Below the pieces are notes generated by a model. It did not search any database, was not told the origin of the DNA, and was given only the letters and a program-made list of their open reading frames with translations. From Candidatus Micrarchaeota archaeon (lineage in GTDB: Archaea > Micrarchaeota > Micrarchaeia > Norongarragalinales > JBBILJ01): a stretch of DNA of 38,676 nucleotides. The stretch lies in NCBI GenBank assembly GCA_037444945.1, contig JBBILJ010000002.1, forward strand, positions 1-38,676. The letters run 5' to 3'. This document shows, piece by piece, positions 1 through 38,676 of this stretch. Numbering within the stretch: the stretch's first letter is position 1; each line of letters starts with the position of its first letter. The translations under genes were made by a program, and so were the position numbers.

Positions 1-176
1 CTCCGAGACTACACTCCCCAACGCTTGCTCGAAGAACTCCCCATACTTTCGAAACGTTTTCCCGCCGAGTTTCGAACTTGAGTTTAGTTTTGAAGAACAG
101 TTCGACTCGTCCGGAGCGAGGGCGTTACCGATGCCTTTATGTTTGCGTCTACTATCCCCTTTTTCGGTGATTGGTC

Positions 177-347
177 ATGTTGCATCGAAAAGTTGTTTGG
201 GGCGTCATTTTGATCCTGATCGGGCTCGGCTTTCTGCTGGCGAATTTCGGGTTTATTTCTTATGATTTCTGGAAATTCTGGCCCCTCATCCTCGTCCTGA
301 TTGGCGCGAGCATGCTGCTCAAGGACGACGAGAAGAAACGCAAGTGA
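177..347 (+). CDS. Small two-helix membrane protein (56 aa), missed by the 60-aa ORF cutoff
   Basis: ATG at 177 lies 5 nt after GGTGAT (166-171), a Shine-Dalgarno-like site. Hand translation gives MLHRKVVWGVILILIGLGFLLANFGFISYDFWKFWPLILVLIGASMLLKDDEKKRK, with TGA at 345-347. It has two hydrophobic segments and a basic tail. Confidence 0.5.
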   Translation: MLHRKVVWGVILILIGLGFLLANFGFISYDFWKFWPLILVLIGASMLLKDDEKKRK

Positions 348-391
348 CGCGCTAAAATCCAGAGCCTTTCGCCGACAACGACGCGCTTAGG

Positions 392-1087
392 GTGACGACT
401 GTGTTCGAGGACCGTTTTGACGCCGGCCGCCAACTCGCTGAACGCCTGCTCGCTTACGCGGGCCGCCCGGACGCCGTCGTGCTCGCGATTCCGCGCGGAG
501 GGCTTCAAGCAGGGTTTGAAGTCGCGCGGGTGCTGCGCCTTCCCCTGCTCCCCCTCTTCTCCAAGAAAATCAGTTTCCCAGGCCAGCCCGAAGTTGCCGT
601 CGGTGCTGTGTCGCACGGCGGAGCGGTGAGCGTGGACGCCGAAACGGTCGCCCGCTTCAACATCCCGAAGAGTTATATCGAAGATGAGCGCAAGCGCCTC
701 GAGCAAAGCATTGTGGAACGCCTGAAACGGTTCACGGGCAAACCCGCACTGCCCCTGCTGAGAAACAAGCTCTGCATTCTCGTGGATGACGGAGTGGCGA
801 CCGGGCAAACTTACTTCGCCGCCGTCGCGTTCCTGCGCAAGCAGGGCGTTTCGCGAATCGTGGCTGCCGTTCCCGTGGGGCCGCCCGAAACCCTCTCGCG
901 CCTCGCCGACCTCGTGGACGAGTTAATTGTGCTCGAGAGCCCGCCGTGGATGTCCGCCGTCGGGCAAGCGTACCAGTCTTTTCCCCAAGTTGAAGACGAG
1001 GAAGCCAAGCGATACCTCAACGTGAATGTGCAATTGGAAAAGAAGAGCGAGGTCGGAAAGAAAAAAATAGTTCGAAAGCCGAGTTAG
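392..1087 (+). CDS. Predicted phosphoribosyltransferase (COG1926-like, type I PRTase fold)
   Basis: GTG start. The N-terminal FEDRFDAGRQLAERL...VVLAIPRGGLQAGFEVA pattern and the PRPP-binding loop ILVDDGVATGQT are typical of stand-alone predicted PRTases. Confidence 0.8.
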   Translation: MTTVFEDRFDAGRQLAERLLAYAGRPDAVVLAIPRGGLQAGFEVARVLRLPLLPLFSKKISFPGQPEVAVGAVSHGGAVSVDAETVARFNIPKSYIEDERKRLEQSIVERLKRFTGKPALPLLRNKLCILVDDGVATGQTYFAAVAFLRKQGVSRIVAAVPVGPPETLSRLADLVDELIVLESPPWMSAVGQAYQSFPQVEDEEAKRYLNVNVQLEKKSEVGKKKIVRKPS

Positions 1088-2685
1088 GTTTCCTCAGCCT
1101 CTTCGAATTCCTTCATCATCGCTTTGCCGCGAAGCTTGCGGTGGAATTGAATGGCGAAGCGGTGCGCCTCGTCGCGCGTTCGCTGCAGCAATTTCAGCGA
1201 CGCTTTCTTCTTATCGAGCACGAGCGGCGTCTTGCGGTTGAGCAGGTAGATTTCTTCGTTCTGTTTGGCTAAGCCGATAACTGGCTGCTCGTACAAGTTC
1301 AATTCTTGCAGGGCTTCGTGCGCCGCCTTAAGCTGGCTCGCGCCTCCGTCAACTACGATTAAGTCGGGCATCACGGCGCCCTCGTCTTTGAGTCGAGAGT
1401 ATCGACGAAACACGACTTCGCGCATGCTGGCGAAATCGTTCTGCCCTTCCACGCCTTTAATCTTGAAGTGGCGGTACGCGTTCGAGTTGCGTTCCCCGTC
1501 AACGAATTGAACCATGCTCGCGACTTGGTTTTGGCCGAAGAGTGTGGAGATGTCGAAGCACTCGATGATGCACGGAGGCTTGGGCAAGCGCAAGTCGCTT
1601 TGCAATTCCGCGACGGGGACGGAGAGTTTGCTTTCCAACTCGCGCTTCGCGTTCTTCTCCGCTAAATCCAGCAGGTCCCGGCCCGCGCCGCTCACCGGCA
1701 CGCTAATGCGAACGGGCCGTTCGCCTTTCCGCACCAGCCAACCGATTACTTCTTTAGAGGGGTAGTGGGAGAGCAAGAGGCGGTCGGGTACGACGCGCGC
1801 CGCGTAATACTCGCGCAGAAAGCCTTCCAGCGAGTTCTCCAACCCGTTCGCGAAACTAAAGCGCTGCTGGTCGCGCACCACGCCGCGAACCACGTTGAAC
1901 ACGAACACGCTCGTCTTCTCGCCGTTATCCCACAGACCGATGACGTCCTCATCCCACCCGGCGGGCTTGTCCACGGCTTGTTCGCTCGGCAAGTTCGAGA
2001 ACGCGTAGAGCTCGTCACGCAGCGTTTTCGCCCGTTCGAAGTTCTCCACGGCCGCGGCGCTCTTCATTTGTCGCTCGATTTCCTCCGCCAACTCTTCACG
2101 CTTGGTGGTGAGGAGTCCGACGCCTTGCTGCACGCATTCCGCGTACTCGACTTTCGAAATCTTGCCGATGCATGGAGCCGAGCACTGCCCGAGGTGGTAT
2201 TTGAGGCACGCGCGCTTGGGGAAGGGATTGCACGTGCGTAACCCTAACGTGTTTTGGACGGTTCGTAGCGCGATTGCTCGCGCTGCTCCTTGCACGAACG
2301 GGCCGAGGAGTTTGCCGCGCGCTCCAGGCTTGGGGTGGCGGATGCTCACCAAGCGCGGGAACGCCTCGTCCGTGATGCGAATGTATTGGTAGCGAGTGTT
2401 GTCCTTGAGCTCGACGTTGTAACGCGGCCGGTGCTCGCGAATCAGGTTCGCTTCGAGAACCAGCGCCTCGTACTCGCTGTTCGTGATGACAAAATCAATG
2501 CTTGTAACAACTTGAATTTGCTCGAGGGTTTTCGGCGCAAGCTCGGCGTTCGGCCGGAAATAAGAGTCCACGCGCTTCTTGAGTTCCTTCGCCTTGCCGA
2601 TGTAAACAATTTTTTCCGCCGCGTCCTTCATCACGTAAACGCCGGGCTGGCGGGGAGCGCTATAAGCGTCAGGAGTGAGCGTCAT
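1084..2685 (-). CDS. uvrC: Excinuclease ABC subunit C (UvrC), short form lacking the C-terminal (HhH)2 domain
   Basis: GIY-YIG N-terminus (PGVYVMKDAAEKIVYIGKAKELKKRVDSYF), a UVR motif (FERAKTLRDELYAF) and the endonuclease-domain end RDEAHRFAIQFHRKLR. The start overlaps the uvrA stop by 4 nt (ATGA at 2682-2685). Confidence 0.93.
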   Translation of the reverse strand: MTLTPDAYSAPRQPGVYVMKDAAEKIVYIGKAKELKKRVDSYFRPNAELAPKTLEQIQVVTSIDFVITNSEYEALVLEANLIREHRPRYNVELKDNTRYQYIRITDEAFPRLVSIRHPKPGARGKLLGPFVQGAARAIALRTVQNTLGLRTCNPFPKRACLKYHLGQCSAPCIGKISKVEYAECVQQGVGLLTTKREELAEEIERQMKSAAAVENFERAKTLRDELYAFSNLPSEQAVDKPAGWDEDVIGLWDNGEKTSVFVFNVVRGVVRDQQRFSFANGLENSLEGFLREYYAARVVPDRLLLSHYPSKEVIGWLVRKGERPVRISVPVSGAGRDLLDLAEKNAKRELESKLSVPVAELQSDLRLPKPPCIIECFDISTLFGQNQVASMVQFVDGERNSNAYRHFKIKGVEGQNDFASMREVVFRRYSRLKDEGAVMPDLIVVDGGASQLKAAHEALQELNLYEQPVIGLAKQNEEIYLLNRKTPLVLDKKKASLKLLQRTRDEAHRFAIQFHRKLRGKAMMKEFEEAEET

Positions 2686-5531
2686 CGCGCGGTTTTCTCC
2701 TCCACGCGACTGACCGCGATGGCTTTTTTGAGGAACGCGCCCGTGTAGCTTTTCTTGTTCTCGGCAATCTGCTCCGGTGTGCCTTGCGCAATAATTTCGC
2801 CGCCACCCTCGCCGCCTTCAGGGCCGAGGTCGATGAGCCAGTCGGCGGTTTTGATGACGTCGAGGTTGTGCTCGATGACGAGTACCGAGTTGCCGCGCTC
2901 GACCAGTCGATGAAGAACACTTAGAAGTTTGGATACGTCGTCGAAGTGTAGGCCCGTGGTGGGCTCGTCAAGAATGTAAAGCGTTTGACCCGTTCCGCGT
3001 TTGCTCAGCTCGGCGGAAAGCTTAATGCGCTGCGCCTCGCCGCCGGAGAGCGTCGTGGCGGGCTGGCCGAGCTTGATGTAGCCCAGGCCTACGTCTCGGA
3101 GGACTTGGAGTTTGTTTGCAATGGACGGGATTTTTTCGAAGAAGAGGAGCGCTTCGTCCACGCTCATCTCGAGCACGTCCGCGATGTTTTTGCCTTTGAA
3201 TTGAATCATGAGGGTTTCCGAGTCGTATCGTTTGCCTTTGCACGTCTCGCACGGCACGTACACGTCGGGGAGGAACTGCATTTCGATGCGAAGCACGCCG
3301 TCGCCTTGGCAGGTTTCGCACCGCCCGCCCTTGACGTTGAAACTGAACGTTCCCGGCGTCAAGCCCGCTGAACGGGCGTCGGGCAGGGACGCGTAGAGAT
3401 CGCGAATCGGCGCGAAGAGGCCGATGTACGTCGCGGGATTGCTGCGCGGCGTGCGACCAATCGGGGCTTGGTCCACGTTCACGACTTTGTCTAAGTTATT
3501 CAAGCCGTTAATGCCGCTGAATTGTCCGGGCGGTTCGCGCGCGCCGTTGTAGTGCCGAGCGAGTTCCTTGTAGAGAATCTCGTTCACGAGCGTGCTCTTG
3601 CCGCTTCCACTCACGCCCGTCACGACCGTCATCACGCTCAAGGGGAAACTCACGTCGATGTTTTTGAGGTTGTTCTCCTTGCATCCTTTAAGCGTGAGGA
3701 AGCGTTTGGCCTCGCGCCGCTGTCGGGGCAGAGGAATGTGTTTGTCTCCTCGCAAGTACGCGCCGGTTAGCGAGTCCTTGCTTTTGAGAATCGTGCCGAG
3801 TGGGCCTTGCGCCACGATTCGCCCGCCCTTCTCTCCCGCGCCAGGCCCCATGTCGATGATCCAGTCGCTCTCGCGCATGGTTTCTTCGTCGTGCTCGACG
3901 ACGAGAAGCGTGTTGCCCAGGTCGCGGAGGCGTTTGAGTGTGCCGATGAGTTTGGCGTTGTCGCGCTGGTGCAGGCCAATGCTTGGCTCGTCGAGCACGT
4001 ACAGCACGCCAGTCAAATTCGAGCCGATTTGCGTGGCGAGGCGGATGCGTTGCGACTCTCCGCCGCTCAAGGTTGCGGCGGCGCGAGAGAGCGTGAGGTA
4101 GTCCAAACCGACGTTGTAGAGGAATTCGAGGCGGGAAACGATTTCTTTGAGGATGAGTTTGGCGATCTGCATGCTCGTGGAGTCGAGTTTGAGTTCGTAG
4201 AAGAAGCGCAGCGCGTCCGTGACGCTCAAATCCGTTAATTCGACGATGTTCCGCTCGCTCAGCGTCACGCACAAGGCTTCGATTTTGAGGCGCTTGCCGT
4301 TGCACGCGGGGCATCGAAACGAGCGCATGTACCGTTCGAGTTCGGCGCGCTTGTCCTCGCTCTCCGTCTCGCGGTACTGCTTTTCGAGCAGTGGAATCAC
4401 GCCCGCCCAGCTGCCTTCGTGGTGCCACTCCGCGTTCGTCGTGCGGGCCTGGTAATCGTACTGGATTCGCTCCGGCGTGCCGTGCAGAATCGTTTTGAGT
4501 TGGGCTTTGGAGAGCTTGCGGACGGGCGTATCCACGTCGAACCCCGCGTGGCGGCCGACGTTGGCGAGGGTTTGGATGCGGAAACTGTTGAAGAAGCCCC
4601 GCCAGGGCGCGATCGCGCCTCCCGCGATGCTTTTGGTGGTGTCGGGAATCACCAACTCCGCGTCGAACTCTTGTTTGACCCCCAAGCCGGTGCATTCGGC
4701 GCACGCGCCGAACGGCGAGTTGAACGAGAAGAGGCGGGGCTGGAGTTCGCCGAGCGAGATTTGGTGCTCCGGGCATGCATTCTGCGTGGAGTAGAGCGTC
4801 TCCTTGCCGTCCACGACGGAGAGGAGTAGGCCGCCGGAGAGTCCCAACACGGCTTTCGTGGAATCGTACAGTCTCGCTTTCTCTTCTGCGCCGGCTTTGA
4901 CGCGGTCCACAATGGCTTCAATCGTGTGCTTTTCCTGCTTTTCTAGTTTCGGTGTTTTCTCGCCCAGGTCCACGCGCTCGCCGTCCACGCGCACCCGGCT
5001 GAAACCTTTCTTCACTAGTTCCTCGAAGAGTTTCTCGTAGGTTCCTTTCTTGGAGCGAATCACGGGGGCGAGGAGCTCCACGTTTTGGTTCTGCAGCGAG
5101 GCGAGTTGTTCGGCAATCTGGTCCGCGGTTTGCGTGGAAATGATTTTGTTGCACACGGGGCAGTGCGGCACGCCCACGCGCGCGTAGAGCAAGCGGAGAT
5201 AATCGTAGATTTCAGTGACGGTGCCGACGGTGGAGCGCGGGTTTTTGCTCACGCTGCGCTGGTCGATGGAAATCGCGGGACTCAGGCCGTCAATGGAGTC
5301 CACGTCCGGCTTGTTCATCAAGCCAAGGAATTGGCGCGCGTAAGTGCTGAGGGACTCCACGTAGCGCCGTTGGCCTTCCGCGTAAATCGTGTCGAACGCG
5401 AGCGTGCTCTTGCCGCTCCCGGAGAGGCCCGTGATGACGACGAGCGCGTCGCGCGGAATCTCGACGTCCACGTTTTTGAGGTTGTGCTCGCGCGCGCCGC
5501 GCACCACGATGCGATCGTTGAGTGTTTTCAT
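2682..5531 (-). CDS. uvrA: Excinuclease ABC subunit A (UvrA)
   Basis: 949 aa. Two ABC ATPase modules ([14 protein letters not shown] and [13 protein letters not shown]), zinc-finger cysteines ([16 protein letters not shown]...CETCKG) and signatures LSGGESQR and LSGGEAQR. Confidence 0.97.
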
Positions 5532-7507
5532 TTTCTCGACTTTTCCTTTTTCCTTACCGTGGCCAATGCGAGGGCTTCCTCGCGCAGTTTGCGCAACTCG
5601 TCACGCAGTTCGATAGCGCGTTCGAACTCTAAGGTTTCCGACGCGCGATGCATTTCGGCCTCTAAGTTGATGATGCGCGCGCGTAAGGACTTTTCGCTCG
5701 CCGCCTTGCCTTTGCCGGGTAGTTTATCTTCGGGCGTGAGGGAGGAAACCGCCTTGACGATGGTGTGCGGCGTGATGCCGTGCTCGTGGTTGTACTCGGC
5801 TTGAATCGCGCGTCGGCGGTTCGTCTCACCCATCGCTTTCTTCATCGCGTCCGTTTGATGGTCCGCGTAAAGAATCACGCGGCCATTGCTGTTGCGCGCG
5901 GCGCGGCCAAAGGTTTGAATGAGGGAGCGGTCGGTGCGCAAGAATCCTTCCTTGTCCGCGTCGAGGATGGCGACGAGGGCGACTTCCGGCACGTCGAGGC
6001 CTTCGCGCAGCAAGTTGATGCCGACGAGCACATCGAATTGGCCGAGTCGGAGCTGGCGAAGGAGTTCGGACCGCTCGATCGTGCCGATTTCCGAGTGCAA
6101 GTACCGGGCTTTGACGCCGCGCTGCACGAAGTAGTCCGTCAAGTCTTCCGCCATTCGCTTGGTCAGGGTGGTGACGAACGCGCGCTCGCCCTTGGCGGCG
6201 ACGGCTTTCAATTCGTTAGTTAAATCGTCCGCCTGTCCCTGCGTACCTCGGACTTCTACGCTCGGGTCGATCAGGCCGGTGGGGCGGATGAGTTGCTCGG
6301 CGACTTGCTGGGAGGTTTTCAACTCCCAGTCTCCCGGCGTTGCCGAAACGAAAATCGCGTGTCGCATTTTCTTTTCGAGCTCATCGAAGTTGAGGGGGCG
6401 GTTGTCGTACGCGCTGGGGAGACGGCAGCCGTAATCGACGAGGTTTTTCTTGCGCGAGTAATCCCCTTTCTGCATGCCGTGGAGTTGCGGAATGGTGACG
6501 TGTGACTCGTCAATAACTAAAAGAAAGTCGTCGCCAAAAAAGTCGACGAGCGTGGACGGGGGCATTCCCGGCAGTCGGCCGTCGAAATAGCGCGAGTAAT
6601 TCTCGATGCCGTTGCAGTAACCCATCGCCTCGATCATTTCTAAGTCGTACTCGGTCCGCTGTTTGAGCCGATTCGCTTCAAGTTCGGGGAGTTGCGTCAA
6701 GCGCTCTTCCAGTTCTTGGCGAATGCCGGCCACGGCGCCTTTGATGCGCGTGTTCGGGACGACGAAGTGGCGCGCGGGAAAGATGCGCACTTGTTTGAGC
6801 GCTGTGAGCATGCGAAGATTGATTGGTTCGAGTTCCTGGATTTTGCCGATGCGATTTCCGTCGAGCTGAAAACGCAGCACATGTCCGGCGTACGGCGGGA
6901 AGACATCGATGGTGTCGCCTTTGGCCCGGAAAAAGCCTTCCTTGACGCCCAAATCATTGCGATTGTACTGGATGCCGATTAGGCGGCGGAGGAGTTCCTG
7001 CCGCTCGATTTCCTGCCCCTGGTGAAACTCGAGGCTCATTTCCAGCCAATCCACCGGCGAGCCGAGGCCGTAAATCGAGCTTACCGTGGCGACGATGATG
7101 ACGTCCTTGCGAGAGAGTAGGTTCGCCGTGGCGGCCAGGCGGAGTTGCTCGACTTTTTCGTTTACGCGCGAATCCTTGGGGATATATTGGTCCTGCGCGG
7201 GCAAGTAACTCTCCGGCTGGTAGTAGTCAAAGTAACTCACGAAGTACCCGACGTGGTTTTTGGGAAAGAACCCGCGGAACTCGGCGTAGAGCTGCGCCGC
7301 CAAGGTCTTGTTTGGGGAAATCACCAGCGTGGGCTTCTGTACGCGCTCGATGACGTTAGACATGCTGTAGGTTTTTCCGCTTCCCGTCACGCCAAGCAAG
7401 GTCTGCCTACTTTTTTCTCCTCCCCTGCGGATGCCGTCCACTAACTGAGCAATCGCTTTCGGCTGGTCGCCGGTGGGCTTGTACGCCGACTCGAGTTCGA
7501 ACCTCAT
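5528..7507 (-). CDS. uvrB: Excinuclease ABC subunit B (UvrB)
   Basis: 659 aa. Helicase motif I ([13 protein letters not shown]), DESH box (VIDESHVT) and a C-terminal UVR domain ([19 protein letters not shown]). The stop overlaps the uvrA start by 4 nt (5528-5531). Confidence 0.97.
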
Positions 7508-7618
7508 ACTCGCTCAACGATTCGCCTTCTCAGGCCTGCTTGCGCGCCGCGGGTGCTGGCGCTGCACAGAATCAGGAAAAACCCGCTCTCCCCGCAAGAA
7601 TAAGCGCGGCACGAGAAT

Positions 7619-8293
7619 TTAATAGTATTTTTTGACGCCGCGGCGCGGGCAGAGTTTGAAGAGCACGCAACGCGGGCAGTGCGGGGTAGGGGCACGGCAG
7701 ACGGCGCGGCCATGCTGAATAAGGTTGACGTGAAGGCTCGTTTTTTGGTTGTCGGGAACGACGCGGTCGAGGAATTCTTGGGTTTGTTCGCGCGAGAATT
7801 TTTGGGGTACGAGGCCGAGACGACGGCTCACGCGGTACACGTGCGTGTCGACGGGAAAAGTCGGGCGGTGGAACGCGAAGTTGAGCACGACCGCGGCTGT
7901 TTTTGGGCCGACACCGCGCAGGGAGAGCAGGAACTCGCGGGCTTGCGGCGTCGTTTTTTTGTGCAAAAAGGCGAGGGAGAGTGTGCCGGTTCGGCGTTTG
8001 AGTTCTTTCAAAACGCCTAAAATCACTTTGGCTTTGGTGTTCGCCAAGCCCGCGGGGCGAATGATTTTGGCGAGTTGCTTGGGCGTGAGGGCGAAGACTT
8101 GCTCCCAGCGCGGGTATTTTTGTTTCAGAGCAGCGAAAGCGGGGAAGCTCGTTTTGTCCGTCGTGTTTTGCGAGAGAATCGTCTTAATCAGGGCGTCAAG
8201 CTCGCTCGCCTCCCGCCACGGTTCCGGCTTGCCGTACGCGGACTCGAGTTTGCGCGCGATGACGTGTAAGCGGTGGCGCAAGGGAGCAGGCAT
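7619..8293 (-). CDS. nth: Endonuclease III (Nth), HhH-GPD DNA glycosylase with a 4Fe-4S cluster
   Basis: I trimmed this to the internal ATG (codon 101 of the 324-aa ORF, CAT at 8291-8293). The upstream 100 codons are Pro/Arg-rich and overlap the 8332-8652 gene. HhH motif LLSLRGVGPKTAAVVL; FeS motif CRAPTPHCPRCVLFKLC (C-x6-C-x2-C-x5-C). Confidence 0.9.
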   Translation of the reverse strand: MPAPLRHRLHVIARKLESAYGKPEPWREASELDALIKTILSQNTTDKTSFPAFAALKQKYPRWEQVFALTPKQLAKIIRPAGLANTKAKVILGVLKELKRRTGTLSLAFLHKKTTPQAREFLLSLRGVGPKTAAVVLNFAFHRPTFPVDTHVYRVSRRLGLVPQKFSREQTQEFLDRVVPDNQKTSLHVNLIQHGRAVCRAPTPHCPRCVLFKLCPRRGVKKYY

Positions 8294-8331
8294 GGTGGAA
8301 CCTATTTCGTGATTTGGAGTGTTGTTCGGCG

Positions 8332-8652
8332 TCACGTGGCGAGGGCTTTGCCGATGGGTTCGTGGAGGAGTCGTTGCGCGAGGGGGATGGTGATGAGGAG
8401 GGCGGCGACGAGGCGCAACGCGTAAGCTGAGAACCACGCAATGTTGCCGACTTGCAGACCTGTGAGGAGGAAGAGGTATTCGCTCGCGAAGAAGAAACCG
8501 GCCGCGAAGGCGAGGTTGCGATTGAACGGGTGCGCGTTCGCGCGGTAGCGGCGGTAGGCTTGTAGGCCAATCGAGACTGCGAGGACGGCGCAAATTACTT
8601 GGAGAATCGCGGCGAATTGATCGAATGTCGTGTTGAAGGGAATAAGCGTCAT
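8332..8652 (-). CDS. Hypothetical 3-TM membrane protein (106 aa), paralog of the upstream gene
   Basis: Three hydrophobic segments. It shares the TM1-AYR-basic loop-AAGF pattern with the 8649-8930 product (GLQAYRRYRAN...FAAGFFF versus GLLAYREHLKAG...LAAGFLI). The start overlaps the upstream stop (ATGA at 8649-8652). Confidence 0.55.
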   Translation of the reverse strand: MTLIPFNTTFDQFAAILQVICAVLAVSIGLQAYRRYRANAHPFNRNLAFAAGFFFASEYLFLLTGLQVGNIAWFSAYALRLVAALLITIPLAQRLLHEPIGKALAT

Positions 8653-8930
8653 TTAGTGTTCGTCACCAGAAAACTGTAAAGAATCGCGCCGTAGCCGAAG
8701 AGTTTGGCGGTGCGCGTGAGGAGTTCGACGGGCTCGTAGTATTCAGGAAGGGCGGCCGCCACGATGACGCCCACGATGCCGACAATGCCATAGATTAGGA
8801 AGCCCGCGGCGAGCCAGTAGTACACCCGACTGCCGGCCTTGAGGTGCTCGCGGTACGCGAGCAGGCCGATGACGGCGAACACCGTAAAGGTAAGCAGACC
8901 GACGAGGTTCGCGGTTTCAACCAGACTCAT
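8649..8930 (-). CDS. Hypothetical 3-TM membrane protein (93 aa)
   Basis: Three hydrophobic segments. It is translationally coupled to the 8332-8652 gene. An AT-rich AATAAATAG element (minus strand, 8952-8960) lies 22 nt upstream of the ATG. Confidence 0.55.
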   Translation of the reverse strand: MSLVETANLVGLLTFTVFAVIGLLAYREHLKAGSRVYYWLAAGFLIYGIVGIVGVIVAAALPEYYEPVELLTRTAKLFGYGAILYSFLVTNTK

Positions 8931-8981
8931 GAGTAGGGGGAGTGGGGAGAGCTATTTATTGCTTGTGCGAGAGACGGCGGT

Positions 8982-10394
8982 TTAGACGACACGCCACTCC
9001 TGACCTTTAGGAGTGTCTTGGACGGCGATGCCTTTTTTGCGGAGTTGCTCGCGGATGCGGTCACTTTCCGCGTAAAAACCGCGACTGCGGGCGTCCGCGC
9101 GCTGCCGCAGCAGAGCGTCAAGTTCCTCGCGAGGCAGTGGAAGCGTCTTTTCCTTTTGATAATGTAGCAGGCCGAGGACGGAATCCATTTTTTCAAGGGC
9201 GTCGCGCACCTCGGCCGCGTTCTGGCTGCCAAACTTGCCCTCGTCGATGAGTTTGTTGGTTTGGCGAATCAACTCGAAGACGGCGGCGAGGGCGAGCGAC
9301 GCGTTCAAGTCATTATCCATCGCGGACGAGAAGTCGCGCAGCGCCTGGCTGGCGAGGGCGGCAACCTCGGTGTTGTTGGGCGCCACGCTCGACGCGTGCG
9401 CTTGCAGGTGCGCCGCGAACTCGAGGTAACGCTCCAAGGTGCGCTCCGCGTTCTCGAGGGCCTCAAAGGTAAGGTTGAGCGGTTGGCGGTAGTGCGCGGA
9501 AAGCAGCAAGTAGCGCACGGCGCCAGGCTTGAAGCTCTTGGCGAATAAGTCGCGGAGCGTGTAAAAGTTGTGAAGGCTCTTGCTCATCTTCTGCCCGTTC
9601 ACCATGAGGTGCTCGCAGTGCACCCAGAGGCGGCAGAACTCGCGGCCCGTGGCAGCCTCGCTTTGCGCGATTTCGTTCTCGTGATGCGGGAAGCGCAAGT
9701 CGACGCCGCCGCTGTGGATGTCGAACGGCGTGCCGAGGTATTTTTCGCTCATCGCGCTACACTCGAGATGCCAGCCGGGGCGGCCGCGCCCGAACGGCGC
9801 GTCCCAGTATACGTCTCCGTCCGCTGCGTCCCACGCCTTCCAGAGCACGAAGTCGCAGGCTTGCTCTTTGGTGTACTCCTGTTGTTGCACGCGCGCTCCC
9901 GCTTGGAGGCCTTCCCGGTCAAGATGGGAAAGCTTGCCGTAATCGGGGAATTTCGCGATGCTAAAGTACACGGAGCCGTCGTCGCCGAGGTAGGCGGCGC
10001 CTTTATTCAGCAAGGTTTGGACGAGCGCAATCATTTCGGGAATCGTTTCCGTGGCTTTGGGGTACACGTCGGCGCGCATGAGGTTAAGCGCGTCCGCGTC
10101 CTCGAAGAACGCGGCTTCGAATCGTTGTGTGAACTCGCGCAGCGGCACGCCGGCCTCGCGGCTGCCCCGAATCGTTTTGTCGTCCACGTCGGTGAGGTTC
10201 ATCACGCGCCGCACGCGGAAACCCTTGAACAGCAAGTAGCGGTGTAGTACGTCCTGCGCCACGTACGTGCGAAAGTTGCCGACGTGCGCGAAATCGTAAA
10301 CCGTAGGGCCGCACGTGTAGAGGCGGACCTCGTTGTCGTTCAAGGGGCGCACTGCCTGCTTTTGCCGCGTGAGGGAGTCGAACAATTCCAGCAT
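8982..10394 (-). CDS. cysS: Cysteine--tRNA ligase
   Basis: 470 aa. Class I aaRS with a HIGH-type motif (CGPTVYDFAHVGNFRTYV), KMSKS present (NGQKMSKSLHN) and the zinc-binding region WHLECSAM. Confidence 0.96.
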   Translation of the reverse strand: MLELFDSLTRQKQAVRPLNDNEVRLYTCGPTVYDFAHVGNFRTYVAQDVLHRYLLFKGFRVRRVMNLTDVDDKTIRGSREAGVPLREFTQRFEAAFFEDADALNLMRADVYPKATETIPEMIALVQTLLNKGAAYLGDDGSVYFSIAKFPDYGKLSHLDREGLQAGARVQQQEYTKEQACDFVLWKAWDAADGDVYWDAPFGRGRPGWHLECSAMSEKYLGTPFDIHSGGVDLRFPHHENEIAQSEAATGREFCRLWVHCEHLMVNGQKMSKSLHNFYTLRDLFAKSFKPGAVRYLLLSAHYRQPLNLTFEALENAERTLERYLEFAAHLQAHASSVAPNNTEVAALASQALRDFSSAMDNDLNASLALAAVFELIRQTNKLIDEGKFGSQNAAEVRDALEKMDSVLGLLHYQKEKTLPLPREELDALLRQRADARSRGFYAESDRIREQLRKKGIAVQDTPKGQEWRVV

Positions 10395-10504
10395 GGCTTC
10401 TCTCCCTTACCTTCTTTGGGTGTTTCGGAGCCGTTTCGGGGTTAAAGCGAGGGCGGCTGAGTTTTAATAAACCGCCAAACCCCCAGTTATGCCGGTGTTT
10501 TTGA

Positions 10505-11314
10505 ATGCCGTCTCCTGGGCAGCGACTCCCCTCCACGCTCAAAAAACTTGAAACCCATTGGCGTTTGCTCGGCGACCCCGACGCCCAACTCGAATACCTC
10601 AAGGGTTTTGAGCGCCACGCAGGCATTTTTTCCCGCAAAGCTTCCTCGGGCGTCCTCGTGCCGCAAAGCGAAGAGGCGCGCACCAAACTGCTGGTTCGCA
10701 TTTACAAACTCAAATGCCGAACGGTGCCCCGCATCGCGGATACCTTTTTGCGCCGCAAGCCCGCGAAAGTCTCGGAAGCTCAGGCCGTTTTCAAGCGGGA
10801 GGCGTTGAACGAGCTCGGCGCCGCGCACCTCGCCAAACGGGGCTACCTGCCCGAAGCTGGAGAGTTGCTCGAGGCAGCGGGGCGCCACCTTGACGCTGCC
10901 CGAACCTACCTGCGGGCGAGCCGCGAGCCACAAGCGCACACCTTGATGGTTGGAAAAGCGCGCGCCGCCTTCGAGCGCGCGGGAGCTTTTCGCGAGGGTG
11001 CTGAGGGACTGCTCGCCATTGGCGAGGAAGACCACGCCAAGTACTTGTACCGCGCGGGCGGCTTGCTGGAGGAGGGAGCGCGCAGGTTCTATGACCGCGG
11101 GTTGTATTCACACGCTGCCGAACTCTTTGAGGAAGCGGGAATTTGGCCGCAGGCCGCCGACGCCGCCGTCGCATCGAACAACGTGGCGAAAGCGGTGCAG
11201 TTGGCTGCCCGTCACGCCGCCGGAACGGGCGTGCCACTCCACGTTCCGTCAGGCGAATTGGAGTATTTGGCGGTGCCGCGCCACTACAGCGAGCTCGCTG
11301 GCATCTTCGAGTAA
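10505..11314 (+). CDS. Alpha-helical repeat (TPR-like) protein of unknown function, ending at an in-frame TAA
   Basis: Repeated approximately 18-20 aa x-A-G-x-x-x-x-A units (EAGELLEAAGRHLDAARTYLRA; RAGAFREGAEGLL; RAGGLLEEGARRFYDRGLYSHAAELFEEAGIWPQAADA). GC-rich third positions. A TTTTAATAAA element at 10462-10471 lies 34 nt upstream of the ATG. Confidence 0.55.
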   Translation: MPSPGQRLPSTLKKLETHWRLLGDPDAQLEYLKGFERHAGIFSRKASSGVLVPQSEEARTKLLVRIYKLKCRTVPRIADTFLRRKPAKVSEAQAVFKREALNELGAAHLAKRGYLPEAGELLEAAGRHLDAARTYLRASREPQAHTLMVGKARAAFERAGAFREGAEGLLAIGEEDHAKYLYRAGGLLEEGARRFYDRGLYSHAAELFEEAGIWPQAADAAVASNNVAKAVQLAARHAAGTGVPLHVPSGELEYLAVPRHYSELAGIFE

Positions 11315-11629
11315 GTCGGCTTTCACTCCGCCGCGGGGCGCCTCTGGGTTCTCGCCGACCGCCCCGAGGAAGCCGTTCGCGCGTTCACTCAAGCCGGGCA
11401 GCACCGACTCGGCGCCGACCTCCTCGCTTCCCAGCACCCCGAACATGCGGGTAAGTTATACCGCCTCGGCGGTCGGTTCGAGCAGTCCGCGCGCGCGTTC
11501 GCCAAAGCCGGCAAGTTACGGCCCGCTCTTGCTTCCATTAAGCGGTTCGAGAGCGAGAACGCGGCCCGCGCGCGCAACGGGAGCAACGGCGCGAAAAGCG
11601 GCAAGCCGAACCGCCGCGCCAAGCGCTGA
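11315..11629 (+). pseudogene. Start-less in-frame continuation of the 10505-11314 ORF after TAA(11312-11314); a split or pseudogenised C-terminal part, or a readthrough extension
   Basis: Hand translation in the same frame gives VGFHSAAGRLWVLADRPEEAVRAFTQAGQHRLGADLLASQHPEHAGKLYRLGGRFEQSARAFAKAGKLRPALASIKRFESENAARARNGSNGAKSGKPNRRAKR, with TGA at 11627-11629. It has the same A-G repeat style and GC3 bias, and no in-frame ATG/GTG/TTG. Confidence 0.4.
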
Positions 11630-11665
11630 AAAATAAGTCGGAACTTCTTTTTGGTTTTGAGTGGC

Positions 11666-12754
11666 TTAGCGGAACGGTCGGTCGTTTCTTCGCAGCGAGA
11701 GCAGGAACGGGTTCTCGCGGCCCGCTTTTGACGCCAACCGCTCCAACGTGCGCTCAAGTTCGAGAGGATTTAGGGCGGCCCGCAAGTCCGCTTCCACGAG
11801 GGCGGCCGGGTAGGCGTACCGCGCGCTCACGCGGCAGAGCGCGAAGATTTTGTTCGCGATTTCGTTCGTGGCCGCGTTGGCTTTTGCGGCGTCGCCCTCG
11901 AGAAGCGCGGGGTTGAGGTAATCCACACGCAAAGGCCGGTCGGTCGCGCTCGGCCGCAAGTAAAGCGAGCACACGGCTTCGCTCCACGCGCCGAGGTCGC
12001 GCATGACGGGGTGGATTTCCTTCGCTTTCGTGTAGCGAAAAGCGAAACTCCGCTCGCCTTCTCGTAACACTTGACTCAAAAAAAGCGAGTCCGTCCACGA
12101 CGCGACTTTACTGTGGAACGGTTCCAAGGCAGGCACGGCTTTTTCGAGGTAGCCGAGGGCGGCGCGGCCGCGCGAGTCCTTGTTTACGCCTGCAAGAAGA
12201 ACGCCGCGCTTGCGACATGCGTCAAAGAGTTTCTGGTAGAGCGAAATCACGTCAGTGTAGCTTTCGGCGAGTTTGCTTTCTCCCCGCGGTTTGTCCGCTG
12301 TTTGGGGAATGATGCTTCCGTCGAGAAGCAAGAGTTCGGGGGCGTGTTTTTCCGCAATCGTGAGGGCGAGGCGGATTTCGGCGCGCAAGCGCTCCAAGCC
12401 CTTGAACCATGTGAACTCGACGGCGTCCAATCCGTACTCGAGTGCCAACTCGGCGCGCGGGTCGCGGTTCGGCTCGTACCTGGTTTTTTTGAGCGCGTCA
12501 CCCTCGTAGGTGAGAAGGACGCCTGCCGCGCGTGAGAGCACGACGGCCGCTCCGTGAAGCTCGCCGGCGAGAACTCCGCCGTCTACCGCTGCAACGTTTT
12601 GGGGTTGACGGAGTTGAAGAGGGTGCGTGAGTTTAACGTCGAGGATTCCGCTCTCGCTCGCGGGCTGGAAGGGGGCACTGCGCGCGGCCGCGGCCGCTGA
12701 GCGCAGGCTCGCGTAATGCTCGTTAATCGAGGCGAGAAGGAGGTCTTCATTCAT
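11666..12754 (-). CDS. nurA: NurA-family 5'-3' nuclease (DNA double-strand-break end resection)
   Basis: 362 aa. The NurA-type motifs appear in the expected order: VAAVDGG (N-terminal catalytic Asp), LLLLDGSI and LLAGVNKDSRGR. Confidence 0.75.
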   Translation of the reverse strand: MNEDLLLASINEHYASLRSAAAAARSAPFQPASESGILDVKLTHPLQLRQPQNVAAVDGGVLAGELHGAAVVLSRAAGVLLTYEGDALKKTRYEPNRDPRAELALEYGLDAVEFTWFKGLERLRAEIRLALTIAEKHAPELLLLDGSIIPQTADKPRGESKLAESYTDVISLYQKLFDACRKRGVLLAGVNKDSRGRAALGYLEKAVPALEPFHSKVASWTDSLFLSQVLREGERSFAFRYTKAKEIHPVMRDLGAWSEAVCSLYLRPSATDRPLRVDYLNPALLEGDAAKANAATNEIANKIFALCRVSARYAYPAALVEADLRAALNPLELERTLERLASKAGRENPFLLSLRRNDRPFR

Positions 12755-12793
12755 GAGTACAGCTCTCCAGCAGAGAGGGAGAGAAGCAATCGG

Positions 12794-12801
12794 CTTTAAA
12801 G
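12794..12801. promoter_or_regulatory. Palindromic TATA-like CTTTAAAG in the divergent nurA/pth2 spacer
   Basis: It lies 22 nt from the pth2 ATG (12823) and 40 nt from the nurA ATG (12754). Confidence 0.4.
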
Positions 12802-12822
12802 CGCGGCGGGTTATTAGTCGTT

Positions 12823-13254
12823 ATGCTTTCAAAGGCGAAAAAACTTTTGGACCGCGTCTTTAACCGTGAAGTCGACGCCATTCTGCGGCACCGCAAGGGC
12901 GGCGATTTCAAGCAAGCCATTGTGATTCGCACCGACCTCGAGATGGGGAAGGGCAAACTCGTCGCGCAAGGCTCGCACGCCTCGCTGCACGCCTTCCAAA
13001 AATGCGTGGAAGTCGACGAGCGCATGGCGTACGCGTGGGACCAAGCCGGCTGCAAGAAAATCGTGCTCAAAGCCGGTAGCGAAGGCGAACTCCTCAAGCT
13101 CTACGACAAAGCCAAAAAGAAGGGCTTGCCCGCCGTCATTATCCGCGACGCGGGCGCCACGCAAATCCCGTCCGGCACCGTCACCGCGCTCGGAATTGGG
13201 CCCTGGCTTGAGACGGATATCGACGCCGTCACGGGCGAACTCAAACTCCTCTGA
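12823..13254 (+). CDS. pth2: Peptidyl-tRNA hydrolase, archaeal/eukaryotic type (Pth2)
   Basis: KQAIVIRTDLEMGKGKLVAQGSHASLHAF ... KIVLKAGSEGELLKLYDKAKKKGLPAVIIRDAGATQIPSGTVTALGIGP is the canonical Pth2 core. There is an approximately 30-aa N-terminal extension. Confidence 0.9.
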   Translation: MLSKAKKLLDRVFNREVDAILRHRKGGDFKQAIVIRTDLEMGKGKLVAQGSHASLHAFQKCVEVDERMAYAWDQAGCKKIVLKAGSEGELLKLYDKAKKKGLPAVIIRDAGATQIPSGTVTALGIGPWLETDIDAVTGELKLL

Positions 13255-13478
13255 CCTCCTCGCTTTCCGCGGGTGCTCGGTGAAAACATAGATTAATTAA
13301 TGAGCGGACGCCTAAGAAGGTTACAGTTGTTTGAGAGTATGGTTTCTGACAGAAAGTACAGCTCTTTTTGTTCGCGTGAAAGTTTTTTTCGCGTTCGCAA
13401 GCTAGTCTGAACTCTTCGGTCCCAAGCCTTGCTTTCGAGCAAGACTGTCAATGTAAAGAAAAAGTTAGGTGAAAGTGT

Positions 13479-13904
13479 ATGCGTTTTGGACGAGACCGCG
13501 ATGATCGAGGCGGCGACTACGGTGGCGGCCGAGGCCGCGGTGGCGGCGGCGGTTACGGTGGCGGCCGCGGTGGCGGCGGCTACGGTGGCGGCGGCGGTTA
13601 CGGCGGCGGCAGCTCCGGCGGATCCTTCCGCGAGGCTCCTGTTAAGCCCGGCGAGGAATATGACCTCGAAATTACCGACATCGCTGCGAAAGGCGACGGC
13701 ATCGGCAAAGTTGATAACTTTATCATCTTCGTCGCTGGCGCGAGCAAGGGCGACAAGGTGCGCGTTCGCATCCGCGACGTGCGCAATCGCTTCGCGATCG
13801 GCGAAAAAATCGGCGAAGGCAGTGGCGCCTCCGCTTCTACTTCCGCTCCCGCGGAAGTGGAAAGCGAAGAGCCCGCTGACGAAGCCGAAGAAGAAGGCCA
13901 GTAA
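13479..13904 (+). CDS. TRAM-domain RNA-binding protein with an N-terminal RGG/GGY low-complexity region and an acidic tail
   Basis: TRAM core: GEEYDLEITDIAAKGDGIGKVDNFIIFVAGASKGDKVRVRIRDVRNRFAIGEKI. N-terminus: RDRDDRGGDYGGGRGRGGGGGYGGGRGGGGYGGGGGYGGGSSGG. C-terminus: EVESEEPADEAEEEGQ. AGGTGA lies 7 nt upstream of the ATG. Confidence 0.85.
   Translation: MRFGRDRDDRGGDYGGGRGRGGGGGYGGGRGGGGYGGGGGYGGGSSGGSFREAPVKPGEEYDLEITDIAAKGDGIGKVDNFIIFVAGASKGDKVRVRIRDVRNRFAIGEKIGEGSGASASTSAPAEVESEEPADEAEEEGQ
13506..13622 (+). repeat. Imperfect tandem GGY/GGC trinucleotide-type coding repeat (encodes the RGG/GGY tract)
   Basis: Reiterated ggtggcggc(ggc)ggttacggt units are visible at 13521-13620. An alternative frame reads as poly-Ala/Val, which explains the spurious 13429-13929 ORF. 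Confidence 0.7.
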
Positions 13905-13912
13905 TTTCCTTT

Positions 13913-13928
13913 TAGCCCGTTCGGGCTA
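13913..13928. terminator. Hairpin between convergent genes (TAGCCC-GTTC-GGGCTA), flanked by T/C-rich tracts
   Basis: A perfect 6-bp stem with a 4-nt loop lies 9 nt after the TRAM stop. It is followed by cttcttttcctcttttttcc, and it sits between the 13904 (+) and 13957 (-) gene ends. Confidence 0.45.
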
Positions 13929-13956
13929 ACTCCCCCTTCTTTTCCTCTTTTTTCCT

Positions 13957-14901
13957 TTATTTTCTTTTACTCGTTTTCTCGATTAGCCCCAGCGCGGCTT
14001 GGAGGACTTCACCCAGAGCATTTTCCTTGCGGATTTCACTGGGCGTGAACCACGCCAGGGCGTCGTGGTCTTCATCCTTTGCTTTGACATTCGTCAAGTC
14101 GCCTTGCGCGTTTTCGGCTTTGAATAAGTAGAGATGCATCTTTTTTTTCTGCCCGGAGTGGTAAAGCGGCGCTTCGCCCATTTTTTTGAGGTCGGCTTTC
14201 AGGCCGGTTTCCTCTCCGAGTTCGCGCGCTGCGGCCTGCTTAGGGGTCTCGCCCTCCTCGACGGCGCCCTTGGGAAAGTCCCAGTAACCCGCTTTTTTGT
14301 GGAGCAAAAGCACGCGTCCGCCTTGCGTCAGCCAGACACCGGCGACGAGTACCTCTTTTTGGTCTGGAGCGCTCATTTTTTTGAGTCCCTCGATTTTGCG
14401 TTTGATTTTCGCCCAGTGCGAGCCTTCCCAATAAATTTTGCCGCATTTTTTGTTCGTGCAGCGCCAAAAGCGGCGGTGGGACTCGAAGGTGTACGGCCAC
14501 ACTTTTCCTTTCACTTGCGCCTTCAACAATCTCTGTAGTGGAGCGCCGCACACTGGGCAGAGCGTGTGCGCGGGGAAGCGGTTCGTCGGTAGTTGATAGT
14601 TCTCAACGAGTTGGGCGAGTTGTTTTTCGAGTTGCGTGGTGGTGAAGAATTCGGTGCGGCAGTGATGCTTGGCGCGCGCGGCGAGGGCTTCATCGCGCGT
14701 GAGCAGCACGCGGTCGTGTTGGGCGGCGTACCGCATCACGGCGTCGTCGTCCGTGAGGCTAAGGTCGTCGCTGAACTCGCACGCCACTCCCATCAAGCGT
14801 AGCCAGCGGCAGAGTTTGAGGAGCATGGCGTCCGCGAGAAAGATCGGCGTGGGACGAGTGCGGTGCGCTTTTCGGGCGGGTTTGCGGCGGGCGGCGGCCA
14901 T
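13957..14901 (-). CDS. Mut7-C (PIN-like RNase plus zinc ribbon) fused to a NUDIX hydrolase
   Basis: N-terminal half: FLADAMLLKLCRWLRLMGV, then CPVCGAPL ... WRCTNKKCGKIYWEGSHW (Mut7-C/DUF82 pattern). C-terminal half carries a Nudix box, GAVEEGETPKQAAARELGEETGL. Confidence 0.85.
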   Translation of the reverse strand: MAAARRKPARKAHRTRPTPIFLADAMLLKLCRWLRLMGVACEFSDDLSLTDDDAVMRYAAQHDRVLLTRDEALAARAKHHCRTEFFTTTQLEKQLAQLVENYQLPTNRFPAHTLCPVCGAPLQRLLKAQVKGKVWPYTFESHRRFWRCTNKKCGKIYWEGSHWAKIKRKIEGLKKMSAPDQKEVLVAGVWLTQGGRVLLLHKKAGYWDFPKGAVEEGETPKQAAARELGEETGLKADLKKMGEAPLYHSGQKKKMHLYLFKAENAQGDLTNVKAKDEDHDALAWFTPSEIRKENALGEVLQAALGLIEKTSKRK

Positions 14902-14923
14902 GGATTAAGGGAGGAGAAGGTAG

Positions 14924-14933
14924 GATAATTAAG
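14924..14933. promoter_or_regulatory. AT-rich GATAATTAAG in the divergent Mut7-C-NUDIX/rad50 spacer
   Basis: It lies 23 nt from the minus-strand ATG (14901) and 41 nt from the rad50 ATG (14974). It is the only AT-rich element in the 72-nt spacer. Confidence 0.35.
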
Positions 14934-14973
14934 TTTGGCGCTTTTGCTCAACACGGGTTTTGGGGTTTGCACA

Positions 14974-17283
14974 ATGATCAAGTCGCTGCGTTTAAGGCAT
15001 TGGAAAAGCCATGAGCAGTCCTATTTGCGTTTCGGTGAGGGCACCAATGTTCTCGTGGGTCCGATGGGGGCGGGGAAAACCAGCGTTCTGGACGCGATTT
15101 GCTTCGCGCTCTACGGTACGTTTCCCGCCCTACGGCAGCGCCTCGTCACGCTGGACGACGTCGTGATGGCGCGCCCGCGCGCGTTTGAGACGGCGGAAGT
15201 CGAGCTCGAGTTCAGCGTGGGGGAGGACAATTATGTGGTGGCGCGCACCATCGGCCCGAAGGGCAGCGAAGCGTTCATCCGCAAGAACGGCGCGTTCTTT
15301 GACGGCCCGCAGCCGGGGCGCGTGAACGAAGCCCTCACGAATTTGCTGCACGTGGATTACGACTTGTTTAGCCGCGCGATTTACAGCGAGCAGAACCGCA
15401 TCGACTACTTCCTCAACTTGCCGGCGGGCGAGCGCAAGCGCCAAATCGACGAGTTGCTCGGCATCGACCGCTTCGAATCGGCGCGAAAGAACGCCGTCGC
15501 TCTCGCCAACAAGCTCAAGGCGCAGCGCGCCGAACTCGCGAATTACTTGCGCGGCGTGGACGCGCCAGCCCTTCAAGCCGAAGAGTCCTCTCTCGAAGGC
15601 GAGCTGCAGCGCCTCGCTGATGAAACCGCCTCCCTCGCAAGTCAAGAGCAAGCCGCCAAAACTAAAATTGACGCGCTCGCCCGCGAGTTGAGCGCCCTTG
15701 AAGAGCGCCAACACATCCTCCAAAATGCTCTTGCGGCCGCGGCGCACGCCGAAGGCGAGCTTTCCGCTCTGCAGCACCAACTCCAAACCCTGCGCCCCCT
15801 TCTCGCGCAAGCGGGAACGCTCAAACAAAAACTCGACGCGGAGTTGAGCGCGCTCGCTCAAAAGCGAAACGCCTTGGCGGACGCGCAGTCGGCGGACGCG
15901 CAAGCGCGCGCGGAGAAACGTGAACTCGACAAAAAACTCGCGGACGCGAAGCGCGCTCACGCAGAACTCGAACAAACCGGCGCGCGGCTCCAAAAAATCG
16001 GGGACGCACAAACTCTTCAAAGCGAGGTAACTCGCCTGCAAGGCGATTACGCGCGCCTGCTCGACGAGGCGAACCGCGCCGCCGCTAAATCCATCGAGCT
16101 GGAAGACGCTCTCAAAGCGCTCGCGCACGAGGGCGCGCGCTGCCCCGTGTGCGACGCCGAGCTCTCCCCCAACCGCCACGCGCAACTGCGCGAGGAAAAG
16201 AAGCGCTTGCTCGTAAGCGCTACCGATGCGCGCGACGCCGCTGAACGGAACGCGCGGCAGTCTCAAGTCCTTCTTGAGGAGAAGCGCCGTGCTCTCGGTG
16301 AACTCGACGTGCTCGAGAAAAAACGCGCTCTGCTCGTACAAGCGGGCGATGCCCGAGTCCTCGCCGTTCAACTTCAATCCCTCTCAGGGCAAGAGTCCCG
16401 TGCCGCCGCCACCCTCGCCTCAGTCGCGGGCGAGGTTTTGGCGCTGCAAAAAAACGTGGACACCTTGCGCCTCGACGTGGACCGCGCCGCTGGGGCTGAA
16501 AAGCTGGCGGCGCGCGAAAAGCAGTTTGAGAGCGAAGCGCAAACGGCTCGCGCCCGCGCGGATGGCTTGCGCAAAACTGCGGACGAAGCGAAACTCGCTT
16601 CCCTGCGCGCCGACTTCACCGCCATCGAGAAGGAGCGCTCGCGGCTGCAAGCCACACGCTCTGCTCTTGAAGGGAGCGCGCGAGAGAAGAAGGCGCGTCT
16701 GGTGGACGTGAAAGGACGGCTCGCGAAGGCGGAAGAAGCCAGTGCGCGAGCTGCTGAACTTGACGCGAAAACCGACGGCGTCACTGTGTTTGGTTCCGCG
16801 CTGCTCGACGCGCAAGCCAGCCTTCGCTCCACCCTCATTGAAAGCATTAACGAAGCATTGAACGCGATTTGGCCCGCCGTGTACCCCTACGGCGACTACA
16901 AGGCGCTGCGCGTGCAGGCGGACGGCGGGGATTACGCGCTCGAGCTGCAAGCCCTTGACGGTGCGTGGGTGAGCGCGGACTCCGTGAGCGGGGGCGAGAG
17001 GGCTTGCGCGGCGCTTTCCTTGCGCGTTGCTTTCGCGATGGTGCTCACGCCGAACTTGAGTTGGCTCGTGCTTGATGAGCCCACGCACAACCTCGACCGC
17101 GAAGCCGTTTTGCTTTTGGCGAACGCGTTGCGCGAAGAAATCCCCAAAATCGTGAAGCAGGTATTCCTCATCACGCATGACGAGGCCTTGAAGGAGAGTG
17201 CGTCGGCTCGCCTTTATCGAATCGAGCGCGACAAAGACAAGGGCGAACAAAGCGTCGTCGAAGAAGTCGGACTCACGGGATAA
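14974..17283 (+). CDS. rad50: Rad50 (SMC-like DNA double-strand-break repair ATPase with a zinc hook)
   Basis: I set the start at ATG 14974 (MIKSLRLRHWKSH); the track starts at a TTG 13 codons upstream. Walker A is GPMGAGKTS and the Q-loop is YSEQNR. A long Ala/Glu/Leu coiled coil is interrupted by a CPVC hook (GARCPVCDAELSP). Signature SGGERACAALSLRVAF, Walker B LVLDEPTHNLD, H-loop LITHDE. Confidence 0.9.
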   Translation: MIKSLRLRHWKSHEQSYLRFGEGTNVLVGPMGAGKTSVLDAICFALYGTFPALRQRLVTLDDVVMARPRAFETAEVELEFSVGEDNYVVARTIGPKGSEAFIRKNGAFFDGPQPGRVNEALTNLLHVDYDLFSRAIYSEQNRIDYFLNLPAGERKRQIDELLGIDRFESARKNAVALANKLKAQRAELANYLRGVDAPALQAEESSLEGELQRLADETASLASQEQAAKTKIDALARELSALEERQHILQNALAAAAHAEGELSALQHQLQTLRPLLAQAGTLKQKLDAELSALAQKRNALADAQSADAQARAEKRELDKKLADAKRAHAELEQTGARLQKIGDAQTLQSEVTRLQGDYARLLDEANRAAAKSIELEDALKALAHEGARCPVCDAELSPNRHAQLREEKKRLLVSATDARDAAERNARQSQVLLEEKRRALGELDVLEKKRALLVQAGDARVLAVQLQSLSGQESRAAATLASVAGEVLALQKNVDTLRLDVDRAAGAEKLAAREKQFESEAQTARARADGLRKTADEAKLASLRADFTAIEKERSRLQATRSALEGSAREKKARLVDVKGRLAKAEEASARAAELDAKTDGVTVFGSALLDAQASLRSTLIESINEALNAIWPAVYPYGDYKALRVQADGGDYALELQALDGAWVSADSVSGGERACAALSLRVAFAMVLTPNLSWLVLDEPTHNLDREAVLLLANALREEIPKIVKQVFLITHDEALKESASARLYRIERDKDKGEQSVVEEVGLTG

Positions 17284-17312
17284 GGGTGCCGCGCGCTCGC
17301 AGCATTTTTCCT

Positions 17313-18794
17313 CTAGCGCAGCCACTCGTCTTTCTTGTGGTAATAGGCGTGGAGTTGTCGGGCTTCGTCGTCGCCGAGTCGTGAAACGTTTTCGTCGTTG
17401 AGTTCTATGAGGTGGGCTTTGCGCAGGAGTGTAACGAAGTTGGAGGGAGCGCCGAAGGCGCGCGGCGTGCGAATCACGAGGTTGAAGAAGGCGTTGGCGC
17501 TGGCGAGTTCACGTTCACGCTCCCCGACGATGCGGCTGCCTTCAATGAAGGGTCCGCGCACAAAATTCTTGTTCGCGCGCAGGAACGCGTCCACGTCCTT
17601 GGATTTGTCCGCAGGCGGCCCGGTGACTCGCTTGAGGTGCGGCGCGGTCGGGGAGGCGAGCTCGAAGAACAGCCCGGTGCGGTTGCGCGTCACGAGAGTG
17701 GCGGAGTCGACGACGCTGAACGCGAAGTGTTCGAGTTGTTTTCGCAGTGATTTTTCTAGTTTGTACAGTTGCGGGTAGAGGATGTCGTCCACGACGCCTG
17801 GCTTTTGCATCAAAAGCAGGTACGCCGCGGTTTTGCGGCGGCGGGCGGCGCGCGCGACGAGCGCCCGGGCTTTGGCGCCGTCGAGGGGTTTTTGGGGCGT
17901 GAAGTAAGTAAGGGCGGGTTTGCGGGTGAAGGCGCGGGCGAGCGCGATGAATTTGTAAAGGTTGGTTTCACTCAGCGCAGCGGCCGCGTTGCGGTTCTTA
18001 TCCACCGCGTCGATGAGGAGCAGGGGCGTGGGGTATTTTTGGTGGAGGTTTTCGCGGTCGGTGGCGTTCGGCCAGTTGCCTTCGAGGTCGATAAAGACCG
18101 GGACTTTCCACTCCGCGGCGGCGGCCAGCAGGCCCCAGAGGTTGCGGTAATTGAGGACGAGTTGCTCGCACACCAAGCCGCTAAAACCCGCGATTTGGAG
18201 TTCGGCGCCGTACAAGCCGTTGGTTTTGAGGAGTTTTTTGAGGCACCGCACGTCGCGGCGCTGTTCACGCGAAAGGCGGTTCTGCAAGTAATCCATGTGG
18301 AGAATCGAGCGGTCCACTGCGCTCTTCACGGGTTCATGGGGCGCGATTTGAAAGGACGGAATCACTTCCACTCGGTACCCCAGGTACGTGCCTTGCAGGT
18401 AAGGGTGCTCGGCGTAATGCATTTCCCAGCGAATCGGGATTGCGTTTTTAGTCGCGGCGATGGTGCGCTCAACGATTTCGTCGCGCGTGAGCGTTTGCGG
18501 GTAGGCGAGGAACAAGTCGATGTCGCGGTCCCCCCGCAGGCCCGTGTCGCGCGCCGCCGACCCCACGAACACGACGCGCGCTTGCCGCGCTTTTGCCGCC
18601 AGGCGCTGCACCAACTCGTTCGCGACGTGCTTTTCGTTTTCCGTTTCTTCCGCCGTTGGAGAAACTTCGAGGGCGACGCGCGCAAAAATTTCTTCCCCGC
18701 GCGCCTGCGCTCGCTCGCTCGCGCCGCGGGAGGGCTTGGTGGAGCGGCATCGGGAAGCGTTTTTGCGGGGAGCGGGACGGGAGGGTTTGCGCAT
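17313..18794 (-). CDS. cca: CCA-adding enzyme (class I archaeal tRNA nucleotidyltransferase)
   Basis: VVFVGSAARDTGLRGDRDIDLFLAYP nucleotidyltransferase motif and overall archaeal Cca architecture. There is a basic approximately 30-aa N-terminal extension. Confidence 0.9.
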   Translation of the reverse strand: MRKPSRPAPRKNASRCRSTKPSRGASERAQARGEEIFARVALEVSPTAEETENEKHVANELVQRLAAKARQARVVFVGSAARDTGLRGDRDIDLFLAYPQTLTRDEIVERTIAATKNAIPIRWEMHYAEHPYLQGTYLGYRVEVIPSFQIAPHEPVKSAVDRSILHMDYLQNRLSREQRRDVRCLKKLLKTNGLYGAELQIAGFSGLVCEQLVLNYRNLWGLLAAAAEWKVPVFIDLEGNWPNATDRENLHQKYPTPLLLIDAVDKNRNAAAALSETNLYKFIALARAFTRKPALTYFTPQKPLDGAKARALVARAARRRKTAAYLLLMQKPGVVDDILYPQLYKLEKSLRKQLEHFAFSVVDSATLVTRNRTGLFFELASPTAPHLKRVTGPPADKSKDVDAFLRANKNFVRGPFIEGSRIVGERERELASANAFFNLVIRTPRAFGAPSNFVTLLRKAHLIELNDENVSRLGDDEARQLHAYYHKKDEWLR

Positions 18795-18816
18795 GACGGT
18801 TTGGAGCGGGGGCGGG

Positions 18817-18825
18817 AATTTAAAG
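18817..18825. promoter_or_regulatory. Palindromic TATA-like AATTTAAAG in the divergent cca/ATPase spacer
   Basis: It lies 23 nt from the cca ATG (18794) and 37 nt from the ATPase ATG (18862). Confidence 0.4.
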
Positions 18826-18861
18826 CCTGCGCGGCTTTCCTTTTTTTGAGGCTACCCCCCA

Positions 18862-20331
18862 ATGGCGAACGCGGAAATCAAGCCCGGCTACCCGTTCTCG
18901 CAGTACACGCACCACGGTGAGCGCCTCAGCGAGCGCGACGAACGTCTCGCCGACCTTCTCGTTGACTTCTTTAACGGCCGCCTGACGGCGCGCCAATTCG
19001 CGTCCGAGGCCAGTGTGGGGGCGGACGCGGCTTCTGCTTTCGAGTCGTTCCGCGACGGCGTGGACTCGAGCCGTTTCGGGTTTCCCATTCCGCCCGCGGA
19101 GCTCGAATCGTTCCGCGAAAAGCTCGGGGTGTTTCTCAAAGGGTTTTTTGGCGCCTCGGCTTCGCGTTTGGCGGAACGCGTCGTGGGCCGCCTGCATGAG
19201 TTGCGCGTTCTGCAGCCGCTCTTCGATGACGACGAGCTCGAGGAAATCATGGTGAACGGCGTCGCGCGTCCCGTGTTCGTTTTTCACCGCACGGCCGGGG
19301 TTTGCGAAACGAATTTCGCGTTCAAGTCCGACAAGGAGATCCGCGATTTTCTCTCCCAAATCGGCGTCTCGTCGAACCGCCCCTTCGACGATGCGCGCCT
19401 CCCCGACGGCACGCGCGTGAACGCCGTTTTTCCGCCCGTATGCGAGGAGCCCGTCATCACGGTTCGCAAGTTCCGCCGCAAGCCGTTCTCGATTCTGGAC
19501 CTCATTCATAACCACACTGTGACGAGCGAGCTCGCCGCTTTCTTGTGGATGTGTATTGACGGCTACAACCTCTATCCTGCGAACGTCCTCATCGTGGGCG
19601 GCACGGCAAGCGGGAAAACCACGCTTCTCAACGCGCTCTCCACCTTCATTCCGCCCAGCGACCGCGTCGTCACCATCGAGGACACACGCGAGCTCGACTT
19701 GTACGGCAAGCAGGACTGGGTGCCGCTCGAGTCCGCGCCGAACGCGACGCTGCAGGATCTGGTGCGCAACTCGCTTCGCATGCGGCCCGACCGCATCATC
19801 GTCGGGGAAATTAGAGGCGCGGAAGCCGAAGCCATGTTCAGCGCGCTCAACGTAGGGCACCGCGGGAGTTTGGGGACACTGCACGCGAACTCGGACCGTG
19901 ACGCGATTTCCAAGCTCGAAAACCAGCCCATGATGGTGCCGCGCAGTCTTATCCCGCTTGTCGACGTCATCATCGTGCTGCACCGCCTCTACGATCGTCG
20001 CTTCGGCCTCGTGCGGCGCGTGCTGCAAGTGAGTGAAGTGTCCCGCATTGAGGACGTCGTCGCGCTCAACGAGTTGTATAAGCGGGACCCCCTCGATGAC
20101 TCGCTCAAGCGCTCCCCGCTGCCCTCGCAGGTGCGCGAAAAAATCGCGCACGGCTCGGGTCTCGAAATCGCGGCCGTCCAGGCGGACCTGAAAAAGCGCG
20201 AAGAAATCCTTAACTACTTATTGCAAAAGGGCGTCACGGAGCAGCACCACGTGCAAGAGTTCCTGCGCGGGTACTATGAGCACCGCCTTCAAGCCGACGA
20301 GAAAGCCCGCAGCTCGGTGGGCGAAAAATAA
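18862..20331 (+). CDS. Type II/IV secretion-family ATPase (archaeal type IV filament assembly ATPase, FlaI/PilB/TadA-like), orphan copy
   Basis: Walker A VGGTASGKTTLLNAL, Asp box VVTIEDTRELDL, Walker B RMRPDRIIVGEIRGAEA and His box GHRGSLGTLHANS. No platform or pilin gene is adjacent. Confidence 0.9.
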   Translation: MANAEIKPGYPFSQYTHHGERLSERDERLADLLVDFFNGRLTARQFASEASVGADAASAFESFRDGVDSSRFGFPIPPAELESFREKLGVFLKGFFGASASRLAERVVGRLHELRVLQPLFDDDELEEIMVNGVARPVFVFHRTAGVCETNFAFKSDKEIRDFLSQIGVSSNRPFDDARLPDGTRVNAVFPPVCEEPVITVRKFRRKPFSILDLIHNHTVTSELAAFLWMCIDGYNLYPANVLIVGGTASGKTTLLNALSTFIPPSDRVVTIEDTRELDLYGKQDWVPLESAPNATLQDLVRNSLRMRPDRIIVGEIRGAEAEAMFSALNVGHRGSLGTLHANSDRDAISKLENQPMMVPRSLIPLVDVIIVLHRLYDRRFGLVRRVLQVSEVSRIEDVVALNELYKRDPLDDSLKRSPLPSQVREKIAHGSGLEIAAVQADLKKREEILNYLLQKGVTEQHHVQEFLRGYYEHRLQADEKARSSVGEK

Positions 20332-20341
20332 GTCGGCCTCC

Positions 20342-20350
20342 TTTTTTTTT
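20342..20350. terminator. T9 tract between convergent gene ends
   Basis: ctcc-ttttttttt-ggg lies between the stop at 20331 (+) and the stop at 20357 (-). Oligo-T is the usual archaeal termination signal. Confidence 0.45.
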
Positions 20351-20356
20351 GGGAAC

Positions 20357-22072
20357 TTAACCCGTCGTTCGCGTTTCGTTGAGGGCGCAGCCAGTTTGCG
20401 TCGTGTAGCAGTTATAGCCGAGCGTGAGGCCGTTGGGGTACGCGGCGTAGCCGGGTTCGGGGTTGACGCAGTTGGAGCCCGCGCACCCGAAGCACTTGAG
20501 TAGGCCCGTGTCGGCGTTTCGGTACAAGTCGCACTCGTTGCGCGCGTACTGCGTGGGCGTGAAGGCGTCGAGCTCGACGATGGCGGCTGGCGCGGCGCTG
20601 GTGAGGTCGATGGACTGCACCAAAAGCGTGTAGCCCGCGCTCGTGCTCAGGCACTCGGTCGGCTTGGGGTAGAGGACGACGGCGTCCGCGCCGCGCGTCA
20701 ACTTGATTTCAGCACGATTGGCGTTCGCGCCAAGCAGTTCGAGCGTCGTCGAGGCGTCGAGGACGAGTTTGGCGTCCGCGGACGTCGCGTTCGAGAATCG
20801 CTTACCGTTCGCTAACGTGCCGTCGCAGGCCATGCGCTTGGCGCACGCGCCACCGGTGTCTGGATTGTTCGTGTCGAGGATACACGTGTAGCCAGCGGGG
20901 CATTGGGGAGCGTTGAGGATGAAGCCGCCGCAAAAGACGCCTTCGTACGAATTCGGGTACTCGTTCGTCGTCGCTTCCTCAATGAGGGTGCCGTTGGTAT
21001 ACGCGATGAAGTTGTAGTAGGTTTTCGTGATGCAGCCGGCTTGGCAGTCCCCGCTCCCTTGGAAGAACGAGATGCGCCAGCCGTTGCGGATTGCGCGGGT
21101 GAGGACGTCTTGGGTGCACCCGATTTGGGCGACGCATTTTTGGATACCAGTCGTGTCGGAGTAGCGGGTTTGGATACGGCTGGTGAGATCGGCGAGGGAG
21201 TACTTGCTCGTGGCGAGCGCGCTCTCGTCACGCAGGTTTTGCAGGCGTTCGACAAGGTCGTCAAAGGTGCGGGAGTGTTCAGCGGTTTGGCGCACGAGCA
21301 CGCGCTTGTACTGGCCGTTGAGCTCAATGCTAATCAGCGTGCTGCCCGCATGCGTCGGGCAGTAACCGACGGCGGCGGCTTGGCCAGCGGGGCCGGGGCA
21401 CGCTTGGTATTCGTCGAGGAGACTGAAGAAGTCCGAGTCGCGTACCCACTCGGCGAGGGTGAGTGCGCTCGCAGGCGAAACGGTGCGCGTCTCAGTGCTC
21501 GGCGCCGCGCTGGCGACGTCTTGCGTTTGCACGGTGAGGGAGCCATTGAGGTCCGCGTCGAGGTGGGTTCCGCAGCCGGGGTTCGCGCAAAAGCCGGGCG
21601 TTTGAATGAGGGTGGCGTGGAAGGAGGTAACGTCAGGGGGGCCGACGGCTTGGTGGGTGAGTTCGTCGTATTTGCCGTCCACTACGGCGGAGGTAACGGT
21701 GCCGTTCGTCATTTCGAGGACGATTTCGTGCGGCGTCACGACTGGGGCGAGGGCTTGACCCGTGCGGTCTCCGTATCCGGCTTGTTGTGAGTTGTACGAG
21801 TAGGTGAGGCGCCAGGAGTATTCACGGTCGAGTTCTTCGCTGTTGACGAAGGCGAGGGTTTGAGGGATGCCGTCGAACGCGAACGTGCTTGACGACTCGA
21901 CGAATTGGCGGCCGAGGTCCACGCTTTTCGCGAGCGTCGTGCCGTTGAATTGTACGGGTGGAAGCGTCGCGAAAGCGGTGGGGCTCGACGTCGGTTTTCC
22001 GAGCTGCGTGCAGCCTGCAAGGAGGAGAGCGAAGAGGACCGAGAGAGCGAACAGCGTAAAGCGTTGCGTCAC
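20357..22072 (-). CDS. Secreted Cys-rich lipoprotein of unknown function
   Basis: I trimmed this to the GTG at codon 56 (CAC at 22070-22072), because the longer ORF overlaps ligT. This gives MTQRFTLFALSVLFALLLAGC, a signal peptide plus an LAGC lipobox. About 20 further Cys occur, mostly in the C-terminal half (for example QCPAGYTC, KCFGCAGSNC). Confidence 0.6.
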   Translation of the reverse strand: MTQRFTLFALSVLFALLLAGCTQLGKPTSSPTAFATLPPVQFNGTTLAKSVDLGRQFVESSSTFAFDGIPQTLAFVNSEELDREYSWRLTYSYNSQQAGYGDRTGQALAPVVTPHEIVLEMTNGTVTSAVVDGKYDELTHQAVGPPDVTSFHATLIQTPGFCANPGCGTHLDADLNGSLTVQTQDVASAAPSTETRTVSPASALTLAEWVRDSDFFSLLDEYQACPGPAGQAAAVGYCPTHAGSTLISIELNGQYKRVLVRQTAEHSRTFDDLVERLQNLRDESALATSKYSLADLTSRIQTRYSDTTGIQKCVAQIGCTQDVLTRAIRNGWRISFFQGSGDCQAGCITKTYYNFIAYTNGTLIEEATTNEYPNSYEGVFCGGFILNAPQCPAGYTCILDTNNPDTGGACAKRMACDGTLANGKRFSNATSADAKLVLDASTTLELLGANANRAEIKLTRGADAVVLYPKPTECLSTSAGYTLLVQSIDLTSAAPAAIVELDAFTPTQYARNECDLYRNADTGLLKCFGCAGSNCVNPEPGYAAYPNGLTLGYNCYTTQTGCALNETRTTG

Positions 22073-22127
22073 GGAGCACCACCAAGTGAACAAAAAAGCG
22101 AACGCAGTTTTAAATGTCCCGTTGGCG

Positions 22128-22670
22128 TCACGGCGCGACTTGAATGCTCGCGATGTCCTCGTACTGCGGGCCCAGGGGAGTGAGCGTGCTTTTCTTGAGG
22201 ACGAGGCGGGCGGCACGGCTCGAGCCGAATCCTTCACTGTGGGCGCGCGCGAACGCGTGCAAGCCCTGCTTTTGGAGTGGTTCGAGGCCGCCCTTGACGC
22301 GCGCCAGCGCGACGTGCGCCTTGAACGTGTGCTCCTCCTTGAGTTGAAGGCGCTCGACGAGGGTGTCGTGTAACGCGTCGAGTTCGGCGCTCTCGATGCG
22401 CGCCACCACGGTTTTCACGTAGTTTTCGGACGGGAAAAAGTCGATGCGCGAGAGAGGGAAGTCGAAGGCGTGGAACGGCGTGCTCTCCATGGCTTTGCGG
22501 ATGCGGGGGAGTGCCTCGTCGGGGATTTCGCCCAAGAACGCGAGCGTGACGTGGAGTTGGCTGGCTTTCGGAAAAGTGCCGCGAAATCCGATGGTGTGCA
22601 GCTCGTCGGCTGCACGCGCGAGACGCTCGCGGACGGGTTCGTCAAGTTCGAGGGCGATGAAGGCGCGCAT
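22128..22670 (-). CDS. ligT: RNA 2',3'-cyclic phosphodiesterase / 2'-5' RNA ligase (2H phosphoesterase, LigT/ThpR)
   Basis: Two H-x-T/S motifs (LHVTLAFLGEI and AHVALARV). I set the start at MRAFIALELD (CAT at 22668-22670), 9 codons inside the tracked ORF. Confidence 0.85.
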   Translation of the reverse strand: MRAFIALELDEPVRERLARAADELHTIGFRGTFPKASQLHVTLAFLGEIPDEALPRIRKAMESTPFHAFDFPLSRIDFFPSENYVKTVVARIESAELDALHDTLVERLQLKEEHTFKAHVALARVKGGLEPLQKQGLHAFARAHSEGFGSSRAARLVLKKSTLTPLGPQYEDIASIQVAP

Positions 22671-22718
22671 GGAGCAGGAGACCTCTCTGTGAATCAACGG
22701 TGGTTGAATCCGTGCAGG

Positions 22719-22726
22719 TTTTTAAA
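22719..22726 (+). promoter_or_regulatory. TATA-box-like TTTTTAAA
   Basis: It lies 23 nt upstream of ATG 22749, in the divergent spacer between ligT and the surface-protein gene. Confidence 0.45.
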
Positions 22727-22748
22727 CTCGCAATTCCTCCAACAACGC

Positions 22749-23582
22749 ATGCGCCCGCACACGCTTTCCTTCGCCCTCGCCGCTTCTCTGCTGCTTTTAC
22801 TTTTCGCCCTGCCCGCGTCCGCTTCCAAGGCAGGTATCGTGGACCCCATCGCGCAGACCGTGAACGGCGGTGCGGTGGTGGATTTGGGTACGGTCGGCCC
22901 GGGTCAAACCGTCGAGCTTCAAGTCATTCGCGGCTCCGGTGAAATCGGCGTCCAAAGCGAAAAATTGTGGGATCACTTGAACATCGATACGGCGTCTCTG
23001 CCCGCTGGTTGGCGAGGGGACGACAGCCGTACCTTTGAGAACCCCCTCAAAGCCTTCGTCGTGCTTCCCGTGGACGCGCCGAACGGCGAGTACACGTTTA
23101 ATGTTACTCTCATTGACGACAACGAAGGTGTGCTTCCCCTGCATTTCAGCGCGCACGTCACGGTGTCGCGCGATGTCCTCGCCCTTCAGGCCTCACCCTC
23201 CTCATCACGCGTCGGCGCGGGTCAGCCCGCCGTCTACACGCTGCGCTTGAGCAACACGGGGCGCGCGAACGACGTCTTCGAAATCAGTGCGGTCGGCCTG
23301 CCCTCGCGTTGGGAATTCACCAAGCGCGTTTTTCTCTCCCACGACTCTGAAACGGATGTCAACTATGAAGTTGTCGCGACCGAATCGGGCGTGTACCCCG
23401 TTCGCATTACGGTGCATTCCCTCTCCTCCTCCCTCATCACGCAAACCTTCGACTCGCGCCTCACTGCGGCCAGCGGGCTGGTGGAGGACGCGCAAGCGAC
23501 CGCGAACGGCGTCCTGCTCTTCCCCTCCTCCATCCAGGTCGTGTACAGCCTCGTCGGCTTCCTCGCGCACCTCTTCTTCTAA
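22749..23582 (+). CDS. Secreted, C-terminally anchored surface protein with Ig-like (CARDB/NEW3-type) beta domains
   Basis: I trimmed this to the internal ATG (codon 94 of the track ORF). Signal peptide MRPHTLSFALAASLLLLLFALPASAS. Beta-rich repeats (GQTVELQV..., AVYTLRLSNTGRANDVFEISAVGLPSRWEF). C-terminal hydrophobic anchor VVYSLVGFLAHLFF. Confidence 0.6.
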   Translation: MRPHTLSFALAASLLLLLFALPASASKAGIVDPIAQTVNGGAVVDLGTVGPGQTVELQVIRGSGEIGVQSEKLWDHLNIDTASLPAGWRGDDSRTFENPLKAFVVLPVDAPNGEYTFNVTLIDDNEGVLPLHFSAHVTVSRDVLALQASPSSSRVGAGQPAVYTLRLSNTGRANDVFEISAVGLPSRWEFTKRVFLSHDSETDVNYEVVATESGVYPVRITVHSLSSSLITQTFDSRLTAASGLVEDAQATANGVLLFPSSIQVVYSLVGFLAHLFF

Positions 23583-23654
23583 ACCGTTTTAACTCCCCCT
23601 CACCCTAGCCTATTCTGATCCTTCCCTTTTTCGCCCTCCGCCCGAGGTTTGTGA

Positions 23655-25382
23655 ATGTCCCTCCCGATTGCGAACGGTAACGATTCGGTTTCGAACGCGT
23701 CAATTCCGAGCCAGCGGCCGCGCGGGCGCGAACCGATTACGGGCGCCGCTCTCGAACAGTTGCGCGCCGAACTCTTAACCGAAAAACTTCCCGACTCTCC
23801 CGTGCGCCGGCAAGCCGCGCAAGCCTGCCTCGACGAGTTCCTCACCAGGGGCGACTGCTCCCCTAAGGCACTCCAACGCGCCAAACTTAAATACTCGAAA
23901 AAGTTCGCGCTCGAGCGCGTGCTGCGCAACTCGGAACTACTCGCCGTTCTGCCCGCCGAGATTGGAAAAACGCACCCCGCCCGACTCGCCCTCACCACCA
24001 ACCCAGTTCGCGACTTGAGCGGGGTCAGCGTGCTGGCGATTATGACCAAGCCGATGGGGTGCGTGGGGCGCTGCATTTATTGCCCGGGCGGAGTGCAGAG
24101 CCCGAAGAGTTACACGGGATTCGAACCGTCGGCGCGGCGCGCGGCGCAAAATGATTACGACTCCGCTCGCCAAATCCGCGCCCGCTTGGCTCAATTGCGC
24201 GCGACGGGGCACGAACCCACCAAGTGCGAAGTCGTCATGATGGGTTCCACCTTCGCGTGGATGCCGCGGGAGTATCGCGCCGAATTCATCAAAGGCGTTT
24301 TCGACGGTCTTAACGGTTTTGGGAGCGCGACGCTGGAGGCGGCGAAGACGGCGAACGAAACCGCCGCCGCGCGCTGCGTGGGCTTAGTGGCGGAAACGCG
24401 CCCGGACTGGTGCTCACCCGCGCACGTGCGCGACTTTCTTGATTATGGCGTGACGCGTGTGGAGCTCGGCGTGCAAACCCTGAGCGACGCGGTGCTGCAA
24501 AAAGTTGATCGCGGGCACGACGTCGCGGCCGTGCGAGACGCGAGCGCCACGTTGCGGCAGGCATTCTACAAAATCGGGTACCACGTCATGCCGGGCCTTT
24601 TCGCAACCCCCGAGGAAGATGTCGCGACGTTCGACGCCTTGTTCGCGGACGACGGCTTCAAGCCCGACATGCTCAAAATCTATCCCGCGCTCGTGATGCC
24701 CGACACGCCGCTGTACGAGAGGTGGCGGCGCGGCGAGTACGTGCCTTATGACGCTGAGACGGCCGCGCGCGTGATTGCTCGCGCGCAGCGCTTCGTGCCT
24801 CCTTATTGCCGCGTGATGCGCGTTGAACGCGACATCCCCACTAACCTCGTCGCGGACGGCGTGATGAAGAGCAATTTGCGGCAACTCGTCGATGCTGAAA
24901 TGAAACGCAACGGGTGGCGGTGCGCGTGCATTCGCTGCCGCGAAGTCGGCTTTCGTTTGCGCGAAGGCGCCGCCGTTGACTTCGCTAACGCCAAACTCAA
25001 CCGCCTCGATTACGAGGCGAGCGGGGGCCGCGAAGTCTTCTTGAGTTTCGACGATGAAAAAAGCGACGCCCTCTTCGGCTTTATTCGCCTCCGAGCTCCC
25101 AGCCACCCGCGCGTCGTTGAAGAATTGAGCGACGCAACGGCAGGCATTCGCGAACTCCACGTTTACGGAGACCAGGTATCGATCGGAGAGCCTGCCCGAA
25201 GGGAAGGCGCCGTTCAACACCAAGGGTTTGGGAAACGTTTACTCGAGAACGCCGAAAAAATCGCTCGCGAAGAATTCGACGCCGACCATCTTGCCGTTCT
25301 CGCCGGCGTCGGCACCCGTGAATACTATCGACAAAACGGTTACGCCCTTCGAGGCGCTTACATGCAAAAAGAGTTGGCTTAA
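23655..25382 (+). CDS. elp3: Elp3-family radical-SAM/GNAT tRNA uridine(34) modification enzyme
   Basis: Radical-SAM cluster motif CVGRCIYCPGG, an Elp3 central region and a C-terminal GNAT motif (VQHQGFGKRLLENAEKIA). Confidence 0.9.
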   Translation: MSLPIANGNDSVSNASIPSQRPRGREPITGAALEQLRAELLTEKLPDSPVRRQAAQACLDEFLTRGDCSPKALQRAKLKYSKKFALERVLRNSELLAVLPAEIGKTHPARLALTTNPVRDLSGVSVLAIMTKPMGCVGRCIYCPGGVQSPKSYTGFEPSARRAAQNDYDSARQIRARLAQLRATGHEPTKCEVVMMGSTFAWMPREYRAEFIKGVFDGLNGFGSATLEAAKTANETAAARCVGLVAETRPDWCSPAHVRDFLDYGVTRVELGVQTLSDAVLQKVDRGHDVAAVRDASATLRQAFYKIGYHVMPGLFATPEEDVATFDALFADDGFKPDMLKIYPALVMPDTPLYERWRRGEYVPYDAETAARVIARAQRFVPPYCRVMRVERDIPTNLVADGVMKSNLRQLVDAEMKRNGWRCACIRCREVGFRLREGAAVDFANAKLNRLDYEASGGREVFLSFDDEKSDALFGFIRLRAPSHPRVVEELSDATAGIRELHVYGDQVSIGEPARREGAVQHQGFGKRLLENAEKIAREEFDADHLAVLAGVGTREYYRQNGYALRGAYMQKELA

Positions 25383-25553
25383 AGTAGTCTTGTAATCCTT
25401 TACTTTTCAGGTGCCCCGTTAACGGTTCGTCCTTCGTTTTCCGAAAAAGTCAAGCGTTGGTTTTACGCGCCGCCGAAGGGAGCGTTTCGCATCCTTCTTG
25501 GTTCGCGAAAACCGGGGCAGGCGAGTTATCGGGTTGTACACGCCGAGGAGTAT

Positions 25554-26252
25554 TTGCCGGGCCACGAGGTCGTCATTGGAAGGAAACCCGAAGGCGGCAC
25601 GCATCACGTCACGGTGAAGGGAGATGACACGGTTTCCCGCGTCCACCTCACACTCGCGGCCGAGGGGTCAACGGTTCTCGTTCGCGTGTTGGGAAAGAAC
25701 GGCGTCTCAATCGGCGAACCCCTTAACCCCCTCAAGCACTACCCGCCGGGGAGCGCGTTTTCCATTAGCGCGCAGGGAGCCACCTTTCAGTATAACGTGG
25801 GGCGCGACACGATTCTGCGTGTCCTTCCCTCCTCCTTGATGCGAGCAGTGAAAAAGATGCCGCCCGTGGAGGAGTGGCGCGAGCGCGCGATGGGTTCGCG
25901 GGGGAGCGCCTTAGAAGGCGCAGGAGCCGTCCGCACAGCCGGGGTTGTCGCCACCGTACTCGCTCGACGCGGTCACGGGCTTGGGTTTGCCTTCTTTCGC
26001 GCCGAGGGTGAGGACTTGTTCGGGCTTGCTGCCGTAACGGTAAATCGTGATGCCCTTGCACTTGAGCTTCCACGCGAGCAGGTAGGCTTTGCGGACGTCG
26101 CTGGGCTTGGCGTTTTCGGGCAGATTCACGGTCTTGCTCACGGCGTTCTCCACGTTTTTTTGGAACGCGGCCTGCATCTTCACGTGCTGTTCCACGGGAA
26201 TTTCGAGGGCGGTCTTGAACAACTTTTGCACGTCTTTGGGGACTTCGCTTAA
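25554..26252 (+). CDS. FHA-domain-like ORF with both ends unreliable (possible gene remnant)
   Basis: EVVIGRKPEGG..HVTVKGDDTVSRVHLTLAAEGSTVLVRVLGKNGVSIGEPLNPLKHYPPGSAFSISAQGATFQYNV matches the FHA pattern (IGR ... D..VSR.H ... G.NG...G ... G..F.I). The only in-frame start is TTG 25554, although the frame is open back to the elp3 stop. No stop occurs until 26252, 342 nt inside antisense nrdJ. Confidence 0.35.
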   Translation: MPGHEVVIGRKPEGGTHHVTVKGDDTVSRVHLTLAAEGSTVLVRVLGKNGVSIGEPLNPLKHYPPGSAFSISAQGATFQYNVGRDTILRVLPSSLMRAVKKMPPVEEWRERAMGSRGSALEGAGAVRTAGVVATVLARRGHGLGFAFFRAEGEDLFGLAAVTVNRDALALELPREQVGFADVAGLGVFGQIHGLAHGVLHVFLERGLHLHVLFHGNFEGGLEQLLHVFGDFA

Positions 26253-28013
26253 GCCTTGCACGCTGCCGTGCGCCGCGATTTTCTTCATTAATTCTTCCGA
26301 GTAAAAACCGCGCCGCACCGCGATTTGCTCGAACAACGCGTTCACTTCCAGCAAGCGCGTGCCTTCGAGGACGTTGCGCTCAAACGCGACCGCGAAGAGT
26401 GGCTCGATGCCCGAACTGCAACCCGCAATAATCGAAATCGTGCCCGTCGGTGCCACTGTCGTCACCGTGGCGTTGCGTGCGTGCTTAGTTTTACGCTCCA
26501 ACCGGCTCCCCTTAAAGGCGGGAAAGTTGCCGCGCCGCCGACCCAACTCTTCCGACGCTTTGCGCGCTTCTTTTTGAATGAACGCCATCACTTTTTCGCC
26601 TTCCCGCAACGCGGCCGCCGAGTCGTACGCGACCCCGCGCTTGAGGAGGTACTCCGCGAAACCCATTACGCCCAAACCGATTTTGCGATTCGCCTTCGTT
26701 TTCCTCTCAATCGCGGGCAAGGCGTAATGGTTCGCGTCAATCACGTTATCCAAAAAATGCACTCCCAACTGCACGAGGTCGCGTAATTTTTCCCAATTCG
26801 CCCGACCCGCGTCATCCACAACGGTCGTGAGGTTGATGCTCCCCAAATTGCATGAGTCAAACGGCTGAATCGGAATTTCGGCGCAGGGGTTTGTTGCCTC
26901 GATTTCGCCGAGTTGAGGCGTCGGCTGCAAACGGTTGACTTCGTCAATGAAAATCAAGCCCGGATCACCCGTACGCCACGCGCTCTCCACAATCGCGTCA
27001 AAAACGGCTCGAGCCCTCACGCTCCGCACCGCTTTTCCCGTTCGAGGATTGATAAGACCGTATTCTTTGTCTTGCTGGGCGGCGCGCAGAAAAGCATCCG
27101 TCACGGCCACGCTCACGTTAAAATTCCGCAGCATTCGGGAGTCGTGCTTCGCCGCAATGAATTCGAAAATGTCGGGGTGATCACACCGCAACACCCCCAT
27201 GTTAGCTCCCCGACGACGTCCCCCTTGTTTGATGACGTCGGTGGTTTTGTCGAAGAGCGTCATGAAGGAGACGGGTCCGGACGCGGCGCCGTGCGTGCTG
27301 CGCACCAAGTCTCCCTTGGGGCGTAAGCGGGAGAACGAGAAGCCGGTGCCGCCGCCGCTTTGCTGGATGACGGCTTGCCATTTGAGGGCGTCGAAAATTC
27401 CTTCCAGCGAGTCCTCGACGGGTAAAACAAAACAGGCACTCAACTGCCCGAGAAGCGTGCCGGCGTTAAAAAGGGTGGGCGAGTTCGGCACGAATTCGCG
27501 TTTGCTCATCGCCGCGTAGAAGCGTTCCGCGGTTTTCTCGACGTGCGCGTGAGAGGCGCCGTACTGCGCGTCCGGGGCCGCGATGGCGCGCGCGACGCGT
27601 CGGAAGAGTTGCGCGGGCGTCTCCACGACGTCGCCTTTGTCGTTGCGCAGCAGGTAGCGTCGCTGCAGCACGACGGCGGCGTTCACGTCGAATTTGAGGT
27701 CGTCGCGGATGCCGAAATCGGTTTTGAGTTTTCGGATTTTGGCGTGCTTGGCGCGGTACTGCACGTAGGTGCGCGCCACGTCCGAAAACCCTTCCTGAAC
27801 GAGCGCGTTTTCGACTTCATCTTGAATTTCTTCCACGCGGGGAGGTTTGGCGCCGAATTTTTCGCCCAGCTCGCGCACGACGCGAGCGGTGACGCCCGCG
27901 GCCGGGAGCTCGTTATGACCGAGGGCGCGGAACGCTTTACGGATCGCGGTCTGGATGCGCAGCGCGTCGAAGGACGCGAGCGAGCCGTCGCGCTTGCGCA
28001 CGAAGCGAACCAT
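25911..28013 (-). CDS. nrdJ: Ribonucleoside-diphosphate/triphosphate reductase, class II (adenosylcobalamin-dependent, NrdJ) with an N-terminal ATP-cone
   Basis: ATP-cone: VRKRDGSLASFDALRIQTAIRKAF. Active-site region: TNPCAEIPIQPFDSCNLGSINL. C-terminal redox pair: CADGSCAF. 700 aa. Confidence 0.93.
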   Translation of the reverse strand: MVRFVRKRDGSLASFDALRIQTAIRKAFRALGHNELPAAGVTARVVRELGEKFGAKPPRVEEIQDEVENALVQEGFSDVARTYVQYRAKHAKIRKLKTDFGIRDDLKFDVNAAVVLQRRYLLRNDKGDVVETPAQLFRRVARAIAAPDAQYGASHAHVEKTAERFYAAMSKREFVPNSPTLFNAGTLLGQLSACFVLPVEDSLEGIFDALKWQAVIQQSGGGTGFSFSRLRPKGDLVRSTHGAASGPVSFMTLFDKTTDVIKQGGRRRGANMGVLRCDHPDIFEFIAAKHDSRMLRNFNVSVAVTDAFLRAAQQDKEYGLINPRTGKAVRSVRARAVFDAIVESAWRTGDPGLIFIDEVNRLQPTPQLGEIEATNPCAEIPIQPFDSCNLGSINLTTVVDDAGRANWEKLRDLVQLGVHFLDNVIDANHYALPAIERKTKANRKIGLGVMGFAEYLLKRGVAYDSAAALREGEKVMAFIQKEARKASEELGRRRGNFPAFKGSRLERKTKHARNATVTTVAPTGTISIIAGCSSGIEPLFAVAFERNVLEGTRLLEVNALFEQIAVRRGFYSEELMKKIAAHGSVQGLSEVPKDVQKLFKTALEIPVEQHVKMQAAFQKNVENAVSKTVNLPENAKPSDVRKAYLLAWKLKCKGITIYRYGSKPEQVLTLGAKEGKPKPVTASSEYGGDNPGCADGSCAF

Positions 28014-28060
28014 GTCTTGAGTGCCGCTTAGCGTGCCATCACTTAAACCTTTTTCGAGGG

Positions 28061-28068
28061 TTTTAAAG
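28061..28068 (+). promoter_or_regulatory. TATA-box-like TTTTAAAG
   Basis: It lies 23 nt upstream of the gatD ATG (28091). A second element, ACTTAAACC (28041-28049), lies 28 nt from the divergent nrdJ start. Confidence 0.45.
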
Positions 28069-28090
28069 CCCTGACTTCCTTGCTACCGCC

Positions 28091-29437
28091 ATGGTTTACT
28101 CGCCGCGCCTTGAGCGCGTTTTTGTTGCCGCCCGCGTGCAGCCCGGCGATGTCGTTCGCGTCACCTTGAACGGCGCCTCGTTTGAAGGCGTCCTGCTTCC
28201 CCACTCCTCACTCGAGCCCTCTGACGCGCTCGTCCTCAAACTCAAGAGCGGGTATAACGTCGGCTTGGCGTGGAAGGACGGCGGCGTCCTCGAAGGCACG
28301 GGGGGCCGCGTGGCGCTTTCAAAGTTTCCTGAACTCGCCCCCACCACTAAAGGGCTGCTCAAAGTGGTGCTGGTCGCGACGGGCGGCACCATTGCTTCGC
28401 GTGTGGATTACCGCACGGGTGGCGTCCATATGCTGCTCAAGCCCGAGGAACTTCTCGCGACAGTGCCCGAGCTTGCCGATCTCGTGGACCTTAAAATTGT
28501 GGCTCCTTTCGCCCTCGCCAGCGAAGACCTAGGCCCGATCGAGTGGGGGCGAATCGCTAAAGCGGTTGCCGATGAGTTGAATGCGGGCGCTTCTGGCGCC
28601 ATCGTGACACACGGCACGGACACTCTTGCGTACAGCGCGGCCGCGCTTTCATTTATGCTGCGTGATTTGGGCAAGCCCGTCGCGCTCGTGGGTGCGCAAC
28701 GCTCTGCGGACCGCGGCAGCTTTGATGGCGCCCTCAACTTGTTGTGCGGTGCGCGCTACGCGTCATCGGCGTACGCGGGCGTCGCCGTCGTGATGCATGC
28801 TTCCAACTCGGATGATTACTGCCACGCGATTCGCGGCACCAAGGCGCGCAAACTGCACACGAGCGCGCGCAGCGCGTTCCACTCCATCAACGCCCCGCCG
28901 CTTCTCAACATTTGGCCGGACGGCAAAATCGAGGAAGTTTCCAACAGCGGCGCGCAACTGCTTAAGCGCAACGACGCTCTCCTGACTCGCCCCCAAACCG
29001 CGTTCGAACAAAAAGTCGCGCTCGTCAAAGTTTATCCCGGCATGGATCCAGCCGTCATTGATTACTATACCTCGCAAGGCTATCGCGGTCTGGTGTTGGA
29101 AGCCTTCGCGCTCGGCCACGTCCCCACGCAGACGCTCGACCCCGCGGCCTCCCTCATCCCAGCGGTGAAGCGCGCGGTGGACGCGGGCGTGTTCGTTTGC
29201 GTTGCGTCCCAATCCATCCACGGCGCCGTGAACCCGTTCGTGTACTCGAACTTGCGCCGCCTCGCCGCCACGGGCGCCGTTTTCTGCCGCGATATGCTCG
29301 CCGAAACCGCGCTGGTGAAGCTCGGCTGGGTGCTCGCCCGCGCGCGCACTCGCGAAGAAGCCAAAACGCTTTTCCTTGACAACCTCGCTGGCGAGTACTC
29401 GGAGCGCCTCCTCGAAAGCACCACGCAGAACGATTGA
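28091..29437 (+). CDS. gatD: Glutamyl-tRNA(Gln) amidotransferase subunit D
   Basis: Asparaginase-type motifs VVLVATGGTIASRVDYRTGG and VTHGTDTLAYSAA. It is followed directly by gatE. Confidence 0.93.
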   Translation: MVYSPRLERVFVAARVQPGDVVRVTLNGASFEGVLLPHSSLEPSDALVLKLKSGYNVGLAWKDGGVLEGTGGRVALSKFPELAPTTKGLLKVVLVATGGTIASRVDYRTGGVHMLLKPEELLATVPELADLVDLKIVAPFALASEDLGPIEWGRIAKAVADELNAGASGAIVTHGTDTLAYSAAALSFMLRDLGKPVALVGAQRSADRGSFDGALNLLCGARYASSAYAGVAVVMHASNSDDYCHAIRGTKARKLHTSARSAFHSINAPPLLNIWPDGKIEEVSNSGAQLLKRNDALLTRPQTAFEQKVALVKVYPGMDPAVIDYYTSQGYRGLVLEAFALGHVPTQTLDPAASLIPAVKRAVDAGVFVCVASQSIHGAVNPFVYSNLRRLAATGAVFCRDMLAETALVKLGWVLARARTREEAKTLFLDNLAGEYSERLLESTTQND

Positions 29438-29442
29438 ACGCC

Positions 29443-31380
29443 ATGACTTCTCCTCTCAACCCCGCTTCTTCCGCGCGCTCTCCCTCGCCACTCCCCGCGA
29501 TTGATTACGCGGCTCTGGGTTTCCGCTGCGGCCTCGAAATCCACCAGCGCGTGGACTCCACGAAACTCTTCTGCAATTGTTACGCGAACCCGAGCGCATC
29601 GAGCAGCGGGGCGGAGGACAAAATCGACGAGACGAACTGCCTCGTGCTTCGCCGCCAGTTGCGCGCCGTCGCGGGCGAAACCGGGCAAGTCGACGTGGCG
29701 GCCGGCTTTCAAACCCGAGTCCAGCGCACCTTCACATACTTCGTCCCCGAAGGCAAAGCGTGCGCCGTCGAGTGCGACGACGAGCCACCCCACGCCCTCA
29801 ACGCGCAAGCCCTCGATGTCGCGCTCCAAACCGCTCTCGCGCTGCACTGCCGCGTGGTGGACGAGCTACACGTGATGCGTAAAACCGTGGTGGACGGCTC
29901 CGCCGTCAGCGGCTTTCAACGCACCGCCCTACTCGGTCTCGACGGCTCCCTCGACACCCCGCGCGGCCCCGTCGCAATCCCCACCCTTTGCCTCGAGGAG
30001 GAAAGCGCGGGCATCGTTGAGGACGTGCCGGACGCGTTCCGCCTCGACCGCATCGGCATTCCCCTGATTGAAATCGCGACGGACGCTTCAATTCGCGACG
30101 GCGGGCACGCGCGCCAAGTCGCTGAACAAATCGGCGCCGTGCTGCGCAGCACGGGCCGCGTTCAACGCGGCCTTGGAAGTGTGCGTCAAGACCTCAATGT
30201 CTCCATCACGGGTGGGGCGCGCGTCGAAATCAAGGGCGCTCAAGACCTCGACGCCGTGCCGCTCCTCATCGAGAACGAGGTGCGCCGCCAACTCGTTTTG
30301 CTCGCAGTGCGCGACGAGCTCCGCCGCCGCAACCCCCCGCTCGCCGCCGTGGAGGCGCGCGACGCGACGCACCTCTTTGCTGGCACCAAGAGCGCCCTCC
30401 TCTCCAAAGCGCTGGCGCGCGGCGAGCGCGCTTTCGCCCTCAAACTCCCGGGTTTGCGCGGATTGCTGGGTCGCGAACTCCTCCCGGGTTTGCGTTTCGG
30501 CAGCGAGCTCGCCGCTTACGCACGCGCCGCCGCTGGCGTGAAGGGTCTGATTCATAGTGACGAAGACCCCGTCAAGTACGGCCTTGGGCGTGACGAAATC
30601 GCGGCCCTCGAAAAATTCCTTGGCGCCGCGGCCCCGAACGCGAGCGTGCCCGCTGGCGATGGGTGGCTTCTCGTCGCCGCGCGCGAACCCGTCGCACGCA
30701 AAGCACTGACGGCTGCCGCCGAGCGCTGCAACCGCGCTCGCGAGGGTGTGCCGGAGGAAACCCGTCGCGCCGAGGGAACATTGAGCGTCTTTATGCGTCC
30801 TCTGCCGGGTGCGGCGCGCCTCTATCCGGAAACCGATGTGCCCCCCGTTTCGCTTGCCGCGCTGCGTGGCTCCGTCAAGCCCCCTGAATCCATGGCGGAG
30901 AAGCGCGCCAAGTATCTCGCGTGGGGTGTCGGGGACGCGCTCGCTGATCAACTTCTCCGATCGCCGGTGTTCCCGCGCTTCGAGCGCCTCGTCGAGGCGG
31001 GCGCGAGCGCGCCCCTCGCCGCTGCTTTGCTCCTCGAAACTTTGGTGAGCTTGCGCCGCGATGGCGTTCCCGTCGACGCCCTTCCCGACGCCGTGCTCTC
31101 CACCAGTCTCTCCCTTGTGCGGTCGGGGCGGTTGGCGCGCGGGGCCCTTCCTGAACTTCTCCAACTCTGCGCGCAACGCCCTGGCGAGGAGCCGGGTGAG
31201 CTCGCTGCCGCGAACAACCTTGAGCGCGTGACGGGCTCGGCGCTGCGCGCTCTCGTGCAGTCTTATCGCGAGAAGGGTTTGATTGGCGCCGCGCTCGTGC
31301 AAGCCGTGATGCGGGAGCATCGTTTGCGAGTGGATGCGAGTGAAGTCGCCGCGCTTGCCGCTGCGCGCGAGCGCCCTTAA
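29443..31380 (+). CDS. gatE: Glutamyl-tRNA(Gln) amidotransferase subunit E
   Basis: DYAALGFRCGLEIHQRVDSTKLFCNC and the GatB/E core. I took ATG 29443; a TTG at 29434, overlapping the gatD TGA, is the alternative start given in the ORF track. Confidence 0.92.
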   Translation: MTSPLNPASSARSPSPLPAIDYAALGFRCGLEIHQRVDSTKLFCNCYANPSASSSGAEDKIDETNCLVLRRQLRAVAGETGQVDVAAGFQTRVQRTFTYFVPEGKACAVECDDEPPHALNAQALDVALQTALALHCRVVDELHVMRKTVVDGSAVSGFQRTALLGLDGSLDTPRGPVAIPTLCLEEESAGIVEDVPDAFRLDRIGIPLIEIATDASIRDGGHARQVAEQIGAVLRSTGRVQRGLGSVRQDLNVSITGGARVEIKGAQDLDAVPLLIENEVRRQLVLLAVRDELRRRNPPLAAVEARDATHLFAGTKSALLSKALARGERAFALKLPGLRGLLGRELLPGLRFGSELAAYARAAAGVKGLIHSDEDPVKYGLGRDEIAALEKFLGAAAPNASVPAGDGWLLVAAREPVARKALTAAAERCNRAREGVPEETRRAEGTLSVFMRPLPGAARLYPETDVPPVSLAALRGSVKPPESMAEKRAKYLAWGVGDALADQLLRSPVFPRFERLVEAGASAPLAAALLLETLVSLRRDGVPVDALPDAVLSTSLSLVRSGRLARGALPELLQLCAQRPGEEPGELAAANNLERVTGSALRALVQSYREKGLIGAALVQAVMREHRLRVDASEVAALAAARERP

Positions 31381-31449
31381 ATATGTTTATATTGCGCGCC
31401 GCCCTTGGGAGCGCTTGGAGCGCCTCGGGGGCGCCTCGCGGTGTATTTC

Positions 31450-32472
31450 ATGCCGGATGACGAAGAATTTTTGCTTGAAGGACAGCCGTCGCCGCTTTCG
31501 CGCGTCACGGACTTCGTCAAGTCGCACCTTGGCTTCATCGCAGTCCTCCTCGTCCTCATAGTTGTTGTGTGGGTGTACCTTAACGTCCTGCCGCACTCGA
31601 CGACGCTCAAAGTCAACGTGTCCGAGTTGGACGGCAATGCTGTGGACGCGGACGTGACGGTGAGCGCAAACGGGAAAGTCCTCAAAAGCGGCACGACCGA
31701 TGGCGGCTTTATCGCGTTCACCGGCATCCCGACGCGCACGGAACTTCAAATCGATGTGGACCCGTCCGCGTACTCCTCGGTCCTCAAAAAAGCGACTCAC
31801 ACGCTTACCCTTAATTCCGATGAGGGCGGTTCCGCGTCCATTGATCTCGAGCGCGCGTATTCTTCCGGCCTCGAGCTCGGTGAAGTGACGCCCGCAGCGG
31901 GTCTCATTGGTGAGGGCTGTGCCCCGACCTTCCAGCTTCCGGTCACGAACAAGAATACGAACGCCGTCACGCTCGAGCTCGCTTCGAATAGTCCCGACGC
32001 CTTCTCGTCTTCGGACTCGCAGACCCTCGCGGCTGGTGAAACGAAGTCTCTTTCCTTCACCATTACGCCGCCTACAACGGCCTCTAAGTCGTCCTCGTTC
32101 TCGGTGGCGGTGCGTGTTAAACACACCAACCAGAAGAAAGACCTCTCCTTCACGGTCGGCGACCCCGCTAAGCTTTCCCTTAGCCCCTCCGAAATCCACT
32201 GCCCCGACTCGGGCTGCACGAAAGCCGTCACCATCACGCTCACCAACAGCGGCAAGTCCCCCATCACGGACATCGTGGCGCAACTCATCGGGGAATTTCA
32301 ATCCGGCGATATTACATTCACGTCATACAATGAAGGTCAGCACATCACGCTCGGCCCCGACGAGAAATACACGTTCTTCGTCAAAGTGACGTCCAGCGCG
32401 AAAGGTAAAGTCGGAAAACTCCGCGTCACGAGCAGTTGCCCGCCCCCCCTTGAAATCGCCATTACTCCCTAA
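31450..32472 (+). CDS. N-terminally membrane-anchored extracellular beta-sandwich protein, first gene of the pilus locus
   Basis: I set the start at ATG 31450 (MPDDEEF); the track's TTG at 31405 is too close to the TTTATATT element at 31386-31393. One TM helix (FIAVLLVLIVVVWVYL). Then a carboxypeptidase-regulatory-like module (TLKVNVSELDGNAVDADVTVSANGKVLKSGTTDGGFIAFTGIP). Then two Ig/CARDB-like modules. Confidence 0.6.
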   Translation: MPDDEEFLLEGQPSPLSRVTDFVKSHLGFIAVLLVLIVVVWVYLNVLPHSTTLKVNVSELDGNAVDADVTVSANGKVLKSGTTDGGFIAFTGIPTRTELQIDVDPSAYSSVLKKATHTLTLNSDEGGSASIDLERAYSSGLELGEVTPAAGLIGEGCAPTFQLPVTNKNTNAVTLELASNSPDAFSSSDSQTLAAGETKSLSFTITPPTTASKSSSFSVAVRVKHTNQKKDLSFTVGDPAKLSLSPSEIHCPDSGCTKAVTITLTNSGKSPITDIVAQLIGEFQSGDITFTSYNEGQHITLGPDEKYTFFVKVTSSAKGKVGKLRVTSSCPPPLEIAITP

Positions 32473-32493
32473 CTCTCGCACCCCGTCTCGCTC

Positions 32494-32534
32494 TTTTTTG
32501 CGCCCTTGCCCGCGTTCTCCTCCAGCTTTTTTTT
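32494..32534 (+). terminator. Two oligo-T tracts (T6 at 32494-32499, T8 at 32527-32534)
   Basis: Both are located in the 150-nt spacer after the 32472 stop and before the TATA element of the ATPase gene. Confidence 0.4.
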
Positions 32535-32584
32535 CGGGCTCTCCCTCGCCATCTTTGCCGCTTTTTGCGCGCTGGCGCGTTCGC

Positions 32585-32592
32585 TTTTTATA
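32585..32592 (+). promoter_or_regulatory. TATA-box-like TTTTTATA
   Basis: It lies 31 nt upstream of ATG 32623 (MASYLDSL), which supports the internal start rather than the track's 32506 start. Confidence 0.5.
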
Positions 32593-32622
32593 CTCTCCTT
32601 CCCTGCCTTTGAACGATTCGCC

Positions 32623-34356
32623 ATGGCGTCCTACCTCGATTCCCTCGTCAAGAAAGCCAAGGCCTCGAAGAGCACGACGCCTGCCGCGTCACCCGCTGTG
32701 CGCGTGACCGAAGGCGAAAAACCATCGAGGGGTCCCAAGCCCAGCGCGGCCGCGTCACCCGCCGTCGAAGCACCCGCGTCTGCTCTCGCATCAATCGCCA
32801 TCGTTTCTCCCATTCCCCCGGCTCCTTCGGTGGCTGCTCCCGGCGCTCTTGCATTCGGCGCGCCGCAACCTCGCCGGCAAACGCCTCGCGGCGAGGACGA
32901 GGAGGAGCCGGCGAATCGCGTCCTCGTCGAATCGTACGGGTCCGCGAAGATTTACCGCGTGCCCGGCGAGCCGCTTTTCTGGTACGACGTCCCCGCCATT
33001 CATTACCGTGGTGACGAGAAGGCGCTTATCGACGCCCTCGTCGAAATCGCGAGCAAAGTCATCACGTTCGAGGAGCCGTACGCGACGCCGGAGCAGAAGC
33101 GCGACGCGTTCTTCAAGCAACTCCTTGAAATCATCGACGCGACCCCGGAGTTGCGCGTGCCACCGAACGCGCGTGAGTTTTACGCTCGCGCTGTCGTGCA
33201 GGAAATGGTGGGTTTCGGCCAACTCGACCCCCTCCTCGAAGACGACCACCTCGAAGAAATCATGGTGCTCGGACCCAACCGCCCCACCTACGTGTTCCAC
33301 CGCAAGTATGAAATGATGCGAACCAACGTCGTGTTCTACGATGACGTCGATATCCGCGACCTCATCGACCGCATCGCGCGCGACGTGGGTCGCCGCATCG
33401 ACTTCGCCAGCCCGCTGCTCGACGCGCGCTTGCCGGACGGCACGCGTGTGAACGCTACCATCCCGCCCGCCTCCATCGACGGCTCCACGCTTACCATCCG
33501 CAAGTTCCGCACCGACCCCTTCACCGTCGTCGACCTAATGGACCTCGGCACCCTCAACTCGGAAGTCGCTGCGTTCCTCTGGCTCGCCACGGACGGCCTC
33601 GGCGCGCGCCCCGCCAACATTCTCGTCTCCGGCGGCACTGCCTCGGGTAAAACCTCGACGCTCAACATGTTGTGCTCTTTCGTTCCCGCCAACGAGCGCG
33701 TCATTACGGCAGAAGACGTCGCCGAACTCGCTCTCCCGCTGCCGCACTGGATCCGCCTTGAAACCCGCCCACCCGGCATCGAGGGCAGTGGCGAAATCGA
33801 CCTCAACACGCTGGTGAAAAACATTCTCCATATGCGGCCAGACCGCATCATTGTTGGTGAAATCCGAGCCGAGGAAGGCTTTACGCTCTTTAGCGCCATG
33901 AACACGGGGCACATGGGGAGCATGGGGACCGTGCACGCGAACTCGGCGCGTGAAACGCTTATCCGCCTCGCGAATCCCCCCATCAGCGTGCCTGAAATCA
34001 TGTTGGACTCTCTCAACTTCATCGTGATGCAGCAGCGCGTCAACGACCGCCGCAAAGGCCTCATCCGCCGCATCACTGAAATCGCGGAAATCGTCCCAAC
34101 CGAAAGCGGCATTCCCAGCCTGCAAGTCCTCTACAACTGGGACGCCGCCACCGACACCCTCACCGCCACGGGCGTCCCCTCCGCCTACCTACAAACCCTC
34201 TCCCGCTTCACCGGCCTCTCGAAAGAACTCATCCAGCAGGAAATCGACGCTCGCCGCAAAGTCCTCGAAGAAATGCAGCACAACGGCATCCGCAGCATTG
34301 AGAGCGTCACCGAAATCACGCAGAAATACATCCTCCGCCAAAAAGGCCGCATCTAA
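32623..34356 (+). CDS. Type IV filament assembly ATPase (T2SSE family; TadA/EpdL/FlaI-like) with an Ala/Pro-rich N-terminal extension
   Basis: Walker A SGGTASGKTSTLNML, Asp box VITAEDVAELAL, Walker B HMRPDRIIVGEIRAEEG and His box GHMGSMGTVHANS. The first approximately 100 aa are low complexity (TTPAASPAVR...PKPSAAASPAVEAPASA...PPAPSVAAPG). Confidence 0.92.
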   Translation: MASYLDSLVKKAKASKSTTPAASPAVRVTEGEKPSRGPKPSAAASPAVEAPASALASIAIVSPIPPAPSVAAPGALAFGAPQPRRQTPRGEDEEEPANRVLVESYGSAKIYRVPGEPLFWYDVPAIHYRGDEKALIDALVEIASKVITFEEPYATPEQKRDAFFKQLLEIIDATPELRVPPNAREFYARAVVQEMVGFGQLDPLLEDDHLEEIMVLGPNRPTYVFHRKYEMMRTNVVFYDDVDIRDLIDRIARDVGRRIDFASPLLDARLPDGTRVNATIPPASIDGSTLTIRKFRTDPFTVVDLMDLGTLNSEVAAFLWLATDGLGARPANILVSGGTASGKTSTLNMLCSFVPANERVITAEDVAELALPLPHWIRLETRPPGIEGSGEIDLNTLVKNILHMRPDRIIVGEIRAEEGFTLFSAMNTGHMGSMGTVHANSARETLIRLANPPISVPEIMLDSLNFIVMQQRVNDRRKGLIRRITEIAEIVPTESGIPSLQVLYNWDAATDTLTATGVPSAYLQTLSRFTGLSKELIQQEIDARRKVLEEMQHNGIRSIESVTEITQKYILRQKGRI

Positions 34357-34426
34357 AACCCGACTTCACGCGAACCATCCGGCCCCCCGCCTCGTCCGTT
34401 AAAACTTTTCCCGGGTCCTCACCTCA

Positions 34427-35533
34427 ATGCCTGCCGAAAAACCGCTCGAAAAAATCAAAGCCGAAATCATGGGCGGCAAGGAGGAGGAAGAGCTCGAAGA
34501 GCGACGCGTCGGCAAAGTCGTCGACCGCCTCAAAAAAGAGCGCACCTCCGAACGCGAAACAAAGGAGCGCTCCGTCGCGCAGATGCGCGAACAACTCGTC
34601 GGCGCCGTGAAACGCGCCCGCCTCAACTTCGGCCGCGTGAGTGGTGACCTCGCCAAACGCGACGACCTCACCTTCATCGGGCGCTTCTACACGACCTTCG
34701 AGCGACCCGTCTCCACCCTCGCTGGCTTGCTCTTCACGCTTCCCGCCGCCGAAAACCTGCAAATCGATCTCGACTCCGCCGACATCCGTCTGAGCGTGGA
34801 GGCGTACCTTGTCGTCGCCGCCTCCTTTGCCGTCCTCCTCGCCGCCATCGTGTTCTTCGGCGTGGGCCTGCTCGGCATCCTCCTCGGCGACGCCAACTTC
34901 GCCTTCGTTGCGCCCGCTTTCGCGATCGCCATCTTCGTTATTGCCATCATTGTCGGCCTACTCTATCCCGGCTTGCGCGCGAACGAGCGCGCCATGAAAA
35001 TCAACCGCGACCTCCCCCTCGCGCTCCGCCAACTCTCCACCCAAATCCGCGCCGGCGTCTCCTTCAACAAGGCGCTGCAAAGCATCGCGAACGCCAAGTA
35101 CGGCGTCCTCTCGCAGGAAATCCAGCGCGTCGTCACCGACATGGAGGCCGGCGAGAGCACGGAAGACGCCCTCGCGCGCCTCGTGCGCCGCACGCGCAGC
35201 AAGGGCCTTAAGCGCGCTCTCGTGCAGCTCGTGCGCGCCCTCCGCACCGGCGGCCGCCTCTCCGACGTCGTGAACGCGATCGCGGAAGACGTCTCGTTCG
35301 AGACACGCATGGCGGTGCGCGACTTCACGGAAATCCTCAACCTCATCTCCGTCATCTACATCGTAGTCGCCGTCGTTGCACCCGTCACGCTCACCATTAT
35401 TTCCGCCATCGTGCAGCTCCCCATGCTCGGCGGCACCGTCCCCAAAATCATTATCTACTTCGCCTTCGCCGCCATTGCAGTCGGCATCGGCAGCATCATC
35501 TTCATCACGCAACGCCTCGAACCCTCCACGTAA
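34427..35533 (+). CDS. Type IV filament platform protein, single T2SSF domain (TadB-like half)
   Basis: A charged N-terminal region, then TM helices, then one T2SSF cytoplasmic domain (DLPLALRQLSTQIRAGVSFNKALQSIANAKYGVLSQEIQRVVTDMEAGESTEDAL...LVRALRTGGRLSDVVNAIAED), then C-terminal TM helices. Confidence 0.8.
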   Translation: MPAEKPLEKIKAEIMGGKEEEELEERRVGKVVDRLKKERTSERETKERSVAQMREQLVGAVKRARLNFGRVSGDLAKRDDLTFIGRFYTTFERPVSTLAGLLFTLPAAENLQIDLDSADIRLSVEAYLVVAASFAVLLAAIVFFGVGLLGILLGDANFAFVAPAFAIAIFVIAIIVGLLYPGLRANERAMKINRDLPLALRQLSTQIRAGVSFNKALQSIANAKYGVLSQEIQRVVTDMEAGESTEDALARLVRRTRSKGLKRALVQLVRALRTGGRLSDVVNAIAEDVSFETRMAVRDFTEILNLISVIYIVVAVVAPVTLTIISAIVQLPMLGGTVPKIIIYFAFAAIAVGIGSIIFITQRLEPST

Positions 35534-35561
35534 CTCGCACCACCCGAACTGAGCCTCGAAC

Positions 35562-36509
35562 ATGGCGAACCAAAAAACCCCCTCCAACAAGTTCCAAGCC
35601 TACCTCCTCGAGCGGTACGACGAGCTCGAGCACTTCGTCGCTTCCACTGGCCTTCACGTCCCCCTCCCAGTCTTCATCATTTCCATGTTCTTGATCGGCG
35701 TTCTCGTCGCCTATGTCGTGTTCGCCGTCCTCAACCTCTCTTCCATTCTCTCCCTCGTCGCCTTCATCTCGGTAATGAGCCTCGTGCTCGGCATCCCGCT
35801 GACGCTGCGCAACGCGCGCATCGACGCCATCGAAAGCAACCTCCCCGACGCCCTCAAGCACATGGCGAGCGTGCTGACTTCGGGCGGCACCCTGGTGAGT
35901 GCTCTCGAAGAAACGGCGACCTCCGACTACGGTCCCCTCTCCGCCGACTTGCGGGAAGCCCTCAAGGAGCTCCGCGAGGGCCGCACCTTTGACGAGGTCC
36001 TCCTCGACGCGTCCCGCAACTCCGGCTCGCTGCTCTTCGAGCGCGTCACTTACATCGTGGTGGACGCGCGCCGCGCGGGCGCCGCCCTCGCCGACGTCCT
36101 CGTCGCCATCGCGGAAGACACGCGCGAAGTGTTGCGCATTAAACGCGAGCGCCTCTCCCGCACCACGATGCACACGGCCTTCCTCATCCTTAGTTCGATT
36201 TTCCTTGCTCCGTTCATTTTCGGCTTCACGCTCAGTGTCGTGGACTTTATTGGTACGGGCATGTCGCAAGCCCTGGGCCTCATCGGGCAAGCTGTTGCGC
36301 CCGACCCGAACCGCCTTTCCCTCGACGAAATGAACGGCCTCCTCACGGTCTTCATCGCCGTCGAAGTCGTCCTTACTTCTCTTGCGCTCGGCGTGATTCG
36401 CGAAGGAAAAACCCTTAAATACCTCCTCTATATCCCGTTTATGATTCTCCTCGCCCTCATCATTTTCGAGGGCGGCAAGTGGCTCGCTCACCTCCTCGTC
36501 AACGCGTAA
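35562..36509 (+). CDS. Type IV filament platform protein, single T2SSF domain (TadC-like half)
   Basis: An N-terminal TM pair, then a T2SSF domain (NLPDALKHMASVLTSGGTLVSALEETATSDYGPLSADLREALKELREGRTFDEVL...ARRAGAALADVLVAIAEDTRE), then C-terminal TM helices. Confidence 0.8.
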   Translation: MANQKTPSNKFQAYLLERYDELEHFVASTGLHVPLPVFIISMFLIGVLVAYVVFAVLNLSSILSLVAFISVMSLVLGIPLTLRNARIDAIESNLPDALKHMASVLTSGGTLVSALEETATSDYGPLSADLREALKELREGRTFDEVLLDASRNSGSLLFERVTYIVVDARRAGAALADVLVAIAEDTREVLRIKRERLSRTTMHTAFLILSSIFLAPFIFGFTLSVVDFIGTGMSQALGLIGQAVAPDPNRLSLDEMNGLLTVFIAVEVVLTSLALGVIREGKTLKYLLYIPFMILLALIIFEGGKWLAHLLVNA

Positions 36510-36578
36510 AAAAACGGTACCCCGCTCTAACCCAAACTTCCTTGCTCGAACTTTCCGCAAAACCCCGTGAATCCCTCC

Positions 36579-36707
36579 ATGCCGGTTCCCGTTTCCACTT
36601 CCCGCGCCCAGACTAGCGTGGAGTATCTTCTCCTTATCGCGGCTGTCGTCGTCATCGTCGCCATCATCGCGTACTTCGTGAAAGTCAAAATTCTCAGCGG
36701 TGGCTGA
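36579..36707 (+). CDS. Mini-pilin A (42 aa), class III signal peptide, Flp-like
   Basis: Hand translation gives MPVPVSTSRA|QTSVEYLLLIAAVVVIVAIIAYFVKVKILSGG, with TGA at 36705-36707. It has Q+1, E+5 and Y+6 followed by a hydrophobic helix. An in-frame GTG at 36567 is an alternative start. This ORF is not in the track (below 60 aa). Confidence 0.6.
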   Translation: MPVPVSTSRAQTSVEYLLLIAAVVVIVAIIAYFVKVKILSGG

Positions 36708-36724
36708 AAACCAGGTATTCCCTT

Positions 36725-36985
36725 ATGCCTATCTTCCTCGGCGCCCTCGCGAATTCCCTTGCCCCCCTCGCCCGCTTTCTTCGCGGTTTCCTCAATCGCT
36801 CCTTCGTTCCCGCTCCCTTGCGTCCCCGCCGCGGGCAGACCGCCACGGAGTACCTCCTCCTCATCGGCGCCGTTATTGTGTTCGTGCTCGTCGTCGTCGC
36901 TATCGTGCGCACCTACATTATCGGCCCGAGTCTGAATGAGAGCGCGAACCTCACCAACCTTTACCACAACCTCACGACGATTTAA
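36725..36985 (+). CDS. Pilin B (86 aa as tracked), class III signal peptide with an unusually long leader
   Basis: ...PLRPRRG|QTATEYLLLIGAVIVFVLVVVAIV, followed by the tail NESANLTNLYHNLTTI. AGGTAT lies 6 nt before ATG 36725. An in-frame TTG at 36818 would give a 6-aa leader (MRPRRG). Confidence 0.65.
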   Translation: MPIFLGALANSLAPLARFLRGFLNRSFVPAPLRPRRGQTATEYLLLIGAVIVFVLVVVAIVRTYIIGPSLNESANLTNLYHNLTTI

Positions 36986-36999
36986 CCCCGACTCCGGGC

Positions 37000-37008
37000 A
37001 TATAATAA
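37000..37008 (+). promoter_or_regulatory. TATA-box-like ATATAATAA, internal promoter candidate for pilin C
   Basis: It lies 70 nt upstream of GTG 37078. The TATA-like elements before pilins G and H have the same 66-70 nt spacing. Confidence 0.4.
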
Positions 37009-37077
37009 GCCTTTTAACCCCGCCCCGCGTCAATTCCCCGTTTACAAACCCGCTTTCCGATTCCTGGTGATTTTGAA

Positions 37078-37293
37078 GTGACGAGTGTTTTCGGCGACGA
37101 CAAAGGTCAAGGCTCCTTCGAGTACATCCTACTCGTCGGCGGCGCCATCCTCTTCGTTCTCATCGTGATTGCGATTTTGCGCTCTGGCTTCTTCACGCCC
37201 GCCGCCAACCAGACGAATCAGAGTACGACCGCGTACTACAATTACCTTAACGAAACGCGAGGCCAATTCACGGGTAACCGGTCGTTCCCTTGA
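37078..37293 (+). CDS. Pilin C (71 aa), class III signal peptide
   Basis: The GTG start lies 6 nt after GGTGAT (37066-37071). Sequence: MTSVFGDDKG|QGSFEYILLVGGAILFVLIVIAIL. The tail carries NQT, NQS, NET and NRS sequons. Confidence 0.75.
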   Translation: MTSVFGDDKGQGSFEYILLVGGAILFVLIVIAILRSGFFTPAANQTNQSTTAYYNYLNETRGQFTGNRSFP

Positions 37294-37361
37294 GGCGCAC
37301 CCCCCCCAAAAAAATCGGAGTCAAAACAGAACCACGCTTTTCAGAAACGGAGTGATTGACT

Positions 37362-37535
37362 ATGGATGAACGCGGCCAAGGCTCCTTCGAGTACATTCTT
37401 CTCCTTGCAGGAGTCCTCCTTATCGTCGTCCTTATCATCATCATGCTACATAACATCTCGCTCGCGCAAGCTGGCGCGCAAATCAACAACACGCTTTCCG
37501 TGTGGGCGAAACAAACCAACGCCTCCAACATCTAA
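37362..37535 (+). CDS. Pilin D (57 aa), class III signal peptide
   Basis: Hand translation gives MDERG|QGSFEYILLLAGVLLIVVLIIIMLHNISLAQAGAQINNTLSVWAKQTNASNI, with TAA at 37533-37535. GGAGTGAT lies 5 nt upstream. This ORF is not in the track, which shows only an out-of-frame ORF at 37366. Confidence 0.75.
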   Translation: MDERGQGSFEYILLLAGVLLIVVLIIIMLHNISLAQAGAQINNTLSVWAKQTNASNI

Positions 37536-37586
37536 CAATGAGTGTGACGGCGGAGTTTTGACGCTAAAATCTTCGGTGATATCTAC

Positions 37587-37742
37587 ATGGTTGAACGGGG
37601 TCAGGGAGCGTTGGAGTATTTGTTGTTGATTGGTGGCGCGATTTTGCGTGTCGGGCCGTTCGGCGCCGGCAAGGCTGCCCTCACCAATGGTGGCGGGAAC
37701 TACACGAACGCCGTGAACTTCTCAAACACGACGGTCTACTAA
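37587..37742 (+). CDS. Pilin E (51 aa), a mosaic paralog with its hydrophobic helix shortened by 9 residues; possibly non-functional
   Basis: Hand translation gives MVERG|QGALEYLLLIGGAILRVGPFGAGKAALTNGGGNYTNAVNFSNTTVY, with TAA at 37740-37742. GGTGAT lies 6 nt upstream. Relative to pilin G it lacks 27 nt encoding LVLIVLAIL. Confidence 0.5.
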   Translation: MVERGQGALEYLLLIGGAILRVGPFGAGKAALTNGGGNYTNAVNFSNTTVY

Positions 37743-37743
37743 G
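37689..37743 (+). repeat. 55-nt block identical to 38159-38213 (3' ends of pilins E and G, including the stop)
   Basis: ggtggcgggaactacacgaacgccgtgaacttctcaaacacgacggtctactaag is found at both positions on direct reading. Confidence 0.85.
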
Positions 37744-37913
37744 TGGATCAACGCGCTCAGGTGAGCACAGAGTATTTGCTCTTGCTCAGCCTGGGTCTCG
37801 TTGTCGCCATCGTGGCGGTCGGCCTCGCCCTCCAAATTCAAAACTTGGCGAACGTCGTCATGACGCGCATTTCGAGCGAGCGCAATGAAACCCTCGCCAT
37901 GCTTACTCAGTAA
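37743..37913 (+). CDS. Pilin F (56 aa), class III signal peptide
   Basis: GTG follows immediately after the pilin E stop. Sequence: MDQRA|QVSTEYLLLLSLGLVVAIVAVGLALQIQNLANVVMTRISSERNETLAMLTQ, with TAA at 37911-37913. Not in the track. Confidence 0.7.
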   Translation: MDQRAQVSTEYLLLLSLGLVVAIVAVGLALQIQNLANVVMTRISSERNETLAMLTQ

Positions 37914-37923
37914 AAAGCCCGTT

Positions 37924-37958
37924 CGGGGGCGTAAACGGCCCCCGACCCCGTCTTTTTT
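37924..37958 (+). terminator. Hairpin plus oligo-T terminator closing the ATPase-to-pilin-F unit
   Basis: CGGGGGC (37924-37930), loop gtaaacg, GCCCCCG (37938-37944), then tcTTTTTT (37951-37958). Confidence 0.55.
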
Positions 37959-37961
37959 AAA
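37953..37961 (+). promoter_or_regulatory. TATA-box-like TTTTTTAAA upstream of pilin G
   Basis: It lies 69 nt upstream of ATG 38030 and overlaps the preceding terminator T-tract. Confidence 0.45.
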
Positions 37962-38028
37962 CCTCTTTTTCCTCCCTCCTCACCGAGAGAATCCGAGCGG
38001 TGTTTGCTCGTTCTTCGGTGATACCAAC

Positions 38029-38069
38029 TATGGATGAACGTGGTCAGGGAGCGTTGGAGTATTTGTTGA
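38029..38069 (+). repeat. 41-nt block identical to 38411-38451 (5' ends of pilins G and H)
   Basis: tatggatgaacgtggtcagggagcgttggagtatttgttg is found at both positions. Confidence 0.85.
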
Positions 38070-38212
38070 TAATCGGCGGAGCAATCTTGCTCGTGCTGAT
38101 TGTGCTCGCGATTTTGCGTGTCGGGCCCTTCGGCGCCGGAAAGGCCGCTCTCATCAGCGGTGGCGGGAACTACACGAACGCCGTGAACTTCTCAAACACG
38201 ACGGTCTACTAA
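38030..38212 (+). CDS. Pilin G (60 aa), class III signal peptide
   Basis: I set the start at the ATG that lies 7 nt after GGTGAT (38017-38022). Sequence: MDERG|QGALEYLLIIGGAILLVLIVLAILRVGPFGAGKAALISGGGNYTNAVNFSNTTVY. Confidence 0.8.
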   Translation: MDERGQGALEYLLIIGGAILLVLIVLAILRVGPFGAGKAALISGGGNYTNAVNFSNTTVY

Positions 38213-38338
38213 GCGCGTTAAAGCGTTTTTGGAGACGCTCCTCATTCGGCTTGGGCGTTCGTTTTTCGCCCTCGCTTTCTTCCTTCTTTTTCCTCTTTCC
38301 TTCTCCGTCTTTTTGGGCGCGAGGACGTTGACCTTTCA

Positions 38339-38346
38339 TTTTTAAA
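38339..38346 (+). promoter_or_regulatory. TATA-box-like TTTTTAAA upstream of pilin H
   Basis: It lies 66 nt upstream of ATG 38412. It is preceded by an approximately 100-nt pyrimidine-rich stretch containing several T5 tracts (38226-38320) that probably terminates pilin G transcription. Confidence 0.45.
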
Positions 38347-38411
38347 GCTCGCCCCTCCTTTTCCGTTTACCGGGTTCGAACGGTCCTCGCCCGCCCGCTA
38401 GTGATACCCTT

Positions 38412-38594
38412 ATGGATGAACGTGGTCAGGGAGCGTTGGAGTATTTGTTGTTGATTGGCGGCGCGATTTTGCTCGTGCTCATCGTGCTCGTCGTCATTCG
38501 CGCGGGTCCGTTCGGCAACGCGGAGTCGAAACTCGGCGAGGGCGGGGCCGCTTACGTGAACGCGACCAACTACGGCAACATTGCTGGGCACTGA
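38412..38594 (+). CDS. Pilin H (60 aa), class III signal peptide
   Basis: MDERG|QGALEYLLLIGGAILLVLIVLVVIRAGPFGNAESKLGEGGAAYVNATNYGNIAGH. AGTGAT lies 6 nt upstream. Confidence 0.8.
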   Translation: MDERGQGALEYLLLIGGAILLVLIVLVVIRAGPFGNAESKLGEGGAAYVNATNYGNIAGH

Positions 38595-38647
38595 CGCGTC
38601 GCGCTCGCCATTCCTACCTTTTTTAATACAACTTCCTAGGCCGTGAA

Positions 38648-38672
38648 ATCCCAAGCTCTTCAGGCTTGGGAT
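38648..38672. other. Perfect 9-bp hairpin at the window edge (ATCCCAAGC-tcttcag-GCTTGGGAT)
   Basis: The inverted repeat was read directly. It is preceded by the TATA-like TTTTTTAATA at 38619-38628. It may be the 5' end of a transcript or RNA gene that is cut by the window. Confidence 0.3.
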
Positions 38673-38676
38673 GAAA

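Follow-up and report, generated by a model that had tools for sequence, protein, structure and literature searches.

Eight very small class III signal peptide genes form a probable subunit array of an Epd-like type IV filament in a Micrarchaeota genome

What is encoded by the row of eight very small genes that follows a set of filament assembly genes in a Micrarchaeota contig? The window, that is, the whole stretch of DNA analysed, comprises 38,676 nucleotides, and the GatD/GatE genes and the related loci place it within Micrarchaeota. Judged by gene arrangement and pilin type, the region most probably (roughly 85%) carries the array of genes for the subunits of an archaeal type IV filament of the Epd-like ("system 1", Tad-like) kind. 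The features of the locus are collected in Table 1.

Table 1. Features of the filament locus, in coordinates of the window. Domain scores and scores of the profile built from relatives only are in bits.
Feature	Coordinates	Strand	Description	Pfam model and score	Relatives-only profile
Ig-like protein	31405..32472	+	355 aa, membrane-anchored, Ig-like/beta-sandwich, at the locus head		
Assembly ATPase	32506..34356	+	616 aa, T2SSE, FlaI/TadA-like	PF00437 157.8	
Platform protein 1	34427..35533	+	368 aa, TadB-like half, one T2SSF domain	PF00482 83.8	
Platform protein 2	35562..36509	+	315 aa, TadC-like half, one T2SSF domain	PF00482 61.3	
Pilin A	36579..36707	+	42 aa; leader MPVPVSTSRA; helix only; no sequon; first gene after the platform genes	PF04021 35.9	43.4
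Pilin B	36725..36985	+	86 aa from ATG 36725 with 37-aa leader; mature 49 aa, 3 sequons	PF04021 19.0 (21.0 from TTG 36818)	40.6
Pilin C	37078..37293	+	71 aa, GTG start; GGTGAT 6 nt 5' of start; leader MTSVFGDDKG; mature 61 aa, 4 sequons	PF04021 27.7	47.0
Pilin D	37362..37535	+	57 aa; GAGTGAT 5 nt 5' of start; leader MDERG; mature 52 aa, 3 sequons	PF04021 32.1	44.2
Pilin E	37587..37742	+	51 aa; H-like 5' part and G-like 3' part, junction GCGATTTTG (37638)	PF04021 25.4	
Pilin F	37743..37913	+	56 aa; leader MDQRA; mature 51 aa; GTG start abuts the E stop codon	PF04021 18.0	36.6
Hairpin	37919..37962	+	ccgttcgggggcgtaaacgg then TCTTTTTTAAAC; 3' of F; read from sequence		
Pilin G	38030..38212	+	60 aa; GGTGAT 7 nt 5' of start; leader MDERG; mature 55 aa, 3 sequons	PF04021 26.3	43.8
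TATA-like box	38338..38348	+	ATTTTTAAAG, about 65 nt before H; putative, read from sequence		
Pilin H	38412..38594	+	60 aa; AGTGAT 6 nt 5' of start; leader MDERG; mature 55 aa, 1 sequon	PF04021 27.8	45.1

Eight small open reading frames of 42 to 86 aa are present on the forward strand where an earlier note on this DNA had placed them. Their N-termini bear out that Q+1, E+5 and Y+6 are common to all eight, as had been noted, and display L+8 as likewise invariant. The leader classes named in that note were reproduced when all eight proteins were re-examined, with leaders of 5 to 10 aa in seven of them, B being the exception. Mature lengths span 32 to 61 aa; the lower value, for pilin A after removal of its leader, agrees with the length proposed before. 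The uncharged stretch after E+5 is 19 to 20 residues long in A, B, C, D, F, G and H. With a slash for the predicted cut, the motif around the site is G/QxxxEY in B, C, D, E, G and H, and A/QxxxEY in A and F. The start codon of B appears ambiguous between ATG 36725 and TTG 36818; the latter would give a protein of 55 aa with a 6-aa leader, MRPRRG, and the B-type genes of relatives that have an evident ATG encode short leaders (e.g. MKA, MDDKG, MKKS).

The description of four of these genes as invisible holds for the first-stage 60-aa ORF track only, as the public gene calls (NCBI record) already include all eight exact sequences with the same starts. The alternative forward-strand frame at 37366-37629, raised earlier as a competitor, has no Pfam match and was rejected. 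Antisense ORFs at 36527-37033, 37268-37531 and 38367-38654 likewise lack Pfam matches and were rejected too.

PF04021 (Class III signal peptide), which describes archaeal EppA-type prepilins and has a gathering score of 23.7 bits, matches all eight proteins. Six of them (A, C, D, E, G, H: 25.4-35.9 bits) reach at least this score, and B, from either start, and F are under it. A non-circular profile HMM was trained on 104 pilins from related DPANN loci only, with none from this array. It assigns 33.5 to 47.0 bits to the eight pilins; the runner-up among the six-frame ORFs of the 38.7-kb window scores 3.9 bits, and 30 shuffled versions of the window reach 5.3 bits at most. Flp_Fap of Pfam matches none of the eight pilins at E <= 1, the only Flp-related Pfam match being Flp1_like to G (E = 0.29), and none of the NCBIfam models represents these pilins, the sole match there being a weak one of TIGR04205 to A (16.7 bits). 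A profile of the eight pilins, searched against PDB sequences, matched transmembrane helices only by chance (E >= 1.2). Foldseek found no PDB counterpart to the AF2 model of G, which is expected because the model consists of a helix and a low-confidence tail; the helix is confident at residues 3-31 (pLDDT 88-93 at residues 11-30). The homologue search with pilin A returned the query alone, the word-based search being too insensitive for 42 aa, and the search for contigs encoding pilin F found no record. Two other identities were considered and rejected: archaellins are much larger proteins and archaellum genes are absent here, and bacteriocin-type leader peptides differ in both motif and context.

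The genes upstream of the array supply the motor. Epd-like or system 1 filaments are recognised by two contiguous platform genes with one T2SSF domain each beside a T2SSE ATPase (PMC6668835, PMC13705601). Precisely this arrangement is found here, with a single PF00482 stretch in each of the two platform genes next to the PF00437 ATPase, and the pilins are short and lack a C-terminal globular domain, as is typical of the type; the AF2 model of G is all helix. DPANN homologues of the ATPase share 46-67% identity with it, and the nearest matches outside DPANN are bacterial Tad-type ATPases (34-45%). In NCBIfam the FlaI and TadA models rank top for the ATPase, each under its own cut-off. The Ig-like protein that heads the locus has weak Pfam matches to FixG_C and NPCBM_assoc Ig-like folds, and homologues with 26-33% identity lie between GatE and the ATPase in four related loci; it is a possible accessory or anchor component. 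Genes for secretin, TadZ and TadE/F were not found around the array, and an A24 prepilin peptidase was not found on this contig, on which no ORF of 150-480 aa other than the two platform genes has at least four hydrophobic segments.

Such proteins need not form an external fibre. Substrates with class III signal peptides might instead constitute a short membrane-proximal pseudopilus or bindosome-like structure, or stay a set of small membrane proteins, given that the subunits are extremely small, that the filament of this organism is a predicted one, and that class III signal peptides, an ATPase and a platform protein also occur together in archaeal bindosome systems (PMC13705601). We regard this as very unlikely, for neither sugar-binding proteins nor an ABC transporter were found in the locus, two half-platforms together with helix-only pilins fit adhesive Epd and Tad pili (PMC6668835), and microscopy has revealed pili-like links from ARMAN cells to their hosts (PMC5498576).

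Comparison with about 90 related DPANN loci supports the filament reading further. Their common order is GatE, ATPase, platform B, platform C, A-type pilin, middle pilins in variable number, F-type pilin and A24 peptidase, so that platform protein 1 comes straight after the ATPase and platform protein 2 straight before the pilin array. The gene after the F-type is Peptidase_A24 in eight relatives, with Arc_PepC matched too in six of these. The A-type pattern is found in 44 other loci, its mature form most often being 30 aa, and is the most syntenically conserved member; the F-type pattern is found in 37, with a mature length of 50-52 aa in all of 25 arrays. The dN/dS values of 0.16 (A-type) and 0.10 (F-type) denote purifying selection. 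The earlier note had held that a lack of both expression and conservation in related genomes would speak against the smallest genes, and both types are kept. Family models, the adjoining ATPase and two platform genes, the synteny over about 90 loci and purifying selection all corroborate its view of these proteins as type IV pilin-like, and the same four lines, the peptidase of the relatives included, bear out a class III signal peptide with a predicted cut before Q+1. Pilin A is the orthologue of the A-type, and pilin F that of the F-type, the last pilin before the peptidase in relatives. The present locus holds eight copies where the relatives have one to five, and is peculiar in having G and H downstream of F.

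Tails of the array are rich in N-glycosylation sequons, with 8.3 per 100 residues; the figure for 17 large proteins encoded in the window is 0.35 per 100 aa. This richness suggests archaeal N-glycosylation. In relatives the middle-type pilins carry 1.34 sequons on average, the first-type 0.21 and the last-type 0.28. Tails of G and H diverge fast, yet with a dN/dS of 0.40, not above 1. From these patterns of conservation across loci a division of roles may be proposed. The single-copy, fixed-length, sequon-poor A-type and F-type would be core or minor subunits, serving for example in initiation or platform contact, and the middle type (B, C, D, G, H), variable in number and with fast-evolving tails, would make up the bulk of the fibre or act as alternative subunits. 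The minor or priming role that the earlier note considered for pilin A is only one option.

Another option is that the A-type, at 30-32 aa when mature, is the true Flp-like subunit of a helix-only shaft, and that the longer, glycosylated B-H are accessory, decorating or alternative subunits. It directly follows the platform genes in nearly all sampled Micrarchaeota loci, with a nearly constant mature length of about 30 aa; it is the sole pilin detected beside the motor in eight loci, and in one further locus DnaJ comes straight after it with no other pilin beside the motor. Pilin A also has the top PF04021 score among the eight. Nevertheless, we consider this assignment unlikely. A subunit of 30 aa has next to no portion to form a surface, variable copy number and fast-evolving glycosylated tails indicate, by analogy to clade 1, that the exposed major subunit is of the middle type (PMC4858521), and the major pilin gene of M. 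maripaludis lies apart from the motor (PMC3875500), so loci with the A-type alone may house other pilins elsewhere.

Pilin E is a mosaic. Its first 60 nt differ from H at 3 positions and from G at 9, and its last 105 nt differ from G at 7 positions and from H at 49, from which E appears to be a recent H/G recombinant. A loss of 27 nt (9 aa) has shortened its hydrophobic helix, only 10 uncharged residues are left after E+5, and with its helix short by 9 residues E is probably no working pilin. The count of eight pilins thus stands for genes of the pilin family, but probably seven of them work. The ORF of E may persist because F begins right at its stop codon, and translation of F may be coupled to it.

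Could the E, G and H part of the array come from a misjoin of near-identical repeats, the true copy number and order being different? The depth of the metagenome assembly is just about 3-6x, identical blocks of 35-55 nt are common to the three genes (G and H share a 5' block with 40 nt identical), Logan contig coverage is absent at 37449-37594, and a loose end remains at 38412, where an additional copy of the 5' block has other upstream sequence. Such an artefact is nonetheless highly improbable. One 149-nt Logan contig (37604-37752) runs through the E junction with no gap, E has substitutions absent from both G and H, and G, the G-H spacer and H are contiguously covered by separate Logan contigs without a differing letter, although the Logan contigs probably derive from the same reads as the assembly and their support is then not independent. 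The only sequencing run with the region is probably the source sample of the assembly itself, and the search for RNA runs with the region found none. No near-identical contig extending the window was found in the metagenome scan, the closest match being 53-55% identical.

It had been suggested that all eight genes form one operon, which seems doubtful from the intergenic sequence. The spacers ahead of G and H are 116 and 199 nt long, and each holds a T-run and a TTTTTAAA-like box. The stretch 3' of F, whose hairpin the element scan also finds and calls on the minus strand, would provide a T-run resembling a terminator behind F and, about 70 nt ahead of G, a TATA-like box. With these T-runs, boxes and long spacers, G and H appear to be transcribed on their own. 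A scan for sigma-70 promoters gave no match, and its model does not apply to archaea.

The best characterized counterpart is the Epd pilus of M. maripaludis. Its EppA substrates carry Q+1 and E+5 behind a leader of 5-13 aa whose last residue is G, and its major pilin MMP1685 is an N-glycoprotein of 74 aa, 62 when mature (PMC3875500). The two systems share class III leaders ending in G, Q+1 and E+5 (PMC3875500, PMC4858521, PMC13705601), tiny major-type pilins without globular domain in several paralogs, N-glycosylated in M. maripaludis and predicted to be so here, and an ATPase with two separate platform genes; the dedicated A24 peptidase of M. maripaludis is EppA. They differ in that its major pilin and motor lie in separate loci rather than in one, and its pilins are without the Y+6 found here in all eight (PMC3875500). 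In addition, certain subunits here are far smaller, pilin A above all, and this contig is without the peptidase and EpdA-C-like minor pilins of 130-156 aa, which in relatives lie downstream of the F-type. Closer in taxonomy is Mia14 ("Ca. Mancarchaeum acidiphilum"), a Micrarchaeota isolate whose clade 1 pilus locus MIA14_0170-0177 has been proposed as an interface to the host (PMC5498576). By description it is alike in phylum and in belonging to the Methanococci/Methanothermobacteria/Thermococci group; mini-pilin arrays are not described for it, and the word "pilin" is absent from the main text (PMC5498576).

On the bacterial side, the helix-only subunits, the G/QxxxEY processing and core motif and the TadB/TadC-like split platform all recall the Tad pilus, whose Flp subunits are similar in size or larger. 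Flp pilins carry the motif G/XXXXEY, and those of Gram-positive bacteria have Q+1. An Eggerthellales Flp-like pilin beside a Tad ATPase reaches 22.8 bits on the archaeal PF04021 model. Unlike the bacterial loci, the present one belongs to an archaeal genome and has no secretin, TadZ or TadE/F, and its pilins show sequon-rich tails and no match to Flp_Fap. As far as sequence can tell, the array would work like Flp pilins and is not to be filed as Flp.

Taken as an Epd-like filament, the locus suggests the following mechanism. Each gene would yield a prepilin with a short charged leader whose last residue is G or A, and an A24 class III signal peptidase would cleave just before Q+1. The hydrophobic helix of about 20 residues would retain the subunit in the membrane until the upstream ATPase and the two half-platform proteins raise the subunits into a helix-bundle fibre, and the short C-terminal tails dense in N-x-S/T sequons would form its surface, probably N-glycosylated.

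Epd-like or system 1 filaments are already known in DPANN archaea, and this locus is an expected member that stands out only by copy number. Its eight copies and the recombinant E can be read as ordinary paralog turnover via duplication and gene conversion. The locus also bears on the relation of the bacterial Tad/Flp pilus to archaeal systems. We hold it possible, but decidedly tentative, that jointly the A-type is the smallest type IV pilin known, these pilins are the closest archaeal relatives of Flp, the donor of Tad was DPANN-like, and the view of DPANN pilus genes as scattered is to be corrected. If this were true, the A-type would be a genuine filament subunit, a bare helix of about 30-32 aa when mature. 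The pilins of Micrarchaeota and Iainarchaeota, which have the full G/QxxxEY lacking in Methanococcus Epd pilins, would on that ground be the nearest archaeal kin of Flp, and the bacterial Tad pilus would go back to a donor of the DPANN-like system 1 type. The ordered loci would also amend the recent description of DPANN pilus genes as scattered, which may have arisen because published models miss the mini-pilins.

Micrarchaeota are tiny and host-dependent, and the structure most favoured as their means of contact with the host is a pilus. Comparison with about 90 relatives provides an ordered parts list for such a pilus, comprising the ATPase, two half-platforms, the A-type, variable middle pilins, the F-type and the peptidase, with subunits small enough to escape length filters and published pilin models. 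In the few existing Micrarchaeota co-cultures, these parts give proteomics and cryo-EM something specific to look for.

A total of eight small open reading frames, pilins A to H, are present near the 3' end of the window exactly where the earlier note had placed them. The shared Q+1, E+5 and Y+6 that it described, numbered from the predicted class III signal peptide cleavage site, are invariant in the alignment of the eight, as is L+8, and its leader classes were recovered unchanged. In a Pfam search, the class III signal peptide family PF04021 matches all eight: against a gathering score of 23.7 bits, A, C, D, E, G and H reach 25.4-35.9 bits, and B (19.0 bits) and F (18.0 bits) stay under it. 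As a control for circularity, an HMM was built without the window's own pilins, from the N-termini of 104 pilins in related loci. Pilins A to H reach 33.5-47.0 bits on this model, the next-best six-frame ORF of the whole window 3.9 bits, and the top score over 30 shuffles 5.3 bits. The mini-pilin array is real and far beyond chance. The competing frame 37366-37629, which had been named as a possible refutation, has no family match; the long antisense ORFs over the pilin region likewise gave no match in the family search. Besides A to H, no class III signal peptide ORFs were found elsewhere in the window. Since the window is the whole contig, the array may continue past its end. That some of the genes were invisible holds only for the first-stage ORF track, as the public protein collection already has all eight exact sequences from the 38,676-base NCBI contig, with the same starts.

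Pilin genes and adjoining motor genes of the pilus locus
Feature	Position	Strand	Remarks
T2SSE ATPase	32506-34356	+	directly upstream of pilin array
Platform gene 1	34427-35533	+	single T2SSF domain
Platform gene 2	35562-36509	+	single T2SSF domain
Pilin A	36579-36707	+	42 aa
Pilin B	36725-36985	+	86 aa
Pilin C	37078-37293	+	71 aa, GTG start
Pilin D	37362-37535	+	57 aa
Pilin E	37587-37742	+	51 aa
Pilin F	37743-37913	+	56 aa, GTG start
Pilin G	38030-38212	+	60 aa
Pilin H	38412-38594	+	60 aa

The ATPase is preceded by a 355-aa Ig-like membrane protein and by GatD/GatE; the latter identify the genome as archaeal. The ATPase and the second platform protein have their relatives almost entirely in Micrarchaeota/Iainarchaeota (DPANN) assemblies, with 46-67% identity, and the closest non-DPANN relatives of the ATPase are bacterial Tad-type ATPases (34-45% identity). 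Two contigs filed under Chloroflexota/Chloroflexi, DAOWAC010000095.1 and JAFCCG010000023.1, carry a DPANN-type ATPase (53% and 46% identity), the latter together with a full Iainarchaeota-like pilin array, and are probably mis-binned archaeal contigs. GatD/GatE (28091-31380) lie immediately 5' of the pilus locus, and GatE is found likewise in many Micrarchaeota relatives, a conserved linkage of a translation-related operon to pilus genes. A second T2SSE ATPase of 489 aa is encoded at 18862-20331 (PF00437, 134.1 bits), with no platform or pilin genes found near it within the window. In many DPANN relatives, an intein that carries a LAGLIDADG homing endonuclease splits the pilus ATPase gene behind its AMNTGH motif (related loci L025, L026, L028-L030, L034-L037, L042, L048 and L080). 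The ATPase ORF of L025 (9920-12802) has 960 aa and scores 83.1 bits for Intein_splicing and 61.7 bits for LAGLIDADG_3. The window's own pilus ATPase has no intein.

A total of 91 related loci were scanned with the pilin HMMs. Their conserved order is GatE, sometimes the Ig-like protein, ATPase, platform B, platform C and pilins, and the pilins fall into three positional classes. The A-type is the first pilin gene, with a mature form of almost always ~30 aa and the pattern QT.IEY...AYFIKT...; it is followed by between one and three middle pilins, whose tails vary, and the F-type comes last, with a mature form of 50-52 aa in 25/25 arrays. The next gene encodes a Peptidase_A24 protein, which also matches Arc_PepC in six of the eight tested, and beyond it lie class III proteins that are larger and match weakly, as well as a TctA-like membrane protein. 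Relatives have one to five pilins per array, compared with eight in the window. The A-type pattern recurs in 44 other loci with a median pairwise dN/dS of 0.16, and the F-type pattern in 37 with 0.10. This recurrence and the low ratios denote conserved coding genes, and counter the possibility, raised in the earlier note, that the ORFs below 60 aa lack conservation.

As the most likely account, we infer cleavage, assembly, glycosylation and subunit roles as follows. An A24 peptidase would cut the prepilins before Q+1, and the ATPase with the TadB/TadC-like platform would pull the cut pilins out of the membrane; these would then assemble as a thin helix-bundle fibre whose glycosylated tails face outwards. 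The tails of B to H hold 18 N-x-S/T sequons per 217 residues (8.3 per 100 aa), against 0.35 per 100 aa in 17 large window proteins; among relatives, the mean number of sequons is 1.34 in middle pilins, 0.21 in the first type and 0.28 in the last. In M. maripaludis, the major pilin MMP1685 (74 aa, 62 when mature) is N-glycosylated (PMC3875500), and by this precedent the tails likely form an N-glycosylated surface. For G, AF2 confidently predicts an N-terminal helix over residues 3-31 (pLDDT 88-93 over 11-30), and the tail of the model is of low confidence. From the conservation patterns, A- and F-type pilins may be fixed core or minor subunits, with B, C, D, G and H as exposed or alternative shaft subunits. 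The main rival to this division takes the A-type itself as the Flp-like shaft subunit, for which speaks its presence as the sole pilin beside the motor in L025 and several other loci.

Pilin E stands apart from the others, with 10 uncharged residues after E+5 against 19-20 in the other seven. E is a mosaic of an H-like 5' part, with 3 differences from H and 9 from G in the first 60 nt, and a G-like 3' part, with 7 differences from G and 49 from H in the last 105 nt. The joint is the 9-mer GCGATTTTG, located at nt 51 in H and nt 78 in G, which implies that 27 nt coding for part of the helix are missing from E. The joint is spanned with no gap by a 149-nt Logan contig. This contig comes from the single sequencing run found to cover the region, though the run is probably the sample behind the assembly and its depth is only ~3-6x; no RNA run was found to contain the region. 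Together with private substitutions of E relative to G and H, the gapless contig shows that E is no simple assembly chimera. The tail of E is still close to that of G (dN 0.03, dS 0.24), so the recombination is recent. Membrane insertion and pilin-like processing of E are unlikely, given how short its hydrophobic segment is. Its TAA stop directly abuts the GTG start of F (37740-37745), and no Shine-Dalgarno sequence specific to F precedes it, which suggests that translation of the conserved F-type gene is coupled to the defective copy. The E ORF may matter mainly for this coupling. In L064 (1740-2282), L072 (7917-8936) and L073 (10989-12008), an intact RGQGTIEYVFMLGG pilin is preceded in frame by a truncated pilin N-terminus (RGQGTIEYVGRPGG...), a putative recombination scar resembling pilin E.

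Pilins G and H are positioned after F, where relatives carry the peptidase, and each is preceded by a T-run and a TTTTTAAA-like box, in spacers of 116 and 199 nt. The two are predicted to form transcription units of their own, as additions to the ancestral array. They share an identical 5' block of 40 nt, and their tails differ at 18 of 30 residues. Although the tails diverge fast, dN/dS (0.14 in the head, 0.40 in the tail) gives no signal of positive selection on them. In run X1, a Logan contig matches H from its ATG (38412) on and differs upstream (...CGGTGATTACAAG), which indicates that the MDERG-type 5' block exists in at least one further copy, either outside this contig or carried by a related strain. 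Another Logan contig, of 847 nt, extends ~600 nt past the window end. GGTGAT or AGTGAT, matching the archaeal anti-Shine-Dalgarno sequence, is found 5-7 nt before the start codons of C, D, E, G and H. B could also start at an in-frame TTG (36818), with MRPRRG as its leader; among relatives, B-type genes with an evident ATG all have short leaders, making the 37-aa leader of B doubtful.

Epd-like or 'system 1' archaeal type IV filaments are defined by an ATPase, two single-domain platform genes and short non-globular pilins, an architecture thought to be the source of the bacterial Tad pilus (PMC6668835, PMC13705601). System 1 pilins were reported in 1,990 DPANN genomes (PMC13705601), and the Micrarchaeota isolate Mia14 was reported to have a clade 1 pilus locus (PMC5498576). 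Judged by its gene content, the window locus, a PF04021 member, fits this definition. Unlike in Methanococcus Epd, its pilin genes lie alongside the motor genes, certain subunits have fewer residues (pilin A, 32 aa when mature), and Y+6 is present in all eight, where it completes the Flp motif G|QxxxEY (A|QxxxEY in A and F) that M. maripaludis pilins lack (PMC3875500). The system would work similarly to bacterial Flp/Tad pilins, but membership among them is ruled out, as the locus has no Flp_Fap match, secretin or TadZ and its host is archaeal. A bacterial Flp-like pilin from Eggerthellales (L051, 13070-13234; G|QGTTEY, 42-aa mature form), adjoining a Tad-type ATPase, scores 22.8 bits on the archaeal PF04021 model, just below the gathering score, and illustrates the closeness of the two families.

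A recent survey describes pilins in DPANN genomes as mostly scattered and states that some may escape its models (PMC13705601). Ordered loci like those found here suggest that it overlooked the mini-pilins, a modest correction to the scattered view and not a new system: the locus is a further member of an already known kind of pilus.

Follow-up and report, generated by a model that had tools for sequence, protein, structure and literature searches.

A pilin gene with a shortened hydrophobic helix in the Epd/Tad-like type IV filament locus of a DPANN-type archaeon

Within an array of very small archaeal pilin genes, one member, pilin E, encodes a prepilin whose hydrophobic helix is conspicuously short, and the question is how this gene came to be and what it can still do. 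The first-pass annotation, made from the letters alone, had described E as an exact mosaic of two of its paralogs, with a 5' part from pilin H, a 3' part from pilin G, and 27 nt of the helix-coding segment lost where the two were joined. We examined whether E is a hybrid of this kind or the resident gene of its position that has undergone a deletion. The DNA analyzed, referred to here as the window, is the whole 38,676-nt contig C2 of a MAG of ~1.08 Mb in 121 pieces that is ~90% complete. It was noted that the contig stops 82 nt past pilin H (38595-38676), right after a TATA-like TTTTTTAATA.

The nearest public loci carry the labels Ca. Iainarchaeum or uncultured archaeon, and the host is therefore a small DPANN-type archaeon. 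The 40 relatives that were searched are all related at the order level, with 0 from the host's own family. Through the list of open reading frames and Pfam profiles, a type IV filament locus was located at the right end of C2, comprising a single-copy T2SSE ATPase gene, two separate T2SSF platform genes, and the eight small genes with class III signal peptides that are called pilins A-H here (Table 1). Contig C19, read on its reverse strand (14890-13280), starts 4 nt ahead of the ATG of pilin I and then carries pilin I, pilin J, an A24 prepilin peptidase, and several larger class III-signal proteins in that order. The peptidase (358 aa; PF01478, Peptidase_A24, 3e-9, together with Arc_PepC) lies directly after I and J. 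It is very likely that the pilin array runs on from C2 into C19 as H, I, J, and the mini-pilins on the two contigs number at least ten. A cognate A24 peptidase, ATPase, and platform are accordingly found in the same genome or locus as pilin E (Pfam).

Similarities to larger genes were also observed outside the array. Pilin C is identical at 108 of 143 nt to the 5' end of a 391-aa class III-signal ORF on contig C31 (~5180-5320), and pilin D matches the 5' end of a 242-aa ORF on contig C48 (~180-250) at 56 of 69 nt. It follows that the mini-pilins are related, as copies, to the N-terminal modules of large pilin-like proteins.

Taken as a whole, this is an Epd/Tad-like type IV filament locus, the archaeal T4F "system 1", and so belongs to a known kind. 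It shares with Epd/Tad systems the single T2SSE, the two T2SSF genes, very small pilins without a globular domain, the Gly/Gln...Glu5-Tyr6 motif (the slash marking the cleavage site), and a dedicated A24 peptidase. To our knowledge, none of these Epd/Tad-like pili has been studied in the host lineage. T4F system 1 is characterized by two platform genes and many pilins and occurs in methanogens, Thermococcales, and DPANN (PMC13705601), and bacterial Tad pili are considered to derive from the archaeal, Epd-like form (PMC13705601; PMC10710030). The Tad pilin is a single helix, and its apolar N-terminus acts as both membrane anchor and filament core (PMC10710030). Pilin E departs from the Epd/Tad pilins in its helix: nearly all relatives have 19 apolar residues after Glu5, and E is missing 9 of them.

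Table 1. Positions of the filament genes and of the sequence features around pilin E in the window.
Feature	Position	Strand	Remarks and basis
T2SSE ATPase, single copy	32506-34356		Pfam 3.9e-46
T2SSF platform gene 1	34427-35533		separate gene; T2SSF scores at the locus 1.3e-23 and 1.2e-16
T2SSF platform gene 2	35562-36509		separate gene
Pilin C	37078-37293		
Pilin D	37362-37535		
Upstream spacer of E	37527..37586	+	GGTGAT ribosome-binding motif; G-like, not H-like
Pilin E	37587..37742	+	51-aa prepilin MVERG/QGALEY...; ORF, PF04021, alignments
Retained single CGCGATTTTGC copy (deletion junction)	37637..37647	+	junction 27-mer unique in the genome
E-G identity block	37689..37743 = 38159-38213	+	55 nt: tail codons, stop codon, and 1 nt beyond
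Pilin F, F-type	37743..37913	+	GTG start abuts the E stop (TAAGTG, 37740-37745); conserved in relatives
Pilin G	38030..38212	+	full-length, 60 aa; intact duplicate of the E-type gene; repeat sites, alignments
Pilin H	38412..38594	+	full-length paralog; 5' 60 nt identical to the family consensus

In pilin E, the class III signal peptide is intact with its Gln+1, Glu+5, and Tyr+6, the helix is 9 residues short, and the tail resembles that of G. The leader and cleavage motif fit the expected short charged leader ending in [KR]-[GA] and followed by Gln+1 and Glu+5. The protein scores 25.4 bits against PF04021 (cutoff 23.7), with only profile positions 2-18 of 27 covered, while the alignments of G and H span positions 2-25 and 2-26. 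Among the pilins with an MDERG leader (D, G, H, and I; J reads MDEQG), an Asp-to-Val change at residue 2 is unique to E, as is a synonymous CGG at codon 4. The E-specific codon markers include GTT at codon 2, CGG at codon 4, and GGT at codon 16, followed farther downstream by CCG, GGC, GCT-GCC, and ACC-AAT.

The nucleotide alignment of E with G and H contains a single in-frame gap of 27 nt in E, and the helix deletion claimed in the first-pass annotation is real at this level. The 9 absent codons encode LVLIVLAIL and are carried by all full-length relatives. The apolar run after Glu5 comprises 10 residues in E, 19 in A-D, G, H, I, and J, and 20 in F. We surveyed this run in 149 motif-matching sequences from this genome and the fetched relatives; the mode was 19 (69/149) and all clear pilins had 16-30. 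The only exceptions were three larger pilin-like proteins at 12, a value obtained because an internal Gln ends the count. The maximum of the Kyte-Doolittle 19-residue window was 1.37 in E compared to 2.9-3.35 in A-D and F-H. AlphaFold2 returned a 15-residue helix for E at low confidence (pLDDT ~60), whereas pilin G was modeled with a helix over residues 4-31 (28 residues) at a pLDDT of ~90. The earlier description of a shortened hydrophobic stretch is supported, in that the helix is abnormally short.

Pilin E lacks the anchor/core helix of ~20 apolar residues that is a feature of PF04021 class III-signal pilins, and its 10 residues would probably be too few for a helix that serves as both membrane anchor and filament core. 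No short-helix homologue of E was found among 1.8 billion representative proteins (phmmer) or among the surveyed pilin-like sequences. The most likely reading is that E is a decaying or defective copy, and the "dead copy" listed among several outcomes in the first-pass annotation is probably the right one, given the short apolar run and the lack of short-helix homologues in those searches. Two features speak against a loss of function: the reading frame of E remains intact and has a ribosome-binding site, and most E-G differences are synonymous. The role of E would probably be covered by the intact G, which has the identical tail.

The position of E is informative about its origin. In the order-level relatives, a fixed gene order was encountered: a short A-like gene, a B-like gene, a GQG-type mini-pilin with a ..NYTN..SN.T tail, and an F-type pilin. 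The GQG-type and F-type genes are 5-36 nt apart in these relatives, and E occupies the same slot upstream of F. In one relative (G031), the F-type pilin shares 52% identity with pilin F, and the slot pilin aligns with pilin G without gaps at 53% identity. Because the match between G and the slot pilin is gapless, the 60-aa form is ancestral, and because of the synteny in relatives, E is the resident gene of the ancestral slot and the 27 nt were deleted in E. By sequence and gene order, then, E reads as the GQG-type mini-pilin gene that resides in a conserved slot and not as a new chimera. Pilins C, D, G, H, I, and J are additional copies specific to this lineage.

The reach of these comparisons is set by how distant the relatives are. 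The exact sequences of E and G were not found in public assemblies, and homologue searches with E, including phmmer against 1.8 billion representative proteins, recovered only paralogs from its own genome. One further match, a 1082-aa repeat protein, was rejected as spurious. Scans of metagenomes and genomes gave distant relatives only, with identities of <=71% at the N-terminus and 48% across the full protein. It was also noted that a homologue of the F-type pilin on the metagenome contig Ga0182022_1286182 (L043:931-1110) is normal through the leader and 14 mature residues, after which it becomes Arg/Pro/Ser-rich and looks frameshifted. In the host, the stop codon of E and the start codon of F abut, and this pair may be translationally coupled.

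The flanks and the tail of E tie it to G. The 60 nt upstream of E are identical to those of G at 46 of 60 positions and are not alignable with those of H. The 3' end of E is identical to G over 55 nt, just as the first-pass annotation had stated; if the 14 E-G differences were placed at random, a run this long without any difference would have P = 0.028, and the block is probably the product of a recent conversion between E and G. Between the tails of the two genes, 6 codons differ, 4 of them synonymously, and most E-G differences overall are synonymous. A possible homology 3' of the E and G stop codons was dropped from consideration, being weak beyond ~15 nt.

The claim that E is an exact mosaic of H and G did not survive comparison with the constructed chimera. 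Joining H(1-60) to G(88-183) leaves 10 mismatches to E in 156 nt (3 in the 5' part and 7 in the 3' part), compared to 13-14 mismatches for a plain 27-nt deletion of G. The additional bases explained by H as donor are only four, at nt 40, 42, 45, and 51. In the first 20 codons (60 nt), 3 bases separate E from H and 9 separate it from G, and E and H have an exact run of 35 nt in common (37599-37633 = 38424-38458). The 5' part of E is thus closer to H than to G, as had been proposed, but this closeness is not diagnostic: codons 1-20 of H are the consensus of the five paralogs E, G, H, I, and J, and a match to H over G therefore shows only that G has diverged. The four "H" bases in E are themselves the family consensus, common to I and partly to J, with G as the odd one out. 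Codons 14-15 read TTG ATT in E, H, I, and J and ATA ATC in G alone, where the first-site codons are ATA ATC GGC GGA GCA ATC. At codons 17-19, the states of E are those of the majority, matching two or three of H, I, and J. Across codons 1-20 of these five paralogs, no H-specific derived state was detected in E.

We also assessed whether the stretch of G next to the junction is unusual. The 21 positions of codons 14-20 contain 6-9 differences between G and each of the other paralogs. Between E and G, the differences there amount to 5/12 or 7/21 depending on how the stretch is counted, which is not exceptional against the background (binomial P = 0.07-0.11); this background divergence is ~20%, as estimated from the upstream flank and from the mid-tail, where 7 of 42 positions differ. 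A donor for the unusual G first-site patch was sought elsewhere in the genome, and none was found within 5 mismatches. G and H share a perfect identity block of 40 nt (not 41; 38029-38068 versus 38411-38450), which ends where the divergent G patch starts. The patch as a special mutation cluster was rejected: since it begins at the end of the G-H identity block, it is ordinary divergence of G outside a converted 5' block.

A 3SEQ-like contiguity statistic for the "H-like" sites gave P ~1e-6 to 1e-7 and was discarded as invalid, as the sites are not exchangeable. Contiguous "H-like" sites are expected without any recombination because H is undiverged in the conserved N-terminal codons, where "G-like" sites are impossible. 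An unequal crossover between H and G was excluded as well: the upstream flank of E is G-like instead of H-like, and its downstream neighbor is pilin F instead of the G flank. As these flanks are not what a crossover predicts, only a conversion patch of ~60 nt or less could have contributed to E. On these comparisons, E as an H/G hybrid is not supported.

The junction itself lies in a short direct repeat, of which E retains a single copy. The first-pass annotation had placed the junction at a 9-nt repeat, GCGATTTTG; a shared word is indeed present there, but its true length is 11 nt, CGCGATTTTGC. Mapping of the coordinates agreed with the placement proposed for this word, at the first site in H (38462-38472), where the second site has diverged, and at the second site in G (38107-38117), where the first site is the degenerate AGCAATCTTGC (38080-38090). 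The breakpoint thus falls in sequence common to both of the proposed parents. The consensus of E, G, H, I, and J carries CGCGATTTTGC twice, 27 nt apart (codons ..GAIL LVLIVL AIL R..). When the consensus first site is combined with a G-type second site, no in-frame internal repeat is longer than the 11-nt one at offset 27, and a repeat run of >=10 arises in 1.3% of codon shuffles of a consensus-like full-length gene (P = 0.013). Both exact repeats were not found together in any extant paralog, the longest offset-27 match being 4 nt in G and 3 nt in H, and we therefore infer the two-repeat parent instead of observing it. Tandem Repeats Finder did not report the 27-nt two-unit structure (19/27 identical), and no weight was placed on it. 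With its endpoints in a short direct repeat, the deletion bears the sequence mark of a homology-guided event. The "footprint of misaligned recombination or gene conversion" described earlier would accordingly stand as far as a homology-guided event is concerned, but not as evidence that E is a hybrid of H and G.

For the mechanism, we rank first, at about an even chance, a repeat-mediated in-frame deletion in the resident gene by slippage or template switching. The parent would have been one ancestral gene of the E/G type with the consensus sequence at both sites. A RecA-independent deletion between the short direct repeats, through replication slippage or template switching, would then have removed the 27 nt between the CGCGATTTTGC copies and kept one copy in E. 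The "H-like" bases of E would be retained ancestral states, with the first site of G diverging later. E would have kept its leader, cleavage motif, Glu5/Tyr6, and tail, and sequence exchange with G would have continued, as the 55-nt 3' block suggests. Deletions of this RecA-independent kind, between short direct repeats that lie close together, form a prominent and well-studied class (PMC7145654). In the slippage or template-switch deletions of the E. coli and B. subtilis model systems, too, the repeats are close (here 27 nt apart), and one of them is lost along with the DNA in between while the other is kept (PMC7145654). The case differs from those deletions in that the parent is reconstructed from a paralog consensus, the repeats are shorter than in most assays, and a second paralog may have been involved. 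What speaks against slippage is that the cluster of E-G differences adjoins the deletion, which a single misaligned conversion would explain more neatly, and exchange among the paralogs is clear from the perfect identity blocks of E with G and of G with H.

Such a misaligned short-patch conversion is the reading that we rank second and consider unlikely. A recipient of the E/G type, already with a diverged, G-type first site, would have taken in a consensus-like tract donated by H or by a paralog like it, and the right end of the tract would have paired with the second-site repeat, so that the bases were gained and the 27 nt lost together. A G-type first site matches the donor word at 8 of 11 positions and the second site at 11 of 11, which would give a reason for the misaligned pairing. 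This reading also draws on the better fit of the chimera compared to a plain deletion of G, on the location of the extra matching bases directly 5' of the junction, on the long exact E-H run, and on the conversion-type identity blocks elsewhere in the array. However, the gain is limited to the four consensus bases that I and partly J also carry, and H is not identifiable as the donor; the local E-G differences do not rise above the background, the contiguity of "H-like" sites needs no recombination, and the flanks of E, which are not H-like, exclude the crossover. The G-type patch would moreover have to predate the split of E and G, which makes the conversion no more parsimonious than slippage. 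Less probable again, and in our estimate quite improbable, is an artefact of assembly or scaffolding or a minority allele, under which the real E would be full length and the 27 nt would have been lost in a merge or in a rare variant. The MAG is a scaffolded short-read assembly with N runs of 10 and 20-98 nt in many pieces (e.g. C1, C3, C6-C8, C10), both C2 and C19 break inside the pilin array, and some scaffolders merge contig ends on overlaps of ~10 nt. On the other side, the 11-nt repeat is far below any de Bruijn k, and every junction k-mer must therefore exist in the reads unless the join was made by a scaffolder. For an overlap join, the two contig ends would both have to lie no more than a few nt from the copies of the repeat, and C2 itself is without N runs. 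The junction 27-mer is unique, the bin holds no orphan piece with the E markers and the missing 27 nt, and the point differences peculiar to E indicate a distinct locus.

Whatever the mechanism, the short form might be a functional variant, such as a released processed peptide, a filament terminator, a decoy, or an ORF that drives the translation of F, and we judge this to be very improbable. It would account for the intact ORF, GGTGAT motif, leader, and cleavage motif, for a deletion that is in frame, for the abutting of the E stop and F start, for the synonymous character of 4 of the 6 differing E-G tail codons, and for the recent 3' homogenization with G that keeps the tail intact. Yet E is a singleton, with no other short-helix pilin among the ~140 surveyed or the 1.8 billion representatives; a repeat spacing of 27 nt makes the loss in frame by itself; the abutting genes are not conserved, the spacers of the relatives being those given above; and the unique Asp-to-Val change falls in the otherwise conserved MDERG leader. 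The most speculative extension, to which we attach very little credence, is that patch exchange is continual and the 11-nt repeats act as a reversible length switch, turned off by deletion and repaired by conversion, which would vary the displayed tails, or that the short E is functional as a released glycopeptide or filament terminator. The repeat-mediated deletion in the resident gene keeps the first rank among these readings.

A resemblance to the pilin gene conversion of Neisseria is one of outcome and not of membership, and nothing here indicates a dedicated variation system. In Neisseria, exchange between pilE and pilS is non-reciprocal and patchwise, and its by-products include length-aberrant or non-functional pilins (L-pilin, S-pilin; PMC13017665). 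The 55-nt and 40-nt blocks of perfect identity, shared by paralogs that have otherwise diverged, suggest a similar exchange in the archaeal array. In contrast to Neisseria, no silent promoterless cassettes were seen among the copies, all of which have starts and ribosome-binding sites, and the defect in E lies in the conserved N-terminal helix instead of the variable C-terminal part.

The case of pilin E carries a lesson for tandem pilin families in which the N-terminal codons are conserved or homogenized: closeness to one paralog may reflect a retained consensus instead of recombination. If the deletion is real and E is expressed, the gene would provide a natural test of the minimal helix length for the processing and assembly of a helix-only pilin; if not, the locus is of a known type and the event an ordinary mutation. 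The case also indicates that, in a DPANN Epd/Tad-like locus, the pilin of the ancestral slot can decay as duplicates specific to the lineage assume its place.
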